Positions 1 through 64,000 of a stretch of DNA of 64,000 bases are shown here, in pieces. Source of the stretch: Octopus vulgaris (taxonomy: Eukaryota); contig OX597816.1 in the NCBI GenBank assembly GCA_951406725.2, positions 55,490,001 through 55,554,000 of the forward strand, in the 5' to 3' direction. The notes under the pieces are model-generated. The model was not told the origin of the DNA, made no database searches, and saw nothing but the letters and a program-made list of their open reading frames with translations. The first letter of the stretch is position 1. Each line of letters opens with the position of its first letter. Made by a program: the position numbers and the translations under genes.

Positions 1-127
1 GTGCTACTTACGTTTATAGCACTGTCCAGTATAGGACGCCACACCTGGCTGGTAATTATATGTTACGATTCCGTATTACTGCTGTTTATATCTCGCTCAG
101 AGATTTAATACAGTATATATATATATA

Positions 128-296
128 TTTCTCTCCTTGATTCTCTCCTTGTTTTTTTTTTCTGTGTCTCTTTCTGTAGAAGAGCGTAGGCTCGAAACGT
201 AAAATACTTTTTCTATTCCTGAGCGTTATATTAATGCATCTGTTTGTTTTGTGCATCACATGTCTTCGTCTATTGTTTGTTTCGTAAATTCTCCCT
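128..296 (+). mobile_element. (TA)n-anchored PLE-type terminal fragment, family H1, with minimal hammerhead motif (~166-205)
   Basis: CTGTAGA-A-GAGC(GTAG)GCTC-GAA-ACGT-A, then a T-rich tail into (TA)n. Related copies at ~2030-2200, 12785-12913, 15020-15060 and 39602-39790(-). Confidence 0.6.
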
Positions 297-1483
297 ATAT
301 ATATATATATATATAAACATATTTATATGCGTGCACACAGACACACATAATGACACATGTTAGTTGAAGGTTATCATCGTTTATATGGACAATTTATAAA
401 CAGTTACAGCAATTTTATGCCTCCGACGTAAACCCGAACATATAATATTCGGAAATCGCGAAATATCTGAAATAATAGAATTTAAAGTAAAACATGAGAA
501 GCTTTTTTTAATAATTCATTAAAATATTGTTGCTTCAATGAGCAGGTACAGAGCTATGATAGATAGCATTGCTAACGCTTTAACATTGTTCAAGAAATCC
601 ATTTAATTACGCAATGTGTCGACTAAATTCCCAATTATCCAATTAGCAAGAAATCAATAGTATAAACTACTAAAATAATGAGTTAAATTAATTAAAACCA
701 ACAACCCACTCCATATATATATATACACATATATACACACACGTATACACAGACACATGTATGTATGTGTGTGTGTGTGTGCGTGTGTGAATCTCTCACT
801 AAATTGTGCGTTTCTTGTTGACTAACACGACTTCAGAGGTCAAAGCCATTTTACGACAATTATAAAAATGATGTTAAAAAGAAAAAGAAATAAAATTCAG
901 GAAGAAGAAAACGAAATACATCAATTTTAACATGGCGACCTAATGTTTAACGGATATCATCTTAATAAAGGGGAGTCCGCTATCGATTGTTCTATAGGAT
1001 AAAAGTGAGGGAAACGAAGGGAGAGAACAGGAAGAGGGAGGCGAAACATAAAAGGATGAGGGGAGAGAGAAAGAAAACGAGGAAGAAATAAAGAAAAAAA
1101 AAAACGTGAGATCGTCTTTATATTTATTGAGGTCTGTTAAACTTAGCAAAATACGGAAACAGCCACGTGTTTATATATAAATATTCATAACCACGCGCAG
1201 ACACAGACACACACGCAATCACGTACGCACGCACACATACACACACACACACACACTTATTGAAATGTATGTCAAGTCATTCTTGCTTTATGCAAATTCT
1301 CCCTATGTATCATATATCCAGTATGACACGTTGCTTCTACAGTCTTCGTTGGAAGTGTTCGTTTATTGACGAAAGCATTTAAATGTATTTAAATGTATCA
1401 CTAAAATGGTGTGATCATTATAAACAGATTACCCAGCGATGTGATCACAGAAGTGCACACAAGCATATATTCATATACATATC

Positions 1484-1866
1484 TCTTTTACTCTTTTACA
1501 TGTTTCAGTCATTTGACTGTGGCCATGCTGGAGCACCGCCTTTAATCGAGCAAATCGACCCCGGGACTTACTCTTTGTAAGCCCAGTACTTATTCTATCG
1601 GTCTCTTTTGCCGAGCCGCTAAGTAACGGAGACGTAAACACACCAGCATCGGTTGTCAAGCAATGCTAGGGGGACAAACACAGACATACAAACACATATA
1701 CATATATACACATATATACGCCAGGCTTCTTTCAGTTTCCGTCTACCAAATTCACTCACAAGGCATTGGTCGGCCCGGGGCTATAGCAGAAGACACTTGG
1801 CCAAGATGCCACGCAGTGGGACTGAACCCGGACCCATGTGGCTGGTTAGCAAGCTACTTACCACAT
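1484..1866 (-). mobile_element. tRNA-derived SINE family S1 (5' slightly truncated)
   Basis: Reverse complement of the repeat at 2218-2627, with B-box-like GGTTCAGTCCC, central (TA/TG)n and GTAAAAGA tail. Confidence 0.85.
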
Positions 1867-2217
1867 AGCGAGGATTCATGAGAATCTAGGCGCATCAAGA
1901 GGCAGGACATCAGAAATGGCCACGGAGGGTAACATAGACCCCACTGTGAAGCAAACAATATTGAACATATTATGTGCTGGTAGGATACGGTATATATGCA
2001 AGCACTATGCTTGACCGCTAAATCTGCAGGATTTTTTTTTGTTCTCTCTCTGTTTTGTTTTGTTTTGTTTGTTCGCATTGCTTTCTATTCAAGAGCGTAG
2101 GGTCGAAACGTAAAACATTTTTTCCTTTTTCATTTTCACGATCGTCAAACATGCTTGCTGTTCATACACTTGTCTTCGTTTTTCTTTTTCAATAAATTTA
2201 ATATATTTATATATATC

Positions 2218-2627
2218 AGGAGTGGCTGTGTGGTAAGTAGCTTGCTAACCAACCACATGGTTCCGGGTTCAGTCCCACTGCGTGGCATCTTGGGCAGGTG
2301 TCTTCTGCTATAGCCCCGGGCCGACCAATGCCTTGTGAGTGGATTTGGTAGACGGAAACTGAAAGAAGCCTGTCATATATATGTATATATATATATATGT
2401 GTGTGTGTTTGTGTGTCTGTATTTGTCCCCCTAGCATTGCTTGACAACCGATGCTGGTATGTTTACGTCCCCGTCACTTAGCGGTTCGGCAAAACAGACC
2501 GATAGAATAAGTACTGGGCTTACAAAGAATATGTCCCGGGGTCGATTTGCTCGACTAAAGGCGGTGCTCCAGCATGGCCGCAGTCAAATGACTGAAACAA
2601 GTAAAAGAGTAAAAGAGTAAAGAGTAA
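2218..2627 (+). mobile_element. tRNA-derived SINE family S1, near full length
   Basis: A box TGGCTGTGTGG, B box GGTTCAGTCCC, internal microsatellite and tandem GTAAAAGA tail. More than 15 copies or fragments in the window. Confidence 0.9.
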
Positions 2628-2632
2628 TATAT

Positions 2633-2864
2633 ACCAGAGTAAACACATAAATGTGAAAACAAGGTGGAGAAAAGAGTACTCAGATACCAGGGGTAGAGTA
2701 ATATGCTTTATTCAAAAGCAGCAGAAATTCAACAAAACCTGTCACTCGGATATTCACGTTCCCGCTCGTCGGACAGTTTTGTTAAAATTGAACCGACGAA
2801 CGGGAACGTGAAACTCCGAGTAACAAGTTTTGTTGAATTTCTGCTACTTTTGAATAAAGTATAT
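2633..2864. mobile_element. Fold-back element family H2 with hammerhead motif in each arm
   Basis: Inverted arms 2701-2772 and 2793-2864, a one-sided extension 2633-2700, and TA flanks. Motif CCGACGA-ACG(GGAA)CGT-GAA-ACTC(C)GAGT-A. Second copy at 60014-60244. Confidence 0.75.
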
Positions 2865-3058
2865 ATATATATATATATATATTATATATGCGTATGCGTG
2901 TGTGTGTGTGTGTATGGATATACAGACATATATAGATAAATGCTTGTTTTTATGTCGGGTTACAATATATTACGTTAAAATTAAGGGCTCTTTAATACTT
3001 ATTTTAGAGTATACGTTTCTAATTTCTACAAAAGAATATAGTTGTCAGTGTTTTGAAT

Positions 3059-3108
3059 GTTTCGGCCTGTGTAGACTTCAGTCTGATTCAGGCTAAACAG
3101 GCCGAAAC
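3059..3108. repeat. Short imperfect palindrome with GGCCGAAAC ends
   Basis: GTTTCGGCCTGT...ACAGGCCGAAAC. Confidence 0.7.
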
Positions 3109-3166
3109 TTCGAAATCACTCTCAACACTGTTTGGTTGAAAACAACAATGTATATATATATATATA

Positions 3167-3199
<33 letters not shown>

Positions 3200-3202
<3 letters not shown>

Positions 3203-3237
3203 GGCGTAGCAGTGGCTGTGTGCTAGATATCTGTCAG

Positions 3238-3297
<60 letters not shown>

Positions 3298-4120
3298 GTA
3301 TATATAAATAAGTATTAAACAGCCGGTTGTCAAGCGATGTTGGGGGAGGGGGGCAAACACAACACACAAACATACACATATATATATACATATATATGAC
3401 GGGTTTCTTTCAGTTTCCGTCTACTTTGGTCGGCCCGAGGCTATAGCAGTAGACACTTGCCCAAGGTGCCACGGAGTGTGACTGAACACGGAACCATGTG
3501 GTTCATATGCAAGCTACTTACCACACAGCCACTCTTACGCCTATACATATATATATACTTGCCCAAGGTGCCACGCAGTGTGACTGAACCCGGAACCATG
3601 TGGTTCATATGCAAGCTACTTACCACACAGCCACTCCTACGCCTATACATATACGCCTATACATATATATATATATATATATATATGTATAGGCATAGGA
3701 GTGGCTGTGTGGTAAGTAGCTTGCATATGAACCACATGGTTCCGGGTTATATATATATATGTATAGGCGTAGGAGTGGCTGTGTGGTAAGTAGCTTGCAT
3801 ATGAACCACATGGTTCCGGGTTCAGTCACACTGCGTGGCACCTTGGGCAAGTGTCTTCTGCTATAGCCTCGGGCCGACCAAAGTAGACGGAAACTGAAAG
3901 AAACCCGTCATATATATGTATATATATATGTGTATGTTTGTGTGTTGTGTTGGCCCCCCCCTCCCCCAACATCGCTTGACAGCCGATGCTAGTGTGTTTA
4001 CGTCCCCGTAACTTAGAGGTTCGGCAAAAGAGACTGATAGAATAAGTCCTGGGGTCGATTTCCTCGACTAAAGGCGTTGCTCCAGCATGGCCACAGTCAA
4101 ATGACTGAAACAAGTAAATG
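3200..4120. mobile_element. Cluster of rearranged S1 SINE copies and heads in both orientations
   Basis: Minus copy 3320-3545, minus head 3558-3645, plus head 3690-3748, plus copy 3766-4120. They share the CATATGAACC variant. Confidence 0.85.
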
Positions 4121-4842
4121 AAAAAGGAAAAAATATATCATACAGACACACACATAGATACGCGTATACAAACATACAAGTATGTATATAGTACTTCAAC
4201 ATTAGATGTATTGAAATGTTATAACTAGCGGAAGTAAGAGGTAGTAAAAGATATAAAGATAAAATTTTATAAACGAGAAACGTGTGAATTTTTAAACATA
4301 ACATCTTTCTGTGTTCCATAGTTTTAAAGTGTAAATAATCTTGTGATTGCATTTGATTATTATCGCATTTCCTTTATCGAGAAATAGTCTACTGGAAAGT
4401 AAAATTGGTATTGCCTTCTGGCAGCATAATTGCAAAGCTCTTCGTTTTCCGTTCATGGATTTGCCAATTTTACAATGCTCCACTGCATACTTTACACATT
4501 TGTTACATTTCTGATTTGCCCGTCGAATTCTGCTAATGAAGTTGAGTACAAAAATAATGTAATTTTAAAGGAGCGTATACGTTCATAAACTTGTTCTAAA
4601 ATATTTTTATTTTGAAGCCAATTACTTCCATAGTGAACGCATATGTAACTACTTTACATTTATATACAATATTTTTGACCACTGTAAGAAATAGCTTATC
4701 ACTTGGTTTCTGAGTACTACAGGATTTTCGGTTTAAAAAGATTTTTAAAACTGAAAGCTCTATGAACGCATATTGCATCCAACACCCGTTGCAGATACAC
4801 AATATTTACAAGGTTCTGTATCCTCTGAGAGATATCTGTCAG

Positions 4843-4887
<45 letters not shown>

Positions 4888-4919
4888 AGTGATCACCGTG
4901 ACCGACGCGCTTCGTATTG

Positions 4920-5140
4920 TCTTAGCCTTCAAATGACGCCACCCTGCTGGCTATGCGAGCAGGCCAACAGAAGAAAGAGTGAGAGAAAGTTGCGGCGAAA
5001 GAGTACAGCAGGGTTCGCCACCACCCCCTGCCGGAGCCTCGTGGAGCTTTAGGTGTTTTCACTCAATAAACACTCACAACGCCCGGTCTGGGAATCGAAA
5101 CCGCGAGTCCGCTGCACTAAACACTAGGCCATTGCGCCTC
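4920..5140 (-). mobile_element. tRNA-derived SINE family S3
   Basis: Minus strand GGAGGCGCAATGGCCTAGTG...GGTTTCGATTCCC. Matches 36490-36840 and 52720-53122. Confidence 0.8.
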
Positions 5141-5141
5141 C

Positions 5142-5173
<32 letters not shown>

Positions 5174-5786
5174 ACATATATATATATATATATCCTTTTA
5201 CTTGCTTCTGTCATTTGACTGCGGTCGAGCTGGAGCACCGCATTTAGTCGAGCAAATCGACCCCAGGACTTATTCTTTGTAAACCTATTACTTATTTTAT
5301 GGCGATGTTGTGAACCTTGGCACTATGCAGCAGTGCTTCGTTCTGCTCTTTGTGTATATATATTTATATATATACACATGTTAATGTGTGTATTAAAGCA
5401 AATTATAAAAATCCTATTCCGCTTGTAAGGCACAATTTTCTTTGGCTGGCCTCCAGCCCTGTCATCTTTATTTGCGAATATAACCCAGGTTAATACAACA
5501 CAGGGGGCATAATTTTGGCATGCGTGTTGACAATTTATCTCCCTCTAGATTCATTTAAAGCAAAATATTCTATTCCTGTCCATGAGATTACTCGCCTTGT
5601 TAAATGAATCAGAGTACAACGGTTCGAATATAGCGAGTCTTGCGCTATGTCCCAACATGTTTAGGGACGTCTGTAGCGTTCTAGCATTTAAAACAATAGC
5701 AATTTTTATGTTTCAATCATGACCGCATTCATGTGGGTGCAGTATCTCTGGTTCATAATTGTTATTATTATTACATCGCAAACCAG

Positions 5787-6095
5787 GGTGGCGAGATTTT
5801 CGGATCGTTAGCACGATGGGCAAAGTGCTTGACGGCATCTCATCCGTCCTTACGTTTGTGAGTTCAAATTATGCCAAGGTCGACTTTGCCTATCATCGTT
5901 TCGAGGTCGACGAATAGTGGATCGCAATGTGGCAAGCTTGTAGAATCGCTGGAACGCCGGACGAAATTCTTAGCAGCATTTCGTCTGTCTTCACATTCTG
6001 ATTTCAAATTCCACCGGGTTCAAGCTTTTGGGGGGTCGATAAAATAAGCACCTCCTCTCGAAATTGTTGACCTTGTGCCAAAATTTGAAACCAAT
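5787..6095 (+). mobile_element. Two tandem degenerate SINE family S2 copies
   Basis: Similar to 10466-10699 (GAGTTCAAATT...GGTCGACTTTGCC). Confidence 0.65.
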
Positions 6096-7132
6096 ATTCA
6101 TTTACACAGATTGCTTACTGTATCTATAATCTGTTATACATCCAATACTAAAGTTTAAAATTGTTTTCCTTTTACCCTTCGAAGCTTCTTTCTCTCGTTA
6201 TTAAATATTTTACTTTGACACGGCCTGGATAATTGGCACCACCGACCAGCCAATCAATACTCCAGTTATAATAGTTATCTATTAAAGCTTACGTAATCAT
6301 CGCTACTTAATATTCTACTTTTTGCCAGATTTAATTGTCAAATCTCCTTTCGTCGTAAATTTATGATTCCATCTGTATATTTCATTGAAACCAGGTTATT
6401 CCTCTTTATAGCATCTCCATGATATTATTATATATTAACTATTTACTCTGCGAATTTTGCTCCCCTTCATGATTTGAGATATGCAAATTGCGTCTATACA
6501 ATTTACCATTATATAAAATATTTGATTTATCTCAACATTCCACACTTTCTTTTACTTACTGCTTTATATGCTACTTAAACAATTCTCCTTCATCAAACAT
6601 AGCATACAGTTTTACATATATTCATTCACATATATATATATATACTCAGATGCATGTGTGCGTATATAGATATGCATTTGTGAGAGTGTGCGAATGAGTG
6701 TATGTACGTCTGTATCCATATCTTCTTTTCTATGCATCTACAAATTCGTCTCCATAAGTTTTCCATTTGATTTATCTTCCGTCTGTTAACTCTTCCGCTA
6801 GTTTTGCCGTCGTTCTGATTCGAAATGTTCTGCCGAGCAGATATTCTATATCCGTGTATCACCTTAACAACCTTATGTTAATACTTCTTAGCTTTTGGCT
6901 CCGGTATTTATGTTTAAATAGTTTTCTTTAACTACTCTTAGACAATTGGTTACTGGCGAAAGTTCGAAATCATTTTCGTTTTGGATATTTTCTAATATAA
7001 TAGACAGCTTTCGAACTGAGTTGTGTATACAGTTAATTTATTGGCACTGGGATTGTTTGTGGCTTGAATCTTCTTTATAACACAGCCACCAAGAAAATAT
7101 GTATGTGGATATGTATCTTTCTCTCTGCGTAC

Positions 7133-7147
7133 CTATCTATCTATCTT

Positions 7148-7246
<99 letters not shown>

Positions 7247-7283
7247 GTCTGTCTGTCTATCTATCTATCTAGATAAATGGATG

Positions 7284-7345
<62 letters not shown>

Positions 7346-7350
7346 CAGAC
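7133..7350. repeat. Inverted compound microsatellite (CTAT)n/(ATAG)n
   Basis: The (CTAT)n run turns into (ATAG)n at TCTAGA ~7268. Confidence 0.9.
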
Positions 7351-7376
7351 AGCTCGGTAGCTAGCTAGCTTTATAT

Positions 7377-7440
<64 letters not shown>

Positions 7441-7847
7441 GTTGTATACTGTCAACTCAACGTGACAGTCCCGTAAGGGAATTGCACCACCACCATTCAG
7501 CCCTAGGAAACATCGACGTTTTCTGTCGGCTTTGACACATTTTCTGTGTTCTTATATTTGCAAAGGGGGGGCAATCACCCCCGCCAGCTGGGACTAGCAC
7601 CTGAAGACATATGTTTCTGAGTGTATTGCTCGTCATCACTCCAGGGTGCAAGTCTCGCTCGCTGGGATCTTTATTAAAGGCACAATTGCCTGAATGAACA
7701 GGGGGCATAACAATACAAAACAAGACATGGGGTACATATAACAAAAATACAGAAAAAATGATATGAAATGAAATATTAACAATGAATTAAATGAAATGGC
7801 TTACGAGCCCCCCAAAGCTCGCAGTTTCATTTACAATTACAGTTATT

Positions 7848-9110
7848 CTATCTGGGGTGTTCGTCACTAATATAAACGAGTAATTCATCCTGCTCTATAA
7901 CGCCGGGTAAACTGTCATATCGAACGTAGTGCGCAATGCACACAGCTGTATTTGAAAACAAATTTATTAATTTATTTACCGTCTCTTTTTCCACTATTAC
8001 AGCCTTTATTTGGTTATCGTATATCCTCGGTTTCAATTTCACTCTCGTTAGATATTTTATTATCGCTAATTTTTTCTCAATTTTTTATCTTTTCGGTACA
8101 ACTCTAAGATTTCTTCCTTTGGGTCTTCCTCATTCCTTCCATGTTTTCAGACATTCCTCCACTTTTCTGATCCATTTTTCCGTTTCCTCCCACGTTCGAC
8201 CTTCACTCACTTCAGTTGTTTTATTTTTCCATTCGTGTGTTCGATCTTCTGTCTCGACGGCAGACTTTTTTGTTTGTTTTTTCTTTTTTTGGTCTTTGGG
8301 TGGTTATTTCACCCCTGTTCGCTTTCTATCCTCTTTTTATTCTATTCTCTCCTTTTCTTTCTCCTTCTCTAGCTCGTCGCCACTTTCCATATTATCTGTT
8401 GTCATGATCTCTTCTCCCGCTAGTAGTTCTACATTCTCTCTTTCTAACTCCCCATGTCAAAGCTTTTATTCCTTCCTCCAGGGTTATCGTATTCTCTTGT
8501 TTTTTTGAGGACACACATCCTTCATGTGCCCTCTGCTCTTACATTTATAACATACTGGAGGTCTCTCATCCACCACGATTCTCAGTCGTGTCTCTACGGG
8601 GAACACCAACTCCTAGGAGATGTTGTACAAATCTGGCATGGTTATGTGGATTAAGGCTTCCACCGCATAACCCCACCAGTTTATTTCATTCGACCTTTCC
8701 ACCTTGAATATATCCACGTCCTCCTTGCAGTTGTAAATTATTGCAGCTACTATACTTTCGGTATCAAGTCCCGATGGAATTTTGCTTATCCGCACCCTCG
8801 CCGCACTTCTACCGCAATAAGTAGGAAGTAATACCCATTTATCTGATCTCAACGCTGTCGTTGCATTCCTTTTTTGCTTCATCTTCATTTTCGAAGCGAA
8901 CTTCTACTGTTGCGCATTGTCTACCTCTATTGTAGATGGTAGTTCTTCCTTTTATTCCTTGTAAACATTTTTCAATCTCTTCTACTTCTGCCACTTTTAT
9001 TCTTTTTGAGACCACACTCCATGTTCAGTATGTTATCGTTTTTCTCTTTGCTTTTTTAACTTCTGGTGTTGTAATCCTCAGACAGTCTCCTTCCTTTTTG
9101 AAGCTGCCAT
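7848..9110 (-). pseudogene. Decayed ORF1/gag-like protein with CCHC zinc knuckle
   Basis: Reading through the stop at 8613 gives ...RVRISKIPSGLD...*ELVFPVETRLRIVVDERPPVCYKCKSRGHMKDVCPQK (CX2CX4HX4C), followed by a K/E-rich region. Candidate ATG at 9110; stops and frameshifts present. Confidence 0.7.
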
Positions 9111-9528
9111 AGTATTTCCTCGGGTTTTCCTTCTCAATAATTTCTTCTTTTAACTGTAATGCGTCAGCAGACAGGCTTTTGCCTGCTGCTTTCGCATAAG
9201 TCTGGGCTTACATACCCAACAAAGAATTCAACGATTATAACGTTCAACACAAAGCAACAATTTTCAACAACAATAATCAACAAAATTCAACTCACAACTG
9301 CAAATCTGAAAAACCGACACAAACACTTCCGCGTGACGTTATCATCTAGGGTAGGAAGTCTCGCTCGCAATGCCCTGAATGAAGAGGGGACATAACAATA
9401 CAATACATCCTTTCTGTATTTTTGTTATATGTTATATGTACCCCATGTCTTGTATTGTATTGTTATGTCCTCTCTTCATTCAGGCCATTGTGCCTATAAT
9501 AAAGATTTCAGCGAGCGAGACTTGCACA

Positions 9529-9572
9529 CTGGACTGATGACGCGCAATGCACTCAGAAACATATGTCTTCAG
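9529..9572 (+). ncRNA. Putative minimal type-I hammerhead ribozyme
   Basis: Stem I CTGGA/TTCAG, core CTGATGA, weak stem II, GAA, palindromic stem III ACATATGT, GUC site. The mirror copy at 7600-7645(-) has GTGATGA. Confidence 0.6.
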
Positions 9573-9794
9573 GTGCTAGTCCCAGCTGGCGGGTGTGATT
9601 GCCTCCCCTTTGCAAATATAAGGACACAGAAAATGTCTCAAAGCCGACAGGAAACGTCGATGTTTCCTAGGGCTAAATGGCGGTGGTGTAATTCCTTTAT
9701 GGGACTGTCACGTTGAGTTGACAGTATATAACCACTATATCGCTCCACTACCGCTCATGTCTCTCTGAGACATTCAGAAATTCAATGTTTCTAA

Positions 9795-9862
<68 letters not shown>

Positions 9863-9871
9863 TAGATAGAG

Positions 9872-9933
<62 letters not shown>

Positions 9934-9962
9934 ATAGATAGACGGATGGATAGATAGATAGG

Positions 9963-10003
<41 letters not shown>

Positions 10004-10465
10004 GGAGAAAGAGATGGAGAGAGAGAGAAAGAGAGATTGACAGATAGATGGAAATAAATATATACAGAAAGAGAAATAGAGAGTGAGAGAGAGAGGGAGA
10101 GATTACATACACACGCACACACACTCATACTTGTATACGGTAGATACACACTAAATTCGCAACCAAGTATCGAAACCTCGTGCTGCATGTTCGATTTCTC
10201 GCTTCCCCCTCGATGGTACCAATCAAATTTGTGCCCACTTCAAGTGAAGCTGCATGTAACTTATCCAATTCCATAGTTACTGAACTAGTTCCACTTCAAC
10301 ACCGATATAAATACAAGGCACCTGTAGAAAAATATTTCTTTTTCTAGTCGACCTTCAGAGAGTAATTTCTTTGCTTCTTATCTTTCCTTGCTGTGACGTC
10401 AGTCAATGAAAAAGGCAACGCATTCCCTCTGCGACGTTCACACAGTTAATTTTTCTCTTTCTTAA

Positions 10466-10699
10466 GGCGGCGAGCTGGCAGAAACGTTAGCACGCCTGGC
10501 GAAGTGCTTAGCGGTATTTCGTCTGCCGTTACGTTCTGAGTTCAAATTCCGCCGAGGTCAACTTTACCTTTCATCCTTTCGGGGTCGAAAAATTAAGTAC
10601 CATTTACGCACTGAGGTCGATATAATCGACTTAATCCGTCTGTCTTTCCTTGTTTGTCCCCTCTGTGTTTAGCCCCTTGTGGGTAGTAAAGAAACAGGA
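10466..10699 (+). mobile_element. SINE family S2, full length
   Basis: GGCGGCGAGCTGGCAGAAACG...GAGTTCAAATTCC...GTAAAGAAA. Copies at 13722-13935, 25526-25700, 26450-26670, 33536-33758(-) and 37507-37739(-). Confidence 0.85.
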
Positions 10700-10749
10700 G
10701 GAACAATGTGGGAGGCCGAGAGCTATTACGTGGTATGATCAACTGACAG

Positions 10750-11510
10750 TAATGTCATAAGACAAATGACCTCTTACCAAACCGGATGTCCTGTGTTGCT
10801 CCGCCAAACTATCAACAAACTGGCAGCCTGTTTCCTCGATCTAAGTAGGTTGCAGAGGAAATATTCTAGTGTATATATGGAGTTATTAGAGTTGCAGCGA
10901 AAGGAATCCCTTATGCAGAAAGAGCCGTGAATGGGTCTGGTGAGTGTGGTGGTGATGCAAAGGAAAGGGTTGGAATGTGTTAGTGCGAAAGAGAGAAGGA
11001 AACTCCGAGGGGAACATTTTATGGGGCAGAAACAGCTAGGGACTAGTAGGCTGCACAGGTTGCAGAAAGAGAGAATGGGTGGGAGAGAGCAGAAACAGGA
11101 AGTGGTAGGTTTAGATTGCACTTGGGGGAAGAAGCAAAAGATGGTGTGTTGTACGTGCAACTTGCTGAGAAGGAACCCAGATGTGATAGGAAATGCGGGG
11201 TGGGATGTAAGGGCTGAGGTACGATCAACAGCATAGAAGCGGCAAAGAGCAAAAATGGACAATAGAGGGACAGTAAGTACGTCCAAAGATGAAGTGGCCC
11301 ATAGTTTGAACCTGCTTACTGAAGTCGATACAGTAGTTAATGAAGCGCCGGAGACAGAGAAACTGGGATTAAGGGACAGAGCTCTTACTCTGGGTGGGGT
11401 GAGGGGAAAGATTAATGGTAGGAGTGGGAGTTGGAGAGGTTGATGATGGAAGTGGTGATGTTATGTGTGGGGAGGTCGATGAATATATTGATGTCGAGCA
11501 AATGAAGTGA
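10750..11510 (-). pseudogene. Degenerate Penelope-like element (RT thumb + GIY-YIG endonuclease)
   Basis: HPTQSKSSVP*SQFLCLRRF resembles the PLE motif HP..K.SIPYSQFLRLRR. IRDSFRCNSNNSIY...IEETGCQFVDSLAEQ resembles the GIY-YIG region. Confidence 0.7.
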
Positions 11511-11733
11511 GGTGTCGGAGCATATTTGTGCAAGTGGTTATTTTTGTATATAGGTTTTACATAAATAATGGATTTGCTAATTTCCATGTAATTTAAATTC
11601 TGTCAGTTAAATTGACGAATGTTTTTAGGTAACAATTATTCATGTTATTTAAAATTCTGAAGGTTTAGCATTTCTGTTCACTTAACACTAATCATTTTCG
11701 ATTATCTATTTATATGTATACAAACATACATCC

Positions 11734-11769
<36 letters not shown>

Positions 11770-11949
11770 GCATGTGGAACGAGCGTATGTATTAAATCTA
11801 GTTTTGTATTAAATCTAATTTTGATTCAACATATTTTTCTCCTCCATTTTTTATACTTGTTTATGCTATATTTATACCTGTAACGATATTTTTCAACTAT
11901 ATAGATACATACACACACACACACATATATACATATATATAAATATATG

Positions 11950-11993
<44 letters not shown>

Positions 11994-12001
11994 TATATAC
12001 A

Positions 12002-12051
<50 letters not shown>

Positions 12052-12784
12052 TACATACATCACATATATATACATATATATATGTATGCATGCATGCATG
12101 TATGTACATATGTATGTATATATTAGTAAAATGTAAGGGATTACCTCAAAACAATTATCAGTTTGCTCTCAGGTGTTCAAAATATGTTAATCAACAGTTA
12201 TCGTATAAATCCAGTAAAGTTTTTAGAAGATAAAAGATTAGAGGAATATTCCGTTGGATTATTCTGAACATATTTCCTAAACAATACCGGTTTCCTGATT
12301 AATTATTCACTTATAATTGGCAAATGTGAATTTCATTAAGCGGCCATACCGAGGGACATCAGGCTAAAACCATGAAGAAACTGCACCGTAGTATTGTAGG
12401 GTTGCAATTACAACGATTACTATTCGGTGCAACTGAAACATGCTTTGGTCTTAAAAGGCAGAACATAATTATAGAATTAAAGGTAATACTATTACTACTT
12501 CGGAGTAATCCTTACTTTTAATACTGTCAACACACACACACGCACAGACACACACACAAACACACATATACATGCATAGATGTTAAATATATTATCTTTG
12601 TTTTATTTTCTTGATCTCAATCATTGGACTGCGGTCATGCTGCGGTACCGTGTTGAAGGCATTAATCGAACCAACCACCCAATGCTTTCAGTTATCCTAT
12701 CGGTTTTATACCGAACCGGTTAGATATGAGCACGTGAGCAAACCAATACTGCTTGTCGAGCGAACGTAGGGAACTCGAAGGCGT

Positions 12785-12913
12785 CCGTTTCTGTAGAAGA
12801 GCGAAGTTTCGAAACATAAAAGACGTTTTTAATTTCCTGAGCATTATACTAATACATCTGTTTGTTTTGTACACCATCTGTCTTCGTCTTTTGTTTTTTT
12901 CGTGAACTCTCCC
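12785..12913 (+). mobile_element. Family H1 terminal fragment (decayed hammerhead)
   Basis: CTGTAGAAGAGCGAAGTTTCGAAACATAAAAGAC plus the same tail as 128-296, ending at (TA)n. Confidence 0.65.
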
Positions 12914-12948
<35 letters not shown>

Positions 12949-13721
12949 ATGTGTGTGTATGTATATATGTATATATGTACGTAGGTACGCACGTATACAT
13001 TGGTGTATGTATATGTTTATATGTGTATGTACGTATTATGTATGTATGTATGTATGTAAACTGGCTTCCATACAGTTTCCCTCAACTAAATTCTCTCACA
13101 AAGCATTAGCTGGCCTAGAAGATGCCCAAGCTGCAGCTCAGTGGGACAAAATCGGAATCTACGTGGCTGCAAAGTAAGCTTATAATAGTTACAAACACAC
13201 AAGCAAAATTTGAAGGATGATGAAGGTGTCTAACCAATAAAAACTCTGGATTTATACAACCAAAAACACATGTGAAAAAGCTTAGGAATTCCCGCAAGAG
13301 AATTGCAAAGAAGATGTGTGTATTACGACAATATATAAACGATAGAGAATCTGGTGTTTTGTGTTATCCCCGTTTTCAAAGACATGTAAATGTATTGAGA
13401 GGCAGAGTGAAAAGGGAAATAAGATGGATACCAATGTAACGACAAAATACGCAAATGGAGGGTATCACAATAGGATTGGGATCAGAAGAAAAAAAGAGAA
13501 AGAGAAGTTGTGAAGTCGAGAAAGTGAAAAGGAGAGAGTGTGTTAGATGAAAGAAGAAGGTAGACAAAGAATAAAATACAGAGAAATGGTAAAAGAGCAG
13601 AATACTGAGAGAATAGAATTGTTGGTGGTTGTATGTGGGAGAGCGAAATATGTAATGTTGGCATGTATAAACGTACAAAACTCGTCTGTGTGTCCATTGA
13701 GATCAAGTACTACCATATAAG

Positions 13722-13935
13722 GTGGTGACATGGCAGAATCGCTCGCATGCCGGACAAAGTGCTTAGCAGCATTTCGTCCGCCTTTACGTTCTGAGTTCAA
13801 ATGTCACCGTGGTCGACTTTGTATTCGTCCTTTGGAAGTCGGATAAAATAAGTACCAGTTGAGTACTGGGGTCGACGTGTTCGACTTAGCCCCTACCCCC
13901 GAAAGTGCTGGTCTTGTGCCAAACTTTGAAACCAA
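13722..13935 (+). mobile_element. SINE family S2 variant
   Basis: Similarity to 10466-10699. Confidence 0.75.
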
Positions 13936-14499
13936 TATATAATAGAAAAATACTCTTTGTAAATCTCACAACGAGAGATATTCAGCAACAGCATTTGGGA
14001 GTAAAGATTATTTGCCAAAATAACATAGCAGTCCTGTGTAGGACGAAAGGAAATAACCCGGAAATCGCGATACACAGATATTTTTTTGAGCTGAGTGGGG
14101 GTGCTAGATGCACTTGTTCGAAAATATAAGGACACGATGTCTCCTGGAGCTAAATCACAGCAACATTCGTCCTACGCCTGGACTGCCATGTTATGTTGGC
14201 ATATAATCTTTACTCTAATATATAGTATTTGCATGTATGTGTGTATTTTAATGGTGCATCCAGGTAGGGTGCATACGTTTGTGTGTTTGTAAATGCCGAG
14301 CTAAAGGGTGGAACAGTGTGCTTGTGGGTGTATGAAGGATTGTGAAAGTGTATGGGAGTAGGCAGAGTTGTTTTCTAGTGATGCGTATATGTGCAAGTTG
14401 CTGTTTGTGTGGATATATTGATAAATAGGTTTAGTGTGCGTGTTGGGCGGCGGGATGTATGCGTGTGTGCGTGGGGGGGGCATGGGAATGGTTGTTTGG

Positions 14500-14760
14500 A
14501 TGAAATGTAGAAGTGGTGTGTTAGGACGCAGTTATGAGATCACCCACGCGGTAACCACGAACGAAGAGTGAACAAAACGGAGCGAGAGAGAAGGTATTGT
14601 TCTTGTCACAGCAATAATACGTGGGACGGGGAAGCGAGGTGACGTGAAATGACGTCGTAGACTGAACGGTGACAAATGGCGTCGGCAAGTGAGATGAAGT
14701 GACGAGCGGCGAGTAAATTGATGATGCTTAGGCAGGTATATCGTGGGTGTTAATGCGTTA
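14500..14760 (-). pseudogene. Possible highly decayed PLE RT-thumb fragment
   Basis: HPRYTCLSII...LAAR and FVRGY-like translations only. Confidence 0.3.
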
Positions 14761-14773
14761 ACTATATATATAC

Positions 14774-14814
<41 letters not shown>

Positions 14815-14816
<2 letters not shown>

Positions 14817-14963
14817 AGTAGGTGAATGAATTATCCTATGCTTATCGTCAGCATGGGAAATTCATTTAACCGAAACCTAGGTAGCAAATTCACGTCAGAA
14901 AACACGGTTGAAGAGTAAAGAATTTTGTTAACATATTCGTTCGACTCCATTCTTTCATCTATT

Positions 14964-14966
<3 letters not shown>
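14815..14966 (+). mobile_element. (TA)n-flanked fragment, family H5
   Basis: TTTAACCGAAACCTAGGTAGCAAA and tail TTCGTTCGACTCCATT, both shared with 38430-38710. Confidence 0.55.
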
Positions 14967-15002
<36 letters not shown>

Positions 15003-15059
15003 GTATGTATATGTATGTGTGGAAGAACGTACGCTCGAAACGTTAAATACTTTTTCACT

Positions 15060-15210
15060 TTAAATTTCCGTCTACCTTAATCCACTCACAAGGTTTTCCC
15101 GGACGAGGCTATAGTAGAAGACACTTACCTAAGGTATCACGCAGTGGGACTGAACACGGAACCATGTGGTTGGTAAGCAATCTACTTACCACATAGCCCC
15201 TCCTGCGCCT
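15060..15210 (-). mobile_element. SINE S1 5' half
   Basis: Similarity to the 2218-2370 head. Confidence 0.8.
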
Positions 15211-16071
15211 ATATATATATATGTGTGTGTATGTGTGTGTGTGTGTATTTACGCTTGTATATAATACAATATGAAAAAATATTCAATATGTCGATATGAG
15301 TTGATATGTTTAATAAACATACGCAATATAGAGTTTCTTTTAGTTGTAATTCATAGACACTTGACTTTGATTGATGTAACATTGTTACATACAGTTTACG
15401 TTAGTTTACGGAACAAGTGCATTATAAATATATATATATATATGGAGAATGGTTATTAGATTACACATTGCAGAGAGTTAATTTGAATACCAGTGCTACT
15501 GTGACAACTTTTGAAAACGCACCGATGCAGTATGAATGGTTATCTAATATCATGGTTATACAATTTAATAACTTTTTCTCATCATCAGAGAGGATAATGC
15601 GGTCAGAAGATGCTTTAATATATATTTCTATTATAGTCAGGAGTGCGGACTGTGGCAATGATTTTACAGGGCTTCCCTGGTTAGAGACGAAACAGAGAGG
15701 CATTAAACGTCAAACCAGAAACTGATCCGATTGCTTGTAAGAGATTGCACTTTGCTAAAATCGCCGAAGACACCAATATAATGGTGGTACACATAACTCA
15801 AAACACGTCCAATCAATGTTCATAATTTTCTACCAATCATTATCTCTGTTCTTCTTCAGGTTTGTGGGTCCTGGGTGAGAAGATTATAACGTTACTACTC
15901 TTGATTTAGAAGGCAAGGTACTGATTTCGAGGATAAACGATAGGGAATAGAAACATAGAGATAGTATCCTAATATATCCCAACTTTAAATATCATGTTGA
16001 GATTCTAATAAATTGCAATGCATGATTGTGTATGTGAATGTATGGGCAGACATAGATACATACATACATAC

Positions 16072-16178
<107 letters not shown>

Positions 16179-16179
16179 C

Positions 16180-16440
16180 ATTGCCATTGAAATATGGCTA
16201 GCCACTAAGGGTGGATGCTACTGTAGCTTGTAGCCGCAGGAGGCCACCGCCTCCAGCTGGCTATAGACACAGATAGGGCACAGAAAGTGTGTCTATAGCC
16301 AGCTGGAGGTGGTGGCCTCCTGGGGCTACAAACTACAGTAGCATCCACCCTTAGGGGTTAGCCATATTTCAATGGCAAATATACGTCACGATGTGTTGTA
16401 GCTAGTGTTTATAACTCGGTCCGAGATTTATTATTGCTTA
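16180..16440. mobile_element. GC-rich fold-back (~92-bp arms) with one-sided tail between (TA)n runs
   Basis: TTGCCATTGAAATATGGCTA...TATAGACACA / TGTGTCTATA...TAGCCATATTTCAATGGCAA. Confidence 0.8.
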
Positions 16441-16453
16441 TATATATATATAT

Positions 16454-16650
16454 ATTTATTTCATAGAAGGAGCTTCTACAGGACTAGAACTGTTTCATTC
16501 AAATGAAATCATCAGGAAGCTTCCTGATGATTTCATTTGAATGAAACAGTTCTAGTCCTTTGGAAGCTCTTTCTATAAAATAAATTAATTTACTCTGCTA
16601 TCTATTGAGTACCTTAATTACTGTGGTTAACCCCGACTCAACCCGGGATC
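16454..16650. mobile_element. Fold-back element family H3: spacerless palindrome (centre AAGCTT 16517-16522) plus tail
   Basis: Arms 16454-16519 and 16520-16585, tail to 16650, (TA)n on both sides. Confidence 0.8.
16471..16522 (-). ncRNA. Putative type-I hammerhead ribozyme
   Basis: AGCTTC-CTGATGA-T-TTC(ATTT)GAA-T-GAA-ACAG(TTCTAGTC)CTGT-A-GAAGCT: 6-bp stem I, canonical core, 4-bp stem III, GUA site. Confidence 0.7.
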
Positions 16651-16675
16651 TACACATATATATATATATATGTAT

Positions 16676-16751
<76 letters not shown>

Positions 16752-16809
16752 ATACATACACACATTTAGATCTTCAGTCTCTCGCTTTCCCAGCTGAGCT
16801 ATTTCGGTG

Positions 16810-16955
16810 TGATAGGAAGGTTGCTTTCTAACCACATGGCTCTGGGTTCAGTCCCTCTGCGTGGCACCTAGGGAAAGTGATTTTACTTTAGCCTCGTACC
16901 AACCAAAGCCTTGTGAGTGAATTTGTTTGGGGAGAAACTGGAAGAAGCACATCGT
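16810..16955 (+). mobile_element. SINE S1 5' half (degenerate); a 3' half lies at ~17660-17800
   Basis: Similarity to S1. Confidence 0.7.
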
Positions 16956-16960
16956 ATAAG

Positions 16961-17000
<40 letters not shown>

Positions 17001-17001
<1 letters not shown>

Positions 17002-17506
17002 TAGCAGTATCGCCCGGCGTTGCTCGGGTTTGTAAGGGAAATAACTATATAAGCATTTTTAGAGAGTTACTTCCCTTATAAATTCGGGCTTTCTTAGCCA
17101 TTTTTGTTTTGGTGTCTTCAAGCCATGAAGTCGTTGTTCTAAAAGAACGCTGGTTTCCTTCACAACGCATTACGACGTTGATTTCTTTACACTCCCTTCC
17201 CCACAGCTTCACGAGGGAGGGAAGGGGGAGAAGCAAACAGGTGCAGCTGTGAGCGTGGACGCCAACTCCGCCGCCATCGACATACGATGCATTTTATGCA
17301 TTAAAATGGAATAAAAAATTATGTTAAATTATTTTTAAAATCGTAGACACATCGTTGACGCGCGCTAATAGTCAGACGGGCTCGATATGAATCACGACTA
17401 TAAGATACCCGAATTTGGTTAAACTGCACCGCAAAATGTGGGAGGAGTTAGGAATCTAAATCGAAGGGGACAGACACTCACACAACTAGAGTTTTATATA
17501 TATAGA
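17001..17506 (-). mobile_element. Non-autonomous Helitron
   Basis: Minus strand starts TC(TATATATATAAAAC) and ends with the hairpin CCCGAGCAACGCCGGG then CTAG. Inserted between A and T with no TSD. Confidence 0.85.
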
Positions 17507-17646
17507 TATGTCTATTTACCTTTACTGTATATTTTGTATAATGCCTTTACTGATATGTAATGGTGTAATAAAGTATTGATTGGGTATCATGTGATAGTTG
17601 ATGTTTTATTGATTTAAGTATGTTTCTCCATTTTCTAATTTTGTAG

Positions 17647-17677
<31 letters not shown>

Positions 17678-17821
17678 ATGTCTTGATGTCTGTGTTTTGT
17701 CCCCCCTCACATCACACTTGACGACCTTGTAAAATCCTTGTAAAGTGTTGCTCCAGCATGGGCACAGTCATATGACTGAAACAAGTAGAAGAATAAAAGA
17801 ACACACACACATATGAATACC

Positions 17822-17866
<45 letters not shown>

Positions 17867-18954
17867 TTCAACATGTGTGAGTGTGTAGACGGTGACTTAA
17901 CTGGAAAATGTATTCTGCTTACTGCGTAGAGGGCGCTGATTCTGATCAATATGATTCAAAATATAATTTGTCAACAAATGAGAACATGGTCCACCATAGC
18001 TGTAGATAAGACAGACACCATTATGTTTCGGCAATTATTTATATAATCCCGTTACATTGTTCATGATATTCTCGTCAAATAATATCGTAATGCACTTCAT
18101 TTTCAATTAAATGTAATACTACTGTTGTACATCGCATTATGCTCGTGTGGTATCCATGCAATTAGAAGTATATGAAATTTCACTATTTACCGCAGTGGTA
18201 AATATAGCCATTTTTGCTAATATTTATCTTTCGACTCCTCCTGTCTGAAGCCAAATATTAATTCGTGTATTATAATTACTTTGTAAATATACTACTTCTC
18301 CCCAATCCCCAACTCAACACATCTATTATAAAATTAAGTAAATCTTTAGCCGCTTACTCTTCCAATTTCATGTGAGTACTTAATCGTTTGGCTCTGATCT
18401 AAGTTCAATATTTTCTTCCAAAATAATCACTCAGACACTAAAACATCTATTTTCAGTCTTTATTTATAGCAATGTTTTTTACGTCCAACAAGCTTCAAAA
18501 TTTGTCAATGAATTTTCCCCATGTTACCCATCTTATTTGTCTTCATCTCACTCTATCGACTCTTTTTCCAAATTGATACTTCAGAACATAAATTATTTTG
18601 TTTCATTCTTTCTCATAAAGTATCTCCGTCTTCGCTTCTCACCCTACAACCCATTAATTTCTAAATTATTATTGCTACCAATTAGATACATTCTTCGTTC
18701 CCCATTATCATGATGTTGATTGTGTTTTTAATTATCGTATTGATAAATTAATAGATCCGTTGATCACAATGCAATGGAACAACTATACTGCGGAAGATGT
18801 TGCCTCGTATATAACGATATGACGACGTTAATACCAATAATAATCCTTTCTACGGTTGAAAATTTGAAGGAGAGAACATGTGGATAACATCGACCCCAGT
18901 ACGCAACTGGTACTTAATTTACAGAAACCGAAAAGATAAAAGACAATTCACCGC

Positions 18955-19151
18955 CTAGGACTTACAAATAAATATATAACATGCAGAAAATTGCATTACT
19001 GGGCACTGCACAGATTCTACGCAAAATACTTTCAATACAGTAACCATCAGAGCATCATAACAAAACACAGCACATACCCAAGGCATACAGAGCTGCGCTC
19101 GGTAGTGAAGTTAAAGCACGCTGTAAAAATTTTTTAAAAATAATAAAAATA

Positions 19152-19155
<4 letters not shown>
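18955..19155 (+). mobile_element. 3' end of R4/Dong-type element, subfamily B
   Basis: Translates as ...MQKIALLGTAQILRKILSIQ*, then a 3'UTR, then (AAT)n. Same UTR at 49871-49990(-). Confidence 0.8.
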
Positions 19156-19221
<66 letters not shown>

Positions 19222-19251
19222 GAAATAATGATAATAATGATAATAATAATG

Positions 19252-19308
<57 letters not shown>

Positions 19309-19326
19309 GAAATAATGATAATAATG

Positions 19327-19378
<52 letters not shown>
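19156..19378 (+). repeat. (AAT)n target array with AGA/GAT variants
   Basis: Direct reading. Confidence 0.95.
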
Positions 19379-19379
<1 letters not shown>

Positions 19380-19390
19380 GAAGCATAATA

Positions 19391-21592
19391 ATGAACGAAG
19401 CTGCAGCGAGAGAAGATAATACAGAGGAAATGATTATAGACCAGCCCAGGGCGGATAAAAACGAAGAGAGGATTGAAAGAGTTAGTATAAGTGATAGGCA
19501 AAGTGAAATACGCCCTGAACCAATCATAAACACTAAGACAGATGAGCATCAAATAGATAAAGAAAGTCACACAAATATTGACCCAACAGAACTACATGAG
19601 CTAAAAAATCAAATCATGATTGAATGGCTGAAAATTAAAGAAACCAGCATGGATGAGCGTGATACACTTCCTAAAATCCGCAACTCTAACCAAAACATGA
19701 AAATAATTGGTAAAATCCGGCTTGCACTTAAGGATATAATTTCAGTTAATGATGTTGATATCACAAACCTCAACCACCTATACTATGCATCCGCGAAAAT
19801 CTCAACGATCCTATGTGGTGTAAAGATTAGAAAACGGCAACAGTCCCACAAAAAGCCTTCTTGGCAAGAGCGTCTGCAACAACAAATTAAAATATTTAGA
19901 TCTGACATTGAATATTTGAAAAACCTTAAGGCTCACAAGATTACCAAACCTACAAAAACCCAAAAATTACTGAAAAAATACAATATGAAAACTATACTTG
20001 ATATTGATGCCACCATAGAAACCATCAAACAAAAGGTATCTGCCAAAGCTGCCCGCATAGCGAGGTATGAAAAGCGTGTTAGATTTTTCAAGGACAACAA
20101 CATGTTCAAAAATAACACCAAGAATTTTTACAGGAAGATAGGAAAAACAGCGTTTACTGCAGGGTCTGTACCATCAAAAGAAGAAGTGCAGAGATTTTGG
20201 AATAAAATCTGGGCAGAAGAAAAAACACACAACGAAAAGGCCCCCTGGATTGACAGAATATCTACAGAACTGGACCCCTTAGAAGAGCAAAAGTGGGAGG
20301 GTGTCAAGGTAGAAGATATAAGATCTGCTCTCAGGAGGTCAAGCAAATGGAAGTCTCCAGGAAAGGATAAAATTCCTAACTTCTGGCTGAATGCCTTCCC
20401 AGAGAGCCATGAACTGCTAACAGAACTGTACAATGATGTTTTGCAACACCCTAGTAGGATGCCTCCTTGGCTAGTTAATGGGTTAACATTCCTGCTTCCA
20501 AAAAGTGAAGAAACAAATGAACCAAAAAACTATAGACCCATAACTTGCTTAACAACTATGTACAAAACACTAACATCTGTCCTGACGGAATATACCTATA
20601 GTTTTTTAACATACAGCAGCATATTCCCTAATGAACAGAAAGGATGTAAACGTGGATCCTACGGCTGTAAAGACCAACTACTCATCAATAAGATGATCTT
20701 AGAAGATTGTCACAAACGACACAAAAACTTATCAATAGCCTGGATAGACTATAAAAAGGCTTTTGATAGCCTACCACATAGCTGGATTAGGAAATGCCTT
20801 GAAATGTATAAGATAGCACCAACTCTGCGAAACTTCTTGACTGTAAGTATGAGATCATGGAGAACCACACTAACTCTGAACAGTGACAGTGAATCCCTAA
20901 ATGCTGGTGATGTAAAAATTTCGTGTGGCATTTTCCAGGGTGACTCACTGTCACCACTCCTCTTTTGTTTATCCTTAATACCTCTCTCAAAGCTGCTCAA
21001 TGACGCGCAGTACGGGTATAAAATGTTTGATAAAAATATAAATCATCTCGTTTACATGGATGATTTAAAGTTTTTTGCAAAAAATGATCAACAACTCAAG
21101 GGCTTACTAGCGATAGTCAAACAATTCAGTGACGACATCAGAATGCAATTCGGCCTCGATAAATGTGCAAAGGCTACCTTTATCAAAGGAAAAATGACAG
21201 AAACATCTAACGTTAACCTTGACCAACAGAATGTCATAAAAGAACTAGACCCAGCGGAGAGCTACAAGTACCTAGGGATAATTGAAGGGAACGGAATAAG
21301 GCATTCAGAGATGAAGGAAAGGATCAGGAGAGAATGCTATCGAAGAGTGAGAGCAATACTCAAGACAGAGCTGAATGCAAGAAACAGGATCGAAGCAATC
21401 AATGCATTAGCTATACCAGTCGTGACTTACAGTTTCAATATTGTTAACTGGTCAATTACTGAAATATGTCAGCTCGACAGAAAAATAAGGAAACTGTTGA
21501 CAATGCATAGAATGCACCACCCTAAGGCAGATACAGAACGACTCTATCTGCCAAGAAAAGAGGAGGCCGTGGTCTTTTGCAACTGGCAATAA
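19391..21592 (+). CDS. Reverse transcriptase part of the R4/Dong polyprotein (frameshift at ~21561)
   Basis: KSPGKDKI, NYRPITCL, EQKG, WIDYKKAFDS, GIFQGDSLSP, YMDD (21053-21064), YKYLG, LYLPRKE. Confidence 0.93.
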   Translation: MNEAAAREDNTEEMIIDQPRADKNEERIERVSISDRQSEIRPEPIINTKTDEHQIDKESHTNIDPTELHELKNQIMIEWLKIKETSMDERDTLPKIRNSNQNMKIIGKIRLALKDIISVNDVDITNLNHLYYASAKISTILCGVKIRKRQQSHKKPSWQERLQQQIKIFRSDIEYLKNLKAHKITKPTKTQKLLKKYNMKTILDIDATIETIKQKVSAKAARIARYEKRVRFFKDNNMFKNNTKNFYRKIGKTAFTAGSVPSKEEVQRFWNKIWAEEKTHNEKAPWIDRISTELDPLEEQKWEGVKVEDIRSALRRSSKWKSPGKDKIPNFWLNAFPESHELLTELYNDVLQHPSRMPPWLVNGLTFLLPKSEETNEPKNYRPITCLTTMYKTLTSVLTEYTYSFLTYSSIFPNEQKGCKRGSYGCKDQLLINKMILEDCHKRHKNLSIAWIDYKKAFDSLPHSWIRKCLEMYKIAPTLRNFLTVSMRSWRTTLTLNSDSESLNAGDVKISCGIFQGDSLSPLLFCLSLIPLSKLLNDAQYGYKMFDKNINHLVYMDDLKFFAKNDQQLKGLLAIVKQFSDDIRMQFGLDKCAKATFIKGKMTETSNVNLDQQNVIKELDPAESYKYLGIIEGNGIRHSEMKERIRRECYRRVRAILKTELNARNRIEAINALAIPVVTYSFNIVNWSITEICQLDRKIRKLLTMHRMHHPKADTERLYLPRKEEAVVFCNWQ

Positions 21593-22611
21593 CAATGAAG
21601 ATTGCTACAATTGGCCTAGACACCTACCTGAAAAACTCTGAGGACTGGATGCTAAAACTTGTCTCAAAACATGAAAACAAGAAAGCATCATACTCAGTCA
21701 CAAAACAGGCAAAGGAATATCTAAGTGAATTCCGAATACAACCAATTTCGGAATTAGAGATAGATATACAAGAAACAAGCACAGAAAAAGCTAGGCGCAT
21801 GAAAACCCGTGCCAAAACTGCGGCCTTAGATATTCTGAATAATAAATGGCAAGAAAAACCTCTCTATGGCAAATACCCAAAGAGAGCGAATAATGCAGAT
21901 ATCGACAAAGCCCTGACCCATCAATGGCTAATGGCCTCTGGCTTAAAATCTGAAACAGAGGGGTTTATCATAGCAGCTCAAGATCAATGCCTACCAACAA
22001 GAAACTACCAGGCCAACATATTAAAGATCAGAAGCAGTCCAACGTGTCGTGTATGCAAGCAACAAAATGAAACCATTGACCATGTGGTCTCCAAGTGCAG
22101 TCTTCTAGCGCCTACAGAGTATCTCAACAGGCACGATAGAGCTGCACAATATATTCACTGGGTAATCTGTAAAAACCTGGATTTGCCCCATGAAAAAAAC
22201 TGGTGGGAACACAAACCACCCCCAGTGCTTGAAAATGACCACATCTCACTCCTCTGGAACTTCACCATTCAAACTGACAGGAAGATAGATGCAAATAGGC
22301 CAGACATCATATTGAAAAACTTCAAACAAAGAACATGCCTCCTCATTGATATGACTGTCCCAATCGATATAAACGTATCTGTCAAGACCTACCAAAAACT
22401 GAGCAAATATAAAGATCTTGAAATAGAAATCAGCAAAATGTGGAAGCTGAAGACTAAAACAATACCTGTTGTCATAGGTGCCCTGGGAATGATAGCAAAA
22501 GGGGCTGATAGCTACCTAACTCAGATACCAGGAAACCCAAAAATGGCAGAAGTTCAAAAGATAGTGCTCATGGGAACTGCTCATATCCTACGCAAAATAC
22601 TCTCTATGTAA
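21562..22611 (+). CDS. C-terminal part: CCHC knuckle + restriction-like (PD..D/ExK) endonuclease
   Basis: GGRGL continuation, CRVCKQQNETIDHVVSKC, RHD, RPDII...LLID, KLSKY, PVVIGALG. Confidence 0.93.
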   Translation, partial: GGRGLLQLAITMKIATIGLDTYLKNSEDWMLKLVSKHENKKASYSVTKQAKEYLSEFRIQPISELEIDIQETSTEKARRMKTRAKTAALDILNNKWQEKPLYGKYPKRANNADIDKALTHQWLMASGLKSETEGFIIAAQDQCLPTRNYQANILKIRSSPTCRVCKQQNETIDHVVSKCSLLAPTEYLNRHDRAAQYIHWVICKNLDLPHEKNWWEHKPPPVLENDHISLLWNFTIQTDRKIDANRPDIILKNFKQRTCLLIDMTVPIDINVSVKTYQKLSKYKDLEIEISKMWKLKTKTIPVVIGALGMIAKGADSYLTQIPGNPKMAEVQKIVLMGTAHILRKILSM

Positions 22612-22841
22612 TCTCAAGGTTTAAAACAAACATAATTTTCGGTTTAAAAAAAAAAAAAAAAAACAAAAAAAAACCTTTTTTTTTTCTTTTTAGACATTCA
22701 TTAGTACAACATCCCCACCCCCCAAATATATGGCACACTAGGCATAACAACAACATGAACTTCCAACCCTGTTGTCTCTTGAGGTCTCTGGGTGAGACTT
22801 GGAGCCAACTTGTACAAATATAAAGCAAAAGTCAAACATAG

Positions 22842-22899
22842 AATAATAATAATAATAATAATGATGATAATAATAATAATAGAAATAATGATAATAATG

Positions 22900-22956
<57 letters not shown>

Positions 22957-22983
22957 GAAATAATGATAATAATGATAATAATA

Positions 22984-23044
<61 letters not shown>

Positions 23045-23085
23045 TGATGATAATAATAATAATAATAGAAATAATGATAATAATG

Positions 23086-23169
<84 letters not shown>

Positions 23170-23187
23170 GAAATAATGATAATAATG

Positions 23188-23254
<67 letters not shown>

Positions 23255-23262
23255 TAATAATA
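22842..23262 (+). repeat. (AAT)n array with higher-order AGA-AAT-AAT-GAT-AAT-AAT-GAT unit
   Basis: Four variant units, the same as in 19156-19378. Confidence 0.95.
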
Positions 23263-23855
23263 AATGCCCTGATGCAGTACCATGCTCTGATGCAGTACCA
23301 TGCCCTGATGCAGTGACTCTCGTGGATTCTGATCATAACTGATTGGAAGTGTTATCATGTACATTGTTTTGACTTGGTATAAAAGATGGGCCACAGCAAA
23401 TATTCTGCTCAATACCACAGATTTGCTTATCAGTTGTTTGACCTTAGCCAGTTGAGCAGGTCCCTTACTGGCTGACGATATGTGCATCTCTGATCACAAG
23501 CAGAAGTAGTGGGGGGGGAGCATCATAGTCGTGTATTGAGAGGGATTCTTTAGGGTTTGAATAATCCACCTCTGGAAACATGGGTGTTTCGTTCAACATC
23601 CTTAAACAATCCTTCTTCAAGGACCTTTTGATCGGGATGGCCTACTCGACCAGAAGATAATTCTAGCTGGGTCCCACCTGCAAGGTCATGTGCTGTTTAT
23701 CTTGATATCTTGATATGAGATCACCATGTCGCGCACATATGGTTGTGATGCATGTGCCTAATGTACCCTAATCAGACGGGTAGTCATGATGGGTATACTG
23801 GGCTTCGTATATTTTACCCCAGTGTTACTTTGATGGCATGTACTGCTCTCTCACT
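23263..23855. mobile_element. ~590-bp non-coding insert between (AAT)n tracts
   Basis: Complex sequence with no long ORF, AAT repeats on both sides, and an 18-bp unit ATGCCCTGATGCAGTACC repeated ~2.8 times at the left end. Confidence 0.55.
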
Positions 23856-23884
23856 AAATAATAATAGTAATAATAATGTTATGT

Positions 23885-24019
23885 AGAACAATACTATCTC
23901 AAAACGAAATATATGACACACTAGACATAATACAAACAAGAACTTCCAACTTCTTGTCTCCTGAGGTCTCTGGGTAAGACTTGCAGTCAACTGGTACAAA
24001 TACAAAGCCAAAGTCAAAC

Positions 24020-24022
<3 letters not shown>
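23885..24022 (+). mobile_element. Diverged 3'UTR fragment of Dong subfamily A
   Basis: AAATATATGACACACTAG...AAAGTCAAACA aligns to 22724-22838 with many substitutions. Confidence 0.85.
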
Positions 24023-25092
<1,070 letters not shown>

Positions 25093-25199
25093 AAGAAGAA
25101 GAAGAAGAAGAAGAAAAGTACACGATAATTGAAAACAAAAAAATAGCATGGAACTATAGGCTACAGGTAGCAATCTTACTATTCGTGCGACATTGCAGC

Positions 25200-25420
25200 A
25201 GTTCCAACAAAATCCGAATTAAATGGTTTCAACAAAACTGCTGGAAGGCAACACTCCTCTTTCCTTCTCCTTGATGAATTTCATTAGAGATTGGCCATAG
25301 AAGAAATTGTTTGTTGCCAGTCCAGTCAATCTTGTCCACCATAGATCTTTCGCTATGGCTACCAAGCGTATAAATGCTGCCTGGTTAAAAGAAGGCGGCG
25401 GGAAGATCGCCTGTAATAGT
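25200..25420 (-). pseudogene. Possible LINE (L1/Tx1-like) ORF2 C-terminal fragment
   Basis: PPPSFNQAAFIRLVAIAKDLWWTR resembles the AK..IW..R C-terminal motif. Confidence 0.35.
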
Positions 25421-25713
25421 AAAAGATTATATGTGTGTGTTTGTGTGTGTGTGTGTGTGTGTATGTGCGTGTGTGTGTGTGCATGTGTGTGTGTGTGTGT
25501 ATATGTTTGTATATACAAATAAAGAGGCGAGGTAGCAGCAGCTTTACCATTTCGGGCTCAACGTTGAGTGGCATTTCTTCCGTTGCCACGTTCTGAGTTC
25601 AAATGCCGCCGGGGTTGACATTGCTTTCCATCCTTTCGAAGTCGATAAAAAAACTACCAGTTGAACACTGGGGTCAATGTAACTGACTAACCCTCTTCCT
25701 CGAACTTTTGCCA

Positions 25714-25747
<34 letters not shown>

Positions 25748-26449
25748 ATGTGTGTGTGTGTGTATGTAACGGGGTTCCACAGTGGTTCCGCGTATGAAAT
25801 TCACTCTTATGACGTTGGTCGGTTTGGGGGGGTACAGCAACAAAACACTTGCTCTAGGAGCAGCGCAGTGGGATTGAGCCTGCGACAACGAGGTTGTATA
25901 GTGAGCTTCTTAACCACGAAGCCATGCTACAGCCTAAATTTTAGCGTTCACATAAGATGTTCAAATTTATTAATAACGAATCCGAGACACAAACATTTCG
26001 ATTCCCATGATTATTTTCCTATAATAAAGTGGCAACCAAATACTTCGAAGAAAAAATAAATATCACATGAATCTCACGATTTGTGTGAACGGGAATTCGG
26101 TTATCTATCAGAATTGTTCCCTTGAGTTATTTATTTTTTTTATTTTTGTATTAAACAAATCAATTGAAGGCTAAATATTTGACTTTTCATTGGAAAATAA
26201 TATTTTCCGCACACAAATTTTTTCATACTCTGAAACAACAAAGCTGCAAGAATATTGGAGTCTGAAGAGAAATACACCTTATGGCACGTTTATTTAACCA
26301 AAGGAATTACTTTTACCTCAGAGTTTTTCTGTTGTAGATAAAATGCTGGAACCGATAGCAATGTCAGCAAGATATATATCACATCGAATGTTTGTTGTAT
26401 ACCAGAATAAATATAGTGTCATATATTGCTGGTATTGATTTGTTGACCA

Positions 26450-26670
26450 GCGGCGAGCTGGCAGAAACGTTATCACGCCGGGCGAAATGCTTAACAGTAT
26501 TTCTTCTGCCGCTACGTTCTAAGTTCGAATTCCGCCGAGGTCGACTTCGCCTTTCATCCTTTCGGGGTCGAAAAATTAAGTACCAGTTACGCACTGGGAT
26601 CGATATAATCGACTGAATCCGTTTGTCCTCTCTGTGTTTAACCCCTTGTGGTTAGTAAAGAAATAGGTAT
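26450..26670 (+). mobile_element. SINE family S2
   Basis: Similarity to 10466-10699. Confidence 0.85.
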
Positions 26671-26839
26671 TGATTTGTTGTGTATTGTATATTATCTATC
26701 AATGCTCAGGTCATACTGGAGCATTGACTCGTAACTCGGATGTAGATATGACTGCAATAGTGAAAGTGATATCACTCGGATATGATAGAAATCGCAACTG
26801 GTTTTTGCTCGTCCGTGATAAATATTGGTGTACAACACC

Positions 26840-28786
26840 AATGATTATAAGCCTTAGGCGGTTCTCTCCCTTTAAAACGAAACTTCACCCTGACTTCTAT
26901 TTTTCTCTTTCTTTCTGTCTGTTACTCCTGAAGCAACCGTTGGTGCCAGCATCAAGGGTGAATCAGTCATAACTATATATACACCCAGAACGTCGCCAAA
27001 AGCTTAAGAGTGAAATTTATGATTTCTCGGTTTTCTGTGAATCAATTTTGATGAAAAAAAATTTACCTGCTGGCCTGCACACTATAGCAACCCCAGTGTT
27101 ATGTTTTCATTATTCTGTGTAACTCCTTTCTTTTCTTTTCTTTTTTTTTTATTAAATATTATGGAACAAAAAATGATGGAAAACATGTCAAGGTAAAAAA
27201 ACCAAAAATACAAAAGGAAAATTTACCAACGGTCAACGTATTCTGTGATTGAGGGCGTCGCAAATATTCTTGAATAGGCTGAAATAGAGGCCATAAGGGA
27301 TGGTTGTTTTGAAAAGAATTATAATGAATTATAAGAATTATAAGAATTATACACAATTTTCAGCTTTCGCTTTGCAGCACATCATATGGTAAACAGGATG
27401 TTATTTCTATTTGTGTACGTTTGCTGGTATATCTGTATATGTGTATATATATGCCTACCAATGCTCTCAAACCACTCATCTAATGACGTGTGATTACAAA
27501 ACTACAACCGTGTCTTGTTTATATAATATTTATATATTGATACGCACAATATAGAAAAGTCAACCAATCACAGCGGTTGTTACTAAGAAATTGAAACAAC
27601 TGTTATGATTTGTGATTAAACCTGATCGTTCCATATTCTTGCTTCATAAATTTATTTATTTTTCCGTGCATGTGTGTGCGTGTAGTGTGCTTGTCTAAAT
27701 ACATGTATGCACGTACAAGCATATACATATATACATATATATGCGTGTGTGTGTGTGAGTGTGTGTATAAGAGGCAGAGAGAGAAAGTGATAGATAACTA
27801 GATAGAGAGAGAGATAAAGGGATAGATAGAGAGTGAGATGGATAGATAAATAGATAAACAGATAGACAGATAGATCGATATAAATATGCATATATATACA
27901 CCCAGTGAAGGCGCATGGCTCAGTGGTTAAAGCGTCGAGCTTACGATTGTGAGGTTGTGAGTTCGAATCCCGGACCAAGCTGCGCGCTGTGTTCTTGAGC
28001 AAGACACTTTATTTCGCGTTGCTCCAGTTCACTCAGCTGTAGAAATGAGTTGCGACGTCACAGGTGCCAAGCTGTATCAGCCTTTGCCTTTCCCTTGGAT
28101 TACACTGGTGGCCTGGAGAGGAGAGGCCGGTATGCATGGACGACTGCCGGTCTTCCATAAACAACCTTGTCCTGGGATAGTAACTTTGTAGGTGCAATCA
28201 TATACACCTACAATCACGCTAATAGCTTAGGAGTGTAATTTAAGATTTCTTGGTTTTCTCTAAATCGATTTTGATAAACCTTTTCCCAGCTCCACTATGT
28301 CAACACCACTGCTATATTTTCATTATTTTGTGTAACGTCCTTTCTTTTTTATTTCAGATTCTTCAGTTTTTTTAGGAACCACGCTAATAGCTCTTGAATG
28401 AAAATAGACCATCTAAACTTTTTTTTTCACAAAATGAAGGGTAAGGATACACATGAAGCATACATTGAGTATATATTTAACGGAAAACCATAATATTTAA
28501 CAAAAGAGAAAACATAAAAGAAAGGAGGTTACACAGAATAATGGAAAGATAACAATGGTGTTGCCATAGTGTGCTGACGAGCTGGGAAAAGTTTTATAAA
28601 AATCGATTCACAGGAAAACGAGAAATCATAAACGACGTTCTGGGTGTATATATAATTATGACTGGTCACTGTTGATGCTGGCACCAACGGTTGTTCTAGG
28701 AGTAACAGACAGAAAGAAAGAGAAAAATAGAAGGCAGGGTGAAGTTTCCCTTTAGAGGGAGTGAACCGCCTAAGGCTTATAATCAT
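26840..28786. repeat. ~290-bp diverged inverted repeat pair (26840-27135 / 28515-28786) with internal partial direct copy (28200-28350)
   Basis: Shared spurious peptide MIISLRRF...QPLVPAS on opposite strands. Confidence 0.75.
27907..28200 (+). mobile_element. tRNA-derived SINE family S4
   Basis: TGGCTCAGTGG A box, GAGTTCGAATCCC B box. Matches 53262-53589. Confidence 0.85.
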
Positions 28787-29378
28787 TTTTGTTTTTTTGC
28801 TTTAATATTATTATGCGAGGTCTTTTTTATGAATGAGGTAACATATGAAATAATAATTCCATATATTTAATTTTTTTTTTTCATTTTCGGTGTTCTAGTA
28901 GTTGCATACAACGTTAATTCGCTCTAATGGAGCTAGTCGATGCAACATACCTTGGGATCGTGAAACTAGTCGGTCTAACTTCATTTAAAACATCTAGGAA
29001 TTTTATTCGATCGATATCCTATCCTTCGTTATTTTCTTTTCTTATTCTTTTAGCAGTGGAGAAAAAAAGTGAAGTGATAGCGGCAGAGCAACGAAAATCT
29101 CAGAATCATTTTAAATTAAAATTAACATTGTACACAAGTACAATCGACATTTTCCATTTTCTTTACTTTTATCAGTGGAGCGGAAACAAAGTGGGAGTGA
29201 TAGAAAGGGGGAAAGTGTCTTAGGTGTTTCGGATCCCATGCGGCGAGTCTTTGAAAGATATTGTTTAATTTCTCCCATTCATTATTTATTTTTCCCTCCA
29301 GTACTTCTTCGCCTTGTTTGACAATTTTTCATACGTAAATTCATAATACATACATACATACATACATACATACATACA

Positions 29379-29409
<31 letters not shown>

Positions 29410-30802
29410 GTATATATGAACGTATTTATATATATATATATATATAAATATGTATGCATGCATATATGTGTGTATATATATGTATGTAGTTCGTCATATG
29501 TAATATGATTCAGCAAAATGGTGGCTATAAGCAATATAAAACCAAAAAGGAAGAATTCAATTATCAATAATTTTATCATTTTCACATTAGCATTTTGCTG
29601 AAACAGCAATTCATTCGTATGATATATATATACTCTATACTGACAGTAGGAACTTGGCCAAACCATTCAACGACGGATTTTTCACCACTGATTAACCTTA
29701 ATCTCAAGAGAAACTAGAATTCTAGTACGGCGATCTCGTTCGCTATGGGTCGGTTGTCTCCCCTGTCAGTACATAGACGTGTGTTTCTTTATAGCGAAAA
29801 GCGTTTCTACCTCTTATTTCTAGAAAAGTTGGTGCTATCCTGCACCGTCAGTCAGAGTTAGTGGTAATTGAATTCTTCCTTTTTGTTTTTATATTGTTTA
29901 TAGCTGCCTTCGTTATTTTATAATCTCCACATTACCATTTTGCTGAATCAGCAGTTAATTTAGATTATCTGCGTTATGAGCATGAGCGTTAACTATTTAA
30001 CCCAACATCAATTATAATTAAAAGAACAACAAAAACATTTTAACGAACGATATAATCAAGTAAGTGAAATTCACTTCATTATATCGAAATTCACTTCATT
30101 ATATCTCAAACACACACACGGTTTTTATAATTATTTATATAATATTGCTATGTTATATGTTATATTCATAGTATTTAATGTAATATTTTAATGCAAATAA
30201 ATTAAAAATAAAGATATTCTATTGACAATCCAATAATTTATTTATATTACAATATTACATTAAATACTATGAGGTGAACATGAGGATAGTTACATCAAAA
30301 TCCATTCTACACCAAGTGTCATATATTAGAGGAGGATCTCAGTAATAACAGTGTAGCAAAACGGCGGTGCTCCATCATGGCCACAGCTCTGAGCCGAAAC
30401 TACGAAAATATATATATTTATATATTTAGCAGAATTAACAATGTGTCTTACGTATTGACAGTTTGGTGTTTTACCACCTGCCGGTTTGAAGAGCGTTAAT
30501 ACACGAAACTCTTGGTCCTTGAGTCAATCTGTAACCTCAGCCAAATACTGATAAAAAATCTTCTTATACACTCATGCTTTGAAATCTATTTTCCAGTTTA
30601 CATCGCCAAATCTGTATACGTATGTGTATGTATGTGTGCGTGCGTGTGTGTCTGAGTGTGATTATGTGTGTGTTGTAGTTATTCAGAAGAAAGACGTTGT
30701 GCTTGTTCTTTTCTACAGGTCACACGGAATGCACAGCGGAGAGCCCAGTGAGGGAACTAATATCCTTATAAACTTTGATAATATTTCAGGAACGGAGTTG
30801 CT

Positions 30803-30952
30803 ATGTGGTAAGTAGCTTGTTTACCAACCACATGGGTCCGGGTTCAGTCCCACTGCGTAGCACCTTTGGCAAGTGTCTTCTACTATAGCCTCGGGCCAAC
30901 CAAAGCCTTGTGAGTGGATTTGGTAGGCGGAAACTGAAAGAAGCCCGTCGTA

Positions 30953-31006
<54 letters not shown>

Positions 31007-31230
31007 TGTGTGTGTTTGTGTGTCTGTGTTTGTCTCCCTAGCATTGCTTGACAACCGATGCTGGTGTGTTTATGTCCCCGTTACTTAGCGGTTCGGCAAA
31101 AGAGACCGATAGAAAAAGTACTGGGCTTACAAAAAGAATAAGTCCCGGGGTCGAGTTGCTCGATTAAAGGCGGTGCTCCAGCATGGCCGCAGTCAAATGA
31201 CTGAAACAAGTAAAAAAAAAATAAAAGAGT
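30803..31230 (+). mobile_element. SINE S1
   Basis: Similarity to 2218-2627. Confidence 0.9.
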
Positions 31231-31839
31231 AAGCAACGTATGTACATCCGTGTATGAAACACATCTGTTCCTTATAGGATGCCCAAGCTATTCGTCCAGT
31301 CAAATGCTACTGTTTATTGCACTTTTATATAGCTTTCTGATTCAAACTAGCTGTTATGCGATGCTATGACATATAATTTTGTGTGAGTGGGAGTAAAGTA
31401 AGACGGTGTATACAAATCATTTCGAAAATTTTAGGTGCTCTAGATACGACGATCTAAAATTACCCCCTATATATTGAAACGAAATTAGTTTATAGAATTT
31501 AATTTTTACTGTGTAATGTTGTCATTCTAAAGAGTAAGAAATCAGCCATTGTTGTCTGGTATATTATTGATTTTTCGAAGATGCTCGTCTTCTCTATTTC
31601 ATCCGCGAAGAATATATGATTTTAAGCAAAGACTGAATCTATACCATCCTGTGTTACACCGTATCAAAACCAACAATAATTGCATCAGCATCGCTACTTC
31701 ATTCTGAAGATGAGACTAAGAATAGTTCGAAATGTTAAAGGATACAAAAATCTGTTTGTTTGCAAAGAAAGCAGAAAAATACTAAGGTCCTAACTATTAA
31801 TAAAAAAAAAGGAATGAATCCCGATTACAGTCGTTTTTT

Positions 31840-32036
31840 TGTGGCTGTGTGGTAAAGTTTTACTCAACAACCACATGGTTCCGGGTTCAGACCCACTGCG
31901 TCGCATCTGGGGCAAGTATTTTCTACTATAGACTCGGCCCACCCAGAGCTTTGTGAGTGGATTTGGTGGACAAAACCTGAAAGAAGTTTATGATATATAT
32001 ATATATATATATACATACACACACACACAAATATGC

Positions 32037-32093
<57 letters not shown>

Positions 32094-32472
32094 CATATAG
32101 GCGTGGGAGTGGCTGTGTGGTAAGAAGCTTGCTTCCCAACCACATGGGGCCGCGTTCAGTCCCACTGCGTGGCACCTTGGCGGAGTGACTTCTACTACAA
32201 CCCAAGCCGACCAAAGTCTCGTGAGTGGATTCGGTAGACGTAAACTGAAGGACGCCCGTCGTATGTATGTGTGCGCGCGCCGTGTTTGTGTGTGTCCATT
32301 TTTGTCCCCACCCACTAACGTTTCACAACCAATGTTGGTGGTTTTACGTCCCCGTAACGTAACGGTTCGATAGAATATCTACTAGGCTTACAAAGAATAC
32401 GTCCTGGGTGTCGATTTGTTCGACTAAAGACGGTGCTCCAGCATGGCCGCAGTCAAATGACTGAAACAAGTA
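31840..32472 (+). mobile_element. SINE S1 5' half followed by a full S1 copy (32100-32472)
   Basis: Similarity to S1. Confidence 0.85.
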
Positions 32473-32482
32473 ATATATATAA

Positions 32483-32513
<31 letters not shown>

Positions 32514-33535
32514 TGTATGTATGTATGAAAACACATATCTATACACATATGTATGTGTACGTAGGTGGGTGGGTGTGTGGATGTGTGCGGCGTATGTGTA
32601 TCATTGGGTCATTGTTTTCTACCAACCACTGCTTGACAACCGGTGTTGGGGTGTTTAGATCCTTGTAAGCTAGCAGTTCGTCTAAAGTCAACGATAAAAT
32701 AAGTAACATGCTTTAAAAGAAAATAAATCCTGGGGCCGCCGAACCGTTCGCCTAAACGCCTTCAAGGCGGTGCTCCAGCCTCGCGAAGAATCGTGCGACT
32801 GTCACAGAAAGCACCTTTTACGGATTCTTCTAGCAGACCACACAGTGACCAGCTAGAAAGCAGAATAATCTAGTGTTTCCCTGTAACTGAAAATCTCCTA
32901 AATCCGAATGAAGAAACATTTTGATAAGAAGTATTTAAAACCATAAACCCGCGAGGTAAACAATGTATGATGAAAAGATATTTATTTAACAACGTGGCTT
33001 CCATAGGACTCTGACTGTTGTGGATAAACTTTACACACGCATTGCCTTTAAGATATTTTACGTTGATTTAATATCATATTCCTGTAGTGTATATACATAA
33101 GTGGCACGCAGGTTGGATTGAACGCCGACAAGGCATGAAATAAGTTCGCAGTTCTACAGTGGTAAACGTAAAGTAGAGCTAGAAGTTGAAATGTAACTAT
33201 ATTAAAAGAGCATGCAGTTATAAAGCAATGAAAAATTACTGCCAATATATATGTGTGTATGTGCGTGTGTATGTTTATGTACGAGTGTATGTATGGATAA
33301 AGACACTCTTCGCTCACGAATAAACATGGGATTGCAGCTAGCGACCCCCACCCCCGAAGCACAGACCCAAGTAGGCTTGTTTGTAAAAGACGAGCGGTCA
33401 CCGATGCACATGCATACAAGTCTCCCCTCACCATGCAAAGGAAATGCAAAGGCCGACAGAGATCGGCACCAATGGCATAGTAACTCATTTCTACAGTTAG
33501 CATTTCGTTACTAAAACCTAGCGTCATCGTAAATA

Positions 33536-33758
33536 CCTATTTCTTTACAACCCACAACGGGCTAAACACAGAGACGACAAAGAAGGACAGACAAACGGAT
33601 TAAGATGATTACATCGACCCCTGTGTGTAACTGGTACTTAATTTATCGAACCCCGAAAGGATGAAAGGCTAAGTCGAGCTCGGCGGAATTTGAACTCAGA
33701 ACGTAACGGCAGACAAAATACAGCTAAGCATTCCGCCCGGCGTGCTAACTGTTCTGCT
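33536..33758 (-). mobile_element. SINE family S2
   Basis: Reverse complement of S2. Confidence 0.85.
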
Positions 33759-34044
33759 TATATATAACATGCAATTGTAGAATCAAATATGGCTACATAC
33801 AAATTGAGAGTAAACCGAAGCAAGCTTATATGTAAATAGTTAATATCAACGTAATCTTAGAATTACTGACGTTGAAAAAACAATACTAAAAGTATATTTA
33901 CTGTTATTAAAGCAATTAAATATTAATTTTTATTAGAAAGTCGGCGAGTCATAGAAAACCTGTAACTGTAAAATCTGAAGTAGACAGCTGTAAGATGGAA
34001 TATCGCAAAGCATTTGTTAAGAGAATGTGCATTTAATGATTTAA

Positions 34045-35930
34045 AACAATGATGAATAACGAGGAGATGTGGAGGTACTTCCGCATCTCCTCGTACAACC
34101 CTTTTGTTCTCTTGGTAACATATCATCCTCATCACGGAATTTGTACAGTTCCTCTGCAATTCCTCTTGACAGTAACTTCCACATTAATGGGAAGGAAGAA
34201 ATTAACTTGCAATTGTCAGCAGCATTTCCCTTTGATGCATCCTTCAGACACAAAACTGTTCTTACATTTGTCAACCAGCCTGTGATTTCTTTTCCTCCAT
34301 CGATTAATGCATTAAATTGCTCTACAATCAATTTATGACACCCACTGAACTTATTTATCCCAAATCCCCGTACACCATCAGGTCCAGCTGCTTTCCTGTT
34401 GTTTCTCTTTTGATTCATATCTCCGATACTGTCTTCTGTGCAGTGAATAGCCTCCTGCTGGAGATAAGAAGATGTTTGCTTCAGGCTGCAAATCCATTCA
34501 GCTGTAATATTATGTTGTTGTTGCTTACTCCATAACTTTCCGAGAACTATCGGCCTCTATCAACATCAAGAACTAAGCTTTCACATTCTATATGATTATT
34601 AATTTCTCGATCAATATTTTTTGGTTGATTCTAAACAATGTATTTTACCGGTGTTGTTTAATCCGTTGTTCAACCCTAGTTAGCTTTGCTTCAGTTCTTC
34701 AATTACAACATTCAGACTTTTTGTATCTATATCATACTTCTTGGATTTTTCAAATTTGCGAACATTCTTTTCTTCTCCTTTTCTTTTCGTGACAAGCATT
34801 GACACTACACTTTTCAAGGAGTTTATATCTTTAGAAATTCTCTTTTTCCACCATGGTTATTTCTTTCCTCTTCTATACGCCAGTGTTCTGTTCTGCCATA
34901 ACCACACTTGCAGCCTTGATGAGATTACTTGTATGTGTGATGTTCTTTGTTTCAACGTGTTTCGATACATTATTGACTTTACTCGTCACTTGATTTAGTC
35001 TCCATTGATTAGCCTTCTTGAAGTTGCATATAAATTCTGTCTCTCCTGTATTTAGTAGATCCAAATTCCTATTTATTATTATATGATCTTCATTGTTTAA
35101 GGAGTCACTGATCTCGATTCTTTCCCAAGTTACGGTAGTATATTCTTGCGAACAATTGTCCGTCTACTCCACCATACCACTTTCGTTTCTCATACGCCCG
35201 GCATCACCTGATATCCTTAATTCTGTTAACCAGCCACTCTTTCTTATTGCTCTTGCTTCGTCACATAATCTCTGTTCAGTAATTTCAAACAGAACCATTG
35301 CATTCCATTCACTGTGCATTCGTTTTCTGTACCCTTTGACAAGCATGCCTTTCGCATCCACTGGGGTGCTCCGGTAGTAACGCTCCATAACCATCACATT
35401 TACTTATTTACTCCACTTATGTCTCGCAGTACGGCTAGCAATGGTTGGATTACGACCGTCCCACCCTGCTGCACAGTAGGATGCCTGCCAGGTGCGGCAC
35501 ATTGAACTTTGGTTCCAGTCCCGTTCACACCGATATAAGTAGCTATTTTGCTTGGAATGTTCACTCACAAATAAGGTATGTCTTTAGGTTACCACCAACC
35601 GGTATATTTATCGACACTCCATCTCTATCACGGCTGTCCGCCAAGGCGACAGAAGCTTTGCTCACCTGGTTTTGAACTTAGATTGGCTTTTTTCTAGGCT
35701 CCTTGCCATCCAAGGCTAATGAGTACAGCCTACCCGTAGCACTGGCTATTTGAATGCACCAGGCACTAGCCCTTTTACTCTCTTCTGCTAGTTCGGCGAA
35801 GGAGTCGGGCTTGACAATCAGAGGCTATGTTTGGCGCAGGCCATTGGGTCATTTTATAAGTGAAGGGCGCTTAAATCCCTCCTCCAACCCAGTATTGACA
35901 TTTTTACTTCCTTTTGCCCCACCTTCTTCA
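34045..35930 (-). mobile_element. Degenerate R4/Dong-type element retaining its 5' region, broken off inside RT
   Basis: YYRSTP..GYRKRM..W..TEQRLCD..IRK.GWL N-terminus, KAAGPDGV, WLT..RTVL, PLMWKLL, EQKGC. The 5' end abuts an (ATT)n array at 35937-36080. Confidence 0.8.
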
Positions 35931-35985
35931 GCTTGCTATTACTATCACCATCACCATCATCATTATTATCATTATTATTATTATA

Positions 35986-36079
<94 letters not shown>

Positions 36080-36489
36080 GTCCTACAGTGACTACCATTA
36101 CTACTAGTGTCATCAATATTTTTACCATTGCCATCATTATTGTTAATGTCAACACTCTCACTACCAACAATATTGCACTTACCTCCTCCATCCTCCTCCT
36201 TACTATCGCTACCATGATATTATTACGTTTATTTTAATGTTAGAAAACGACGCCAGATCAGTTTGGTTGCTGGAGCTTCTGTTTATTCCCTTGTATATGG
36301 AAGAGCCACGGATGGATAATATCACGCTGGTAGAGATTAAAATTTATACAAACATGTGCGGGGAGGAGGGGAAGGGCATATTCTAAGTAATATTATCACT
36401 AATCTTACCGTCACCGCAACTAATACAATTATTACCACTGTAATTATTGTTGTTGTTACTGCTGATGTTGCTGTTGCTGTTGAGTGAAG

Positions 36490-36840
36490 CGGTCTTCGTC
36501 CCAGAGTGGGAGAAGTCCGAAACGTGGTCCTTTGCTGTTCGCAAGACCCGCAGAAGAGAGAGCAGGTCAACCCCCGACACCGAGAGCATCGACGGATGGA
36601 TGAATGTGCATCCAGGCTCAGCGGTTGCATAGGAGGTCGGGGATAAGAAACAGGAAGAAAGAGTGAGAGAAAGTTGGAGCGAAAGAGTACAACAGAGGTC
36701 GCCAACGTCCCCTGCTAGAGCCTCGTGGAGCTTTAGGTGTTTTCGCTCAATAAACACACACAACGCCCGGTCTGGGAATCGAAACCGCGATCCTCCGACT
36801 GCGAGTCCGCTGCCCTAAACTCTGGGCCATTGCGCCTCCC
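36490..36840 (-). mobile_element. SINE family S3
   Basis: tRNA-like head at 36770-36840. Confidence 0.8.
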
Positions 36841-37506
36841 CTGTTGCTGCTGCTGTTGTTGTTGCTGTTGTTGCTGTTGTTGTTGTTGTTGTTGTTATCC
36901 GCCTCTACCAACATTCGATGTATATACCTTTATTAAAAACCTTTGTTATTTATCTATGTTATCTGCTACACATATTATTTGAGTTTTCATTCTTCCTATC
37001 ACCATGAGCTTGTCAGACATATCCCTAATTATTCTTTACTTTTCCGAAGGGGCATTTTCAGTGAGCAACATTATTTTTGTAACGTTTGCATTAATGAGAC
37101 ACCTTAAACTTTAAATTTATTGTTCGCCCTGTAATTTACCAGACTTCATTTACAATTGCAACCTGATCCAATGAAATACCGATTATTTTTTTGTTCCGTT
37201 GTCTAACTAATCTGAATTGTTCTTCTAAAAAACTAAATTTCAAAACAATATTTCCTCTCTCCCCGCTTTTTATTATCAACGTCACATTCTGATTCATATG
37301 TTGCCATTGGAAATATGAAATTTAGAACAATTTCAACTTAAATATCTACTTACTGATATTCAAATAACATTTAAAGAGATAACAGCAGGATTTGCAAAAG
37401 GAATTAGCTTTATCTCTTTGACGCATTCATATAAATTTCCATTAAAAGTCTTAAGATACCAAAATTCATCCACCATTTGACAATCTCATTTTCAATTACT
37501 TTATAC

Positions 37507-37739
37507 CCATTTCTTTACTACCCACAAGGGGCTACACACAGAGGGGACAAACAAGGACAGACATAGATATTAAGTCGATTACATCGACCCCAGTGCGTAA
37601 CTGGTACTTAATTTATCGACCCAGAAAGGATGAAATGCAAAGTCGACCTCGGCGGAATTTGAACTCAGAACGTAACGGCAGACGAAATGCGGCTACGCAT
37701 TTCGCCCGGCGTGCTAACGTTTCTGCCAGCTCGCCGCCT
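37507..37739 (-). mobile_element. SINE family S2
   Basis: Reverse complement of S2. Confidence 0.88.
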
Positions 37740-38299
37740 TTATACCGTTGAGGTATAATTTACTTTATACTGTTAAGGTAAGAAACGGAATCCGAGGCAA
37801 ACAGAAATTTGACTGAATACACAAAACTGAAGCAAAAACTTTTGTCGATAAAAATGAATTACAGAAATAATTTGAGTTGAGGAGTGAAATATAAATTTTG
37901 GGATATTTGTCGTTTCCCAGAGAGAATCATCTATAAAGGAGGATTTCATCTTTAGAATATAAATGAAAAATATAAGAATTTAAATAATGTTCATGGAGAG
38001 AAGGGCTGCTAAATAGTGTGAAGAGAAAGAGTAGGAGTCAATAGATGAATGAGGTGCGTGGGAGTGAAGATAACGGTGAGGAATGTCAGTGGCAACAGTC
38101 AGTTTGTTTCATTATATGATGTTTTGGGAAAATCACGTCAGGTGAATTGACGAACTTTTAGGACACGCACGTTCAAAAGCAGGACGTAGAGACGGAGATA
38201 TAAATTCAGACATATACAATCGACTACGTATTCTCGTGAATATGTAGTTGATTGTATACATTCATAAAGACTGTTCTAATCACATGTACATACATATAC

Positions 38300-38338
<39 letters not shown>

Positions 38339-38394
38339 TGTATATGTATGTGTATATATGTACATAAATATATATATATATTTATACGCATACA

Positions 38395-38428
<34 letters not shown>

Positions 38429-38434
<6 letters not shown>

Positions 38435-38705
38435 ATGGAAGAAATGGAGTTGAACGAAGATTGTACAGAATTCCTTTTATTACATTCATGTGTAGAATGT
38501 AATAAAAGGAATTCTGTACAATCTTCGTTCAACTCCATTTCTTCCATTCACTAATAATATTAAACTTCAATTATCCGCACCAACGCACCTTTGCAACACC
38601 AAATGGTCTTATCTCCAACAGTGGTTTTTCTGCTGTGATTTTTGCTACCCAGGTATCGGTTAAACTTTTGAATAATCTGTAACAAGAAAATTCATCTTTC
38701 TATTT

Positions 38706-38710
<5 letters not shown>
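38429..38710 (-). mobile_element. Family H5 fragment with perfect ~59-bp-arm hairpin (38429-38553)
   Basis: TAGTGAATGG...TTACATTC atgtgta GAATGTAA...CCATTCACTA. Motif TTTAACCGATACCTGGGTAGCAAA at ~38641-38665(-). Confidence 0.7.
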
Positions 38711-38757
<47 letters not shown>

Positions 38758-39601
38758 GCACACGCACATACACGGACACACACACACACACGCACACACG
38801 AGAGTTCACTCCGTTAAGAGGCGTCTATGTAGGAACGCTCCAGATTGAGCTGGCAGGGTGTCAGGCTCCTTCCCTGTAGATGGACTTACGGAGGGCAAAA
38901 GTGATCACCTCGTTAATGTGAACACTTCTCACTCAGGAGGCAGGTCCTACAGAAAATCCTCTTGCCTCGTTTATTTGTCTTGTAACGACCCTTGGTACCC
39001 GTTCGTCGGGAGAATCCTGAGGGACAGGCAACCTGGGTGTTATGCCTGATGCTGCCGCTGTATTTGTTTTAAGTATACGGGAGATTACATTTCGTATGTA
39101 GCTGGTCTTAGTACAAATTATGTGGGCCGATTTGTAGTGAACGAAGAGTACTCCGACTACAACCAATACATGTGCCACCAGCGCCACCACCGACTACTAC
39201 CAGGGGATTTACCATCCCAGCCAGCAACACCGATGGACACAACCACCTTCACTACCACTGCTGCTAACCCTAAACTTAGTCATCCACCCACAACAATCTC
39301 TATGGCACCAGCAATATCATCGTTCCGGGCAACTACTGCTGTATCTCCAACTTGTTTAAACGGGGTCACTGCCCATTCGGCTATCCAACTAGCTGGTGTA
39401 CCTCTGAAGAGGGGTCTCTCTGCATTGTTAGAAGCTCTCCCCTTTTCCTTTTTCATCTATTAGGATACGTCTGTATCACAATGCTTGAATTGAAGTATAA
39501 CGCTCTTCTAATATATATACATAATACATACACACATACGTACATTCATACATTTACATATGTATATATACATGTGTGTATATATATATATATATATATA
39601 G

Positions 39602-39790
39602 AGGGAGAGTTCACGAAAAAAAACAAAAGACGGAGTCAGGTAGTGTACAAAACAAAACAGATGTATTAGTATAACGCTCAGGAATAGAAAAAAGTCTTTT
39701 ACGTTTCGAGCCTACGCTCTTCTACAGAAAGGGACACAGAACAAACAAGGAGAGAAAAAAATGTGTGTAGTGGCTATAGCAGTGAACATC
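39602..39790 (-). mobile_element. Family H1 terminal fragment with hammerhead motif (39694-39735)
   Basis: CTTT-CTGTAGA-A-GAGC(GTAG)GCTC-GAA-ACGT-A-AAAG. Confidence 0.65.
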
Positions 39791-39794
39791 ATGA

Positions 39795-40440
39795 AGCAGT
39801 ATGTTGAATGATGTCAATGTGTTTGCTTCGCATGTTGTGAAACTTTTGGTTTTGCTCGTTGGAGGACAATGAATGTCATCGCTGATGTTGTTGGTCTGTC
39901 GTATGTGTCCGTGCAGGCAATCAGAACGTCTCAATTGAAAATGCGGTGTGTCTCCGCCAATGTTGTCCCCCGCTGCTGACTACTGAGCAGAAATAACATC
40001 GCCTTGAAGTTTGACAAGTTCTCCTTTATGTCGAAGATCATCCAAGGTGACGAGATTTGGGTCTACGGGTACGATACGGATACTAAGATAGTAGTTGTCA
40101 CAATGAAAGAGGTCTTCATTTCCACGACCAAAAAGGCACTACAGAGCTGCAACCCAATCAAGAGCATGATCATCACTTTTTGCGACAACCACGGTTTTGT
40201 GGATCGAGAATTCGTCCTCCAGGTCCAGACCATCAATCGAGAATTTTTGAAGCGTTTGCGGAAGGACATTCGGATCTGCAGATCGCGAAGAATTGGAATT
40301 TTCACGAGGACAATGCAGCGTCATTGAGCTCTCCTCAATCGTGACTTTCTCACCAGAAACAACTTGACATCATTCCTCTATTACCCTCTTTCATCACCAT
40401 ACTTGGGACATGCAGACTTCCATCTCTTCCCGAAAATATA
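39795..40440 (+). pseudogene. Mariner transposase remnant
   Basis: FMSKIIQGDEIWVYGYD, HEDNA and a decayed ...ADFHLFP (YSPDLAP.D region). Confidence 0.8.
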
Positions 40441-40473
40441 ACTCGTCTCGTAACAACTCGTATATACATACAT

Positions 40474-40519
<46 letters not shown>

Positions 40520-40560
40520 AATATATATATACATATATTATATTAAATTAGAGATAAAAC

Positions 40561-40823
40561 ATTGGTCGGCCTGAGGCTATAGTAGAAGACACTTGGCCAA
40601 GATGCCACGCAGTGGGACTGAACCCGGAACCATGTGGTTGGTTAGCAAGCTACTTACCACACAGCCACTCCTGCGCCTATATATACATACATATATAATC
40701 ACACACATACACACGTCACACACACACATTTTATTTTACTATAAAATTGGATTCAATCCTAAATCTGATTTTTCCCTGTAAGTTTGGATTTATTCCCTAA
40801 TATTTTATTATATATACACACAC

Positions 40824-40857
<34 letters not shown>

Positions 40858-41076
40858 ATGTGTGTGTGTGTGACGTGTGTATGTGTGTGATTATGTATGT
40901 ATATATAGGCGCAGGAGTGGCTGTGTGGTAAGAAGCTTGCTAACCAACCACATGGTTCCGGGTTCAGTCCCACTGCGTGGCATCTTGGGCAAGTGTCTTC
41001 TGCTATAGCCCCGGCACGACCCGACCAATGCCTTGTGATTGGATTTGGTAGACGGAAACTGAAAGAAGCCTGTCGT
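40561..41076. mobile_element. Head-to-head S1 SINE fragments with shared flank (inverted duplication)
   Basis: 40561-40729 is the reverse complement of ~40858-41030, including the non-SINE sequence AATCACACACATACACACGTCACACAC. Confidence 0.8.
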
Positions 41077-41625
41077 ATATATGTATATATATATATATAT
41101 ATATGTATATATTTCGTAATATACGCACATGTTTTTATGTGATACTAATAGTTTCATATATTGAGAAATACCTGAATCATATTTTACTTTTTTAGATTTT
41201 TAACTTTCATCTTTTCGTTTTCCGGTTTTCCGGTATTTAATCTTCCACGTTTTCTATATGCTTTCTTCTCAATTACTCATGTTTCTTCTCTCATTCAAGT
41301 TTTAGTTCGTCATATGTGGTTTGTGCCTAATGAATATGTTTGAGATATTTCTCGACATCATTAGCACTAGTAGCACAGGAAAGGACAATTGTTAGTTTTT
41401 ATATATTTATATACACGTAGTTGTACATTTAGCTTTATAGCTTCCAAAATTGCGGTTCAATTTGTCAGTGAGCAGTTTAGCTTAGCCGTGAAGGGATGTG
41501 GGATCGAGTCCCATGGCGGTTTGTTGACAAACTTTTCCGCTTTTTAAAGGTAATCTACCCATCATTTCTACTGTTCTGACTGCGTTTCCGTGTCTGTAAA
41601 TAAATTACCATCTTATTTGTATATT

Positions 41626-41675
<50 letters not shown>

Positions 41676-42899
41676 TATATATTTATATATATATATACAG
41701 AATTGTCCGGATATTATGACCGACAGCCACATTGCGTTATTTGTTTCTTTCTTAAGGGCAGAATCGACACACGAGGAGTATGAAGTAGACAAATCTTTAT
41801 AAACATGCTTTCGGCCATTTGCTGGTGAACAACGCTGCAGTTTCCGTCTACCAAATTCAGTCACTAATCTGTGGTTGGCCTAGGGCTATAGTAGAAAACA
41901 TTAGCCCAAGGTACCATGCTGAGGAACTGAACGTGGAACCATGTGGTTGAGAAGCAAACTTCTAAACCACACAGTCATTGTTGGCCCTTATAAGTGTGTG
42001 TGTATGTGTGTTTACATTTGTTGTTAAATCGAGTATTTTGTCTCACTATGTCTCAAAGTCAGCAATTCATCAAATAGAGAATATATATAAAATAAATGTC
42101 GGATTGAAAGACGTACAGATGTCAGTATGATCAATTAAAGTTTTGAAGGTGATGCCCCATCATGGTGATCGTCGAAAGACTAAACCCAATAAAATAATTT
42201 TTAAAGACTTAATGGCTTCAAATTTAATGTAATCTATTACTAACCACAACATAATGAGTTCGAAACTTCGTATTGAGCTTCCACTCTATACGATAACACT
42301 ATATGTACATCTCAGTCTACTTGACATCAAACAGTTAACAATTGTAGTTTGAAGTTGAATGGTTAGCAGTAACAAATATGTCCAGATTTCTTAAGGAATT
42401 ATTGTGTAAAATATTCTGAGAAAAAGTATTTTTGTCACCACAACAAAACACATACACACACAGCACAGAGGTGTCTCCGTGGTATCTTGAGCTAATACAA
42501 ATAGCAGCCAAATCTTTCTTAAAATACAGATCGAAATATGCGATCGTTCTACTACATCAGAGGCGACTCTGGATTAAACAAAACGTTGACAAACTTGCTT
42601 CACATTAAAAGGTTATCTACTAAATAATACTAATAAAGTTGACGTTATGTCTTCCAAGTTACATTCCCTGGTGAAACTCCATGCAGTTTAAAACTGTTCA
42701 TGGAGAGTTGCTTCCCTTTAGCTAAAAACCTCACAATTGTGCGATCCTAGGGCGTTTTCGAGATATTTGTAGTAGAAAGGAGTTGTGCAAAAGGCATACT
42801 TTATTTAGTAGCCGAAAAATTATTGAATCTTATAATGCCCCGTACGTCAAAATCGGCAACTTAGGTTTCAAATCCATAAGGAATATACGCACACACGCA

Positions 42900-42973
<74 letters not shown>

Positions 42974-43125
42974 TACACACACACACACTGTGATATTTTA
43001 TAAAATATATAGATATCTATTACGCACAAATAAAGAATATTTATCCATCAATGCGGTGTTTGGCACTCATTCTCATTGTTCGGCATTTACGTATATGTGT
43101 GTATATATATGTGTGTGTATGTGTG

Positions 43126-43164
<39 letters not shown>

Positions 43165-43559
43165 TTCATTCAAAATCTTACATTCCGTCAATGCAAATCC
43201 TTACATGACAAAAAGTAATGTTGACTGGACAAGATCTGATCTTAAACTGCAAAGAGGATGAATAAACACTGAAAGCCCTGTCTAGCCAGCGAGCTAATAA
43301 CTCTCGGAATTTGAAGTCTAAAAACCAGTAAATGTTGGAATATTTGAAGTTGGGCAATATTCTTCTACCGAATTTTATTGTGACTTCAAAAACTCTCAAA
43401 AGCTTTCTTTCTTATATCCTTTGGATAGATATTAAATAGAGAAGACAACGGATATCTCCTTGTCGTGCACTAGCCTCTATCAGACAATTCCGTGAAGTCC
43501 ACTTCATTTCTGACAGTTGCTGTTTGCTGAGAATACAGTGATTTAATAATTCTATAAAA

Positions 43560-43900
43560 CATACAGGAAATACTATTCTAGCTATCACTGACCATAATTT
43601 GTCATGAACAGCTTCGTCAAAAGCGTTTGTGATAATAAAAACGCAATGAATAATTCTTCATCATATTCTCTACTTTTCTGAATAACCGTCTTTAGGTTAA
43701 GAATAACATCCCTCATTTCATTTCTACTTCTAAACCAAACTGTTTCGCAGCTATTTTCATTCATTTTTGACTTCAGTTCTGTCAGCAATGATTTTTCAGA
43801 ATTTTTTCCCATGATTTATCAGCGCCAGTATTCTGTTGTTCCCCCACTACATTATGTTTGCTTTTTTGGCAAGGAGATAAAAATTGATTTACTCCGCTCA
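43560..43900 (-). pseudogene. LINE RT fragment (RTE/L2-like)
   Basis: DVILNLKTVIQKSREYDEELFIAF resembles the RT domain 2a-3 region. Confidence 0.55.
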
Positions 43901-44799
43901 TTTGGCCATAAATTTCAGTTTCAGATATTTCTTGTTCACAGACACTCTTATAATTTCAAACGGGTCTCTTAGCCATTTTTTTCAACGTTCTGTTGCTATT
44001 TTATCCAAAACGACACTTGATTTTTTTAATATTTTCACTTCAGATTTTTCTCTCTCTATTCTCTCTATTTACTCTACATCTTATGTGTTGTTGTGTTGCA
44101 TTTAAGTGCTTGTATAGTGTGTATTCTGTGTATGTGATGTGTTCATGTGTTTTGCTTTATATTTTCCAATCGTTTGAATTCGGTTTGGTTCTGCTAGAAA
44201 CAAGACCTCTGGTGATTGAGTAGTCCTATTCTTTTGAGCCAGATGATTAGTGCAGAGTTGGAGGAATTATACAAGTATGCCTGGATAAGAGTGAGAAGAT
44301 TTAATTCGAAAATAGCAAATTGATCAGAGGATTTAGAAATATTATGTTTTCTACTGTTAATCGTTCTGTTTGATATAATTTCGAAACCTGATGGTAAATA
44401 CACAGCTTTTAAGTTAGCACTAACCAGTAATTTGTTCTCATTAAATAACATAAGTGGATGTCCAGGGGAAAAAGATCATGGAATACAGTGAATTAGATAT
44501 GTATATTAAATGCAGCGCTGGAGGGGCTGATTCCACGGAGAGTATAAGACAACGAATAAAACATTCAAGAGAGAAACTGCTAACAGAATGAAGGTACAGA
44601 TCGGTTGTAGAGAGGAAGAATTTTAAGTAAATCGGGGATGTGGCTTAGCATAAACAGAACTTTGCATTTGCACCATACTTTAAATATACCGTATCAAAAG
44701 AATATATCGAGGACAGATGTACAGAACCGAGAATAACTGGGAAGGGTTGTGACTGTGGTCTACATTGTTACATTACATAGTTTATACAAGTACAGAAAC

Positions 44800-46160
44800 C
44801 AAATTGAATTCGGGAGCGTCTTATTAACCTACGCCAGGAAACACTTTGATGCCTAATCAATAGAAGCAGCCAGCTGACATAAGTAGAGACAAATTGAATA
44901 CTCAGAAATGAAGTCACTCACATAATTAAGAATTAGAAGCCAATTAAACGAAATAGAATCACCGGCAATTTACACGAATGAATAATCAAAGAACATGATT
45001 ATATTAAATCATAAAACCTATCTCTTTTATATTTTGAATTTAAATCAAAATTGAAAATTTTCATCCTTATGTTATAATGAAGCGAAGGGAAAGTTTAAAA
45101 CGGCAAAAACAACTATGAAACATACAAAAATATATGAATGATGCATTAAGAAGTTTCCAAGTAAGAAAAAATATGTAAGCCATTGTTTTGTAAATCTTTT
45201 AATGGAAAGACAGTATGTGCTTAGTAAATCATTTCAGAGGAAAGTGAGTAAACAGATTAAAATACACCAGTCACCTAAATATAGCTGCCAAATTGTATAA
45301 TCATAGTGAAGCAGTTATAGATATAATTGTTTTATTTTTCATACTGCGATAGCATATTCTGGATCAACACTTTGAGTTTAAAAACTTAATTCACTACATA
45401 AATCACAGTATCCAATTCACAGAAAAATACAGGCAGAAACAATTACCGTCTTTCGATATCCTTATCCTAAAAAGAGAAACTGACATTGAAACGAAAATTT
45501 TTGCTCAAAACAATATCTACTCTTTCCTTCCTGCCATTCGAAACAGACAAAAATCAGAATAACTTGGCAACAAGAATTTACACAATTTTATCCAATGCCG
45601 AAACCTGAAGACATATTGATTAAAATAAAATATCTGGTGAACTTAATCAATAACTGAACAAAACGTGTAAAAGACGATAGACATCCAAGAATTATAAAAA
45701 ACACGAAAATGTCCTGATAGACATACAACTTTATTTTATGCATCAAAATGCAATCCACGAAACATGGAATCATATATCTCCATGAGAACATAACCCTTCT
45801 GGTGAACCATGTAGGAATGAAAAACAAAAATCTCGTAACACATAAAATTATCAAAACTAAATGACAAACTAAACCTCTAGAAAGGCTACATATTAGCGCC
45901 AATTTACCCACCAAAAATACAAGCCCAACAGGCAAAAAAGATAACCATCCTAATTACGGAATCTGCATCAATCTCATGGTTGCTTATAGATACGAATTCA
46001 CGTCAGGGCAACCATTCACCATTTACTGTTGTAGAAATTTATTTATGTTGTTTCAAATATAAGCACTGACAAAAAAAAATTATGGACAATAATATGTCCT
46101 CTGCATACTCCGATATTCAGTAACTGATGATTTTATCGTGTGATAATTGAATATTCTTTG
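44800..46160 (+). pseudogene. Highly degenerate Penelope-like element
   Basis: LNSLH..IQFT..KQLP.FDILI..KRETDIET (45380-45500), a Cys-linker remnant near 45960, and CTGATGA + hairpin + GAA at 46124-46151. Confidence 0.55.
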
Positions 46161-48472
46161 AAATTGAAAAGCAAATCTTTTCAAAGGAAGATGAACTCAT
46201 GCCTTAAATGGATAAAGGTATCTCATACCAAGAACAACCACTGACCAGTCCCTGCGTCGACTTTAGAATCGGAATCTCTTGGCCTGTCCTAGCTCGCTGT
46301 CCTACCTTGCTGTTCGTACTAAAACGCATAAAGTGTGGTAAAATTTATTCCTAAATTCGAAATTAGAACTTAAATATCTTGCGAGCATTTCTCTCACATA
46401 ATATCAACACTTCCAGCGTGTAACAGATCAAGTACTGTCCGGTTACAAAGGATCACTCTGGATATCCACAAATATGAAAAAATAGAGAAATCATTAGCAG
46501 AATGCCCACGAATGAACCTCGATGCTTCACAATGGAAGGTAGAACAATGATAAAGAAAGCATCCGCGCCCGGAGAAATTCACTGCTTTTCTGACAGTGAC
46601 ATTTGACCTAGACGAATTTTGTGAGGCCAGTCTGGAATAACATGAATTTGGGATAGAAGAGCAGCGGATCGGAGGCATATGCGGTTGACCTAAATTCGGT
46701 TAAATGACACATTTATGGTCAACTTCAACCAAGAGCTAACTGCTTTTGATAAATAGATCAGGGCATTAAGAGTTTTCATGAAAAATTAGATCTGTGTGAC
46801 TTAGATAAGTGCTTGCTCACTTTCAGCAATCCATAATTCAATAATTTATCCTGATGGTGCAAATAGGCAAGGTTAATAATCATGTGCCACATATTCCAGA
46901 GAATCGCGCAAAGCTGGTGTTAGTCACATGACACTGAGATTGCCGCAAGTAATTTTGTTATCCGAGGAGAGTGTCTTCATTATGATAACTCCTAGAAAGA
47001 TAAGAGAGCGCCCTGCATGTAACCACACTCATTGAACCTACATCTTGACTATATCATAAATTGAACTGAACTGGAATGATTTATACATTATAAGGGTGAT
47101 GAGGATGACAATGTGTAACACAAGATGTCCCCAAACGTTCCGTTCAACAATAAGCTTTAGACTAATCTACAAGCAGAACTTAAACGGACATCAAGAGAGT
47201 TTTTTCACTCAACTAAAGTAAGCCGATAGATCAGAATATTTCTAAGCGGGAAAAGACAAACATTTGACTGGAAAACGTAACACCATACACTATGTATGTG
47301 CGATTGGATGACACCTGGCTACAGGAATTAATTAGTCACAGCCAGGTCTGTTCAAATGGTGCCAAGGGTGGTTGGCTTCTTAGAATTATATCAGAATAAT
47401 GGAGGAAACAAAGTCGAAAGATCATAGAGAGACATTTTGTTTATTTGACCGATTTGATTGAAATGAAATAAGATTGGAAAAGTGAGAGACGTGAGCATAG
47501 ATCTGTGAGTAGCATATACGGTTGAGAAGAAAATGAGAGATGAAGAGGACAACAATGACGATGATAATGATGATGAGGATGACGATGACGACGACGACGA
47601 CGACGATGATGATGATGATGATGTTTGATGACGATGATGATGAGCAGCAGGAGAAGGAAGAGCATATTTTTCCAAGAGAGATGTATGCTACCGTTGTTTA
47701 AATCTCGATTGTTATGTTGGAAGCTGCCTTCATCAAAGGAAGGCCAATCTTACTTGTTCCAAGAGCTTTTTCTTACTTTCCATTATTGATGCACGATACG
47801 TGAGATACATTTTTCTTTCTTTCTGTTTCTCTCCTAATACAAGATATTCTCATTTATGTCTGCTTCCTTGAATCTCAACATTGTTTGCTTCGTCAAATCC
47901 ATCTTTTTACTCCCCCAAACTCTTTCCCCCTACGTATGTCTTTGAACATCTTTCATCATTTTACCATTGCCTATCTTTCAACATTCTTCTTCTTCATTCT
48001 ATCAAACTTATTCTCTCCTAACTTAACAGTGATTATCTTTCAATTTCTTTCAAATTATTCCATAAAACTTATCTATTTGTCTACCTACCCACGTATTGTT
48101 TGCCATTCTCTATTTTCCTGTTTCCTTTACTTCCGACTACAGCCGTCAATATTACTTCCTTCCCGAAAATAATACATATGTGAAACAAATCATGCTTTTC
48201 CTTCATCTGAAGGTTAATAAAGACAAAGAAACCCCAGAAATATTTCATTTCAGAACATTAAGTGCAATGCACAAGCAATTTTAAAGGAGGTCATTGTATA
48301 CGGCAACTAGCAGACACAAACACTCACACACATAGACATACACATACACACGCACGCATAAACACATACACATGCATATATACATATGTACGCACACAGA
48401 CAAGTACATTTATTCTACATATTGGAAAGAACACACGCATACATGCGCATATATATATATATAAAAAAATAA

Positions 48473-48860
<388 letters not shown>

Positions 48861-48918
48861 GTAATGAGATAAATAAAAAACAAGGTTGTGTAGATTTTAG
48901 AACATTTATAGAAAGATG

Positions 48919-48966
48919 GTCTTACAGCTGTTTCCAGGATATTTATTATATCCGTTCATCGGAAAC
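48919..48966 (-). ncRNA. Putative minimal hammerhead ribozyme, family H4
   Basis: GTTT-CCGATGA-A-CGGATAT(AATAA)ATATCC(T)G-GAA-ACAGCTGT-A-AGAC, then a ~60-nt tail into (TA)n. Confidence 0.65.
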
Positions 48967-49344
48967 GGCGTGAAAGGATGGTTAAGAAATATTTGATTTA
49001 GATAAGATATAAAATAGAGTGTGAGGTGCAGGAAATGAAAGACAATAGTTGTGAGATATGTAGGATATTGCATTTGTAGATCCATTTTTTTAGGCAGAAT
49101 GGCATACATATAATATTCCAATACCTTATGAATAAAATCCAATAGTATTTAAAATGGGTCATACAAGGGTTATACAAGTGTTTTATTTAAAGTGACCGCA
49201 AAATAGGAGTGTATTAATAGGGACAAATCGAAACAGGAAGAGGGGAATGAAGAAAGAGAAAATGAAGAGAAAAAAGAGAAGAAAGTAAGAAGAAAAATAA
49301 TATAATAATATATTCATATATATCATATATATTATTTTATAATA

Positions 49345-49394
<50 letters not shown>

Positions 49395-49742
49395 GGCATT
49401 TATTTAAGCTTAATGCTTCTGGGGATCATGGTGCAATAAGGAAAATAGTCAGTTGATGGGGCATTTATGCCCTTGAGGGTTTATATGCCTCATTTGTAGA
49501 ATATTTTTCGTAGTCCTTGCACGGTGATTGCTATAAGCTTTAAGCTTATATAGATTCCTTTATTATAATTTATATGTTTGCAAAACACGGCACCGCGTAA
49601 GAAAATCATTCGCACCAAAAGCATATACATATACATACATACATATATATGTATACATGCATATATATAGACAAGAACTATATATGTGGTCTTCAATTAT
49701 ACTTTATTATTACCATTATTATTATTATTATTATCATTATTA

Positions 49743-49830
<88 letters not shown>

Positions 49831-49870
49831 CATTATTATTATTATAATAATAATTATTATTATTATTATT

Positions 49871-49990
49871 CAGTAGCCTTATTTTTATAGCGTGCTTTCA
49901 CTTCACTACCGAGCGCAGCTCTGTGTGCCTTAGGTATGTGCTGTGATTTGTTGTGATGGTTATTTTATAGAAAGTGTTCTGCGTAGGATC
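49871..49990 (-). mobile_element. 3' end of Dong subfamily B between (ATT)n and (TTC)n
   Basis: ILRRTLSIK* plus a UTR matching 19040-19155. Confidence 0.8.
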
Positions 49991-50010
49991 TTCTTCTTCT
50001 TCTTCTTCTT

Positions 50011-50108
<98 letters not shown>

Positions 50109-50239
50109 CTAAGACGTCGCTCAATATCCAATATCGAGAGGTTATTGTTTGAAGATATTGTTTATACCGGGGATTTGTATTGTCTGTCAAGTCACAATGC
50201 GTAACTCAGACAGACAGTACTTTATGCAAAGGTTTCTAG

Positions 50240-50760
50240 ATGTTAAAGGGAATATCGAGTCCTCCAGGAAAATTCCTTTGATATTGACTTTCCCTCCTCA
50301 GACTGTGTCACCTGAGTAGAGATCTACTTTCCATTTCTTCATGCTAAAACTAATTAATTCTCATATGTCGTCTGCTATACGGAATATATACGGATGGCTA
50401 CTTTCACTTAGCCATCAGCGCCGGATCATGTCATTGGTTTTCTGTCCATGGTCTGTCCATGGTATTGTTATATCGTTGTTCCTAGATTTTTCTTAATTTA
50501 GAACTGCTTTGTCTATGTATAATTGACCATGCGTTCTCTAGTCTTGCTATAATCTTTATGTTCTTCTGGCAGTAAAATTTGGTTGACTGGGTGCTCTTAA
50601 ATGTTTTTTGAAAGCATTCCTGTTAACATATTCCACACTAATATTAAGCAAGTGAGTGGTCTATAGCTTCTAGCTGCATTACCCTTGCTTTAATCTTTTA
50701 TAAGGTGTATTGTTCTCCCTCTAGTCATACAATCTTGTCTTATTCCTCAATTAAAGACAT
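50240..50760 (-). pseudogene. Very decayed R4/Dong-type RT fragment
   Basis: WKVDLYSG...VNIKGIFLEDSIFP resembles GIFQGDSLSP. Confidence 0.5.
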
Positions 50761-50869
50761 CCAGAAGTTATTCCTTCATCCTCCCATATAAAATACTAAA
50801 TTTCTTTATCTAGTACACTTGAAGTAAATCTGGTTCTGGGCCCTTCCAATTCAGCATCAGTAGGTTAAA

Positions 50870-52150
50870 TATTGCAGCCCATATTTGTCCCATGTACTTC
50901 TCAAGATATTTACCCAATGTTCCCAGGGCTTCCACAATCATTGGTACTGCTACCACCTTTTTCAGCGATCACAACTGCTTAAACACCCAAGGTAACCTGT
51001 CATATCTATCAACTATTCTTTCTTCCTTATCGCATACCTGGTTGTCAGCTGGGCATGCTATATTTATGATCCAACATCGTTTGCTTCATTTCAATTAACA
51101 CTATGTCTGATTTCCTACTCTCTATCTGATGGTCACACTAAATCATAACATCCCATAGGGTCTTTGCATTAAAATTTTCGATGATGACTTCGGGTTTGTG
51201 TTTGTACCACTTTTTTTGCTATGTCAAGTACACACTTGTTGCAAAGTGTCCAATGGACAAGCCATGCTACATGACGTCTCTTATATTCTTTCTGAGCCAA
51301 TGGCGTACATTGACTGGTAATATGCCATACGGTTTCACCATTTTGTCCACAAATTCTGCACTTATCACTTTCGACTGTGTTGTCTATTCTGTATTCGAAG
51401 TAATTGCTTCTTAATGCTTGCTCTTGGGCATCACAAATTAGAGCCTCCGTTTCTGGTTTTAAATAAATTTTGGTCATCCATAGACATCTTTTATCTCTGT
51501 CGATCTTATCTTCAACATCCTTATGGAATTGTCCATGCATTCTTTTCTTTATCCACCTATTTTTACTTTCAATCATTTGTATGTGCTTGTACAGTTCTTT
51601 ATCTTCGCAGTCGTTCGTTCTACACAAGCCTCACCTTCTTACTTCCAATAATATTGGTTCTGTGACATTTTTATATACCATGCTATTTTGTTTTCTTCTG
51701 CTCTAATGTTGTGTTCGCATCCAATCAGTCCTCTTCCCCTCTTTTTTCTTGGTATATATAGTCTATCTGTGTCACTTTTGGGGTGGAGTATCCCATATCT
51801 AGTCAGCAACTTTCTTGTCTTTCTGTCTAAGCTGTTTAGTTCGTTTACACTCCATGCGATTATGCCTGCTCCATATCTAAGGTGAGAAACCGGCTAGGTG
51901 TTGATAACTTCAATCAACGTAAGTATCATTCTAGGTCTGCGCAAGAACTCCACCTTAAACTTTTCTGTCGTTTCTTTTTCCATCAATTTATCCATTTCCA
52001 ATATCCCCAAGTACTTATAGTCCGTCTCTTCTATCTGCTTCATAACCTGTCCCGACGGTATCGCTAGCCCGTCCATACATTCGATTTTTCCTCCCTTCAA
52101 GACTAATACACTACACTATTTCAGTCCGAACTCCATTCTGATATCAGCAC
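50870..52150 (-). mobile_element. Degenerate R4/Dong-type element (thumb, CCHC, RLE), subfamily C
   Basis: YKYLGILE, MHGQF, LKPETEALICDAQEQAL, CRICGQNGETVWHITSQC, YKRRH. The 5' end abuts an (ATT/ATC)n array. Confidence 0.85.
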
Positions 52151-52160
52151 CGATATCTGA

Positions 52161-52293
<133 letters not shown>

Positions 52294-52308
52294 TTTTATT
52301 ATTATTAT

Positions 52309-52525
52309 ATGTTTGACTTTTGCTTTACATTTGTACAAGTTGTCTCCAAGTCTCACCCAGAGACCTCAAGAGACAACAAGTTGTAAGTTCATGTTAGTGT
52401 TATGCCTATGATGCCATATATTTGGTTTTGCACTTAGTGTTGTATTAGTGAATGTCTAAAAAACCATACGAAAATCATGTTTTGTTTTAAAACTTGAGAT
52501 TACATAGAAAGTATTTTGCGTAGGT
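52309..52525 (-). mobile_element. 3' end of Dong subfamily A (older copy)
   Basis: CTACGCAAAATACTTTCTATGTAA plus UTR to AAAGTCAAACAT, with AAT arrays on both sides. Confidence 0.85.
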
Positions 52526-52535
52526 ATCTGAGTTA

Positions 52536-52578
<43 letters not shown>

Positions 52579-52719
52579 TGTAGGATTCATTTGATTCAAA
52601 GTTTTTCAATATTATGGACACCAAATTAGGGTCGAGAAGAGCCTGTCCCTGCCTGTAATAAACGCAGACATTGCCACATTTATCAATACAAACACGGACG
52701 TATTCATACATTTACATAT

Positions 52720-53122
52720 ACTTATCTTGGCACTTCGTCGGTTACGACGCCGAGGATTCCAGTTGATCCAAACAATTGCACAGCCTGCTCGTGAAATTAA
52801 CGTGCAAATGGCTCGTGAAAGTAACGTACATGCTCGTGAAATTAACGTACACAGACACGTGTACCCTTAACGTAGTTCTTGGGGAGATTCAGCGTGACAC
52901 AGAGTGTGACAAGGCTGGCCCTTTGAAATACAGGCAGAACGGAAACAGGAAGAAAAAGTAAGAGAAAAAGTACAGCATGGTTCGCCACCACCCGCTGCCG
53001 GAGCCTCGTGGAGCTTTTGGTTATTTTGCTCAGTAAACTCTCACAACGCCCAGTCTTGGGATCGAAAGTGCGATCCTACGGCCGCGAGTCCGCTGCCTTA
53101 ACCATTGTGCCATTGCGCCTCC
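52720..53122 (-). mobile_element. SINE family S3
   Basis: Head matches 5040-5140. Internal triplicated GCTCGTGAAATTAACGT. Confidence 0.75.
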
Positions 53123-53261
53123 ACTCATACACTTGTACATGAGCGCATCAATATATATGTAACATATGAACGCGCATCAACTGTCATTTATTTTTTTTAC
53201 TAATTCATTCAAATTCATCCAAAGTTTTTCTTTTAAATAATTTCAGTACGTTTATTGATCA

Positions 53262-53589
53262 ATGGCTCAGTGGTTAGAGCGTCGAGCTTACGATCGTGAG
53301 GTTGTGAGTTCGAATCCCGGACCGGGCTGCGTGTTGTGTTCTCGAGCAAGGCACTTTATTTCACGTTGCTCCAGTTCACTCAGCTGTAGAAATGAGTTGC
53401 GACGTCACTGGTGCCAAACTGTATCGACCTTTGTCTTTCCCTTGTATAACACTGGTGGCGTGGAGAGGGGAGGCTGGCATGCATGGGTGAATGCTGGCCT
53501 TCCATAAACAACCTTGCCCGGACTTGTGTCTAGGAGGGTAACTTTCTAGGTGCAATCCCATGGTCATTCATGACCGAAGGGGGTCTTTA
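53262..53589 (+). mobile_element. SINE family S4
   Basis: Matches 27907-28200. Confidence 0.85.
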
Positions 53590-53969
53590 TTGATCAAATT
53601 TATTATGAACTTGACAGGCTAGAGTTAAAAATATATAGCCTACTGTCACGCGCGAAGTCTTATATGGTCGTTATTATTTCACAGAGGACCCTTTCCCATT
53701 TTTTTCATATTATGTAGAGTCGTTACGTAATTATAAAATTGTCTCAGAAGACACGGAAACATAAGGAACTACCAACGTCTCATCAATAGATTGTATTGAT
53801 TTTGCTTACAAACCAACACGCACACATGCTTATATGCACAAGTAGAACCACACATAAGATGGACACACTGACACACATACACAAAGAAATATATATATAG
53901 ACATGTATAAGCATACATACATGCGCGCGCACACACACACACATGTGTGTGTATATGTATATGTATATC

Positions 53970-54135
53970 TCTTTCTCTTTTACTCTTTTACTTATTTCAG
54001 TCATTTGACTGCGGCCATGCTGGAGCACCGCCTTTAGTCGAGCAAATCGACCCCGGGACTTATTCTTTGTAAGCCCAGTACTTATTCTATCAGTCTCTTT
54101 TGCCGAACCGCTAAGTGACGGGGACGTAAACACAT
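53970..54135 (-). mobile_element. SINE S1 3' half
   Basis: Similarity to S1. Confidence 0.85.
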
Positions 54136-54202
54136 CTATTCATTTATATGTATATATGTGTATCTCTTTCCCCCTCTCTCTCTCTCTATATATATATATA
54201 TA

Positions 54203-54262
<60 letters not shown>

Positions 54263-55446
54263 AAGTGACAGGGAAAGTAAAAGAGAGGGAGGGAGAGAGT
54301 GATACAGTGGATGAAGAAATATGTTTTCAGCTTTTGAAGATAAAGGAAATTTTGAAACCTTAAAAATGTATTTTTTTTATAAACAACGTATACTTTAGTA
54401 GATTGTTTTTGTAATATCGCGTGAGTTACTTCCACTGTGTGTTAAAATGAAACACAGTTTAACAGTTTCAACTTTAGCACATCCACTGCCTGTATTCAAA
54501 CTTTTTACGACGGTATGAGTTCAAACTTGGATAATTTCGTTTAGTTATATTTTGATACCCAAACGACCCGTTACCTTTGCTTTTACGTCACCAATATTCT
54601 TCTTCGATATTTCGCTAATATTTTTTTGAAGAGGGCACACACAAGCATGGATGCTATACACAAAGGAACATTCACGCACGCAGACCTATTTTAAAGTTTG
54701 CCCTCAGCTATTCTCTTAACAGACGAAATAGCAAATTATTCACAACGTAATTACGACACACACGCATTCATCCTTCCAAATCTGCACCGACCTCCTGTAG
54801 TACAGCCCTTTGAAGTTCACTGTCATCTTTATACATACATCACGGACAGGCGAACAGACAAATGTACATGCACGTGCAGGAACACAAGCATATCATACAC
54901 ACGTACACAAACGCACACACATACACCCACATACACCCACTCCAACACCCACACATACACGCACAGAAATACACACCCGCAAAATGATACAAAGAAATAT
55001 ATTGATTTCTGACGCGGGCTGGGGGTGACACACGTCTTGGATGGGTGTGGTGAAATAAGTACATTAACGTGTTACTAACTGTCTCCAGGTAAAAAATCTG
55101 TTAAACAGCTGTTGGATTCGGACCGGTAAATTTCAGGTTTAGGTTTCCCAAGTGATTATCGAAGAATATCCCTTCATTATTCTGTTAATGTTAATATTTA
55201 TTAATACTAATTAACCAGACTTAAACAGCGTAATTATTAGGATTCAAGGCAGCATGAAGTAGTCACATGGATATATTGATCTTTCGAATTCCCGAAATAC
55301 GTGCCACGTTACAGGCACATGTACACTGCTCATGCACGTACACACACACACACACATGTATATATGCACACACACGTATATACGTATATATGCACACACA
55401 TGTATATACGTATATATATATATATGTATGTATTTATATATATATG

Positions 55447-55514
<68 letters not shown>

Positions 55515-55822
55515 CTATATATACATTCATACCTAATCAAGCAGCCACAGGAGCAAACCTCACACACACGCATGCTAGTATTGCATTAAATAGGTTCTTT
55601 AACGTTGTCAACGAATTAGAAACACTTGCACGGTTACGCACATGTTTCCGCACTTTTATGAAACGCATATCGATATAGTCATGTGGCCTCTTCAGATGCC
55701 ACATCTGCTAAGAAATGTGCGTGGTATCACTCTATAGATGCAGTTGTCTACTAGATTCTTCAGAGCCGTTAAGCGCAAGAGTTCTACATCCACCTACACA
55801 ATCACACACACACACACACACA

Positions 55823-55865
<43 letters not shown>

Positions 55866-55933
55866 TAAATAATCTTATGTATTGGCTTAGGTTTTTCATT
55901 GTATGATTTGCCTAATAGTGGTTTTATCTCTAA

Positions 55934-55999
<66 letters not shown>

Positions 56000-56509
56000 A
56001 TTTTTCCCGTCTTATCAGATTATACATATATATATACATATATGTATATACATTCATAAATATATATTCACACACATTCATATATGTGTGTGTGTGTGCG
56101 CGTGTGTGTTCGCACGCACGTTGCTCCACATATGTAGAGCACACTGTCTTCTCTGCGACGTGTAACTCCGCCTTCCGATTTTTTGTATTCTTACAAAATC
56201 GCATTTGTTTTCATTTAAGACTTTTTTTTTTCTCTTTCCTTCGGCAAAAAAAACCTTCGTAACAACCTGAACGACGACGGCAAAATATTTCAAGAGACAA
56301 CCGCAGCAAATCAGACCTTCCCACCCACACACGATTTTCCCCCCACCCCACTATGCGACTAAATAAGTAAATCAATAAATAGGAGCAGCCGTTATAAGAA
56401 ATTGCTTTCCAGCCATATGGTTGCAGGTTCAGTCCCATTGCATGGCCATTTTGGCAACTACTTCCCACATTAGCTTTCGGCCGACCAAAGACTTATTTAC
56501 TCATTTACT

Positions 56510-56918
56510 CATTTACTTGTTTCAGTCATCTGACTGTGGTTGGTCATGCTGGAGCACCGCTTTTAGTCGAGGAAATCGACCCCAGGACTTATTCTTTGTA
56601 AGCCTAGTACTTATTCTAACGGTCTCTTTTGCCGAACCGCTAAGTTTCGGGGACGTAAACACACCAGCATCGGTTGTCAAGCGATGTCGGGGGGGGGGGG
56701 GAGGGGGGACAAACACAACACACAAACATACACATATATATATATACATATATACGACGGGCTTCTTTCAGTTTCCGTCTACCAAATCCACTCACAAGAC
56801 TTTGGTCGGCCAGAGGCTATAGTAGAAGACACTTGCCGAAGGTTACACGCAGTGGGACTGAACCCGGAACCATGTGCTTCGTAAGCAAGCTACTTACCAC
56901 AGAGCCACTCCTACGCCT
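56510..56918 (-). mobile_element. SINE S1 full length
   Basis: Similarity to S1. Confidence 0.9.
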
Positions 56919-58121
56919 ATGAATAGATTTGGTAAACAGAAACTGAAAGAATCCCGTCATACATGTGTGTGTGTATGTATGTGCTTGTGTATGTGTGCGT
57001 GAATAATCACCCTTAAAAAAAAAACATTCAACCATTTCCTCTCAAAAGAAAAAGAAACCAAGAAAAATATTTTTGACAATAGCCAATGACGCACACACAT
57101 GCAGATGGCTAAACTACGAATAAACAGCTTCCCATTGTATTGAAAAGACGTTCTGAAAGTTAAACACTTGGACCCACTCCAAACCTTTGCAGACAAAACA
57201 TTTATAAGAGACAACTAAAGTGAAACTTCATTAAGATCTCAAATTTAGGTACAAACTATTAAACTCCACAAAATATGTTTTTTTCCTCTCTCTCTGACTC
57301 CCCTTAAAACTCTTTCTAATATTTCTAATATTTGATAAAACGGATAAATTCTAAACCTGTTATATTTTTATATTTTATTAAACATTCTCTAAAATATTCT
57401 ACAGTGCCTTTTCCAATATAACTTGCTTTATTTAACAATAATCTTTTGTTTGTAAGAACTTCTAACCATTTCTCATATGTGTGTGTGTATGCGTTTGTGT
57501 AAGAATTTTGATGCAATAAAACAAAATGAAGTGTTTATTATAAGACGCTGCAATTGTTTCAGCATATTAGTATCTGCCGGCAATTGCTTTACTGTACAGG
57601 TTATTGCCTTGATATGATCCAACTGCAGCTGTATATTTTGAAAACACTCTAGACGGTTATTACGCAGATAATATTAAATATGTGTGTGTGTGCGTATGTG
57701 TTTGTCCCCCACCACTCAGTGAGGGTGTGTCTATGTCCCTCGTAAGCAAAAGTGAACGAAAGAGTAAGTGGTAAACTTAGAATGGATACTAGGGTCGGAT
57801 CATTCAACTAAGTGCCCCAGCATGGCCGCCGTCTAGAGACTGAAACAAGTCAAAGATAAGAGATACAAGTTACAAGAAATTAAAATTTATAAAACAAAAG
57901 AGAAAAAGACAAAAGGCAACGTGTGTTGATAGCTAAGTAGAAAGAGATGCGAGATATTAAGACATACTGAAGTTGTAGTGTTGACCCCAGAACCAAGTCC
58001 TTGGTTAGTAATAGTGACTAAAGCAAAATATTTGAGTCGATACGTTTTTAATTAAATATATCGCACATTAGTTCTTAGAAAGGATAACTCTCCATCAGAT
58101 ATGTATTTGAAATATATATCA

Positions 58122-58448
58122 CATGCCGGTGGTACGTAAAAGGGCACCATTCGAGCGTGATCGTTACCAACGTCACCTTACTAGCACCTGTGCTGGTGGC
58201 ATGTGTAAAAAGATTCGAGCGAGGTCGTTGCCAGTACCGCCTGACTGGCCCCGTGCCAGTGGCACGTAAAAAGCACCCACTACACTCTCGGAGTGGTTGG
58301 CGTTAGGAAGGGCATCCAGCTGTAGAAACTCTGCCAAATCAAGTTTGGAGCCTGGTGCAGCCATCTGGTCTGCCAGCTCTCAGTCAAAATCGTCCAACTC
58401 ATGCTAGCATGGAAAGCGAACGTTAAACGATGATAATGATGATGATAA
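58122..58448 (+). mobile_element. SINE 3' portion with internal ~60-65-bp repeats and (GAT)n tail
   Basis: Three copies of TGCCGGTGGCACGTAAAA, the block GGTTGGCGTTAGGAAGGGCATCCAGC, and a GAT tail. Confidence 0.7.
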
Positions 58449-59072
58449 CAACGAAAATATATCACGAAATATGAAATACACCGTATTTCATAGTATTAAA
58501 GTCGATCCAACATATTAGACGCATCCCATTTTCAGCAGCTTATAACTAGGAAAAAACGTCCCTGCCGCGTTAACGTAGCAACTTTGCATATGGCACCCAG
58601 GGTGATATTTTGAGACAAGGTTTTGAAAGAAACATGTATGACTCATATCCCGTCAAATAAGGTAATTTATGTAATGCCTGCAGTTTGGGGCATTGCATCA
58701 GACTTGCATCACAAGTGTGTTGTCACAATGCAACAGCACACCTCTGCTGCAAGTCTGATAAAATGCCTCTCAAATATCTAAAACCGCAAACATTACGTAA
58801 ATTTTCACTTCGAAATTTTGCGTAAACTAGCATTAGAATAAATTATGACGAATCATTAAGGATGTGTTAAAAAATTTTCTTTGTCTTCTTATATGGATTA
58901 TTTACTATTCGCCAAACTCATTTTAAGGTGGAATCGTCGTGAAATTTGGATTTTCTACACATTAATAATTCCGACTTTAGCATGGAACCCGACAGTGTTG
59001 GAAGCCCAGTATTCGGGTTGAGTGATTCTCAGGAAATAACCTAACTTTACACTCTACCTGATCTTATATATT

Positions 59073-59930
59073 CAGGGTGCGGTGAATGAATTGTATTCTA
59101 AATCACGCGAAAATGAAAATAACACTGGCATCTCATTTTTAAAGATATATTTACTAAAATTGCATAAAAATATTTTGAAATACTAAAGAATAACTCTATT
59201 CAATAAAATCGCCATTTGCTCCAACCATGGCCTCAAGACAACTTCGGAATCTCCTGCAACCCGTCCGAACGATTTCCTGGTTTGAGTTGGTGAATGCTGA
59301 CATAATCCTTGTCTTCAGTTCATGTTTGGTATTACAAGGAGTTTTATTGGTCTCTCGCTCAACTGCGCCCCACACATAATAATGAAGGGGACTGCTGTTT
59401 AGGGAGTTAGGTGGCCAGATGTTAGGGATGATGTGGTCGAATAAATTGTCTGACAGCTATGACTGGGTTCTTCTGCTTGTGTGGCTCGGTGCAGAGCTTG
59501 TTGTCAGACATAGGATCTTCCAGCAACCACGCTCTTCACCCAGGGCAGCACTACCACCTCTAGGCACTTGATGTAGGACTCCGTGTGGAGTCTGAGATCG
59601 AGTGGGAAGATGAATAGAGGCATAACTTCACCAACACTGGCGATTACCTCAACTACCATCGTGTTGACTGTATGCTTCATCTTATCCCCCTTGGTACATG
59701 TTTTGGGGGCTCAGATTGACATCCATCACTCTGAAATATTCGCATTGGAGATTCCGGGGTGAATGCCAAGTTGTACAGCGTGTCATTCCCAAATTTTTGG
59801 AATAATGAATTTTGTTATGGTGCTGTTTTTGTCACAGACGGTGCCCGACTGACCCTACTATGCTGTGTAGATGACAAAATCAAAAGCAAACAATGCGCGA
59901 AATGACAAATATGAATTTACCTATCGCACG

Positions 59931-59933
<3 letters not shown>
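59073..59933 (-). mobile_element. Internally deleted Tc1/mariner element
   Basis: Imperfect TIRs CAGGGTGCGGTG / CAGCGTGCGATA. WPPNSLNSSPLHYYVWG resembles WPP.SPDLNPLDY.VWG. Confidence 0.75.
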
Positions 59934-59999
<66 letters not shown>

Positions 60000-60013
60000 T
60001 ATATATATATATA

Positions 60014-60238
60014 CCGGAGTAAGCACGTAATTGTGAAACAAGTTGTAAAAAAACAGTACTCAAATACCAGAGGTAGAGTAATATGATTTCTTTAAAAGCA
60101 GCAGAAATATAACAAAAGTTGTTACACAGAGTTTCACATTCCCGTTCGTCGGACACTATTGAACAAAACTGTCCGGCGAATGGGAACGTGAAACTCTGAG
60201 TAACAGCATTTGTTATATTTCTGCTGCTTTTAAAGAAA

Positions 60239-60244
<6 letters not shown>
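60014..60244. mobile_element. Fold-back element family H2 (second copy)
   Basis: Arms 60081-60155 and 60170-60244. CTGT-CCGGCGA-ATG(GGAA)CGT-GAA-ACTC(T)GAGT-A-ACAG. (TA)n on both sides. Confidence 0.78.
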
Positions 60245-60272
<28 letters not shown>

Positions 60273-60315
60273 ACACGCACACACTACACACACACGCACA
60301 CACACACACACATTA

Positions 60316-60369
<54 letters not shown>

Positions 60370-60503
60370 ATATATACATTCTTTCACATGGGTTTCATGT
60401 GAAAGGATTTTCATAATTGTTGAAGCGTGTCAAATACATGTGATAGTGCTCATCTCCAAGCAGCAAACACACACACTCACAAGCACACATATATATATAT
60501 TTA

Positions 60504-61421
60504 TTACGTCGTCAAGTATGAAATTTGTAGAAAAGAAAAACGTTTGCTAATGTTTTATAAATAAAAGGGATAGTTTTATTCATCAAACTATGCATCCACA
60601 TTGGCAATACACTTTTTCCATTTCAGAAGGAGCTCTTCCAGTCCAAGATTGCAAAAGCCTGGCAATCTTGAGTCAATAAAATCTTGGGAGGCCTGTTTCA
60701 CAGCATCGTCGGAATTAATTTTTTTTTCCTATCAAAAAGCTATCCAAATTCTGGCTTTTTTTAATGGAAATTTCTGCATCATTTGGATCAGTTGGCTGCA
60801 GTGTACTTCGGCCGAGATTGATAACCCTGGGTTATTGAAATCATAATGGATCACAAATGCGCCAGACCATCAAGCACACACAAGCAACTTCTTTCGATGA
60901 ATTTTGATTTTTGTACTGTGTTTTGTTGGCTCGTCTTTCTCCAGCCATCGTGCTTAACGTTTACATTTTTGTATTAAATCTATTTTTCACCACATGCTTC
61001 AATGCGATTCAAAAATGATTCATTTTGTGACGAGAAAGTAACATAATGCTGGCTTCCAAACGTTGCTGTTCCTGATTTTCATTGAGTTCATGGGGAACCC
61101 ACTTATCCAACTTTGAAATAGGTGAGTTAATATTGTTTGTTTGCTAAAACCAAACAACATCGATAATTCACAGGCACTTTGTAATGGATCTGACTCGACA
61201 GTGGCTTTCAGTTCGTCATTATCCACCTTTGTTTATGGTCGGCTGCGTTGTTCACTTATGAGGTTAAAGTTACCAGAAAGAAACTTTGCAAACCCATTTG
61301 ATACTGTCTGCTGTGTAATAACATTAGAATGAAATACTCCATTAATGTTCCGAGCTCTCTGTGATGCTGTATTTCCGAAAAAGAACTCATAGTTAAAAAA
61401 ACTGTACGAATTTCTGACTTA

Positions 61422-61424
<3 letters not shown>
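60504..61424 (-). mobile_element. Mariner remnant
   Basis: DELKATVESDP..ELS (HTH region), WVPHELNE, and decayed terminal inverted similarity. Confidence 0.75.
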
Positions 61425-61469
<45 letters not shown>

Positions 61470-61481
61470 CCTCACACATAC

Positions 61482-61830
61482 TCAAGAAGGAAGGCAAAAA
61501 GATAGACAGATACAATCTTCTTAAGTACGAAATAGTCCGTCTATGGAAAATGACGAAGGTGAAGATAGTGCCAATTACTTTGAGATCTTTGGGAGCACTA
61601 TCAGAAGGCATGAAGAGGGTAATAAAGGAAATTGGTATAGAGTTCTCAGTAGACTTCTTACAAAATGTGTGCCTCCTTGGCACGGACAGAATAATCAGGA
61701 AAGTATTAGATAGTTGAAAAGAATGGAAATCATGGTACCGTAGGCTGCAGATAGTAAGTCCTTTAAGCTTGCAAGACAAAACCTGTGATAAAGAGGCAAT
61801 AACATCTGATAAACCTGTGTTAAATCATAA
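61482..61830 (+). mobile_element. 3' end of R4/Dong-type element
   Basis: KIDRYNLLKYEIVRLWKMTKVKIVPI...LQNVCLLGTDRIIRKVLDS*, followed by degenerate (AAT)n. Confidence 0.8.
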
Positions 61831-61955
61831 TAATACTAATACTACTACTACTAATAATAATAATGATAATAGACAATAACACAATCATAATAATAAGAGA
61901 CAATAACACAATCATAATAATACGAATCCTACTATTACTAATAATAATTATGATA

Positions 61956-64000
61956 ATAGACATGACGAAGAGCGAGATGCGATTGCAATAAATATGTTAT
62001 TGGCTGTACGATATTTCGACAGCAAACCTGTCTTTCTCTCGTTCAAAATAAAGAGTGATAAAAATTCAGAATTATAGAAATTCAAATCTAAAGTATGGAC
62101 GAGAGCAAACATCCTCCGCACTTTGATGGAATGACATCGCCAGTCTTTAAATCCCAATAACATAACTGGCGAAAAGAAAATACAGAAAAAAGAGGAAAAA
62201 AAAGCGGAAAGAAAAAAGGAAAGGAAAAATGAGAATATTTAATCAAACAGTTTCATGTAAATGTGATGTAATTATGTCCTTTTATTCTTTGCACCTGGGC
62301 GTGATGTTAATAATCCGCAAATATATTTCTCCTCGTGCATTTTGAGTATTGAAATTATAGCAGATTCAGAATATATTTTAATAATATGCACGTTCAAATT
62401 TTTTAATCAAAATTGCAAATGTTTGTCAAGTTATGTCGGACTTCTGTCATATGTCTACACATTAAATCTTTTGTTTAATTGCTCTGTTGTACAACCAACA
62501 TAAATCAAGTAATGTGTCATACATTTTGCCGCGAACAACAAATGGGAATCTCTACAAGTCCCACCGTCTGTGGAAATCATGACGTTTCCTTTATGATTTG
62601 TTGATAGAATTCATTTGTCTCGTGTTGTTGCACAGTGAACAGGGCTTACCTCTTTTGCGGCTGCTTTCCAAGCGCACAGATATTCCAATGTTAGTTTTCT
62701 TGGAGTCAGAAATAGAGGTCAATAGTTGTCATATTTTTATTCCGTCTAAAGGCTACGATAGACAGCTGACGAAATATCTGTTTGAAACGAGGCTGTTTCC
62801 GCAAAACGCTGGTAACTTTCATGCAGATCCTTTGAAATGCCAGCGAAATTTCTGTCACATATTCTATAGTGTTCGCTAAAATTATGCGCGAAGGTTTGAC
62901 TTACTTTGGTAGTCTTAGTTATGTAATTTGCTATTTCTTCTAATCGTGATTCACTGTAACTGCGTTTGGTGTACAAAAGCATTTGCATGTTTCCAGTAAT
63001 CCCCTATGTCAGTACAAATCCGCTTTATCTTAAAAAATTAGGATTTCGGATATGACCAAATTATATGATGTGGATGATCGGAGCGGCTGTGGATGTAAAT
63101 GTGGGATAACATGGGCTTGTAATATAGCTCTGTCACAATTCTGTCTCAAGAAAACTTAACTTTTGTGTCCAAAACTTCAACGCTAATTTTTGTAAAACTA
63201 AACGTAAATTTTATGTTGGACACAAATCCATAGTTTTTAGCATAATGGTCGCAGAAATTCAAGAAGTCAATTAAGCTATTCTATGATCCTTTCAAGACAA
63301 AAATGACATCATCAGTGAACCGTAACCAGAGTATAGATTTATGATCATGTAGGAATTTGAATGTTGTCAGTAACTATGTCTCGAATTTCGTCATGTAGAC
63401 ACTAGCGAAATTAACTGCCATGGTGATACATTTTTGTCCAAACTTCATTGTGTTACTTTGTAACACAAAACTCAATTACCTACAGAGAAAATTCGATGGA
63501 ATACTTTTGTTTGACCGTTTCTTGAAGGTATTCTTGTATGTTTCTACCCCTTCGTCGTGGTCAATATTAGGATATAAGAAACATCCATGGTTACCAAAAA
63601 GCAATTTTCGACATGGTTTTGGTGCTTAAAAAAGTTGATGATTTTATACTAAAAATCAAAAGTAACCCGAATATAGGAACTTGATCTTTTTTTGCGACAG
63701 GGAGTACAAAGCCATACAGCTATTCCGAAACCTTGGCTGTTCAAAATTTATATCCGCTTCAAATTGGACGCATTGGAGGAAATCTTTCGAAACTTTTGTG
63801 TATTTTAGGGAGATCATAAAATACAGGTGTTTTTCTTTCTTACCGTAAAATCCTGCATTCGGCTTTATTAATGAAATTGTTTACTTCCATTTCCAAAATT
63901 ATTTTGTCGAGTTCCTCTCTGTAAAGGAGTTTCGGATTGACAGGATATTCTTCATATGAATTTTTGTCACTTAAAACTTCTTCACTTTTGTCCATAATTA
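61956..64000 (-). mobile_element. Degenerate Penelope-like element (RT + GIY-YIG + 3' pLTR remnant), runs off the window
   Basis: LPKIHKSFERFPPMRPI, TMAVNFASVYMTKFE, WLRFTDDV, TELYYKP..HIYIHSRSDHP, AAKC..LIYVGCTTEQLNKRF. GACAG(GTTTG)CTGTC-GAAA at ~62003-62045. Confidence 0.8.

Follow-up and report, generated by a model that had tools for sequence, protein, structure and literature searches.

Several described systems resemble parts of the element analysed here. Non-autonomous LINE derivatives that retain only ORF1 are known as HAL1 (half-L1) and as Dictyostelium TRE5-A.2 (PMC5753468), and the inner unit reported below is of the same kind. TRE5-A.2 is mobilised in trans, and TRE5-A chooses its targets by position, its ORF1 protein binding TFIIIB in vitro (PMC3159450). 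Tx1L in Tx1D, Tx1-Mar in Mariner-N4 and Keno in U2 are LINEs with APE and RT that, like the LINE considered here, use a single site in a repeat or snRNA gene, produce target duplications and stack in tandem (PMC4494074). The outer unit has its counterparts in the non-LTR retrozymes and the pseudo-LTRs (pLTRs) of PLEs (Penelope-like elements), these being type I hammerhead repeats of ~350 bp in partial tandems (PMC7229834; bioRxiv 10.64898/2026.07.22.740005); PLE pseudo-LTRs also share the inverted 5' copy, the one-ended tail and the (TA)n targets (PMC8557442). A recent repeat paper on O. vulgaris names L1-Tx1 and Penelope families, and the words 'hammerhead' and 'snRNA' are absent from its main text (PMC13282606).

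The window is a stretch of 64,000 nucleotides of Octopus vulgaris DNA (contig OX597816.1). We conclude with high confidence that the element in it consists of two nested parasites, a LINE inside a Penelope-type hammerhead retrozyme (Table 1). The window copy itself is dead. A first-pass annotation, made from the letters alone, had described inverted repeats of ~320 bp at its ends, and these were recovered as 7433-7743 against 9430-9740 (311 nt, 93% complementary) and by blastn as 7434-7755 against 9411-9739 (91%). The sequence taken for one single ~320-bp repeat is there, but it is a composite of 88 nt of LINE 3' UTR and ~235 nt of retrozyme. Similarly, the partial direct copy noticed just inside the right repeat is present (9337-9368 and 9368-9407), but its identity had to be revised, as it consists of a target duplication and a scrap of the 3' UTR of a second LINE. 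A tail at one end only, as in the right arm, is a PLE trait (PMC8557442).

Table 1. Features of the nested element, in positions of the window.
Feature	Position	Strand	Basis
(TA)n flanking the left arm's 3' end (Penelope-type target)	7385..7433	.	sequence; solo retrozymes end likewise
Retrozyme/pLTR arm, family A, from predicted +1 (7668) to inner 3' end	7434..7668	-	91.5% to solo copy; empty site in 18 solo copies
Minimal type I hammerhead on the ORF strand, likely inactive through C3G in its core; GUC site follows 7606	7601..7644	-	sequence, covariation, PMC11167929
ORF1-only L1/Tx1-group LINE (half-Tx1): 5' UTR, ORF1, 3' UTR; 5' boundary approximate	7669..9348	-	
AATAAAG terminating the half-LINE 3' UTR	7675-7669	-	
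Decayed ORF1, ~455 codons	7848..9213	-	intact relative P0001
Diverged copy of the retrozyme's first ~20 nt, the target-site duplication on the LINE 5' side	9349..9367	-	
3' UTR scrap of a second, upstream half-LINE; contains the head-to-head junction	9368..9410	-	
Inverted arm, LINE 3' UTR portion (AATAAA 9498-9503)	9411..9504	+	
Inverted arm, retrozyme portion, with ~57-nt extra tail (9740-9797) at this end only	9505..9797	+	
Minimal type I hammerhead with an intact core and a mismatch in stem II; GUC site follows 9567	9529..9572	+	sequence, covariation
(TA)n flanking the right arm's 3' end	9798..9842	.	sequence

When the 2.8-Gb genome was searched with the repeat, 2242 candidates were obtained. 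The interior was absent from 18 of the 28 other top repeat loci, and an empty insertion site was visible in 18 solo copies. The repeat splits at position 88: its first 88 nt, which end in AATAAAG, go with the interior, and the remainder occurs alone. The solo retrozyme has a period of 354 bp (L052) and is a short non-coding monomer found in partial tandems, with an inverted 5' copy and a one-ended tail. The outer unit is a type I hammerhead retrozyme of ~350 bp that resembles a Penelope pLTR and is common on its own; the retrozymes that host the LINE span several families, some of which cannot be aligned to family A of the window. Both arms also contain a 59-codon open frame (7457-7636, minus strand; 9537-9716, plus strand) that starts at the ATG of the hammerhead core. 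Its start inside the core resembles that of an Anolis PLE ORF, and the frame is broken early in family B copies. Elsewhere in the window we noted a head-to-head fragment of retrozyme family C (16181-16454) and a weak minus-strand match to the PLE RT/thumb region (63011-63328).

The CTGATGA core that had been assigned to both repeats is found in the right arm (9534-9540), but the left arm reads GTGATGA (C3G), a substitution by which a PLE hammerhead loses its cleavage (PMC11167929). Rfam called no hammerhead (0/30 matches at E ≤ 1), and the two window motifs folded on their own were no better than shuffles (z -0.64 and -0.02). In an alignment of 10 chosen sequences from several retrozyme families to a hand-set structure, 92.5% of the cells were paired and two-sided changes occurred in 10 of the 12 pairs. 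We base the identification of the hammerhead on this covariation across retrozyme families. Of the earlier interpretation, which was partly supported as a whole, the Penelope-type layout was upheld: the arms, the tail and the (TA)n fit it, and the junctions point to mobilisation in trans. Neither of the two PLE families examined (10 and 6 loci) contained a pLTR matching these retrozymes. These two families (L190-L199 and L236-L241) are young and high-copy, with long open frames and many head-to-head copies, and a regex search of the stretches fetched revealed no hammerhead in them.

The minus-strand reading frame between the arms is decayed, as had been stated, but it is longer than the ~420 codons first given: the relic extends from 9213 to 7848 (~455 codons) and contains three frameshifts and about seven in-frame stops. 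The zinc knuckle that had been recognised in it was confirmed as CCHC CYKCKSRGHMKDVC at 8552-8511 on the minus strand, and Pfam zf-CCHC was detected in 35 of 39 relatives. In agreement with the first reading, the unit is without RT, and no recombinase or transposase was seen. For the intact relative P0001 (460 aa), the prediction is of two RRM-like domains and a CCHC knuckle, with a C-terminal half that is charged. The structure model of its core (pLDDT 87.7) resembles tandem RRMs (IMP3 RRM12, E 1.7e-5), with a best Z of 8.5 over 78 residues, a middling score.

Two genome searches revealed how widespread the inner unit is. The interior gave 258 candidates in the 2.8-Gb genome, of which 40 were scored, near-full copies being 76-89% identical, and P0001 gave 13,756 candidates with many open frames and ~1.8-kb head-to-tail arrays. 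An interior that is unique or runs into an ORF2, which would have spoken against the first-pass annotation, was not borne out by these 258 candidates or by 82 distinct units with 50% identity or more to the P0001 core, in which the tail came first in 68, ORF2 came first in 0, and 14 gave no call either way. A word-based protein search with P0001 1-245 gave no match. A profile search yielded 1306 matches at E ≤ 0.001, with named members from Octopus and Argonauta. P0001 matched the ORF1 of a complete LINE (32% over 237 aa, E 1e-42; L113), a second match being 31% over 143 aa, and in L113 the ORF1 homologue is followed by APE, RT and zf-RVT (Pfam). When ORF2 of the L125 element was compared with solved structures, human L1 ORF2p came out closest (E 2e-48, versus E 2e-22 for R2). 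The label 'Tx1-like' is our assumption from ORF1 architecture and behaviour; the preference for multicopy repeats or small RNA genes, a Tx1-clade trait, is found in this LINE group. An APE ORF in L103 and RT ORFs in L107, L110, L117 and L123 were considered as LINE parts and rejected as unrelated neighbours. The one in L107 is Gypsy-type by Pfam, and those in L110, L117, L123 and L103 are presumably RTE-like and PLE.

In a quick tree, the tail and hammerhead labels of which are regex-based and noisy, the ORF1-only units form one long branch (44 rows, support 99); the protein alignment comprised 39 of 40 rows, L004 being left out. The median dN/dS of ORF1 was 0.23 for 21 pairs from the subfamily and 0.12 for 98 pairs of distant members, both below 1, in line with the first-pass expectation. 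Judged by these codon comparisons, ORF1 is under purifying selection (dN/dS ~0.1-0.25). By its ORF and relatives, the inner unit is a ~1.7-kb ORF1-only LINE of the L1/Tx1 group, similar to HAL1 and TRE5-A.2.

In the window family the 3' end was in view at 34 of 39 loci and, as scored by eye, continued into a hammerhead retrozyme in 28, upholding the linkage of repeat and ORF suggested earlier, into a duplication and another unit in 1, and elsewhere in 5. The 5' ends, also scored by eye, were preceded by a second copy of the retrozyme's first 11-25 nt in 26 cases out of 29. For the complete LINEs, 3' flanks were read in 39 of 40 scored relatives: 30 were retrozyme, 3 duplication and another unit (one uncertain), 4 U2 +1 and 2 other, the share of copies found in retrozymes being inflated by hitchhiking. 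Half and complete LINEs occupy one position, 25-35 nt upstream of the hammerhead core, with 11-25-bp duplications, in several retrozyme families, and the LINE has inserted with its own target duplications in at least six retrozyme families, in U1/U2 genes and in itself. At L125/L131 one retrozyme holds both kinds, first a complete LINE (ORF1, APE, RT) and then a half-LINE; three copies of a 15-bp duplication stand before, between and after them, with retrozyme sequence ahead of the stack and the hammerhead behind it.

Other settings were also observed. At L091/L092/L112, L098/L115, L099/L116 and L100/L113 there are arrays in which ORF1-only units, diverged and often intact, number up to ~8; three of these arrays end in a complete LINE. 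The enclosing repeat has what we take to be Helitron-like ends, and the recurrence of near-identical array units on many contigs is a second case of hitchhiking. One half-LINE (L074/L148; G000:C4:98702000-98709500) lies with a ~15-bp duplication in non-retrozyme sequence that has no Rfam match and may be an unannotated small RNA gene. Members of a branch with GGGT tails (L093, L107, L110, L230; L092, L097, L098, L128; L108), together with the off-target copy L029, often lie ~28-30 nt downstream of a TATA-like box in other repeats; targeting of TATA starts by this branch is only a lead, because most cases trace to two host repeats and represent few independent events, and because the nick at L223/L224 is near -33. 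In the window, an abundant SINE-like repeat (10464-10695, with similar copies at 5787-6023) has a 3' tail in common with the GGGT-tail LINEs, which suggests that these LINEs may mobilise it.

In exact pattern searches for insertions into snRNA genes, six LINE tails abutted U2 +1 and one abutted U1 +1; reversed controls gave 0. L220 and L221 follow different U2 promoters and have the same 14-bp duplication. A 5'-truncated complete-type LINE between the U1 promoter and +1 (L242) and a half-LINE between the U2 promoter and +1 (L243) each have a short deletion, not a clean duplication, at the 5' junction. The half-LINE L002 carries the first ~22 nt of U1. In the LINE copies in U2, the 5' head matches retrozyme G from its ATC onward, as expected if the LINE RNA began there. 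The motif ATCA(G/T)(T/C) was present at -56 to -61 in 20/20 U1/U2 genes examined, and the upstream region of the retrozyme carries the candidate promoter motif ATCAGTGA. In six of seven retrozyme subfamilies the top score of a matrix derived from U1/U2 lay at -54 to -60 relative to the insertion site, and in the seventh the score at -53 was second-best; these are not seven independent cases, because subfamilies A, B, D and E are related. As the retrozymes carry an snRNA-type upstream motif at the same distance (-53 to -60), the insertion site is probably the transcription start of the retrozyme. An snRNA-type promoter also drives newt satellite 2 (PMC2220036). The location of the LINE family at the first base of U1 and U2 genes implies that it likely homes on that promoter type; that promoter position is what selects its sites is a proposition to which we give an even chance.

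Evidence on the further history of the chimera came from its ends. The window arms terminate at two end positions of solo retrozymes, next to (TA)n and with a tail on one side only. Arm ends, (TA)n and a one-sided tail of this kind are the PLE signature (PMC8557442, PMC11167929), and L196, a PLE of this genome, has the same overlapping arms. In the window and at L135, L136 and L141, the inverted arm includes LINE sequence and the head-to-head arms overlap. In the truncated-copy test of Kojima (PMC4494074), five 5'-truncated units with a 3' retrozyme (L028, L138, L140, L144, L145) were without an upstream duplication or retrozyme, and one (L143) had the upstream duplication; four of the five truncated loci came from, or were also in, the repeat search and were thus selected for a 3' retrozyme. 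Distances of the LINE and the adjacent retrozyme were correlated, if imperfectly, over 23 loci (rho 0.52, 1/5000 permutations), and the two trees disagree at some loci (L020, L142). At many loci (L017, L024, L103, L131) the inverted arm is an empty retrozyme, in keeping with simple insertion of the LINE into an old copy. Given the TSD-bounded insertions outside retrozymes (L007, L029), both routes appear to operate. Re-copying of the chimera as a unit, Penelope-style, is likely for the window and 8 other loci, as judged from these junctions.

Two other explanations concern single steps of this history. The LINE could have a sequence specificity of the Tx1 type, its endonuclease, aided by pairing of read-through RNA with the nicked target, reading a loose motif such as ATC-n3-A-n-C-Y-R-G, with promoters irrelevant. 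Nearly all duplications start with ATC, the off-target flank L184 fits the loose motif, the LINE sublineages track target groups, and Tx1L, Keno and Tx1-Mar are sequence-directed (PMC4494074). Moreover, the first 12 nt of retrozyme G match U1 and U2 at 9/12 positions each, so that sequence preference or RNA-DNA pairing could explain the sites. However, upstream of the nick the sequence lacks conservation and AT(C/A) alone is invariant, the upstream motif lies at a fixed distance, and one LINE family with 85-96% identity uses five different +1 sequences; we regard promoter-independent reading of a motif as rather unlikely, though a serious competitor. Absence of any re-mobilisation, with independent LINE insertions into resident retrozymes and the window element derived from an old inverted retrozyme that took an insertion in each arm and later lost part of its sequence, would agree with the many loci with empty inverted arms, with the independent TSD-bounded insertions L007, L029 and L143, and with the crocodilian SINEU-3, for which the same test favoured independent insertion (PMC4494074). 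It is nevertheless improbable, since between the arms of the window, L136 and L141 there is no upstream part of a retrozyme or duplication, the upstream target is missing in five of six truncated copies, the closest relative of the right arm among 29 arms is the left arm, and odd junctions are common to different chromosomes (L008/L010).

The nature of the element itself has also been read in other ways. The first-pass annotation envisaged a retrozyme-like class with its own RNA-chaperone gene aiding the PLE RT, and the long ORF1-only lineage, found mostly in retrozymes and with dN/dS<1, would suit such a class. The native gene, however, had to be given up: the ORF with its UTRs is a separate ORF1-only LINE of the L1/Tx1 group that has its own tail and duplications, complete relatives with APE and RT lie at the same site, the unit also occurs outside retrozymes (U2, SINE, self-arrays, Helitron-like repeats), and most retrozymes are without it. 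We consider this model very improbable; in a weaker form of it, the composite RNA may now benefit from the captured ORF1. The inverted terminal arms in the window, together with a knuckle and an internal partial repeat, could likewise point to a DIRS-like element (ITR, internal complementary repeat, gag knuckle) or a derivative of a DNA transposon. Yet arm length and orientation differ between copies, many of which have direct repeats only, and the predicted fold RRM-RRM-CCHC of the ORF matches LINE ORF1. A recombinase or transposase, which in longer copies would have spoken against the first-pass annotation, was not seen, nor was an LTR-type RT attached, and the long relatives carry APE and RT, leaving this origin extremely improbable.

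We thus return to the nested LINE. On balance, the likely overall explanation is that it resides at the predicted start of the retrozyme, where the ORF2 of complete relatives inserted it, and that the chimera was re-copied by a Penelope-like RT. This ORF2, from LINEs with the same site and a similar tail, would have acted in trans. The upstream motif would be a working PSE and the insertion site +1; the LINE would choose the promoter complex or the open start site and so borrow the host promoter, and its ORF1 may have been retained for an action in cis on the RNA that encodes it. In the second phase, the PLE RT would have primed two cDNAs on both strands of the (TA)n site from read-through RNA, and these would have been joined head-to-head inside the LINE 3' UTR. 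More tentatively, and at somewhat less than even odds, the LINE lineage with its long-lived ORF1-only branch may home via the transcription machinery to +1 of snRNA-type (PSE), perhaps TATA, promoters, pirating those of U1, U2 and retrozymes and then riding a second RT, so that one RNA would have two replication routes.

If the site follows the promoter, this would be a natural LINE whose insertions fall precisely on a Pol II start site and restore the 5' end of the host gene downstream; it would provide a Pol II counterpart to TRE5/TFIIIB tethering and a reason for ORF1-only LINEs to keep the ORF. For invertebrate retrozymes, the analysis locates a candidate promoter together with a candidate start site and shows that they carry kilobases of coding cargo. 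In annotation, composites of this kind will be wrongly called PLE, DIRS or host CCHC genes. In the open literature that we searched, there was no description of insertion at snRNA +1 or into retrozymes and no paper on retrozymes and Tx1 together.

Each ingredient has precedent, in HAL1/TRE5-A.2, in Tx1 elements in repeats and U2, in retrozymes and in SINEU heads. Drosophila HeT-A is a Gag/ORF1-only element that forms head-to-tail arrays and has autonomous partners, and the arrays here are alike; HeT-A, however, is telomeric and Jockey-like, whereas the element here is not telomeric and is Tx1-like. Compared with HAL1 and TRE5-A.2, the element here has a Tx1-like parent in a cephalopod and lies at +1 of Pol II snRNA-type units instead of ~50 bp upstream of tRNA genes. 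Described retrozymes are without an ORF, whereas in those found here a LINE of 1.7-7 kb is nested as cargo. For Keno and Utopia the insertion site is U2 nt 38/39 (PMC4640811), in contrast to +1 for the LINE here, and unlike the target-specific members of the Tx1 clade, one family here uses U1, U2 and several retrozymes. The crocodilian SINEU elements likewise have U1/U2-derived 5' heads, depend on Tx1 and are probably transcribed from flanking promoters (PMC4494074), but the heads here are short duplications from +1 insertion and the element is protein-coding. Finally, hitchhiking, which was rejected for SINEU-3 (PMC4494074), is supported for the LINE described here.
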